Assembly (NCBI RefSeq): GCF_000020025.1
Contig: NC_010628.1
Coordinates: 1,770,001-1,802,000 of the forward strand
Direction of reading: 5' to 3'
Origin: Nostoc punctiforme PCC 73102
GTDB lineage: Bacteria; Cyanobacteriota; Cyanobacteriia; Cyanobacteriales; Nostocaceae
Length of the DNA stretch: 32,000 bases
The translations under genes and the position numbers were made by a program. Shown here piece by piece: positions 1 through 32,000 of this stretch (positions within the stretch are counted from its first letter, which is position 1; every line of letters begins with the position of its first letter). Under the pieces are notes generated by a model that did not search any database, was not told the DNA's origin, and saw only the letters and a list, made by a program, of their open reading frames with translations.

Positions 1-1
1 A

Positions 2-831
2 AGCGTCCGCCACCCATCTGGTGGATGCGTTTGCCGTGCCTGTGCTACCCCTGACTTTCACCCAGGTGATGCGGGTGTTGCCATTGGTTCAATTGTAGAA
101 ACTGTGGGTCAGGTTATCCCTGGCACTGTCGGTTCTGATATCAATTGTGGAATGCGCCTGCACGTTGCTGATTTGACAATCGATGAATTCATGGCAAAGC
201 GCGACCAATTCGTCGAAAAAATGAAGGGGGATTACTTCTTTGGTACGCGTGATGTGACAATGACTGCTGAGGCAATGCGATCGCTATTTCAATACGGAAT
301 TCCTGGTTGGCTGGATGCCATGCTAGATCGGCCTACCGGGAGTGTAGTCAAATCTGATTTGCAGCAACTTACCCAAGAGAGCGAACGCATCTTCTTAGGT
401 GGTTCAATGGATGGTAACTGGAAACTCGCGCCTGAAGAATTGGTTCCCGATGCTGGAATAGTACGCGATGGTGGACTGGCAACTATTGGCGGCGGCAATC
501 ATTTTGTAGAAGTTCAGCGAGTTGATAAAGTCGAAAATCGCCCACTTGCCCACGCTTGGGGAGTGCGCGAGGGACAACTAGCTTTTATGATTCACTCTGG
601 TTCTAGAAACGTGGGTAAGTATATCGGGGGAATGTGGCGAGATAAAGCTAAGGCGACTTGGCAAAAAGGTCTGAAGTACCCTGATTCTCAGATTTTTCCT
701 CTCTCTACCCATTCTCACCCCGAATTAGTCGCCAGTTACCTGCAAGCTGAGGCAACTGCTGCTAACTATGCTTTTATTAATCGCCTGCTATTAGCAGAAC
801 TGCTACGTCTGCGTTTGCGAGAAGTATATAA
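2..831 (+). pseudogene. rtcB: RtcB RNA ligase, 5' part (open at left window edge, interrupted by an IS insertion)
   Basis: Frame 2 is open from nt 2. The translation contains RtcB-type segments PDFHPGDAGVAIGS, GSDINCGMRLH and GGGNHFVEVQ. RtcB-like sequence ends at ...LRLREVY (nt ~830), after which the frame runs into IS terminal sequence (NAIRFS*). Confidence 0.85.
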
Positions 832-2425
832 TGCAATACGGTTCAGTTAAGGCTCAAAGTGATGTAAATTAGGCATTGTTCCCAAGAATAGAAATTAAGT
901 ATCGTGCATCTGAGGGATTTTTCGTTGGTGTCTCCTGAGATACAAAACGCTGATTTGCTCAAAGCAATCGAGATGGCTATTCCAGCAACAGCAATTGAAC
1001 AGGCGATAAGCCTGCGGCATGGCTTCGCTTACCGCTAATATCCAAACTCAAGAAGAACGCAAACGATCATTACCAGCACAATTGGTGGTAAGCCTTGTAA
1101 TTGCAATGAGTCTGTGGTCAAAAGACTCGATGCGGGATGTATTGAAGAATTTGATTGATGGACTCAGTGAGGCATGGCTTAAGGTTGGTAAATACTGGCG
1201 AGTAGCTTGTAAGTCAGCCATTACACAAGCCCGGCAGCGATTAGGTGCAAGGGTAATGTGCAAATTATTTCATCAGCTAGTAAAACCAATGGCGACACAG
1301 GAGACATTAGGAGCGTTTCTCCAAGAACTAAGAATTGTAGTCATTGATGGCAGCTGTTTTGATGTTCCAGACAGCGATGAAAATGCGAGAGTTTTTGGTC
1401 GTCCTGGTAGCCGTCCTGGGACAAAAGCCGCGTTCCCTAAAGTTAGACTAGTATATTAGTAGAAGCAGGAACACATATAATATTTGATGCACTGATGTGG
1501 CCGTATCGCATCGGAGAGCGAGTACGAGCATTAAGATTATTACGTTCGGTCACACCAGGAATGTTGTTGATGTGGGATAGAGGATTACATTCCTACGCAA
1601 TGGTACAAGCAACAGTAACCAAGGGATGCGATTATTTAGGCAGAATACCAGCCAATATCAAATTTATTGCCGAAAAACCCTTAGAAGACGGCTCTTATTT
1701 ATCATGGATTTACCCATCGGGAAAGCTACGAAAAAAAGCTAGTCAGCCAATACTTGTACGCATCATTGAGTATACAATTGAGCATCCTGACAATCCAACC
1801 GAACAACTGACATATCGCTTAATTACTAGTTTATTAAACATTGAGAAATTTCCTGCCGAGTTGTTGGCGAGGGAATACCATCAGCGATGGGAAGTAGAAA
1901 ATACCATTGATGAGTTGAAAATACATCTTCTAGGGCGAAAAACTCATGTCCGTTCCCAAAAACCACGAGAGGTTGTGCAAGAAGTATATGCTTGGTTATT
2001 AGGACATTGGACAGTACGATTATTAATGTTTCAAGCTGCAACCAGTGCCGGAGTTGCTCCATTACGTCTTAGTTTTACCGGAACTTTACGAGTTATCCGT
2101 CGTGCTGTACCTAAGTTTCAACGTCTTAACTCTCAAGATTTGCCCCTTTTTTTGAGTGGTTGATCATAGAGATTCTGGATACATTGTTACCTGAGCGGCT
2201 TCATCGGTGTAACCCCAGGGTTGTGAAAAAACCTGTATCAAAGTTTCGCTCCAAAAAACCAAGCCACAGAGGCACTGGACAGCGAGTTGAGGCTCCTAAT
2301 TTCCATATCATTAATAACGCTTTCAGCTTTAACTTAACCGTATTGGTATATACTTAACCGTATTAGTATATACTTAACCGTATTGGTATATACTTAACCG
2401 TATTGGTATATACTTAACCGTATTG
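832..2425 (+). mobile_element. IS4-family insertion sequence (core 834-2345) plus amplified right-junction copies, inserted in rtcB
   Basis: The terminal inverted repeats match at 23/26 positions: CAATACGGTTCAGTTAAGGCTCAAAG (834-859) versus the reverse complement of 2320-2345, CAATACGGTTAAGTTAAAGCTGAAAG. The direct repeat GTATATA(A) at 824-831 and 2426-2433 restores a continuous rtcB frame (REVY|KDVE). An IS4-type transposase is encoded inside. Confidence 0.8.
904..2357 (+). pseudogene. IS4-family DDE transposase broken by at least 3 frameshifts
   Basis: Four pieces in frames 1/2/1/3 (904-1038, 1019-1459, 1459-2163, 2145-2357) together give one transposase. It has an IS4 N-terminal domain (AIPATAIEQAIS / QEERKRSLPAQLVVSLVIAMSLW). 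DDE motifs lie in VVIDGSCFD, LLMWDRGL and the Y-x2-R-x3-E-x6-K signature YHQRWEVENTIDELK. The C-terminal part reads NPRVVKKPVSKF. The last shift lies in the T7 run at ~2147-2153. Confidence 0.75.
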
Positions 2426-2432
2426 GTATATA
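2333..2432. repeat. 5 x 20-bp perfect-period tandem repeat CTTAACCGTATTGGTATATA (IS right tip + target-site duplication)
   Basis: Copies start at 2333, 2353, 2373, 2393 and 2413. The only difference is G->A at 2365. Each unit is the 13-nt IS right terminus (CTTAACCGTATTG) followed by the 7-nt target duplication (GTATATA). Confidence 0.95.
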
Positions 2433-2857
2433 AGGATGTGGAAGCACCTCTAATTTATGATTTGCCACATAACATCACCTTGCCAGAAGGTAAAGGATGG
2501 GTAACACGCAAGGGCGCTTGTCCCGCCCATGTAGGACAACCAGTGATTATCCCTGGTTCAATGGGTGCTTATTCCTATCTGATGGTGGGTAAAGGCAATC
2601 CAGCCTTTTGTAATTCAGCCTCACACGGGGCGGGAAGAATTCGTTCTCGCTTCGACCTCAATCGCAGAAGTGCATCTCAAAATGAGGCAGAACTGGCATT
2701 AACTGGGATAGACTGCATTACCTTGCGTGAAGAACGCCGCATTGAAGAAGCACCAGCCGCCTACAAACCGATTCAGTCTGTAATTGATGTGCAGGTTGAA
2801 GCAGAAATGGTGGACGTTGTGGCGCGATTGAGTCCAGTATTAACGTTTAAAGCGTAG
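2426..2857 (+). pseudogene. rtcB: RtcB RNA ligase, 3' part
   Basis: The translation VYKDVEAPLIYDLPHN...PGSMGAYSYLMVG...SASHGAGR...EEAPAAYKPI matches the RtcB C-terminal region, including the HGAGR active-site His region. It is in the same frame class as the 5' part, with a stop at 2855-2857. Confidence 0.85.
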
Positions 2858-2864
2858 CCCCTAA

Positions 2865-2902
2865 ATAAAAAGCCCCTGGTGTTGACCAGGGGTATCCATC
2901 TT
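2865..2902. terminator. Hairpin CCCCTGGT-gttg-ACCAGGGG flanked by an A-run (5') and T-rich tail (3'); possible bidirectional terminator
   Basis: An 8-bp GC-rich stem lies at 2873-2880/2885-2892. On the minus strand it is followed by CTTTTTATTT (strong). On the plus strand it is followed by TATCCATCTTTATT (weaker) and sits 15 nt after the rtcB stop. Confidence 0.6.
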
Positions 2903-3360
2903 TATTCCCTAATATTAGAATCGCATCTGTGAAGCTATGATAAATCCGTATAAATGCAATTAACGCATAAGCTTGATGATTATTTTGCAATCAGTTAGAT
3001 GGAATTTACCCAGTGTCATCAATGCTAGTTTTATCCCAATACGCTTGGGATAAGCCAGAAAGCCCTCGTATATAGACGCGATTTATCGCGTCTAAAAGAC
3101 TGATACGTTAGAGAAACGCGATAAATCGCCGTCCTGAAAGAGAATGTACTCGTCAATTATTCCTTGACAGACTACTATTCCCGACTTCTATGTACACCGT
3201 AGCCGTTTCGGGGAGAGGAATGGAAGTGGGGTAAAAAGTCATGCCACAAAACAAGAAATCAGTACTTTATGTATTTTTCTTTTTTCGTATGAAACTACCT
3301 AGCGTAGCCTGCCTTCGCAGGGGTACGCTATCGGCATTGCTTCTTTCTCTTCACTCGAGC

Positions 3361-3463
3361 AGAAAATAGGTTTAGCTCAGTGCTAAACCTACATATTTAG
3401 TGCTTAAGTAGACGTTTCAGATTAATTTAGACTGGCTTTTCTAGCAGTTCATCTTCCTATAGA
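3361..3463 (-). ncRNA. Candidate sRNA, array unit A
   Basis: Minus strand: GATACAGTCTATAGGAAGATGAACT...CTAAATTAAT...AGGTTTAGC-actga-GCTAAACCT-ATTTTCT (hairpin 3368-3390). Ends are approximate. Confidence 0.45.
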
Positions 3464-3493
3464 CTGTATCCAAATTTCTTGAAGACTTGTACA

Positions 3494-3594
3494 TAATAAA
3501 AGGCTTGGTTAAACCAAGCCTCTATATATACCAAGCATTTACTACACCAAGATTAATTTAGACTGACTCTTACTTTAGTTCATCTTCCTATAGG
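3494..3594 (-). ncRNA. Candidate sRNA, array unit B
   Basis: Minus strand: GATACATCCTATAGGAAGATGAACT...CTAAATTAAT...AGGCTTGGTT-t-AACCAAGCCT-TTTTATTAT (hairpin 3501-3521). Ends are approximate. Confidence 0.5.
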
Positions 3595-3642
3595 ATGTAT
3601 CTAAATATTCTGAAATCTGATATCACACTTCCTGGTTACTCT

Positions 3643-3747
3643 TTAAAAAAAGGTTTGGCTGTGAACCAAACCTCAATAATTGCTGTGCTTAACAACGTAC
3701 AAAATTAATTTAGTTCTACTCTCTATTACAGTTCATCATCCTAGAGG
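3643..3747 (-). ncRNA. Candidate sRNA, array unit C
   Basis: Minus strand: TATACACATCCTCTAGGATGATGAACT...CTAAATTAAT...AGGTTTGG-ttcacag-CCAAACCT-TTTTTTTT (hairpin 3651-3673). Ends are approximate. Confidence 0.5.
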
Positions 3748-4002
3748 ATGTGTATAAATATTCAGAAATTTGGTATTTCATGACTTGGTAAAAATCTTAA
3801 CTAATTTTTTGAAAAAATACACAAAAAATCTATCTAAAGTTATTCCTATTTAAAAATTTTTGGATTATGCTAAAGACTCTAATAACCAAGGTCGATTCTG
3901 ATATATCCCCTCTTTATTTTTTCTGGTCAATCCAGTGTATAATATAGTGCATCAATTTACTTCTACTCTGACAAAAGTCTATCTTTTACTTATAGTTTTT
4001 CT

Positions 4003-4032
4003 AAAAAAAGACCCTGGAATAATATCCAGGGT
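4003..4032 (-). terminator. Orphan intrinsic terminator inside the degenerate middle of the array
   Basis: ACCCTGGA-tattat-TCCAGGGT (4011-4032) is followed on the minus strand by CTTTTTTT (plus-strand A7 at 4003-4009). Only weak box-like sequence lies upstream on the minus strand (~4081-4115). Confidence 0.5.
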
Positions 4033-4475
4033 GCATACACGTTTTTCAGGCATTAACAGGCTGAATAATAACTTTGTAAAATAGTTATTTCTACTATCCA
4101 TAGAATGATACGAATATCGATCTATATATGGTATTGATGGTTTTTTGTTGCTTGTTCTATTGATATATAGTATTTAATAACACCAACATACATGTTTTGA
4201 TGAGCTTTTCTATTTCTTTAGGATAGTGTTCATCATTGTTTAGTATGATATGGATATATTATTAATAGGAAATTAGGGGGAATTTTGAACGTGATTTTTG
4301 ATTAATATTCATGCATCAAGTATGAAATCTAGGGTTGATATCCTGCAAGTACTCCGTTGAACAACTTGTAGATAGTCACCAATGCCTTAGAGAGGATGTG
4401 CGATAGGATATATGGGCTATTTTTTACTCACTAACTTGAAATATGTTGTATGTTTCAGTTGGTTACTGTCAGTCA

Positions 4476-4576
4476 CAAAAAAGGCATGGCTTTTAGCCAT
4501 GCCCTATATATACCAAGTGTTTACCATACCTTGCTAATTTATAATTACTTTGATTTCAGTTCATCCGTCTAGAGAG
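4476..4576 (-). ncRNA. Candidate sRNA, array unit E (most diverged 5' box)
   Basis: Minus strand: CTCTCTAGACGGATGAACT...TAAATTAGC...GGCATGGCT-aaa-AGCCATGCC-TTTTTTGTG (hairpin 4483-4503). Ends are approximate. Confidence 0.4.
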
Positions 4577-4603
4577 TGTTGACATATCCTAATGGTAGAC
4601 ATG

Positions 4604-4704
4604 AAAAAAGGTTTAGCACTCAGCTAAACCTTCATTGAAAGCAGTTATTCGACACACCAAAATTAATTTAGAGCTACTCTTAATTCTGGTCATCTTCCTC
4701 TAGG
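4604..4704 (-). ncRNA. Candidate sRNA, array unit F
   Basis: Minus strand: TATACATCCTAGAGGAAGATGACCA...CTAAATTAAT...AGGTTTAGC-tgagt-GCTAAACCT-TTTTTCAT (hairpin 4609-4631). Ends are approximate. Confidence 0.5.
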
Positions 4705-4902
4705 ATGTATACAATTTTTATAAAATCTGGTAACAAGCTCTATCGATAATATGAGAATTAGTTCAACCCCCTTTAGATAGATAATTTTTTCAATAGATGT
4801 GATTAAAAATAAAATTGATTGCGGATAAAATTAATCGCATTAAGGGACTAATTTAACAAAGCTTAAACAAAATTATTCTCAAGTTTTTGGTTGCATTAAA
4901 CT

Positions 4903-4920
4903 TAATACGGTTCAGTTAAG
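4903..4920 (+). repeat. Solo copy of the IS4-element left terminal repeat
   Basis: AATACGGTTCAGTTAAG (4904-4920) is identical to 835-851 in the left inverted repeat of the IS in rtcB. The flanks diverge and no transposase is adjacent. Confidence 0.7.
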
Positions 4921-4994
4921 AACAATAGTAGCGATTTATCACATTAATTCTGATAGCTGAATCAAATTTCAATTTATCTTCTTTCCTTCTTCCT

Positions 4995-5125
4995 TTACGC
5001 TCTACCCTTCGGGAACGGCTTCGCCGAAAGCGTTCTTCTCCTTTGGAGACGTTACGCATAGCTTGCTTCGCCGTAGGGCTACAAGTCGGGAAACTGCAAG
5101 GGCGCAGTGGCTCCCCAACCTACGC
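4995..5125. repeat. Cluster of GC-rich small dispersed hairpin repeats
   Basis: 5046-5077 (GAGACGTTACGCATAGCTTGCTTCGCCGTAGG) matches 15117-15148 at 29/32. 5078-5114 resembles the 56-bp insert in the IS630 transposase (shared CAAGTCGGG..AAC...CGCA.TGGCTC). The block is a GC-rich island in AT-rich DNA. Confidence 0.7.
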
Positions 5126-5898
5126 CAGTTTTAGTTATTTAGCTTTAAACCAAGCATTTTGGCATTAAAGTTCAAAAATAGCTCTAGTAAATTATATGCA
5201 TTGGCTCAAAACATAAAAGAAAGGGTGTGAATTGAATGAGATGCTATAAAGCTGTATATTCTCTTTACTGTTGTTTTTGTAGTATAGAATACTCACAATA
5301 ATCTCAATAGAATAATCTACAAACAAATTTCTGTATAGGTGTGGCCCGTCGTAGACATCGCGCTATAGTAAAGTAGTAGATAGCCTTGGACAAAAGATGA
5401 AAAGCTGCTTCTTTTCAGGAACATCTCAAAAATAATCTCTTGGTTTGCTCACTTGTAAAAACCTATTCAATCGCGTCTGTACAATCAATCAAGAGTGTGT
5501 CTAAATTATATACAGTACGTAAATTACAGTACATATTTTAACAGTTAACAGCTTGAATTACTTATTTATTTAGTATCTTTAAAATCTCAAAGCATACACG
5601 GTTCAAGCCGATACTGTTACAAATAATCATCCGATCTTTTTACATAAATTTATGGTAAACTTATCAAAAAAAATATCCTGTGATTTTGCGTATAATCGAA
5701 AAGTATCCGCTAAACTTATAAGCTTGAGGTTTTCTTAACTCAGCAATTTTTCTGTGGGTAAGAATTATCAAATAGGCAAAAGTAAAACACATTAGCTAAT
5801 TCTAACTGAGTACTATTCCATAGGTTCGCGCGAAGCCTCGTCTGTATCTCCCTAATAGAGACAGACGAGGAATCATAATAAAATCTTCTGGAGAAGAG

Positions 5899-6354
5899 AT
5901 GTATTTGGCACATTCATTCATGAGTGATGAAAAGCAGCAAAACTCTCACCAGCCTTTGATTTTGGCAGTGGAAGACCATGATGATAGTCTTTTGCTGATT
6001 AGTTATGCTCTTGAGTTAATGGGTTGTAGATTTATTTGTCAAACAGATTGCTCTGCAACAGTGCTGGTGGCTAAAGAATATCAACCTGACTTAATTTTGT
6101 TGGATATTTTGTTACCAGGTCTTAGCGGTATCGATGTTGTGCGTCATCTAAAGCAAGAACCCTTAACTTCCAAAATTCCAGCGATCGCAGTCACAGCTTT
6201 AGCTACCACGGAGGATCGAGAGCGTATCCTTAAGGCAGGATTTGATGATTATATCAGCAAACCCTATATGATTGAGGACTTAGAGGCTATAATTCGCCGT
6301 GTATTGGGAGGAAAATTCTCTCCTTACTCAGCTTTTGAACTTTGTCAAGATTAG
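5899..6354 (+). CDS. Single-domain CheY-like response regulator
   Basis: Receiver motifs are present: ILAVEDHDD, DLILLDILLPGLSG, AVTAL and ISKPY. The ATG is preceded by GGAGAAGAG. At 151 aa there is no output domain. Confidence 0.9.
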   Translation: MYLAHSFMSDEKQQNSHQPLILAVEDHDDSLLLISYALELMGCRFICQTDCSATVLVAKEYQPDLILLDILLPGLSGIDVVRHLKQEPLTSKIPAIAVTALATTEDRERILKAGFDDYISKPYMIEDLEAIIRRVLGGKFSPYSAFELCQD

Positions 6355-6386
6355 CAATCTAGCATAAAAATATCCCCGTGAAGAAG

Positions 6387-7511
6387 TTAAATGTTCTTAG
6401 GTAGTTGGACAGTGAACAAAGTACCTTTACCTACTTCAGAAGCAACCTGGATAGTTCCTGCGTGCCCTTCTACAATCCTGTGGGATAAATGTAGCCCTAA
6501 GCCACTACCTGAACGTTTATGTTTGCCTTGGCGAAATCGCTCAAAAATTGTTGCCTGATCTTCGGGTGCAATTCCATATCCTGTATCTTGTACCTCAATA
6601 GTTACCGAATCTTGATTTTCTGGAGAAGGTGATGTTTCAAAAATGCGGATTGAGATCCCTCCTGTATCTGTAAATTTGATGGCATTGGCGATCAAATTGT
6701 TTAGCACTCGCCGTAGTTCTAAGCGATCGCCCATAATAATCCCAGCATTTTTACTCAGTGGATTTAATTTACTGGTGTCTATTGTCAGGGTCAAACCTTT
6801 TTCATTCGTGAGAGGGCTTAGTTCGCTCACCACTTCTTCAGATATCTCACGTAAATCACATACTTCCCAATTCAACGTTTTTTTACCTGCCTCGAAGCGA
6901 TAGACTTCTAGGAGGGTGTTTACCATGTCCATCAAATTTTGGTTACTGCGAATCATAACTGCGATCGCCTGTTTCATTTCTGGCGAGATTTTGCAGAATG
7001 TTTCCATCTCAAACAAATTCAACATCCGATCGGCAGCTACTAAAGGAGTTCGCAAATCATGAGTCAGACGAGAAACAAAGTCTTCCCGTTGGCGGGTCAT
7101 TTTTTGTTGTTCGTCCAGACTGTGCTTGAGACGTAATAGCGATCGCACTCTTGCCAGTAGTTCATCAGTATCAAATGGTTTACGAATAAAATCGTCAGCA
7201 CCAGCATCTAAACCTTCGACAACGCTAGATTCATGAAAAGCAGTAATTAGCAGAATTGGAATATAACTAATTGCTGGGTTATTCCGAATCCGACGCGTGA
7301 CTTCATAACCATCCATCCCCGGCATCATTACATCTAACAAAATCAGATCGGGTGGAGATTTTTCAACTTGCCTTAAAGCCTTTATTCCATCTGAAACCAA
7401 ATCAATTTCATATCCCTCACTTTCTAAAATCGCTTGAACCAAAATCAGATTATCTCGAGTGTCATCAACTGCGAGAATACGATAAATTTTATTATTTTCA
7501 ACTACAGACAT
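6387..7511 (-). CDS. Hybrid response regulator / histidine kinase (REC-HisKA-HATPase_c)
   Basis: It has an N-terminal receiver (ILAVDDTRDN, DLILLDVMMPGMDG, IRKPF) and an H-box LTHDLRTPL. The N/G boxes are NLIANAIKFT, DTGYGI and GSGLGL. I saw no hydrophobic TM segment or PAS/GAF-length linker. Confidence 0.9.
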   Translation of the reverse strand: MSVVENNKIYRILAVDDTRDNLILVQAILESEGYEIDLVSDGIKALRQVEKSPPDLILLDVMMPGMDGYEVTRRIRNNPAISYIPILLITAFHESSVVEGLDAGADDFIRKPFDTDELLARVRSLLRLKHSLDEQQKMTRQREDFVSRLTHDLRTPLVAADRMLNLFEMETFCKISPEMKQAIAVMIRSNQNLMDMVNTLLEVYRFEAGKKTLNWEVCDLREISEEVVSELSPLTNEKGLTLTIDTSKLNPLSKNAGIIMGDRLELRRVLNNLIANAIKFTDTGGISIRIFETSPSPENQDSVTIEVQDTGYGIAPEDQATIFERFRQGKHKRSGSGLGLHLSHRIVEGHAGTIQVASEVGKGTLFTVQLPKNI

Positions 7512-7550
7512 AATCTATAAATTTTTATCAGTTTTTTGGGAAGTAATTTA

Positions 7551-8885
7551 TTATAGTTTAAATTTAGGATATCCTATTGGTGCTTGTCTTGCTTGAGAAG
7601 ATGGCTGATGGGGATTTTTTGCTCTGCCAAAAACCCCGTCGCTCTCTAATTGTAAATGGGGAGGATCGTCTACCACATTTTGTAATGTGATTTGACGCGG
7701 CAATTCAATTTTAAACATTGAACCAATGCCCAATTTGCTCTCCAGAAAAATTTTGCCGCCCATCATTCGCACCAATGAATCTACAATTGCCAAACCCAAA
7801 CCAGTCCCTGGATATTTGCGAGTGATAGTTTGATCGACTTGGCGAAATGCTTCAAAAATACGTTTAAAATCTCTGGAAGCTATACCAATACCTGTATCCC
7901 GAACAATAATTGCCACTTGATTTGTAGGTAGTTCCTTAACCTCAACCCAAATCTCACCAGACTCTGTGAACTTAATCGCATTGGAGAGTAGGTTAGTTAA
8001 AATTTGTCTGATCCGAACAGGATCGTTAAATATAAAAGGATTTTGCAAATCGTTTTGCACTAACAACGACAGCTTTTTAGCATCAGCGAGGGAACGCATT
8101 TCACCTACAGCAAGATTTATGACCTTTGATACATCAAATATTTCCGCCTTTAAGTCTAATCGTCCTATCTCCAGCTTAGAAAAGTCCAGAACTTCATTGA
8201 GTAGCATCAGTAAATGCTTCCCATTATTCAAGATGCGCTCGACCATATCTGCTTGCTGGTTACTTAGTTGACCGAACTTAGGACGCAACAGTATTTGCGA
8301 AAAACCAATAATCGCATTCATCGGCGTTCTGAGTTCGTGGGACATAGTGGCCAAAAAATGTGATTTTAGCCGTGATGCCTCCAACAGCTTAAAGTTTTGC
8401 ATTTGAATCTGTTCTTGTTGTCTCTCCAATTCTTGGTTCTTACGAATGAGTTTTTCATGACTTTCTCTCAGCTGCTCTTCTGCCAAAGCCGCCTGCATTT
8501 CAGCCCGATAAATTCGAATCGCGCTCCGCAAAACCTGTGCCAAGTTTTCTGGGGATATTCTAGACTTAGAGAGATAGTCTGTAGCACCAGCTTTGATTAA
8601 TTGAACAGACATTTGTTCATCTCCTTGACCAGTCAAGACTACTAAAGGAACTTTAATTTCCGAAAAATGCAGCCGTTGAATCAAGGTTAATCCACCCTGG
8701 TTTGGTAAATCATAGTCGAGGAAAACACAATCATAAGCAGTACTGCTTAAGGCAGAAAACGCATCATTGCCATCGCCGACTTCAGACAGTTCCATCTGAA
8801 TACCTGCTATCGTCAGGGCTTGACGGACTACCATCCTGTCTACTTCGTCATTTTCTACAACCAAAATTTTCAGCGTCTCTTCCAT
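7551..8885 (-). CDS. Hybrid response regulator / histidine kinase (REC-coiled coil-HisKA-HATPase_c)
   Basis: It has a receiver (ILVVENDEVD, CVFLDYDLPNQGG, YLSKS) and a coiled-coil linker. The H-box is MSHELRTPMN, followed by NLLSNAIKFT, DTGIGI and GTGLGL. It lies 39 bp upstream of the next kinase on the same strand. Confidence 0.9.
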   Translation of the reverse strand: MEETLKILVVENDEVDRMVVRQALTIAGIQMELSEVGDGNDAFSALSSTAYDCVFLDYDLPNQGGLTLIQRLHFSEIKVPLVVLTGQGDEQMSVQLIKAGATDYLSKSRISPENLAQVLRSAIRIYRAEMQAALAEEQLRESHEKLIRKNQELERQQEQIQMQNFKLLEASRLKSHFLATMSHELRTPMNAIIGFSQILLRPKFGQLSNQQADMVERILNNGKHLLMLLNEVLDFSKLEIGRLDLKAEIFDVSKVINLAVGEMRSLADAKKLSLLVQNDLQNPFIFNDPVRIRQILTNLLSNAIKFTESGEIWVEVKELPTNQVAIIVRDTGIGIASRDFKRIFEAFRQVDQTITRKYPGTGLGLAIVDSLVRMMGGKIFLESKLGIGSMFKIELPRQITLQNVVDDPPHLQLESDGVFGRAKNPHQPSSQARQAPIGYPKFKL

Positions 8886-9008
8886 CGTTTTTTATTTTTG
8901 CCGCCAAACATAGGTTGATGTATAACATTTCTCTTTTGAGATTATCCAATTAAAAAAAATATAAGATTTTCGGGCATCTAAAATCTGTAACTTGATTGAC
9001 TAAGGCAT

Positions 9009-9416
9009 TTAGCATAATATCCAATACTTGTTTAGCGTTGCCGTCATCTTGACATTAGGCAAGGTGAAAGGCTTGAGGATATATCCGGCTAGATTTAAGC
9101 TGTCAGCTTTCACTCGGTGTCGATCTTGATTTGAGGTTATCATTACAATTACAGGAGTTGCTCTTAAAGCTAATTATTGGGATAATTCGCTGCCACTTAC
9201 CTTTGGCATATTCAAATCTAGGAAAAGCAAATGTTACTCGGCAGTAACTTTCGGAGGCTGTCTGTCATTGCCACACAACATTATTAGTGCCTGTAGCCCA
9301 TAACTAGTAAGGTGAATACGGTCAATAATATTAACTTTCTTTAATGCCTGTAAGACATTCATCAAATCAACTTCGTTGTCCTCCACTAGTAGTGTGTTAA
9401 TCAGTCTTTATGGCAT
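9009..9416 (-). pseudogene. Rcp/CheY-like receiver-domain gene with three in-frame TAA stops
   Basis: My own minus-strand translation gives 136 codons: MP*RLINTLLVEDNEVDLMNVLQALKK...E*HLLFLDLNMPKVSGSELSQ*LALRATPVIVMITSNQD...GYILKPF...KYW. Stops are at 9408-9410, 9234-9236 and 9174-9176. There is no frameshift, and the acidic pair, phospho-Asp, T/S and K positions are all retained. Confidence 0.75.
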
Positions 9417-10495
9417 TTACTTGCATTAAATTTAGTCTGTTGTATCCTTAATATGATTAATTTGACAGACTATTGAAATTAAACTTCTAGCAAACTACCA
9501 ATGGCTTTCAAAAAACTAGCAATTAAAAAATCGAAACCTACTGCTCTAGACACAACAGACAGAACTGATATAAAGTAAAATAAAATACTTTACTAAGCTT
9601 AAACCAATTGTAAATGAGCGATCAAGTGACCGTCGTCAGCCATTGGTGAGAGTTGCATAACATTATCCTGTACCATAAGCTTGAGCAGTTTTAACCATTG
9701 ATTTGGTTAGACCAGGTAAATAAGAAAGTACTTCCTATACCTATTTGTGAACACAAGTATTCCTACCTTCTAGAATTTCAACAATTTTCTTAACAATCGC
9801 AAACTTTCACAGTTTGGAAAATTACCAAGACCTCCTGGCAAACTTTAGGAAGAATACCAAGCCCTTCTAAGCCTTTTGGCATTAAAAAAATTACTCGCCC
9901 ACTTTGGCTGCTAAAGGGCTTAACTTTTGAGCCATAAGTCCTCCAGCATTTGGGCGCACGAGTAATTACCCTGTGCAGTTGTGGTTGAATTCCTTTTGAA
10001 ATTGCCCACCATCGAGCCTGACTTTTCACGCGATAGGGAAAAGAAGAGGCGAAACCTAAACCCCTAGCCCCCAAACCTTGTAGGGTTGGGGGAGAATTTA
10101 AAACCTCTTTTCTATAAGGAAAAAGGAATGGAAGTGAGGTTTTCCAGATCCCGTTAAAAGTCAGAACTTCGTCCATTTGAGTAAGCTTTGTTCAAAGCTT
10201 TGTACAAGATAATAGGAAATAATGAATGGAACATGGCAACTAAAAGCTGAATTCTGAACAAGGGAGAGCAATTTGGCATTTGTCTCAATATTTCATACTT
10301 TTTGTGCAAGTATCTATATATCTCCAGCTAGATATGTCCTCTATCTAAATATCAAAAAAGAGGAAATTTATTATTTCTAGCGATGGATGCAGACTGGTTA
10401 AAATATCATCTATGTTTGGTTTGGGGAAATAGCAGAAAGCGCTAACGAAAGGTAATATTTTGAAAGATGCAAACAGCATAAGAGCGAGTGTAGCG

Positions 10496-11218
10496 ATGAA
10501 TGAAATTAGCATTATTTTAATTGAAGATCATGACTTAACACGAATGGGGCTAAGAGCGGCTTTACAGTCTCACAGCGCCTTGAAAGTAATAGGCGAAGCA
10601 GCAAATGCTACTCAAGGACTAAAACTTTTGGAAACGGCAAAGCCAGATGTAGCTGTTGTAGACATCGGTTTACCTGACATGGATGGCATTGAACTCACCC
10701 GTAAATTCAAACGCCATCAAGCTGAAACTGGTCAGACGACAACGAAAATTCTGATCCTAACAATGGATCACACTGAAGACGCTGTACTTGCAGCTTTTGC
10801 AGCAGGTGCTGATTCTTATTACATGAAAGAAACAAGCATCAGTAAATTAACTGAGGCGATTCAAGCAACTCACGGCGGTAACTCTTGGATTGATCCGGCA
10901 ATTGCTAATGTGGTATTGCGGAAAATGCGCCAAGGTATTCCTGGAGAAAGCCAAAATTCTGATAAGCCGAAGACTGTAAAAATTGAGGCGCTAGCATCAG
11001 AATACGAGCAAGTTTTAGAAACATATCCCCTGACTCAACGGGAATTGGAAATCTTAGAATTGATTGTAGCTGGGTGTAGCAATGGGCAAATTGCCGAGAA
11101 ACTCTATATTACAGTTGGTACCGTAAAGACCCATGTTCGTAATATTCTAAATAAATTATGTGCTGACGATCGTACCCAAGCTGCCGTCAGGGCCTTACGT
11201 TCTGGGTTGGTAGCATAA
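10496..11218 (+). CDS. NarL/FixJ-family response regulator (REC + LuxR-type HTH)
   Basis: The receiver has ILIEDHDLTR and DVAVVDIGLPDMDG. The C-terminal part LTQRELEILELIVAGCSNGQIAEKLYITVGTVKTHVRNIL is a LuxR HTH. The track ORF starts at a TTG at 10460; the first in-frame ATG (10496) gives the canonical receiver N-terminus. Confidence 0.9.
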   Translation: MNEISIILIEDHDLTRMGLRAALQSHSALKVIGEAANATQGLKLLETAKPDVAVVDIGLPDMDGIELTRKFKRHQAETGQTTTKILILTMDHTEDAVLAAFAAGADSYYMKETSISKLTEAIQATHGGNSWIDPAIANVVLRKMRQGIPGESQNSDKPKTVKIEALASEYEQVLETYPLTQRELEILELIVAGCSNGQIAEKLYITVGTVKTHVRNILNKLCADDRTQAAVRALRSGLVA

Positions 11219-11356
11219 GGAGTGTGCTGGGTGAGGAGTGCTGTACATGGATAGCGGAGCGTTTAGCTTGTGAGGATTAGAGATTGGGAAGATAAGGGAG
11301 TCGAGGAGCCAGAAAGTGGCAGAGATGAACGAGATTAACTAATGCCCAATGCCCCT

Positions 11357-12721
11357 TCAACTCAATCGTTCCTGTAAACATTCAGCAATGCGTAGTGCGG
11401 CTCCTGGTTTGCCCATACGTCGCAGGCCATTTTCGGCAATAATTTGCAAAATATCAGGATCTTTGAATAGAGACTGGACGATCTCGGCCACTTCTGCTGG
11501 CTGCTCGACTAAAATCAAAGATGAGCCTAAATGACGGCTTTGAGCTTCAGCAAAGGCAGGGTTATATTGGGGACCATTGCCGGGAATAGCGATCGCAGGT
11601 TTCCCTAAACCGATAAACTGTTCTGTGGCTGTACCTGCCATTGCGATCGCAAAATCTCCCAAATGCAAGCAGTCATTATAGGATTGTTGAGTCAGCAAAA
11701 GATAAGCATTTCTTTGTTTAAATGTCAAGATATTTGGATCGGGAAGTTGGATAGGACATACTGATTCCGCCCGCCAGCCTTGGGATTGCACGCTTTGGGA
11801 TAAAATATTAGAGTCCAAACCAGGAGCGATCGCACCTAAAAACACCACTGTGCCAGAAGTGTAAAACACCGAATCTCGTTCCTGGAAACTTGCCATCAGC
11901 GCAGATACGGCAATCATAATTTTTTCCCAGTTGGTGTATGCCTCTGGCGGACGAGAACCAGGAAGAAGAGTCACCATTAAAGGTCTAACCGTTTCTTGCT
12001 GGTGACTGTCCCGACTATAAAATTGTTGGCGTGAAAAGGTTGGTTGCAGACCATCCATCATGGGATTACCCAAATTAAAAGCGGGAATTGGCCATTGCTT
12101 TAATGTTTCCGTCGTCAGCACATCTCTAGGGAACACCGCCTTACAACGGCGACGACTCATTAACCAACGTTCCCAAGGATGGTAAACTGAACCAGAAAAG
12201 TTTTCCCAACGCGCGTCTTTGGATTTTCGTGGTAATAATCCAGCTTCATCGCGCACATAATATTCAGATTTCGCCGTACCCACAAAAGCATAATTAGCGC
12301 CACTAAAAGTTGCAAACAACAGGGGGACAATATCTCCCACAGCTAAAATTGCTCTTTTATTACCTAATTTTTTTTGAGAACTCACCCATCGGCGGACAGC
12401 TTTAATCTGGCTGAGGGTAAGTTGCAATAAACCACCGCGTACATCTCGCGCCAACTGGCGGCCATCCATATAAATAAAGCCGCCAGAAGGCATAGTGCGG
12501 ACTGAACCGATAAGGGGGATCTCCAACTGTTGGTAAGCACGTCCTTCACCCACCAGAGGTAAAGCAAATATCTCTGGTGGGTTTGATTGTCGTTGGAGTT
12601 CTTGCAAAATCCGAACTGCAATTACATCTTCTCCATGACCATTACTTAATACAAGTAACCGTAAAGGAGAAGTTGCATCTTGGGAGTTAGAGGCTACAGA
12701 TAAGCGGGATGAATTACTCAT
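11357..12721 (-). CDS. Lipid-A-disaccharide synthase-related glycosyltransferase-like protein (TIGR03492-like)
   Basis: This ~450-aa protein starts LLVLSNGHGEDVIAVRIL and has a GT-B-like C-terminal part (MAGTATEQFIGLGKPAI). It is divergent from an Omp85 gene. The family name is recalled from cyanobacterial annotations and was not searched. The ATG at 12721 is preferred over the TTG at 12730. Confidence 0.55.
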   Translation of the reverse strand: MSNSSRLSVASNSQDATSPLRLLVLSNGHGEDVIAVRILQELQRQSNPPEIFALPLVGEGRAYQQLEIPLIGSVRTMPSGGFIYMDGRQLARDVRGGLLQLTLSQIKAVRRWVSSQKKLGNKRAILAVGDIVPLLFATFSGANYAFVGTAKSEYYVRDEAGLLPRKSKDARWENFSGSVYHPWERWLMSRRRCKAVFPRDVLTTETLKQWPIPAFNLGNPMMDGLQPTFSRQQFYSRDSHQQETVRPLMVTLLPGSRPPEAYTNWEKIMIAVSALMASFQERDSVFYTSGTVVFLGAIAPGLDSNILSQSVQSQGWRAESVCPIQLPDPNILTFKQRNAYLLLTQQSYNDCLHLGDFAIAMAGTATEQFIGLGKPAIAIPGNGPQYNPAFAEAQSRHLGSSLILVEQPAEVAEIVQSLFKDPDILQIIAENGLRRMGKPGAALRIAECLQERLS

Positions 12722-12956
12722 AAGAAACAAAATATCAAAATTAACTGTCGTTTGGGGAAGAGGTGTAAATAAGGGGAAATCGGCGAATAAGCTGGAAGTT
12801 AGTATTATCGCTATTTCTTTGCTTTCCTACAACTAACGCCAAATTCTCAAAGGATGTGTTGTTTAAAATTATTGAAAAAGCTTTTTAATCAAGTCTTTTA
12901 ATCTGAAATCTAAAATCCAAAATTGATATAACTCCCTGTTAATTAGGTTAAATATT

Positions 12957-15023
12957 ATGCGAGTTTCTGCTACTGCAATTTTTACTTTAGCTACTTTAGC
13001 TGCTGCCAATATCACTCAGCAAGCCACGGCTGCATCCGCTAAAACCGTTATTCCAACGGCAAAAGCTGGTAACTTGGTAGTGCCCATAATTGAAGACACT
13101 CCCACACGGATAGAGACAATTGCTTCCCCAGAAACCATAGTTGCACAACAATTTTCTCAAAATCCCGTCGCCGCACAAACAGGTGCAAGCAAAAATTCTC
13201 CAGTAGTCTTAAAGTCAGCACAAGAGTTAAATTCCCAAGCCATCCCCCCTGCCTCCCCCTGGCCATCTCCTAAAACCCCTGCTACTGAAAGTACTTTAGT
13301 AGTCACAGCTACAGACGTACAGGTAGTGGGAGCCAATCAAGAATTGCAAGAGATTATTCGTAAAGTCATTAAAACCCAGGTAGGAGGAGAAACCAGCCAA
13401 AGCCAGCTACAAAAAGATGTAGCTACAATTTTGGCTACAGGTTTATTTAGCAATGTCAGTGTGAATAGCTTTAGCACACAGGCTGGATTGAATGTAGTTT
13501 ATCAAGTGCAACCGATAATTGTACGGTCGCTACAATTATCTGGTGCTAAAGTCCTCACTTACCAAGTAGCCCAACAAAAGTTACAATCTCAAATTGGAAC
13601 CAGCATCAGTCCTGCTGGACTCCAGCAAGCAGTAGCACAAATTAACAAGTGGTACGCCGACAATGGTTATAACTTAGCACGGGTGTTATCAATTAAACCC
13701 AGTTCTCAAGGCATTCTGACTGTGAACGTTGCTGAAGGCTTGGTGAGTGATATCAAGTTTCGCTTTGTCAACGATGAGGGAAAAACCGTTGATAGCAAAG
13801 GCAATCCCGTCGGAGGACGCACCAAACCAGATTTTCTGCAACAGCAACTCAAGCTAAAACCTGGTCAAATCTTCCAAGAAAATGTCGTCAAGCAAGACAT
13901 CCAACAGCTATATCGCACTGGTTTATTTGAGCAGGTGAATGTTGCCTTAGAAGGAGATGCGACAAAGCTTGATTTAGTCTACCAACTTAAAGAAACTGGG
14001 GCGCGTGGTGTTAACTTGGGTGGTAGTTACAATGCAGATCAGGGTTTGGTAGGCACAATCAGCTATCAAGATCAGAATGTTGGTGGTGTTAACGATACAT
14101 TAGGTGTGAATGTTGGCGTAAGTAGCCGAGACTTGCAATTTAATAGCAAATTTATCAGTCCTTATCGAGCAACAAACCCCGATCGCTTGGGGTACACTGT
14201 GAATGGTTTTCGTAATCGGGAACTTTCGGAAACCTTTGATGACAAGATTAAGCTAGCTAACGGCGACAAAGTACGGGAAGGTCAAATTGGTGGGAGTGTC
14301 AGCTTACAGCGACCAATTGACAACTGGAATACCTCATTAGGATTAAACTATACCCGAACTAGTATTCGCGATCGCCAAGGTAATATTACCCCAACTGATG
14401 CTCAAGGCAATCCTCTCTCTGCGAGTGGAACTGGTGTTGACGACCTAACTACGGTATCCTTCACCGCCACCAAAGACCAACGAGATAATCCCCTCAACCC
14501 AACTCAAGGTTCCGTTCTGAGTTTGAGTACAGAACAATCTATACCTATAGGTCAAGGTAATATTTCTCTAAATCGCCTCAAAGCCAATTACAGCCAATAT
14601 CTACCAGTCCAGTTATTTAACACCAAACAGCCACAAGTATTTGCTGTAAACCTGCAAGCTGGTACTGTCATTGGTAATTTACCGCCTTATGAAAGCTTTA
14701 ACTTAGGTGGTTCCAACTCAGTGCGCGGTTACGATTCCGGCGATGTGGGAAGTGGTCGTAGTTATGTCTTAGCTTCTGCTGAATATCGTTTTCCAGTTTT
14801 ACCAATCGTAGGGGGTGTATTATTTGCCGACTTTGCTTCAGACTTAGGTTCAGGTGATACTGTATTAGGAGATCCTGCGGGTGTGCGAGACAAACCCGGC
14901 TATGGTTTTGGTTATGGGGCTGGAGTCCGCTTAAATTCACCACTAGGCTTAATTCGGGCTGATTATGGCATTAATGACCAAGGAGAAAGCAAAGTGCATT
15001 TAGGCATAGGTCAGCGATTTTAA
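12957..15023 (+). CDS. bamA: Omp85/BamA-family outer-membrane protein (Toc75-like)
   Basis: It has a signal peptide (MRVSATAIFTLATLAAANITQQATAASA), a Pro-rich linker and POTRA-like repeats. The C-terminal beta-barrel contains NSVRGY and ends in Phe (GIGQRF). Confidence 0.85.
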   Translation: MRVSATAIFTLATLAAANITQQATAASAKTVIPTAKAGNLVVPIIEDTPTRIETIASPETIVAQQFSQNPVAAQTGASKNSPVVLKSAQELNSQAIPPASPWPSPKTPATESTLVVTATDVQVVGANQELQEIIRKVIKTQVGGETSQSQLQKDVATILATGLFSNVSVNSFSTQAGLNVVYQVQPIIVRSLQLSGAKVLTYQVAQQKLQSQIGTSISPAGLQQAVAQINKWYADNGYNLARVLSIKPSSQGILTVNVAEGLVSDIKFRFVNDEGKTVDSKGNPVGGRTKPDFLQQQLKLKPGQIFQENVVKQDIQQLYRTGLFEQVNVALEGDATKLDLVYQLKETGARGVNLGGSYNADQGLVGTISYQDQNVGGVNDTLGVNVGVSSRDLQFNSKFISPYRATNPDRLGYTVNGFRNRELSETFDDKIKLANGDKVREGQIGGSVSLQRPIDNWNTSLGLNYTRTSIRDRQGNITPTDAQGNPLSASGTGVDDLTTVSFTATKDQRDNPLNPTQGSVLSLSTEQSIPIGQGNISLNRLKANYSQYLPVQLFNTKQPQVFAVNLQAGTVIGNLPPYESFNLGGSNSVRGYDSGDVGSGRSYVLASAEYRFPVLPIVGGVLFADFASDLGSGDTVLGDPAGVRDKPGYGFGYGAGVRLNSPLGLIRADYGINDQGESKVHLGIGQRF

Positions 15024-15039
15024 GTATCAGTCAAGTCGC

Positions 15040-15222
15040 TTCTCTACTAGACGCTACACGAACGCTCCAATTAAAAATTAAAAATTATTAATTAAGAATT
15101 GCAAGACGCTCTCTACGAGACGTTGCGCGTAGCTTGCTTCTCCGTAGGAGTATGCGGTTCGTTTATCAATTATCTCAAAACTAATGGTCTATCCCATTAG
15201 TAGGGGCAATTCATGAATTGCC
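15040..15222. repeat. Intergenic cluster of small hairpin/palindromic repeats downstream of bamA
   Basis: 15117-15148 matches 5046-5077. There is a hairpin CTAATGG-tctatc-CCATTAG at 15181-15200. A perfect 18-bp palindrome GGCAATTCATGAATTGCC lies at 15205-15222. Confidence 0.75.
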
Positions 15223-15619
15223 GTTATATTTCATAGCTTGATGCATAAGTCCTAAATTTATTTCTTGTAAATCCCTTATATAAAGCTTGCATGAACTTGA
15301 TTTTTGCTTACGCGAGCGTGTCATAAGCTTCTATTGATAAAATTTACTTATGTAATTTTGGCAAAAGTCATACCACAGAATGATTTATGGAATAACAAAA
15401 AAATGCGTTTTCATCAATTTTAATCAGCAAACAAAATATATTCAGACAAAAAATAAAGTTAATATGATGTTTATGTGACAATGTATAAGCTTTGACAAAA
15501 ACTTATATCTTCAAGATTTGGTGAAGCAGTTTATGTGATTCTACTTAAGAGATAATTGAAGAGGCAAAAAACCTACATGGGGATAGGATAATTTTTTATC
15601 CTCCTCCCTCGTAGAAAAA

Positions 15620-16714
15620 ATGAATCAAAATCCTGTAACTGCAACTAATCGCTTAGAAATAAATGCCTCACGGCAGTTCACCCCTTGGTTGTTGGAACAG
15701 AATCTTAGTCTAGCTTTCACCACATATCAAGCAGGTAAATTATTTTTCATCGGCTTGCAACAAGGCGGCAAACTATCAGTATTCGAGCGCACATTTGAAC
15801 GCTGCATGGGTTTGTATGCTTATGGCAGCAGTTTGTATATGAGTTCGCTTTATCAATTATGGCGCTTTGAAAACATCCTACAACCGGGGCAAGTTCACGA
15901 CAACTACGATGCTGTTTATTTGCCCCAGATAAGTTATGTTACAGGAGACTTAGACATTCACGATATCGCCCTGAGTAATTCCCCATTCCCAAAGGGGAAA
16001 ATTCCCAGTAGTGGCTTAAATAATTCAGAAAATTTGATATTTGTCAATACCTTATTTAGCTGTTTAGCCAAAGTTAGTCCCACCCATAGTTTCATTCCCC
16101 TGTGGCAACCGCCGTTTATTAGTAAATTGGCAGCAGAAGACAGGTGTCATTTCAACGGGTTGGCAATGCGAGATGGTCAACCCAGATATGTCACTGTTGT
16201 TAGTCAGTCAGATGCAGCAGAAGGATGGCGGGACAGACGGGCTGATGGTGGTTGCATCATTGATGTGGAGAGTAACGAGATAGTACTTAAGGGGCTTTCT
16301 ATGCCCCATTCTCCTCGGTGGTATCGAGATAAATTGTGGTTACTCAACTCTGGGACAGGGGATTTTGGCTACGTAGACTTAGAACGAGGCAGCTTTGAAC
16401 CCGTAGCTTTTTGTCCGGGATATATGCGTGGTTGTGCATTTCATGGCAACTTTGCGATCGTGGGGATTTCTCAGCCGAGACACAACAAGACTTTTAGTGG
16501 TTTACCCCTAGATGAGAAATTGCAACAAAAAAACGTCGAACCTCGATGTGGGTTGCTGGTAATTGACTTGCGGACTGGGGATATTGTGCATTCCCTGCGA
16601 ATAGAGGGAGCCGTACTGGAATTATACGACGTGGCGACACTACCTGGGGTGCGTCGTCCAATGGCGATCGGCTTTAAGAGTGATGAAATTCGACGAATGG
16701 TAACGATGGGATGA
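15620..16714 (+). CDS. Conserved hypothetical protein, TIGR03032/DUF4915-like (probable beta-propeller fold)
   Basis: A clean 364-aa ORF with motifs AFTTYQAGKLFFIG, CHFNGLAM and MPHSPRWYRDKLWLLNSGTG. I recall these as typical of the uncharacterised TIGR03032 family; this was not verified by search. Confidence 0.55.
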   Translation: MNQNPVTATNRLEINASRQFTPWLLEQNLSLAFTTYQAGKLFFIGLQQGGKLSVFERTFERCMGLYAYGSSLYMSSLYQLWRFENILQPGQVHDNYDAVYLPQISYVTGDLDIHDIALSNSPFPKGKIPSSGLNNSENLIFVNTLFSCLAKVSPTHSFIPLWQPPFISKLAAEDRCHFNGLAMRDGQPRYVTVVSQSDAAEGWRDRRADGGCIIDVESNEIVLKGLSMPHSPRWYRDKLWLLNSGTGDFGYVDLERGSFEPVAFCPGYMRGCAFHGNFAIVGISQPRHNKTFSGLPLDEKLQQKNVEPRCGLLVIDLRTGDIVHSLRIEGAVLELYDVATLPGVRRPMAIGFKSDEIRRMVTMG

Positions 16715-16787
16715 GTCTAGGGGTGAAATTTCCCGTTTTTAGACTCAAGAAACAACAAAAGCAAAATCATAAGGAGAATCAAGCATA

Positions 16788-19700
16788 ATGGCTAATGCAG
16801 TTTTCAATCTATCTGACCTCAATGGCAGCAACGGCTTCGTAATTAACGGTATTAATACTTATAATTTCTCAGACGGCTCGGTCAGCAGTGCAGGGGACAT
16901 CAACGGCGACGGCTTTGATGATTTGATTATCGGGGCATTGAGTCCCTACCTCAATGGTCTGTTTAATCCTGGGTCAAGCTACGTGGTTTTTGGCAGCAGT
17001 AGTGGCTTTGGAGCTAGTCTCAACCTCTCCTCACTCAATGGCAGTAACGGCTTTGTAATTAACGGCATTGGCATTGATGAGCTTGGCAACTCACACGTTT
17101 CCGTCAGCAATGCGGGGGACATCAACGGTGACGGTATTGATGACCTGATTATCGGGGCAATACTTGCCGACCCCAATGGTCAGTTAAATGCCGGGTCAAG
17201 CTATGTGGTCTTCGGCAACAGCAGTGGGTTTGGAGCCAGTCTTAACCTCTCCTCACTCAATGGCAGCAACGGTTTTGTAATTAACGGCATTGATAGCGGT
17301 GACTACTCAGGTTTTTCCGTCAGCAGTGCAGGGGACATCAATGGTGACGGCATCGATGACCTGATTATCGGGGCATATAGTGCCAACCCCAACGGTCAGA
17401 CCTTTGCTGGGCAGAGCTACGTGGTGTTTGGTAGCAGTAGTGGATTTGGAGACAGTCTTAATCTCTCTTCCCTGAATGGCAGCAACGGTTTTGTGATTAA
17501 TGGCACCGATCGTTATGAGCGCTCAGGCATTTCCGTCAGCAGTGCGGGAGACATTAATAACGACGGCATCGATGACCTGATTATCGGGGGATTCCGTGGC
17601 GAACCCTTCACAGAGAGGTATTCTGGGGAGAGCTACGTGGTCTTTGGTAGCAGTAGCGGGTTTGGAGACAGTCTCAATCTCTCCTCACTCAATGGCAGCA
17701 ACGGCTTTGTAATTAAAGGCTTTGTAAGTAATGCTAATAATTTTAGATATAACGACTCAAGCATTTCCGTCAGCAGTGCGGGGGATATCAATGGCGACGG
17801 CATCGATGACCTGATTATCGGGTCATATAGTGCCAACCCCAACGGTCAGTCACGTGCTGGGGAGAGCTATGTGGTGTTTGGTCGCAGTAGTGCGTTTGAA
17901 GCCAGTTTCAACCTCTCCTCACTCAATGGCAGCAACGGCTTTGTAATTAACGGCATTAATGCGGGTGACTTCTCAGGCAGTTCCGTCAGCAGTGCGGGGG
18001 ACATCAACGGTGACGGCATTGATGACCTGATTATTGGGGCATACGGTGCCGACCTCAACGGTCAGGAGTTTGCTGGGTCAAGCTACGTGGTCTTTGGTCG
18101 CAGCAGCGGCTTTGGTGCAGGCTTCAACCTTTCATCTTTGGATGGCAGCGAGGGTTTTGTAATTAACGGCATTGATGAACGTGACGAGTCAGGCATCTCC
18201 GTCAGCAGTGCGGGGGACATTAATGGCGACGGTTTCGACGACCTGATTATCGGCGCAAAAAATGCCTACTCTAACGATCGGTCAGCTGGCGGGTCAAGCT
18301 ACGTGGTCTTTGGTTTTGCATCTCCTACGCCTACTAATAAACCTCCTGTGGCGGTTAATGATACCGCTACCACCGACGGAGACACTGCCGTTAATATAGA
18401 GGTCTTAGCCAACGACAGCAATTCCCTAGCGGTGACGGCTGTTAATGGCAGGACAGTTGTTGTTGGCACTGCCATTACCCTGAGTTCTGGTGCTTTAATT
18501 ACCCTTAATGCTGATGGCAGCTTTACCTACGACCCAAATGCTAAATTTGATAGTTTGGTTATCGGTGAAAGTGGCACTGATAGCTTTATATACACTGCCA
18601 GCAATGGCAGCTTGACCAATACAGCTAGCGTCAATTTGACTATTAACGGAGTCAATGATGCACCCAAGGTTGCTTCAGTTTTTAATCTCTCCTCGCTCAA
18701 TGGTAGCGACGGCTTTGTGATTAACGGCATTAATAGCGGTGACAATTCAGGCTTTTCCGTCAGCAGTGCCGGGGATATCAACGGCGACGGCTTTGATGAC
18801 CTGATTATTGGCGCAAATGATGCTGACCCCAATGGTCAGGATGATGCCGGGTCAAGCTACGTGGTGTTTGGCAGCAGTAATGGATTTGAAGCCAGTCTTA
18901 ATCTTTCATCTTTAAATGGCAGCAATGGCTTTGTAATTAACGGCATTGATGCGGATAACAGTTCAGGCTTTTCCGTCAGCAGTGCTGGGGACATCAACGG
19001 CGACGGCTTTGACGACCTGATTATCGGGGCAATACTTGCCAGCCCCACCGGTAAGCCTTTTGCCGGGGAAAGCTATGTGGTGTTTGGCAGCAGTAATAAA
19101 TTTGGAGCCAGTTTTAATCTTTCATCTTTAAATGGCAGCAACGGCTTTGTAATTAACGGTATTGATGATGGTGACTTCTCAGGCAGATCCGTCAGCAGTG
19201 CGGGGGACATCAACGGCGACGGCTTTGACGACCTGATTATCGGGGCAAGTGATGCTTCCCCCAAGGATGGGTACGGGTCTTCAAATATCGGGCAGAGCTA
19301 CGTGGTGTTTGGCAGTAGTAGTGCGTTTGGAGCCAGTCTCAATCTGTCATCTTTGGATGGCAGTAACGGCTTTGTAATTAACGGCATTAATGAAAGTGAC
19401 AGATCGGGCGGTTCCGTCAGCAGTGCGGGAGACATCAATGGCGACGGCTTCGATGACCTGATTATCGGCGCAACTGGTGCACGTCAGGACAGAGCTGGGG
19501 AGAGCTACGTGGTGTTTGGCAGCAGCAATGGGTTTGCAGCTAGTTTTAATCTTTCATCTTTGGATGGCAGCAACGGCTTTGTAATTAAAGGCATTGATGA
19601 ACTTGACGACAATAATATAAGTTATGATTTAGGTAACTCCGTCAGCAGTGCGGGGGACATCAACAGTGATGGCATCGATGACCTGATTATCGGGGCATTG

Positions 19701-21809
19701 CGTGCCGATGCCAACGGTCAGGATAGAGCCGGGCAGAGCTATGTAGTCTTTGGCAGCAGTAATGGATTTGGAGCCAGTTTTAACCTCTCTTCCCTGAATG
19801 GCAGCAACGGCTTTGTAATTAACGGCATTGATATTCTTGATTACTCAGGCTCCTCCGTCAGCAATGCGGGGGACATTAACGGCGACGGCTTCGATGACCT
19901 GATTATCGGGGCATACGGTGCCGATCCCAACGGTCAGGATAGAGCCGGGGAGAGCTACGTGGTCTTTGGCAGCAGCAGTGGGTTTGGAGCCAGTCTTAAT
20001 CTCTCGTCTCTTAATGGCAGCAACGGCTTTGTGCTTAACGGCATTGATACTTATGACAGATCGGGCAGTTCCGTCAGCAATGCGGGGGACATCAACGGTG
20101 ACGGCTTCGACGACCTGATTATCGGGGCACCTAATGCCTCCCCCAACGGCCAGGACAAAGCTGGGGAGAGCTACGTGGTCTTTGGCTTTGGAACGCTGGC
20201 TACTACCAACGAAGATACTGCCGTGACTATTCTTACTAGCAACATTCTACGTAGATATACAGATGCAGATGGTAATACATTGAGCATTAACAACTTCACT
20301 AACCCCACTAACGGCACACTAACACTCAACGACAATACTACTCCAAGCAACCCCAGTGACGACTTCTTCATCTACACCCCCAATGCCAACTTCAACGGCA
20401 CTGACAGCTTCACTTTCACTGTCGCTGACGGCAATGGCGGCAACACTACAGGTACTTTTAATCTCAACGTCAAACCTGTCAACGATGCACCCATTGCCGT
20501 CAATGATACTTTGACTGCTGGTTTTAATACTAGTACTACTATCCTTGCTAGTACTCTACTAGCTAATGATACCGACATTGATAACAGTAACCTCCGCATT
20601 ACTGCTGTAAGTGGTGCAACTAATGGTACTGCTGTGCTAAATGATAACGGCACTTCGGGCAACTCGGCGGATGATTTTGTGGTGTTCACCCCATTTAATG
20701 GGTTGAGTGGCAATGCCAACTTCAACTACACCATTAGCGATGGTAGCCTGACTAGTACTGCTACAGTTGCGATCGCAGTTGGCACTAAGATTACTGGCAC
20801 TAACCAAAACGATACCATTTCTGGCACTCCAGGAAATGACGCGATCGCTGGTGGCAAGGGCAATGATATTCTCACAGGCTTTGCGGGTAATGATACTTTT
20901 GTCTTCCGTCTTGGTGATGGGAACGACACGATCACTGATTTTGCTGGAATAGGTATTGGCTCAAATCCATCAGCAACGGTGATTACGCAACTGGATACAT
21001 TGCAATTTATCGGTAGTGGTTTAACTGCCCGAAATCTGCAACTTACTCAAAATGGTAATAACTTAGAACTCATCTTTTCAGATGCAGCTTCTACCAAAGT
21101 TACTCTGCAAAACTTTCAATTAGAAAATCTGGATAATTTGCCAGCAACTTCTTCACGATCGGCTATTGGTAATATCCTGTTTGATGGACAAACCACTATA
21201 ACTGACAGTTTTGATGTCTTCAATGCCAACTCCACTCAAACTAATCTCTTTAACAAGAACACCGTCACCTTCCTGAATGACCTTAACAATAACGTTGCAG
21301 GTTTTGATAACTCCAATGATGCGATTAATGGTCAAGGAGGTAACGACATCATCAATGGTAATAGTGGAAATGACCTATTACGGGGCGGTGAAGGCGATGA
21401 TATTCTCATCGGTGGAGAAGGCAATGATACTGTTGTGGGTGGCAAAGGCAATGATGTTCTTGTCGGTGGTGTCGGTGCTGACCTTTTCCTTTACAACAGC
21501 AATGCTGACTTTGTTGGTGTTGATGCAATCGCTGACTTTAAAAGCAGCGAAGGTGACAAGATTGTACTGAGTAAGACTATCTTTAGTGCAATTACTTCTG
21601 CTACCGGAAATGGTTTTAGTAACACCAGTGATTTTCAAATCACTAGTTCAGCAGCGAGTAGCACGGCAAAAATTGTCTACAATTCTGTGAGTGGTGAGTT
21701 GTTCTACAACCAAAATGGCAACGCGGCTGGTTTTGGTAGCGGTGGTCTATTTGCGACTCTAACTGGTGCGCCAACTCTCACTGCATCTAATTTTGTACTG
21801 CAAGCATAG
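16788..21809 (+). CDS. Giant secreted FG-GAP (integrin-alpha-like) double-propeller / cadherin-like / RTX calcium-binding protein, probable T1SS substrate
   Basis: An AAGGAG sequence lies 11 nt upstream of the ATG. There are 14 FG-GAP repeats (..[20 protein letters not shown]..SYVVFG..) in two blocks of 7. Beta-sandwich modules are delimited by VNDAP. RTX nonapeptides include [19 protein letters not shown] and [45 protein letters not shown]. There is no N-terminal signal peptide. Confidence 0.9.
16800..18315 (+). repeat. Intragenic ~216-234-bp tandem repeats x7 (first FG-GAP propeller)
   Basis: DNA-level reiteration is visible, for example CTCAATGGCAGCAACGGCTTTGTAATTAACGGCATT and GACATCAACGG(C/T)GACGG recurring once per unit. 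Confidence 0.9.
18679..20190 (+). repeat. Intragenic ~216-225-bp tandem repeats x7 (second FG-GAP propeller)
   Basis: The unit is the same as in the first block. Both blocks end in the YVVFGF motif. Confidence 0.9.
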
Positions 21810-21852
21810 TTTGCTCAAAACACAGAATGTAGAGTAGACATCTGGTGAAAAA

Positions 21853-21881
21853 GTAGAGACGTAGCAATGCTACGTCTCTAC
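21853..21881. other. Perfect 13-bp stem / 3-nt loop hairpin downstream of the giant gene
   Basis: The sequence is GTAGAGACGTAGC-aat-GCTACGTCTCTAC. No T-run follows, so it may be a dispersed hairpin repeat and/or an RNA 3'-end stabiliser rather than a canonical terminator. Confidence 0.6.
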
Positions 21882-21980
21882 AAGAGTTCTGGGTAACGCA
21901 TATCTTTTTAAAGGGGTATCTCAAAGTACCTAAAGTCACAGCGAAACACTCTTCAAACAACCTCTAAAGGAAAATAACTG

Positions 21981-23003
21981 ATGTCTGATTTAATGAACAA
22001 ACAAATCATCCTCAAAAGTCGTCCAGTTGGCGAACCAAAAGAGAGTGATTTTGCTCTAGTAGAAACACCAACTCCCGAACCGGGTGAAGGTGAAATTCTT
22101 AGCCGCACCATTTATCTATCTCTCGACCCTTATATGCGTGGTCGTCTTAGTGCAAGTGAATCTTATGCAGCATCAGTAGAATTGAATTCTGCGATCGTAG
22201 GTGGTACAGTCAGCCAAGTAGTTAAATCAAATCATCCTCAATTTCAAGTAGGGGATTTTATTCTGAGCAATAACGGTTGGCAAACTTATGCTGTATCTAA
22301 GGCTGAGACACTACGTAAACTTGATCCCACTCAAGCACCTTTATCTTATAGCTTAGGTGTACTGGGTATGCCTGGTCTGACTGCTTATGCTGCTTTGCTT
22401 GATATCGGTCAACCAAAAGAAGGTGAAACTGTTGTGGTTTCAGCCGCCTCTGGTGCTGTCGGTGCAGTAGCAGGTCAAATTGCCAAAATTAAAGGTGCTA
22501 GAGTAGTGGGAATTGTCGGGAGTGACGATAAGCGGGACTATATAGTTAAAGAATTAGGTTTTGATGTTGGGATTAACCGCAAAACCCAAGAACTTGATTC
22601 AGCACTCAAAGAAGCTGCACCTAATGGCATTGATGTTTACTATGACAATACAGCAGGTGTGATTTTAGAAACTGTATTGCAGCAGATCAACCTTGGGGCA
22701 AGAATTCCACTAGTAGGTTTGATTTCGGAGTATAACGCTACATCTACTCCATCAGGGCCTAATTTAATGCCACTACTAGTCAAACGAGCTTTAATCAAAG
22801 GTTTCTTAGTTACCGATTATCAACATCGGTTTAATGATTTTTTGCGTGATGTTTCTGGATGGTTACAGTCTGGTCAGCTTAAGTATAAAGAAGATGTAGT
22901 TATGGGTTTAGAAAATGCTCCTCACGCATTCATTGGTTTACTTCGAGGTGATAATTTTGGCAAGCTGATTGTTAAGGTAAACGACGATCCAACAGCCAAG
23001 TAA
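21981..23003 (+). CDS. NADP-dependent oxidoreductase, medium-chain dehydrogenase/reductase family (YncB/CurA/PTGR1-like)
   Basis: A 340-aa ORF with the Rossmann motif VSAASGAVGAVAGQIAKIKGARVVG, GMPGLTAYAAL and a C-terminal GDNFGKLIVKV. Confidence 0.85.
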   Translation: MSDLMNKQIILKSRPVGEPKESDFALVETPTPEPGEGEILSRTIYLSLDPYMRGRLSASESYAASVELNSAIVGGTVSQVVKSNHPQFQVGDFILSNNGWQTYAVSKAETLRKLDPTQAPLSYSLGVLGMPGLTAYAALLDIGQPKEGETVVVSAASGAVGAVAGQIAKIKGARVVGIVGSDDKRDYIVKELGFDVGINRKTQELDSALKEAAPNGIDVYYDNTAGVILETVLQQINLGARIPLVGLISEYNATSTPSGPNLMPLLVKRALIKGFLVTDYQHRFNDFLRDVSGWLQSGQLKYKEDVVMGLENAPHAFIGLLRGDNFGKLIVKVNDDPTAK

Positions 23004-23039
23004 AAGGCACAGCACTAGTAGTCTGCCAAGCTAACTTTG

Positions 23040-24207
23040 CTATGTTAAATTTGGATATAAACGCTCCATTTTTCGGCGAGCATCTTTGGTTTGAAAACCC
23101 CAATAAACACTAGCTTTTTGCTGATTACGTTTTTTCTCCCAAGCGGCAATCTCAGAAGTTAATGTTTCTGCATTAGGAATACGCCGTTCTAAACATTGGC
23201 GAGATAAAACAGATAATTCGATTTCTACCTGATTCAGCCCTTCGGGTTCGCCAGTTGCTTCAAGTCGGGGAACCCGCCCAACGCACTGGCTCACCAAGAA
23301 GCGTGTTTAGGAGTATAGTGAAACTCTAACTTTTGAATAATTCGACGTGCTTCTTCTGGTGGAAAAACTTCATATAATGCATTGGGTGTATGAATATTCA
23401 AGTTATCAACTACTAAACGAATAACATCGGCATCTCGGTAGGAAACATCTACTAAATTTTTCATTTGTTTAGCAAAATCGGCTTTAGTTCGACGTTCTGT
23501 AACTTCGATATGCCGCCATCCAGCCAAGGGTTGAAAACATGCGAATAAATTTACTGTCCCGTTACGTTTATACTCAAAATCATAACGTTCAGGTTGCTCT
23601 GGCTGTGGTGGCAAAGGAAGTCTTACTTCTTCTACTAATTGGTATGGACGTTCATCAAAGCAGACTACAGGGCGTTTAGGATCATAAGGCTCATTGTATA
23701 AATCCAGCACATCTTCCATTCGGAAAACATATTCTGCGTTAACTTCAGGAATACACCATTGTTCTTTCAACCAAGGCTTAATTTCATTTTTTTTAAAGTT
23801 TGACGTACTGTTTCATCTGAGATTGAATCTATGATACCAACGTTCACTAAATGATCTGCTAATAATTGCATTGTCCAACGCACTCTTCCTTCTGGCGGAT
23901 TAGAACAAGCTGTTGCAATCAAAAATGCTTCTTGCTTTTCATCTAATTTTTTATGTTTTGGTGGATGAACTTCATCCTTTAAAGCAAAATCTAACCCTCC
24001 AATGACAAATTTTTCTCGTATTCGTTGCACTGTTGCAACATGCGCTCTAACTATGCTAGCGATCGCTTGATCCGTTTCTCCTTCGGAAGCCATCAAAAGA
24101 ATGTTTGCACGGCTTATGGTTCTTGCCTTATGCTTACCTTTCTTAATTATCGATTGCAGTTGGGAAACTTCATCTTCATTCAAGTCAACAATGTACTTTT
24201 TTGCCAT
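23040..24207 (-). pseudogene. IS630-family transposase (HTH orfA, DDE orfB), orfB interrupted by a 56-bp insertion
   Basis: orfA (24207-23767) has the HTH region. The A8 run at 23787-23794 links it to ...[16 protein letters not shown] in the -1 frame. The DDE part is VVCFDERPY...VVDNLNIHT...HYTPKHASW. After a 56-bp insert it continues LNQVEIELSVLSRQCL in a different frame. Confidence 0.8.
23238..23293. repeat. 56-bp GC-rich small repeat element nested inside the IS630 transposase gene
   Basis: It lies exactly between the codons for ...HASW and LNQVEIE..., which are contiguous in IS630 transposases. It contains the hairpin GGGTTC...GAACCC. It is related to 5078-5114. Confidence 0.7.
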
Positions 24208-24352
24208 GTTACACCCCGTTTTTGGCTATTTTACCAATTAGAGGTTTTACTTAGCAAAGTTACCTTGGTACCACTACTAGAGACAAGGGAGCAAATTATT
24301 AAAAGCCAGCGTCAGTAGTAGTTGAATTAACTCAAGTTTTAGGTGTAACTAA

Positions 24353-25747
24353 ATGCACAATGATTTTAGGAGTAAGCTGCCACTACTGCTGACATTCTGC
24401 TTATTTACGAGCTTTTTACCTGCCTCTGGTTCAGTTTTATGCCCAGCTGTTGCCTCTGACGAATATTATAAAGTAGCCAGAAATAATGGCAGAGATGGAC
24501 GTACAGGAACCGATGGGCGATCGGGTAGAAGCGGTGAAAACCAAAACATTTTTGTTAATGGTTCACCCGTGAATCTTGATTTGTCCGGTAAAGATGGTGA
24601 AGATGGGGAAGACGGGGAACATAGCGATCGCCCTGACTGTGGTTATCAACGCGACCGGGTCAGCCATGATATAAATGCACCAAATGGTGGCAATGGTGGC
24701 AATGGTGGTAAGGGAGGAGATGGGGGAAATGGTGGTTCCCTCACAGTGTATTACAGCAATTTGGCAGACTTACGAAACATTTCCGTTCGGGCAAGTGGCG
24801 GGGAAGGTGGACGTGGCGGTAGAGGTGGCAACGGTACGGAGGGTTGTCGCTGTCATAGGCGGAGTTGGGAAGTGAAAACTTGCACAGGAATTCCCGGTAA
24901 CCCTGATTATAAGTGTACTGACAAGGTTTATCGATGTAGTGACGGTAGCGATGGGCGAGATGGCAGCGATGGTAGTGACGGTAGCCAAGGGCGCTTAGGA
25001 ACTTTAAGTATTGTAAATAGCAAGGAAGCTTTGGCAGGCGATAATCCAACGGTGCAGCTAGCAATTTCGGAACTGACAAACAAACCAGTAAACCTTTCGA
25101 AGAACAAGTGGAATCAACGCAAAGGGGCAACTTCTCTACTTGCGCCTGGTTCTGCGATCGCAGATGATTACCTTGAGTTTGAACAGCGTCTAGAAGAAAC
25201 TTTTCAAATAGTTTGGCAAGAAAAACAACCTATTACCAGCTTTGGCAATCAACTTGTAACACTTAATTTAACTGACAACAAACAAGTAGAAGTTACTTTT
25301 GCCGAGGACTTATGGGTTGATGGTAGCATCAAAAATGAAGCTAACTTAACAACATTTACCGTTAACCATGCCATTCCCAAAAAAGATGTCACCCGGTTAG
25401 CTGTAGCAGAGTTTGCCGAAGCAGGACAAAACCTCAACTTAAAAATTGTTGATTTGGCAGCGAAATCTGATGCTATTAATACTCAGTTTCGCATCAAATT
25501 CCGCGCCCAGGATAACTTGTACGGCTTTTCTGGCTACAAAACTGAATATGAAGGGGATATTCCCAACGAACTTGTGACTCGTGACTACAACCGTTTTACT
25601 CTAGCTTTAGGCAAGCTCAATATTCCTGATTCAGCTTTACGTCCTGGTGTCAACGTTGATATTGAAGTCGTAGCAACTCGTTCTTTGGGAATACGTTCTG
25701 CCAAGCAAACTATTAGCTGGCAGGGTGCAATCCGCAAGCCTAGATAA
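24353..25747 (+). CDS. Secreted hypothetical protein with interrupted collagen-like G-X-Y / Gly-rich tracts and a Cys-rich insert
   Basis: It has a signal-peptide-like N-terminus (KLPLLLTFCLFTSFLPASG). Tracts include GRDGRTGTDGRSGRSGE, GKDGEDGEDGE, GGNGGNGGKGGDGGNGG, GGEGGRGGRGGNGTEG and DGSDGRDGSDGSDGSQGRLG. These alternate with short beta-like segments. The ~230-aa C-terminal half has no motif I recognise. Confidence 0.6.
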   Translation: MHNDFRSKLPLLLTFCLFTSFLPASGSVLCPAVASDEYYKVARNNGRDGRTGTDGRSGRSGENQNIFVNGSPVNLDLSGKDGEDGEDGEHSDRPDCGYQRDRVSHDINAPNGGNGGNGGKGGDGGNGGSLTVYYSNLADLRNISVRASGGEGGRGGRGGNGTEGCRCHRRSWEVKTCTGIPGNPDYKCTDKVYRCSDGSDGRDGSDGSDGSQGRLGTLSIVNSKEALAGDNPTVQLAISELTNKPVNLSKNKWNQRKGATSLLAPGSAIADDYLEFEQRLEETFQIVWQEKQPITSFGNQLVTLNLTDNKQVEVTFAEDLWVDGSIKNEANLTTFTVNHAIPKKDVTRLAVAEFAEAGQNLNLKIVDLAAKSDAINTQFRIKFRAQDNLYGFSGYKTEYEGDIPNELVTRDYNRFTLALGKLNIPDSALRPGVNVDIEVVATRSLGIRSAKQTISWQGAIRKPR

Positions 25748-25750
25748 AAT

Positions 25751-26311
25751 TTAGGAAGATTTTTTCCCATCTGAAACCATTTGCGAGAGGATATAAGCTG
25801 CGAAATCTAGCAACTGATCCAGCAAAAAGCCAATGATACCAATGTAAAGGATCACCTGAATTATGTAATCGGCATTGCCAGCTTTATAAGCTTCCCAAAG
25901 AGTAAAGCCAAGTCCTTTTGGCCCTGTTAACATCTCTATAGAAATAACTATAAACCAGGCTACCCAAATACTAACTTTCAAGGCATGAAATATATGGAAT
26001 ATAGCTACTCGAAAGTTATTATTCTGCCTGCGAAAATGTTGCATACCAATTGCCGTATTAATAATCATCGTCCAGAGAGTTCCTAGAAAAACTACTGTAG
26101 TAGCAGCCGATTCGCTCTCTTGAAACACTATTAATGCAATAGGTAGCAAAGCTATAGGAGGGATACTATGTGGTATTTGAAACATCAGCCTAAATAGCTG
26201 ATAAATCATGCTATTCATGCCTATTAGATATCCAATAAAACTACCCAATACGGCGGCTGGAATGTAACCAACAAATAACCGTTGCAGGCTAGCTAAAATG
26301 TCTAAAAACAT
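25751..26311 (-). CDS. Short ABC-transporter-permease-like membrane protein (NitT/TauT-type TMD), orphan
   Basis: A 186-aa, strongly hydrophobic protein. The C-terminal segment IEMLTGPKGLGFTLWEAYKAGNADYIIQVILYIGIIGFLLDQLL resembles the end of SsuC/TauC-type permeases. The window has no ATPase or binding-protein gene. Confidence 0.5.
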   Translation of the reverse strand: MFLDILASLQRLFVGYIPAAVLGSFIGYLIGMNSMIYQLFRLMFQIPHSIPPIALLPIALIVFQESESAATTVVFLGTLWTMIINTAIGMQHFRRQNNNFRVAIFHIFHALKVSIWVAWFIVISIEMLTGPKGLGFTLWEAYKAGNADYIIQVILYIGIIGFLLDQLLDFAAYILSQMVSDGKKSS

Positions 26312-26976
26312 ATATTCTCTCTGCCTCAGTTCTCATGGAAAACATTTAGAAAATACTGTGGCAACAACACAAAATAGCGAAAATAAAAATGTGTTAAATT
26401 ACACGTTCTTTTTGAAGAATATAAGATTTTTCTATCTTCTCCTTGTTGATAGTTAATCAAGAAAAATTAAGTATTATTACGATGTTTTGGTAGTAATGCA
26501 AAGATAGGTAAAACTTGACTTTAGTAAACTTTATCAGAAAAATAAATCCTGATTAGTAAATTAAATACAATTTCCAGATTTAACTTATTTGATGATTGTA
26601 GTAAGTATGAATATGTAATATTTTTAATACTACATAAATGGCAAAACTTGTTACGAGCAATACAGAATATTTATAAAACAAGGAATGTCAGAGATACTTT
26701 ATCAAGTAAAAACAAAATTACTGTAGGGAAGCCAATGCGTTGCCCGGATTTTTCATGGTTAAAAAATCCGGGTGTCCATTTCTTCAAAAATAAACTCTAT
26801 TAGCGTTATTTCAATGCAAACAAAAAGAAAGACATGATTGGCATTTCATATAGCGCTGCGATTGGTTATACCATTTCAATCGATACTCCTAACAATTACC
26901 CCAAGAGCCGACATCACCAAATCTTTTGAACGATTTACGTTATAAATTTCAGTGCGTCTTTTTTATCTAGATGCAA

Positions 26977-27552
26977 TTATTTCCCTAAATTCCGCTTCAT
27001 TTGTTCTAACTCGTCTTGGGTTTCCCAGCTACGGAACTTCTCTTCTAAGTCATCAAACCCACTAGAATAATTGCTAGTTTTATTCGACCAGCCACTGGTT
27101 TCAAAACGCTGCTGAGTTTGCGCTTTATCACGGGCTGTTTGTGCTTCAGCGGCTTTAGCTTGCACCTCCTGTCGCCGTTGCTGGATTTTTCGTAATAGTT
27201 CTTGAGATTGGTTAATGCGTTCTTTCAGCCCTTGCATGTGTCCCCAGCGCTGATTTCCTTCGCGCAACAGGGCTGCTTCTCGCTCACCCGCCGCAGTCGC
27301 TAAATCTTCTCTGCCAGCGTTTTTGGCTTTTTGAACACGGATATGCCAACGCTGAATTTCTTGAGCGGTGGAGAGAATTTCTTCTTGCGATCGCTTTTCT
27401 TGTAATCGTAAATCTGCGATCAGTTTTAATGTGTCTTCTTCTTGCTCACGCAGCTGTTCTAGCAGCGCCTCTAACTCCAAATGTGGATTGTTACGCAAGA
27501 ATTCTTCTAAACGGTTTTCTAAAAACCGACTTAAATCATCAAATAATCCCAC
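26977..27552 (-). CDS. PspA/IM30-like coiled-coil protein
   Basis: The MGLFDDLSRFLENRLEEFL N-terminus is typical of the PspA/Vipp1 family. A long heptad-rich, charged helical region follows. This is similarity by eye only. Confidence 0.45.
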   Translation of the reverse strand: MGLFDDLSRFLENRLEEFLRNNPHLELEALLEQLREQEEDTLKLIADLRLQEKRSQEEILSTAQEIQRWHIRVQKAKNAGREDLATAAGEREAALLREGNQRWGHMQGLKERINQSQELLRKIQQRRQEVQAKAAEAQTARDKAQTQQRFETSGWSNKTSNYSSGFDDLEEKFRSWETQDELEQMKRNLGK

Positions 27553-27701
27553 TGCTAGAACTCCAGAGATCGGGTGCGTGACTATTTTATTGTAGTAGTC
27601 AGGTGGCCTTCTGGGTGTTAGTTAGATTTCAAAGTTGGGAAGAATGTATTTGGTGAAACTACGCAAACAACGCTGACTTATAAAATAAGGCTTTAATCAG
27701 T

Positions 27702-29246
27702 ATGAGTTCTGATTTTCAACCGCCACCTAAGAACTTGTCCATACTAGCTTCTGTAGGAGGGGTAGTTACGGCTGTAATAGCGATCGCAATTTTAAATGGT
27801 TGGTCTAAGCAACTTTCCCAAGCTTCCATAGAAAAACCGGAAATCTCAACATCCGAAACTGCTTCACGCCAGTTGGTACAACCAAAGAAACCCCAAAACC
27901 CTGCCTCTAGTGCTGAAGCATCTGAAATCATTGCCCGTCTTGATGCTAAATCTGTAGTTTTACCAGGTCAATCTATTCCTAAGAACCAACTCACAGTAGC
28001 GATAATTCCATACATTGCTCCGGGAGTTGGAAAACTAACTCCAGAGGAAATGACAACGGCACGTATTGCTTGGTCATATTTCCAGCGCAACTGGAATGAT
28101 GAAACTGGTTTGATCAATTCCGTTGACGGCTTTGCCTCTGTCAGTATGTGGGATCAGACAGCAGCGATCGCAGCTTTAGTTAGTGCTAGAGAACTCAATA
28201 TCGTGCCTGCGGCTGAATTTGAAGCCAAAATGAGCAAAATGTTGAAAACACTGGCATCGATGCCTTTATATAAAGGGGAATTACCCAACAAGGTTTACAA
28301 TGCCAAAACCCTCCTACCCGTCAATTATGGTCAACTAGAAAAACGCGAAGAAATTGGTTGGTCAGCTATCGATTTGGGAAGGATGGCAATCTGGTTGAAG
28401 ATTGTCGAGGCAAAGTATCCAGAAATGCGATCGCTTTCTACAGACGTTTGGAAACATTGGCAAGTCAAGCGTATTACCAAAAATGGAAAAATGTACGGGA
28501 CTGCCGTTATTAAAGGTAGAGAACAATACAATCAAGAAGGCCGCTTGGGCTATGAGAATTATGCTGCCTACGGATTAAAGCTTTGGGGCTTGAATGTTAC
28601 ACAAGCATTGGATTATCAGTCCAATGTTGCCTTTGTCGATCTTTACGGACAGGGAGTTCCTTACGATCGCCGCGACTATAAAAACTCTGGAGCCAATAAC
28701 TACGTTCTTAGCGAACCCTATATTTTAGATGGTATCGAAACTGGGTTTCAAGCTTTGCCTAAAGCCTATGCCGATCGGATTTTAGCTGCTCAAGTAGGGC
28801 GTTATGAAGCGACAAAACAATTAACCGCCGTTACCGAAGACAACTTAGATCGCCCTCCATACTTTGTTTACAGCAGCTTGTTTGTCAACGGAGAACCTTG
28901 GGCAACCGTCACAGATACCCAACAAAAACACAACGATTTGCGGTTTCTCAGTGCCAAAGCTGCGATCGGCTGGCACGTGCTTTATAATACTGATTACACG
29001 CAGCAGTTATTTAATTTCGTCCAAGCTAACCTTAACTCTAAAGATGGTTGGTACAACGGCTTTTATGAATCTATGCGTCAGCCAAATAAAACTCTCACCG
29101 CCAACAATAATGGCGTAATTTTAGAAAGCTTACTGTATAAACAAGTTGGACAACCACTTACTGTTTGGGCAGGAGTTAAAAGTCAGAAGTTAACCCAAAG
29201 GGCTATCAGAAAACCGCAAGTTACAGCTAAGATTCTAAAACAATGA
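27702..29246 (+). CDS. DUF3131-family protein (membrane-anchored, probable alpha/alpha-barrel glycoside-hydrolase-like)
   Basis: It has an N-terminal TM anchor (ILASVGGVVTAVIAIAILNGW). Conserved blocks are MWDQTAAIAAL, LPNKVYNA, GWSAIDLGR, QEGRLGYENYAAYGLKLWG and NNYVLSEPYILDGIE. It is a paralog of the 31104-> gene. The family name is from memory. Confidence 0.6.
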   Translation: MSSDFQPPPKNLSILASVGGVVTAVIAIAILNGWSKQLSQASIEKPEISTSETASRQLVQPKKPQNPASSAEASEIIARLDAKSVVLPGQSIPKNQLTVAIIPYIAPGVGKLTPEEMTTARIAWSYFQRNWNDETGLINSVDGFASVSMWDQTAAIAALVSARELNIVPAAEFEAKMSKMLKTLASMPLYKGELPNKVYNAKTLLPVNYGQLEKREEIGWSAIDLGRMAIWLKIVEAKYPEMRSLSTDVWKHWQVKRITKNGKMYGTAVIKGREQYNQEGRLGYENYAAYGLKLWGLNVTQALDYQSNVAFVDLYGQGVPYDRRDYKNSGANNYVLSEPYILDGIETGFQALPKAYADRILAAQVGRYEATKQLTAVTEDNLDRPPYFVYSSLFVNGEPWATVTDTQQKHNDLRFLSAKAAIGWHVLYNTDYTQQLFNFVQANLNSKDGWYNGFYESMRQPNKTLTANNNGVILESLLYKQVGQPLTVWAGVKSQKLTQRAIRKPQVTAKILKQ

Positions 29247-29301
29247 AAAATCTGGCGTTGCATAGAAGTATAAATTGGAGCGATGCTGAATTTCTATACA
29301 A

Positions 29302-29385
29302 TGTCCAGAGTGTGAATCAACTCATAACCACAAGAATGGCAGAAAATATGGTAAACAAAATCACCATAGTGTTGGGCTACTGTAA
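29302..29385 (+). pseudogene. Relic of a transposase N-terminal zinc ribbon (IS1-like)
   Basis: The translation CPECESTHNHKNGRKYGKQNHHSVGLL* fits the CPxCxS-x4-KNG-x4-GKQ start of IS1-type transposases. The adjacent ATG (29301) is out of frame, and nothing transposase-like follows. Confidence 0.3.
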
Positions 29386-29390
29386 TAGCC

Positions 29391-29948
29391 TCATGATAAA
29401 AGCCTCTTAACAGAAACTGAAACGTCTGCGAATGCTAGTGGTGTAATTATTCCTTCTCCAATAGTATATTTTTCAACGTACTCACCATCTTGAGGGTTCC
29501 TTAACACAATCATCTGTTTGGTAGATAAGTCTAAAATCCAATATTCTTGAATCGCAGCCGTTGCATAAATTACAGCCTTGATATCCAAGTCTTTCTTTAA
29601 GATTGTTTTAGCAACTTCCACAATCCAGAAGATATCTTGAGGAGCGGGATGGCGATCGTTGTAGGATGATTCTGGAAGTCGAACAATTGCAATATCAGGT
29701 TCGGGTTCCGAGTCGGATAGTGTAATGGGCCCATTGAAGCGGACATCAGCTTTACCTGATAGCAATTTTTCTAAATATTTTGCACCTCGTTTTGCTGTGG
29801 TGTAGTGAATTGGGGTTTCTAGACTCATCTCAACAATTTCGCCTGCTAGCAGTTCCAGATGACGACCACGTAGGATGCCCGCCTCAACCATGCGATGATA
29901 GTCGTCTACAGACCATTTAGCCAGGGTTTTCATAGCAGAATTGCTCAC
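29391..29948 (-). CDS. Uma2-family (DUF820) putative endonuclease
   Basis: WSVDDYHRMVEAGIL...LELLAGEIVEMS...EPEPDIAIV...WIVEVA are the characteristic PD-(D/E)xK-like blocks of cyanobacterial Uma2 proteins. Confidence 0.85.
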   Translation of the reverse strand: MSNSAMKTLAKWSVDDYHRMVEAGILRGRHLELLAGEIVEMSLETPIHYTTAKRGAKYLEKLLSGKADVRFNGPITLSDSEPEPDIAIVRLPESSYNDRHPAPQDIFWIVEVAKTILKKDLDIKAVIYATAAIQEYWILDLSTKQMIVLRNPQDGEYVEKYTIGEGIITPLAFADVSVSVKRLLS

Positions 29949-30090
29949 ATTCTTGTGATAAACCTAGTTCAATTTTATGGGTTCTTAGTTGATAAAGTTT
30001 GTCAAAAATCTAAACTTAACGATTTTAACATTAGCAAGCAATTTTAATATGCTTCTGGGGCTGTTTTGCAGGCAAGTCAACTTCTTCATA

Positions 30091-30954
30091 CTACCTTACA
30101 TCTCCTTGCCCATCAGATTGTTGTGACCTATGTAGCTCCATAAGTTCTCCCAGCTTGAAAAACCTTATGCCATCCTCAGAAATATTTGGCTTGATAGGTT
30201 CAACCTCATAACCTTCTTTACTTGGGATTCCAACATCTTCTAAAATCAACTCGTCATAGCCTGAATTGCTTACTTCTGGATCATCTCTATAATTTTGGCT
30301 GTCAAGTATTATATTGTAGCCAACCTCATATTTATAGGATTTAATAACTAGACTATGTACAATACCGGGCTGATTACGCCATAAAACACGTGTACCGAGA
30401 GGATAGTAAACTACATTATTTAGTGGTGGAACCTGCTCGATAAAATTCCTGTTTTCTAAAATTTCAATTAGCTCTTCTAGCTTTTCAGATGGTAACTTAA
30501 ACCACTCGCTGTCTTCTACTCGATATTCGGCGAAAGCTTCATGTAAAAGCTTTTCAAATCTAGGTGCATCTTCAAAAAAAGAAGAGCAAACAAATAAATG
30601 TTTAACTGGATTGCCTGTTTGTAGTTCTCGCATCCTTTTTGCGACATCCTTAGTAATACCTATTTTGTAATATTCTCTCGACTTTAGAACATAAATAAAT
30701 CTATTTGAATTAGTTACTTCTTCATCGGATTGGGTATAGAAGGGTAAATGGTTCCAAAACCAGGATTCTCCCTTCTCATCTGGGGGAAATTGGTCAAAGT
30801 ACTTACCTACAACATTCGCGCATTTTCCCCAATGTGCAGAGACTATTGTACTAGGATATACACCTCTCGAAAAAATACCACCTATCCCTTTGATCCAATA
30901 AGTTCCTTTATTGTCTTTAATCGGTTCTCCACAGAGGTAGCAAATAGGTTCCAA
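30091..30954 (-). CDS. T5orf172 / MUG113 (GIY-YIG-like) domain protein with Cys-containing N-terminus and SH3-like C-terminal region
   Basis: The central block is FIYVLKSREYYKIGITKDVAKRMRELQTGNPVKHLF...EKLLHEAFAEYRVEDSEWFKL. The N-terminus is MEPICYLCGEPI. The C-terminal part reads YYPLGTRVLWRNQPGIVHSLV. Confidence 0.7.
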   Translation of the reverse strand: MEPICYLCGEPIKDNKGTYWIKGIGGIFSRGVYPSTIVSAHWGKCANVVGKYFDQFPPDEKGESWFWNHLPFYTQSDEEVTNSNRFIYVLKSREYYKIGITKDVAKRMRELQTGNPVKHLFVCSSFFEDAPRFEKLLHEAFAEYRVEDSEWFKLPSEKLEELIEILENRNFIEQVPPLNNVVYYPLGTRVLWRNQPGIVHSLVIKSYKYEVGYNIILDSQNYRDDPEVSNSGYDELILEDVGIPSKEGYEVEPIKPNISEDGIRFFKLGELMELHRSQQSDGQGDVR

Positions 30955-31103
30955 TCACTTACTCCTTTGTTGCTAGCTTAAGTTTCAATTGCAATTTGGC
31001 GTATCTTCACGAACACAACACAAATCGGTAGTTATTTGCATCCTTACGAATATAACTGTAAAGACGCGCTATGCGCTCCTAACTCCTAATTCCTTTTTTG
31101 CGT

Positions 31104-32000
31104 ATGATATACAAACTCCGTCAACAAAAGCTGTTGAGATGGATTGCATTGTTCCTAGTTGGAACATTTCTGCAATTTTTGTTTTACATCCCGACACCAG
31201 TCTTATCTCAAAATTCCAATAGCTGTAGCAATATTACAGCCCCTCTGACACCTGAAGAACAAACTTACGCTCGTGGTGCTTGGCAGTATTTTGTCAAAAA
31301 TTATCAGCCAGCAACAGGATTTACCAATTCTACAGGGGGTTATCCTTCTGGTACACTCTGGGATATGGGTAATTACCTGATGGCGTTGAATGCTGCACGC
31401 TGGTTGAATCTCACTGACCAAGCAGACTTTGATGCTCGTCTCAACAAATTTTTAACGACTCTCAGCAGCTTAAAGTTATTTGAAGATGCCTTGCCCAATA
31501 AAGTCTATAACGCAGCCAATGCACAAATGGTTGATTATGGCAACAATCCACTTGAGCGAGGTATTGGTTGGTCTGCTTTGGATGTTGGGCGAATACTGGC
31601 GGCGTTTGATGTCATCCGTACCTGTCATCCGCAATATAATGATTGGCTCAAAGGAATTGTAGCAAAGTGGCAAGTGGCGCGATCGCTCAAAGATGGGCAA
31701 CTTTTTGGCGCTACTGTTCTCCCAGACAACAAAACGTTACTGGTGCAAGAAGGACGACTCGGCTATGAAGAATACGGGGCTAGAGGTTATGGACTTTGGG
31801 GTTTCCCCGCACCCAAAGCTATTTCTTTAGAACCGTTTAAGTTAGTCGAAATTAATGGCGTGCAAATTCCCGTTGATACCCGTGACTTTAAAAGCACCAA
31901 TGCTAATAATTACGTTGTTAGTGAGTCTTATATCCTTGAAGGGATTGAGTTTGGCTTGCAAGGTGAGTTAGCTGATTTTGCTGCCAGGGTTTTAGATGTA
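31104..32000 (+). CDS. DUF3131-family protein, paralog of 27702-29246 (3' end beyond window)
   Basis: This is my own translation; the ORF is not in the track because it has no stop. It starts MIYKLRQQKLLRWIALFLVGTFLQFLF (signal/anchor). It continues ...LWDMGNYLMAL...LPNKVYNA...GWSALDVGR...QEGRLGYEEYGARGYGLWG...NNYVVSESYILEGIE. It stays open through nt 32000 (299 codons). Confidence 0.75.
   Translation, partial: MIYKLRQQKLLRWIALFLVGTFLQFLFYIPTPVLSQNSNSCSNITAPLTPEEQTYARGAWQYFVKNYQPATGFTNSTGGYPSGTLWDMGNYLMALNAARWLNLTDQADFDARLNKFLTTLSSLKLFEDALPNKVYNAANAQMVDYGNNPLERGIGWSALDVGRILAAFDVIRTCHPQYNDWLKGIVAKWQVARSLKDGQLFGATVLPDNKTLLVQEGRLGYEEYGARGYGLWGFPAPKAISLEPFKLVEINGVQIPVDTRDFKSTNANNYVVSESYILEGIEFGLQGELADFAARVLDV

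Follow-up and report, generated by a model that had tools for sequence, protein, structure and literature searches.

A tandem array of putative RF02596 small RNA genes with a shared predicted promoter box in Nostoc punctiforme

Results and Discussion

Organization of the array

The analyzed window comprises 32,000 nucleotides of the Nostoc punctiforme PCC 73102 genome (contig NC_010628.1, positions 1,770,001 to 1,802,000); all positions given below refer to this window. In one of its intergenic regions we found five co-oriented units on the minus strand, each consisting of a box, followed by CTAAATTAAT, a variable stretch, a GC-rich hairpin and a T-run. They form repeat family D2 with 5 copies and start-to-start spacings of 131, 153, 828 and 129 nt. 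The five minus-strand copies had already been listed in a preliminary description made from the DNA letters, and we found them essentially where it had placed them. Allowing up to 3 mismatches, the box CTNTAGGANGATGAAC occurs nine times in the 32-kb window, compared to 2.64 ± 1.68 times in shuffled sequences, and none of 100 shuffles reached nine. Seven of these nine occurrences are on the minus strand of this intergenic region and correspond to the five units and two decayed copies (4243–4228 and 4776–4761). An 8-nt palindrome that had been attributed to the box variants was not confirmed: CCTCTAGG and CCTAGAGG are not palindromic, and symmetry is limited to the outer CCT/AGG. No conserved ORF is present, as had been noted before; starting from the ATG-AAC a stop is reached 1–5 further codons on in four copies and after 26 codons in copy A.

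Taken together we regard it as probable that the region contains five autonomous small RNA genes, which are paralogues within the family RF02596 and have their own promoters, along with one conserved mini-gene and several decayed copies (Table 1). According to the proposed anatomy a unit would start with TATCAG, followed after 12 nt by TTTGnAcACAnCCTnTAGGAAGATGAAC and after exactly 17 further nt by TAAATTA, with transcription starting at a G about 6 nt on. The resulting transcript of ~53–58 nt would comprise a first part of ~25–30 nt with at most a weak hairpin and then a GC-rich intrinsic terminator. The earlier figure of ~100 nt for one unit, understood as RNA, includes promoter DNA; the predicted RNAs measure 53–58 nt. 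The general picture of sRNA genes that are arranged in a local tandem, transcribed individually and equipped with their own terminators in a heterocystous host is nevertheless supported.

Table 1. Predicted features of the array and their positions in the 32-kb window. RF02596 and R1, scores with the respective covariance model.
Feature	Position	Strand	Details
Predicted sRNA gene A (type A, GGUGUGUCGAAUAACUGCUUUC...)	4604..4658	-	predicted start G4658; hairpin 4633-4607, -15.3 kcal/mol, z -3.25; T-run 4609-4604; RF02596 25.3 bits at 4606-4658; R1 53.9 bits at 4604-4660
Predicted promoter of unit A	4665..4733	-	TTACCAG 4733-4727; box TTGTATACATCCTAGAGGAAGATGACC 4714-4688; 17-nt spacer; -10 TAAATT 4670-4665; weight matrix 64.6 bits
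Predicted sRNA gene B (type B, GGUAUGGUAAACACUUGGUAUAUAU...)	4477..4530	-	hairpin 4505-4481; terminator found in terminator scan; fold -20.5 kcal/mol, z -3.69; RF02596 25.0 bits at 4479-4530; R1 62.5 bits
Predicted promoter of unit B	4536..4586	-	box TATGTCAACACTCTCTAGACGGATGAAC 4586-4559; 17-nt spacer; -10 TAAATT 4541-4536; weight matrix 46.6 bits
Mini-gene (sixth, conserved; predicted)	4003..4079	-	~43-nt RNA ~4045-4003 with AUGCACCCUGGAUA; hairpin 4032-4011; match in terminator scan
Decayed remnants in the B-E gap	3954..4243	-	repeat families D3 and D5; box remnant CTAAACAATGATGAAC (4243-4228) without -10 or hairpin; promoter remnant AGAGTAGAAGTAAATT ending at 3954, without terminator
Predicted sRNA gene E (type E, GUACGUUGUUAAGCACAGCAAUUAU...)	3645..3700	-	hairpin 3674-3650; fold z -3.54; RF02596 36.8 bits at 3648-3700; R1 37.4 bits
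Predicted promoter of unit E	3707..3758	-	box TTTATACACATCCTCTAGGATGATGAAC 3758-3731; 18-nt spacer; -10 TAAATT 3712-3707
Predicted sRNA gene F (type F, GGUGUAGUAAAUGCUUGGUAUAUAUAG...)	3495..3548	-	hairpin 3523-3499; RF02596 28.3 bits; R1 75.1 bits
Predicted promoter of unit F	3555..3622	-	TATCAG 3622-3617; box TTTAGATACATCCTATAGGAAGATGAAC 3605-3578; 17-nt spacer; -10 TAAATT 3560-3555; weight matrix 72.7 bits, top score in the window
Predicted sRNA gene G (type G, ...CGUCUACUUAAGCACUAAAUAUGUAGG...)	3361..3418	-	hairpin 3392-3366; RF02596 21.8 bits at 3365-3413; R1 32.8 bits
Predicted promoter of unit G	3424..3474	-	box TTTGGATACAGTCTATAGGAAGATGAAC 3474-3447; 17-nt spacer; -10 TAAATT 3429-3424; weight matrix 62.7 bits

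Terminator-like sites are enriched in this part of the window: between positions 2800 and 6000 we counted eight, compared to 1.9 ± 1.4 expected, and six of them are located on the minus strand within the array. The units fold with z-scores of -3.3 to -3.8. From the five copies it had been proposed that pairing of the hairpin is conserved rather than its sequence. The covariation check bears this out: among 56 homologous units compensatory changes were found at 5 of the 10 pairs, and in a set of 109 units 96.5% of the hairpin cells are paired, with 86 double-change cells compared to 26 ± 3.7 after shuffling (0/500). In the remnant region 3954..4243 model R1 gave no match.

Affiliation with the sRNA family RF02596

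The preliminary description reported no match to a known sRNA and considered the family novel, adding that an Rfam hit would make it a known one. We carried out the Rfam search and found RF02596 (cyano_het_sRNA). The matches cover the 3' ~55 nt of every unit and all five alignments are full-length with respect to the model. Unit E scores above the gathering score of 35.7 bits; the other four units reach between 21.8 and 28.3 bits (Table 1). Because of this match the family has to be considered known and not novel. Units A, B, F and G are linked to RF02596 members that pass the threshold via model R1 and the orthology of the arrays. G-type units of other Nostoc exceed the gathering score; in other genomes this is true of types G and E. 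RF02596 includes a 5-bp 5' hairpin, which in the copies investigated here is only weakly formed and has non-canonical pairs.

The characterized member of the family is 4547237r of Nostoc PCC 7120, an RNA of ~51 nt detected by Northern blot (Brenes-Alvarez et al. 2016, Front Microbiol 7:48; PMC4734099). The oligonucleotide used for its Northern and primer extension analysis is the reverse complement of the RF02596 consensus. Its transcription start in PCC 7120 was mapped by dRNA-seq (8 reads only) and primer extension, it is present in heterocystous strains only, and it is induced in stationary phase or at high culture density as well as under prolonged nitrogen deficiency (PMC4734099). According to the legend of Fig 4C it was also assayed in a hetR mutant, and it is detected in nitrate-grown stationary cultures (PMC4734099). 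Gene G is the putative, diverged orthologue of 4547237r.

The units resemble 4547237r in family, size and terminator, in the promoter box upstream of the mapped start and in the restriction to heterocystous strains. In contrast, both the published work and the Rfam model describe a single sRNA of ~51 nt, whereas in the conserved tandem array five or six diverged paralogues are present, of which it is one. Furthermore, types A, B and F of the window remain under the Rfam threshold, and the most conserved type is F and not the described type G. We found neither the shared promoter motif nor a tandem array described in the literature searched, and a literature search by sequence string retrieved nothing. 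The oligonucleotides for NsiR8 and 4547237r gave no match in the retrieved loci. New with respect to the searched literature are the conserved ordered array, the conserved type-specific 5' segments and a promoter architecture that is exclusive to the units.

Predicted promoter architecture and transcription start

In the units the RF02596 model starts 5–6 nt after TAAATTAAT. Since the homologous mapped start implies transcription about 6 nt after TAAATT, we interpret TAAATT as the -10 element; for these units the start position is taken over by homology from a single type G paralogue in a different strain. On sequence comparison the box is then a promoter element at about -57 to -30, with the start ~6 nt after TAAATT. 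A near-seed RF02596 member (81.9 bits, locus L180) reads TATCAG-N12-TTTGCACACATCCTCTAGGAAGATGCAT-N17-TAAATTA-N4-GGGATG. It shares the architecture TATCAG / TTTGCACACATCCTCTAGGAAGATG / N17 / TAAATTA with the units, the start itself being mapped in PCC 7120 only. TAAATT is located exactly 17 nt after GATGAAC in the window (18-nt spacer in unit E). The same consensus was obtained from 124 distinct promoters that were chosen independently of the search pattern, and the spacing between GATGAnn and TAAATT is 17 nt in 162 of 189 cases, while the spacer sequence itself is variable.

A promoter weight matrix matched the 32-kb window at the five units only. Unit E obtains only 18.6 bits, as the register is shifted by its 18-nt spacer; the same promoter is found at E-type units in other genera. 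Over 65 sources the matrix gave 222 matches of at least 30 bits, all but one of which precede an sRNA body with terminator. The lone exception precedes a G-type body in which the hairpin is lost.

These data also bear on the model put forward in the preliminary description, in which each unit encodes an sRNA of ~100 nt with the box as its 5' end and seed and (T/G)ATACA as -10 element upstream of it. In favor of this model, no other part of the unit is as well conserved between paralogues as the box, which one might expect of a seed. We nevertheless consider it very unlikely. The homologous RNA in PCC 7120 is ~51 nt long with a mapped start downstream of TAAATT, and the RF02596 model, this mapped start and the near-seed member all place the box upstream of the start. 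A fixed 17-nt spacing with variable spacer corresponds to promoter geometry, and the conserved segment that follows TAAATT is a different one in each paralogue. The supposed -10 element is part of a conserved TTTGnAcACA, which in other genera reads GACACA or GCACACA and misfits TAnnnT. Of the proposal that every unit has its own promoter, individual transcription therefore stands, but the assignment of (T/G)ATACA as -10 does not.

Several known promoter and operator types were compared with the box. The -35 region (ATGAAC) did not fit any promoter class that could be verified. An ECF-type (RpoE-like) promoter was considered, as GAAC followed by GTCTAA is alike, but was rejected since GTC is unconserved in the unbiased promoter set; compared to the E. 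coli sigma-E consensus the distance from AAC to TCTAA is ~3 nt too short here. On comparison by eye, none of the NtcA, LexA, CRP, HLR1 and CopY-type boxes fits. A palindrome bound by a dimer was rejected as well: TCCTATAGGA is palindromic in copy F only and there is no consistent symmetry. The outer arms CATCCT/AGGATG of the box match in Anabaena-type copies but not in Nostoc.

Distribution and conservation in Nostocales

We scanned 185,579 species genomes with a sequence pattern and recovered 91 loci, 63 of which belong to Nostocales (~15 genera). The 28 matches in other taxa have neither RNA body nor terminator, so that all genuine matches fall within Nostocales; as only exact pattern matches were scored, absence in other taxa is weak evidence. 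With covariance model R1 we found 2–7 units per locus. The paralogue order A-(b)-B-(E)-F-(G) recurs across ~15 genera of Nostocales, and type A is the first of the array in most of them. The whole array, in this order, would be older than the split of the sampled Nostocales genera. Within each type the 5' 22–30 nt are at least 90% conserved across genera and the flanks vary. Type F is the most conserved member of the family, with conservation of at least 90% over its 5' ~24 nt among 53 distinct units that represent many genera. In 62 contigs there is one locus per genome, with a local duplication as the single exception. A solitary family member was found in an unrelated genomic context. In many genera we observed a co-directional copper chaperone and P-type ATPase operon as neighbors of the array.

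Relation to NsiR1 and to mobile repeats

Tandem sRNA arrays are known from heterocystous cyanobacteria in the form of NsiR1 (RF02399), with 12 tandem copies upstream of hetF in PCC 7120. Both systems consist of tandem sRNA genes of ~60 nt, each with its own promoter and terminator, whose copies diverge and which are specific to heterocystous strains. They differ in that the RNA sequences show no cross-match between the models and the array investigated here does not adjoin hetF. The promoters read TCCGGA-N17-AGAACA in NsiR1 and AGATGAAC-N17-TAAATT here, and NsiR1 copies are mostly near-identical, whereas here we find old paralogues with distinct 5' segments. The idea that the array is nevertheless the NsiR1 array of this host, i.e. 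heterocyst-specific, HetR-dependent, with DIF1 promoters and acting on hetF, could draw on the same general layout, on the occurrence in heterocystous cyanobacteria only and on the one mini-unit that carries the NsiR1 5' core. However, even with E values up to 10 allowed, none of the five units was matched by RF02399, and a search of 0.9 Mb of NsiR1 loci with a profile HMM (nhmmer) from alignment A1, as used for R1, did not recover a single NsiR1 unit. The consensus TTaTCCGGA-N17-AGAAcA of at least 195 canonical NsiR1 promoters is quite different; TCCGGA is present in 160 of 195 canonical NsiR1 promoters among the matches listed. The whole window contains zero copies of TCCGGA (DIF+), the absence of which had been noticed before. 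Neither the Pfam-annotated ORFs of the window nor the 10 kb on either side in sister genomes include hetF or a gene for a CHAT-domain protein. Because TCCGGA, a match of the NsiR1 model on the five units and a nearby hetF are all missing, we consider an identity with NsiR1 highly improbable, and the earlier view of an array analogous to but distinct from NsiR1 is supported. Another reading takes the units for mobile repeats dispersed in the genome (MITE) or for a functionless product of recent local amplification; the decayed copies inside the array and the richness of Nostoc genomes in short repeats can be cited in its favor. Against this stand the orthologous paralogues in fixed order, selection on promoter, RNA 5' segment and hairpin pairing, and the fact that neither terminal inverted repeats (repeat scan) nor target duplications were seen. 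Within the window the full promoter box is found at the array only. Since there is one syntenic locus per genome, we regard a MITE origin as practically negligible.

A common origin with NsiR1 was also considered, but the local alignment of the NsiR1 5' region with the type consensus sequences was insignificant (B 589/5000, F 890/5000). The sole significant likeness is the mini-unit (4003–4055), which scores 22.5 bits with the NsiR1 model, below the gathering score of 39; only 1 of 5000 shuffles matched the NsiR1 5' core as well as it does. For the mini-gene we predict, by our own reading, a sigma70-like promoter TTACAA (4079–4074)-17-TTAATG (4056–4051), unlike that of the five units. It is present in 9 other Nostoc species loci, in which the stem and the 60 nt upstream hardly vary, in contrast to the variable loop.

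Possible mode of action

From the anatomy of the units we infer that each paralogue would act in trans by base-pairing via its own conserved 5' segment, and that one dedicated activator or sigma factor may recognize the -57 to -30 box and switch all paralogues on together. Because the box is shared and the 5' segments are specific to each paralogue, one signal would release several different seeds.

As an alternative to pairing in trans the units could act in cis, either as leader or attenuator transcripts or as promoter-terminator insulators for neighboring genes. A P1B-type ATPase is located downstream on the same strand in 19 of the 63 loci, and the distance from the end of the last unit to the start codon of the chaperone is only 270–415 nt in Nodularia, Anabaenopsis and Chrysosporum. 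In Nostoc, however, including the window, rtcB on the opposite strand stands between the array and the operon, and in other genera the downstream gene is a different one (an arginase-family gene or an unknown 289-aa protein). A strong terminator ends every unit, conservation of the type-specific RNA sequence extends beyond the hairpin, and the solitary family member occurs outside this gene context, making a function in cis very unlikely. We consider it very unlikely, too, that the RNAs bind and titrate a protein in the manner of CsrB or 6S RNA instead of pairing with mRNAs. Types B and F carry two UGGUA/UGGUG motifs ~10 nt apart, and multicopy expression would suit such a role, but types A, E and G lack the motif and there is no candidate protein. 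Five different conserved 5' segments fit different targets better than one protein. Pairing in trans remains our preferred reading.

Sets of sibling sRNAs under one regulator have been described in other bacteria: LhrC1-5 in Listeria (LisR), Qrr1-5 in Vibrio (LuxO/sigma-54), PrrF1/2 in Pseudomonas (Fur) and OmrA/B in E. coli (OmpR). They are alike in that paralogous sRNA genes, some of them in tandem, have their own promoters with the same regulator site, which leads to co-induction. There is no sequence relationship to the Nostoc units, and whereas sibling sets share their seed, the Nostoc paralogues differ in the presumed seed.

We tentatively suggest, as a possibility that goes well beyond the gene predictions, that 4547237r could be the visible tip of an ancient regulon of Nostocales. 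It would comprise six paralogues (A, b, B, E, F, G), the order of which was fixed before the sampled genera diverged, and one stress signal would deploy several seeds. As the 28-bp box is found nowhere else in the loci examined, it would imply a dedicated transcription factor or sigma factor. One Nostoc clade would add a constitutively promoted mini-RNA with the NsiR1 5' core. Possible signals are high culture density and long nitrogen starvation; given the recurrent neighbors, a link to copper or to the ethylene-receptor-like kinase might exist instead. Besides NsiR1, heterocystous cyanobacteria would possess another conserved system of tandem sRNAs, which is controlled differently.

For genome annotation each unit represents a promoter with an sRNA gene of ~55 nt from an established family. 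The present RF02596 model recovers only one or two genes out of the five or six in an array, and type F, the best conserved, escapes it. The outcome is a useful refinement of a known family and no new kind of system. The invariant promoter box provides a handle for finding the regulator, and the type-specific 5' segments can serve as input for comparative target prediction.

When the five seeds were compared with the translation-start regions of all ORFs in the 63 loci using RNAduplex, nothing beyond chance was obtained. In this screen of neighboring genes the median energy of 2 out of 35 seed-cluster pairs lay beyond the 5th percentile of the overall distribution, roughly as many as expected by chance. 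A weak lead is the pairing of seed A with the translation start of the adjacent response regulator at -17.6 kcal/mol, for which 31 of 500 shuffles were as good.

An array of small RNA genes in an intergenic region

The array is located in a 3-kb gap without genes, flanked by the split rtcB on one side and a single-domain response regulator gene on the other. Reading of the minus strand of 3000–5200 together with a repeat scan confirmed the five co-oriented units of the preliminary description, here called A, B, E, F and G, and its statement that they contain no conserved ORF is correct. All five share one layout: a conserved box is followed after 15–17 nt by CTAAATTAAT, then by a variable part, and the unit closes with a GC-rich hairpin and its T-run. 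Within the window the box pattern has 9 occurrences where 2.6 are expected; the array's intergenic region accounts for seven of them, on its minus strand. There are 8 terminator-like sites vs 1.9 expected, six of them the array's own. Start-to-start distances (nt) are A-128-B-830-E-152-F-123-G. The gap between B and E contains decayed units. The table also lists decayed promoter-box and -10-region copies, which indicate birth and death of units inside the array.

Features of the array and its surroundings (window coordinates)
Feature	Position	Strand	Remarks
rtcB (RNA ligase), two parts	104–850 and 2423–2857	+	split by an IS4-family (IS4-like) insertion
Transposase ORFs of the insertion	1019–1459, 1495–2163		inside rtcB
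Tandem repeat, 20 nt x 5, ACTTAACCGTATTGGTATAT	2332–2432		rtcB region
Perfect 14-nt inverted repeat, GCGATTTATCGCGT / ACGCGATAAATCGC	3078–3129		arms 24 nt apart
GC-rich repeat-like stretches	about 3290–3345 and 5010–5130		flanking the array
RF02596 match	3648–3700		36.8 bits
Decayed promoter-box and -10-region copies	4228–4243, 4761–4776, 3954–3969	-	without matching RNA body or terminator
Mini-RNA gene, ~43 nt	about 4045–4003 (4003–4079 including upstream elements)	-	inside the array, B–E gap
Related copy of the 14-nt inverted repeat, ATAGTAGCGATTTATCA	4925–4945		upstream of the array
Response regulator gene	5899–6354		adjacent to the array
ORF of 1673 aa	16788–21809	+	FG-GAP, cadherin-like, Big_9 and RTX repeats

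Family identity and promoter

The preliminary description could not match the sequence to an sRNA. RF02596 (cyano_het_sRNA) is the sole above-threshold Rfam match in the whole window (3648–3700, 36.8 bits; gathering score 35.7). At relaxed thresholds the model aligns over its entire length with the 3' ~55 nt of each of the five units, the other four scoring 28.3, 25.3, 25.0 and 21.8 bits. The RF02596 threshold is passed on G- and E-type units only. The name RF02596 was not found in the searchable literature. Oligonucleotide NC-7-6 served for primer extension and as Northern probe for "4547237r", a predicted sRNA of Nostoc PCC 7120 (Table S1, PMC4734099). It corresponds exactly to the reverse complement of segment GGAUUUAUAGAGAGGUUUGG.GGUGAGCCAA in the RF02596 consensus; we therefore regard 4547237r as the source of the family. 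Its transcript measures ~51 nt, with a start determined by dRNA-seq (8 reads) and primer extension; the Northern signal becomes stronger at higher culture density and when nitrogen deficiency is prolonged, and homologues occur in heterocystous strains only (PMC4734099). The family is already known, and some family-level features appear to be undescribed: for the array and its promoter we found no description in the open-access literature.

In every unit the RF02596 model starts 5–6 nt past CTAAATTAAT, so that TAAATT falls near -12 to -7 and GATGAAC near -36 to -30. A near-seed member on L180, a metagenomic Nostocales contig, scores 81.9 bits and is preceded by TATCAG-N12-TTTGCACACATCCTCTAGGAAGATGCAT-N17-TAAATTA-N4-GGGATG, the same promoter architecture as in the array, immediately ahead of the sequence for which PCC 7120 has a mapped 5' end. 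The ~100-nt module, previously read as one RNA, therefore divides into about 45–50 nt of promoter and a 53–58-nt RNA. From 124 distinct promoters not matching our search pattern, an unbiased set, we derived the consensus TAtCA-N12-TTTGtA.ACA.cCTatAGgaAGATGA.cT ... TAAATTAatT; GATGAnn and TAAATT are spaced 17 nt apart in 162 of 189 cases. In the window only the five array units score with the promoter weight matrix. Across 65 sources, 222 sites reach at least 30 bits and all but one of these precede an sRNA body with terminator; the one exception stands before a G-type body from which the hairpin has been lost. No known regulator could be matched to the box.

On the best supported reading, the array consists of five autonomous sRNA genes that belong to the RF02596 family and are co-regulated, with the box as promoter and RNAs of about 55 nt. 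The preliminary interpretation is partly supported: separate sRNA genes are retained, with a revised role of the box, shorter RNAs and a known family.

Conservation and selection

Sister genomes show the same rtcB-array-response-regulator synteny, with 91–100% identity over the array. Scanning one genome per species (185,579 species) for TAGGANGATGAACN{16,19}TAAATT yielded 91 loci. Of these, 63 belong to Nostocales (about 15 genera, including Nostoc, Tolypothrix, Calothrix, Cylindrospermum, Nodularia, Anabaena, Anabaenopsis, Sphaerospermopsis and Chrysosporum), at one locus per genome with a single local duplication as the only departure. The other 28 matches, from unrelated taxa, have neither RNA body nor terminator. 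A covariance model built from 56 units gave 415 matches in 65 sources; each locus has 2–7 units, all in the same orientation. Six types of RNA body can be distinguished (A, b, B, E, F and G), and their order along transcription is constant across genera; E-type units were missed by the first ordering pass and recovered afterwards. Type F, starting with GGUGUAGUAAAUGCUUGGUAUA, is nearly invariant across genera and the best-conserved member.

Within each type, conservation is at least 90% over the first 22–30 nt of the RNA, and variation is seen in the 17-nt spacer of the promoter and in the 3' flank. The terminator hairpin is the only consensus structure: 5 of its 10 pairs show compensatory changes, 96.5% of the alignment cells are paired, and 86 cells changed on both sides vs 26 ± 3.7 in shuffles (0/500). 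Sliding the 3' partners by 1–3 columns reduces paired cells to 17–66%. In single-sequence folds the terminator is strong (z -3.3 to -3.8) and any hairpin in the 5' part is weak.

Relation to NsiR1

We considered whether the array represents NsiR1, the known tandem sRNA array upstream of hetF. This was rejected, as the NsiR1.1, NsiR1.4 and Rfam NsiR1 consensus sequences differ from all five units. In a metagenome-derived set of at least 120 NsiR1 loci, promoters among the matches listed read TTaTCCGGA-N17-AGAAcA.ttaAtT directly before GGTAGATG, and 160 of the 195 listed contain TCCGGA, whereas the whole window has zero copies. A profile HMM (nhmmer) from the unit alignment detected no NsiR1 unit in 0.9 Mb of NsiR1 loci among the matches listed, the similarity between the NsiR1 and array consensus 5' regions is not significant, and no hetF lies near the array.

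The mini-RNA gene inside the array has a 5' part, AUGCACCCUGGAUA, that matches the NsiR1 5' core (1/5000 shuffles as good). It has its own hairpin and, in place of the box, a sigma70-like TTACAA-17-TTAATG upstream; in nine other Nostoc species loci it is almost invariant except for the hairpin loop. On L180 the RF02596 unit (3871–3926, minus strand) is solitary and lies shortly after a protein-coding ORF whose stop is at about 4070 on the minus strand; an NsiR1 array (9404–10090, plus strand; at least 7 copies) is 5.5 kb away. Because of this position, the G-type gene seems to have departed from the main array in the PCC 7120-like lineage.

Possible targets and neighboring genes

The sRNAs may act in trans by base pairing through their type-specific 5' segments, and a putative dedicated factor may control the array. 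A target search among neighboring genes yielded no more than chance would. Through its 5' segment (4632–4658, minus strand), sRNA A can pair with 5890–5914 (plus strand; predicted -17.6 kcal/mol), where the adjacent response regulator gene has its ribosome-binding site and start codon; with 31/500 shuffled seeds as good, this is a weak lead.

Of the 63 loci, 19 have a P1B-type ATPase gene downstream in the same orientation, usually accompanied by a small HMA chaperone, and in several genera only 270–415 nt separate array and downstream operon. The upstream side often has a histidine kinase whose N-terminal domain is ethylene-receptor-like (Pfam ETR1_N). We treat these associations as a lead only. 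An action of the array in cis on neighboring genes is unlikely, because rtcB, intact in sister genomes (479–487 aa), intervenes in Nostoc and other genera have other neighbors.

In eight loci from several genera (L031, L044, L053, L058, L062, L063, L080 and L099) the array lies between kinases and copper genes, with the ETR1_N histidine kinase and a second kinase upstream and the HMA copper chaperone and P1B-type ATPase downstream. That an ethylene-receptor-like domain is paired with a copper pump is in itself suggestive.

Elsewhere in the window, the 1673-aa ORF is built from ~216-nt DNA repeats in two blocks of about 6.8 copies, and a DUF4915 gene and an Omp85/POTRA gene lie ahead of it.
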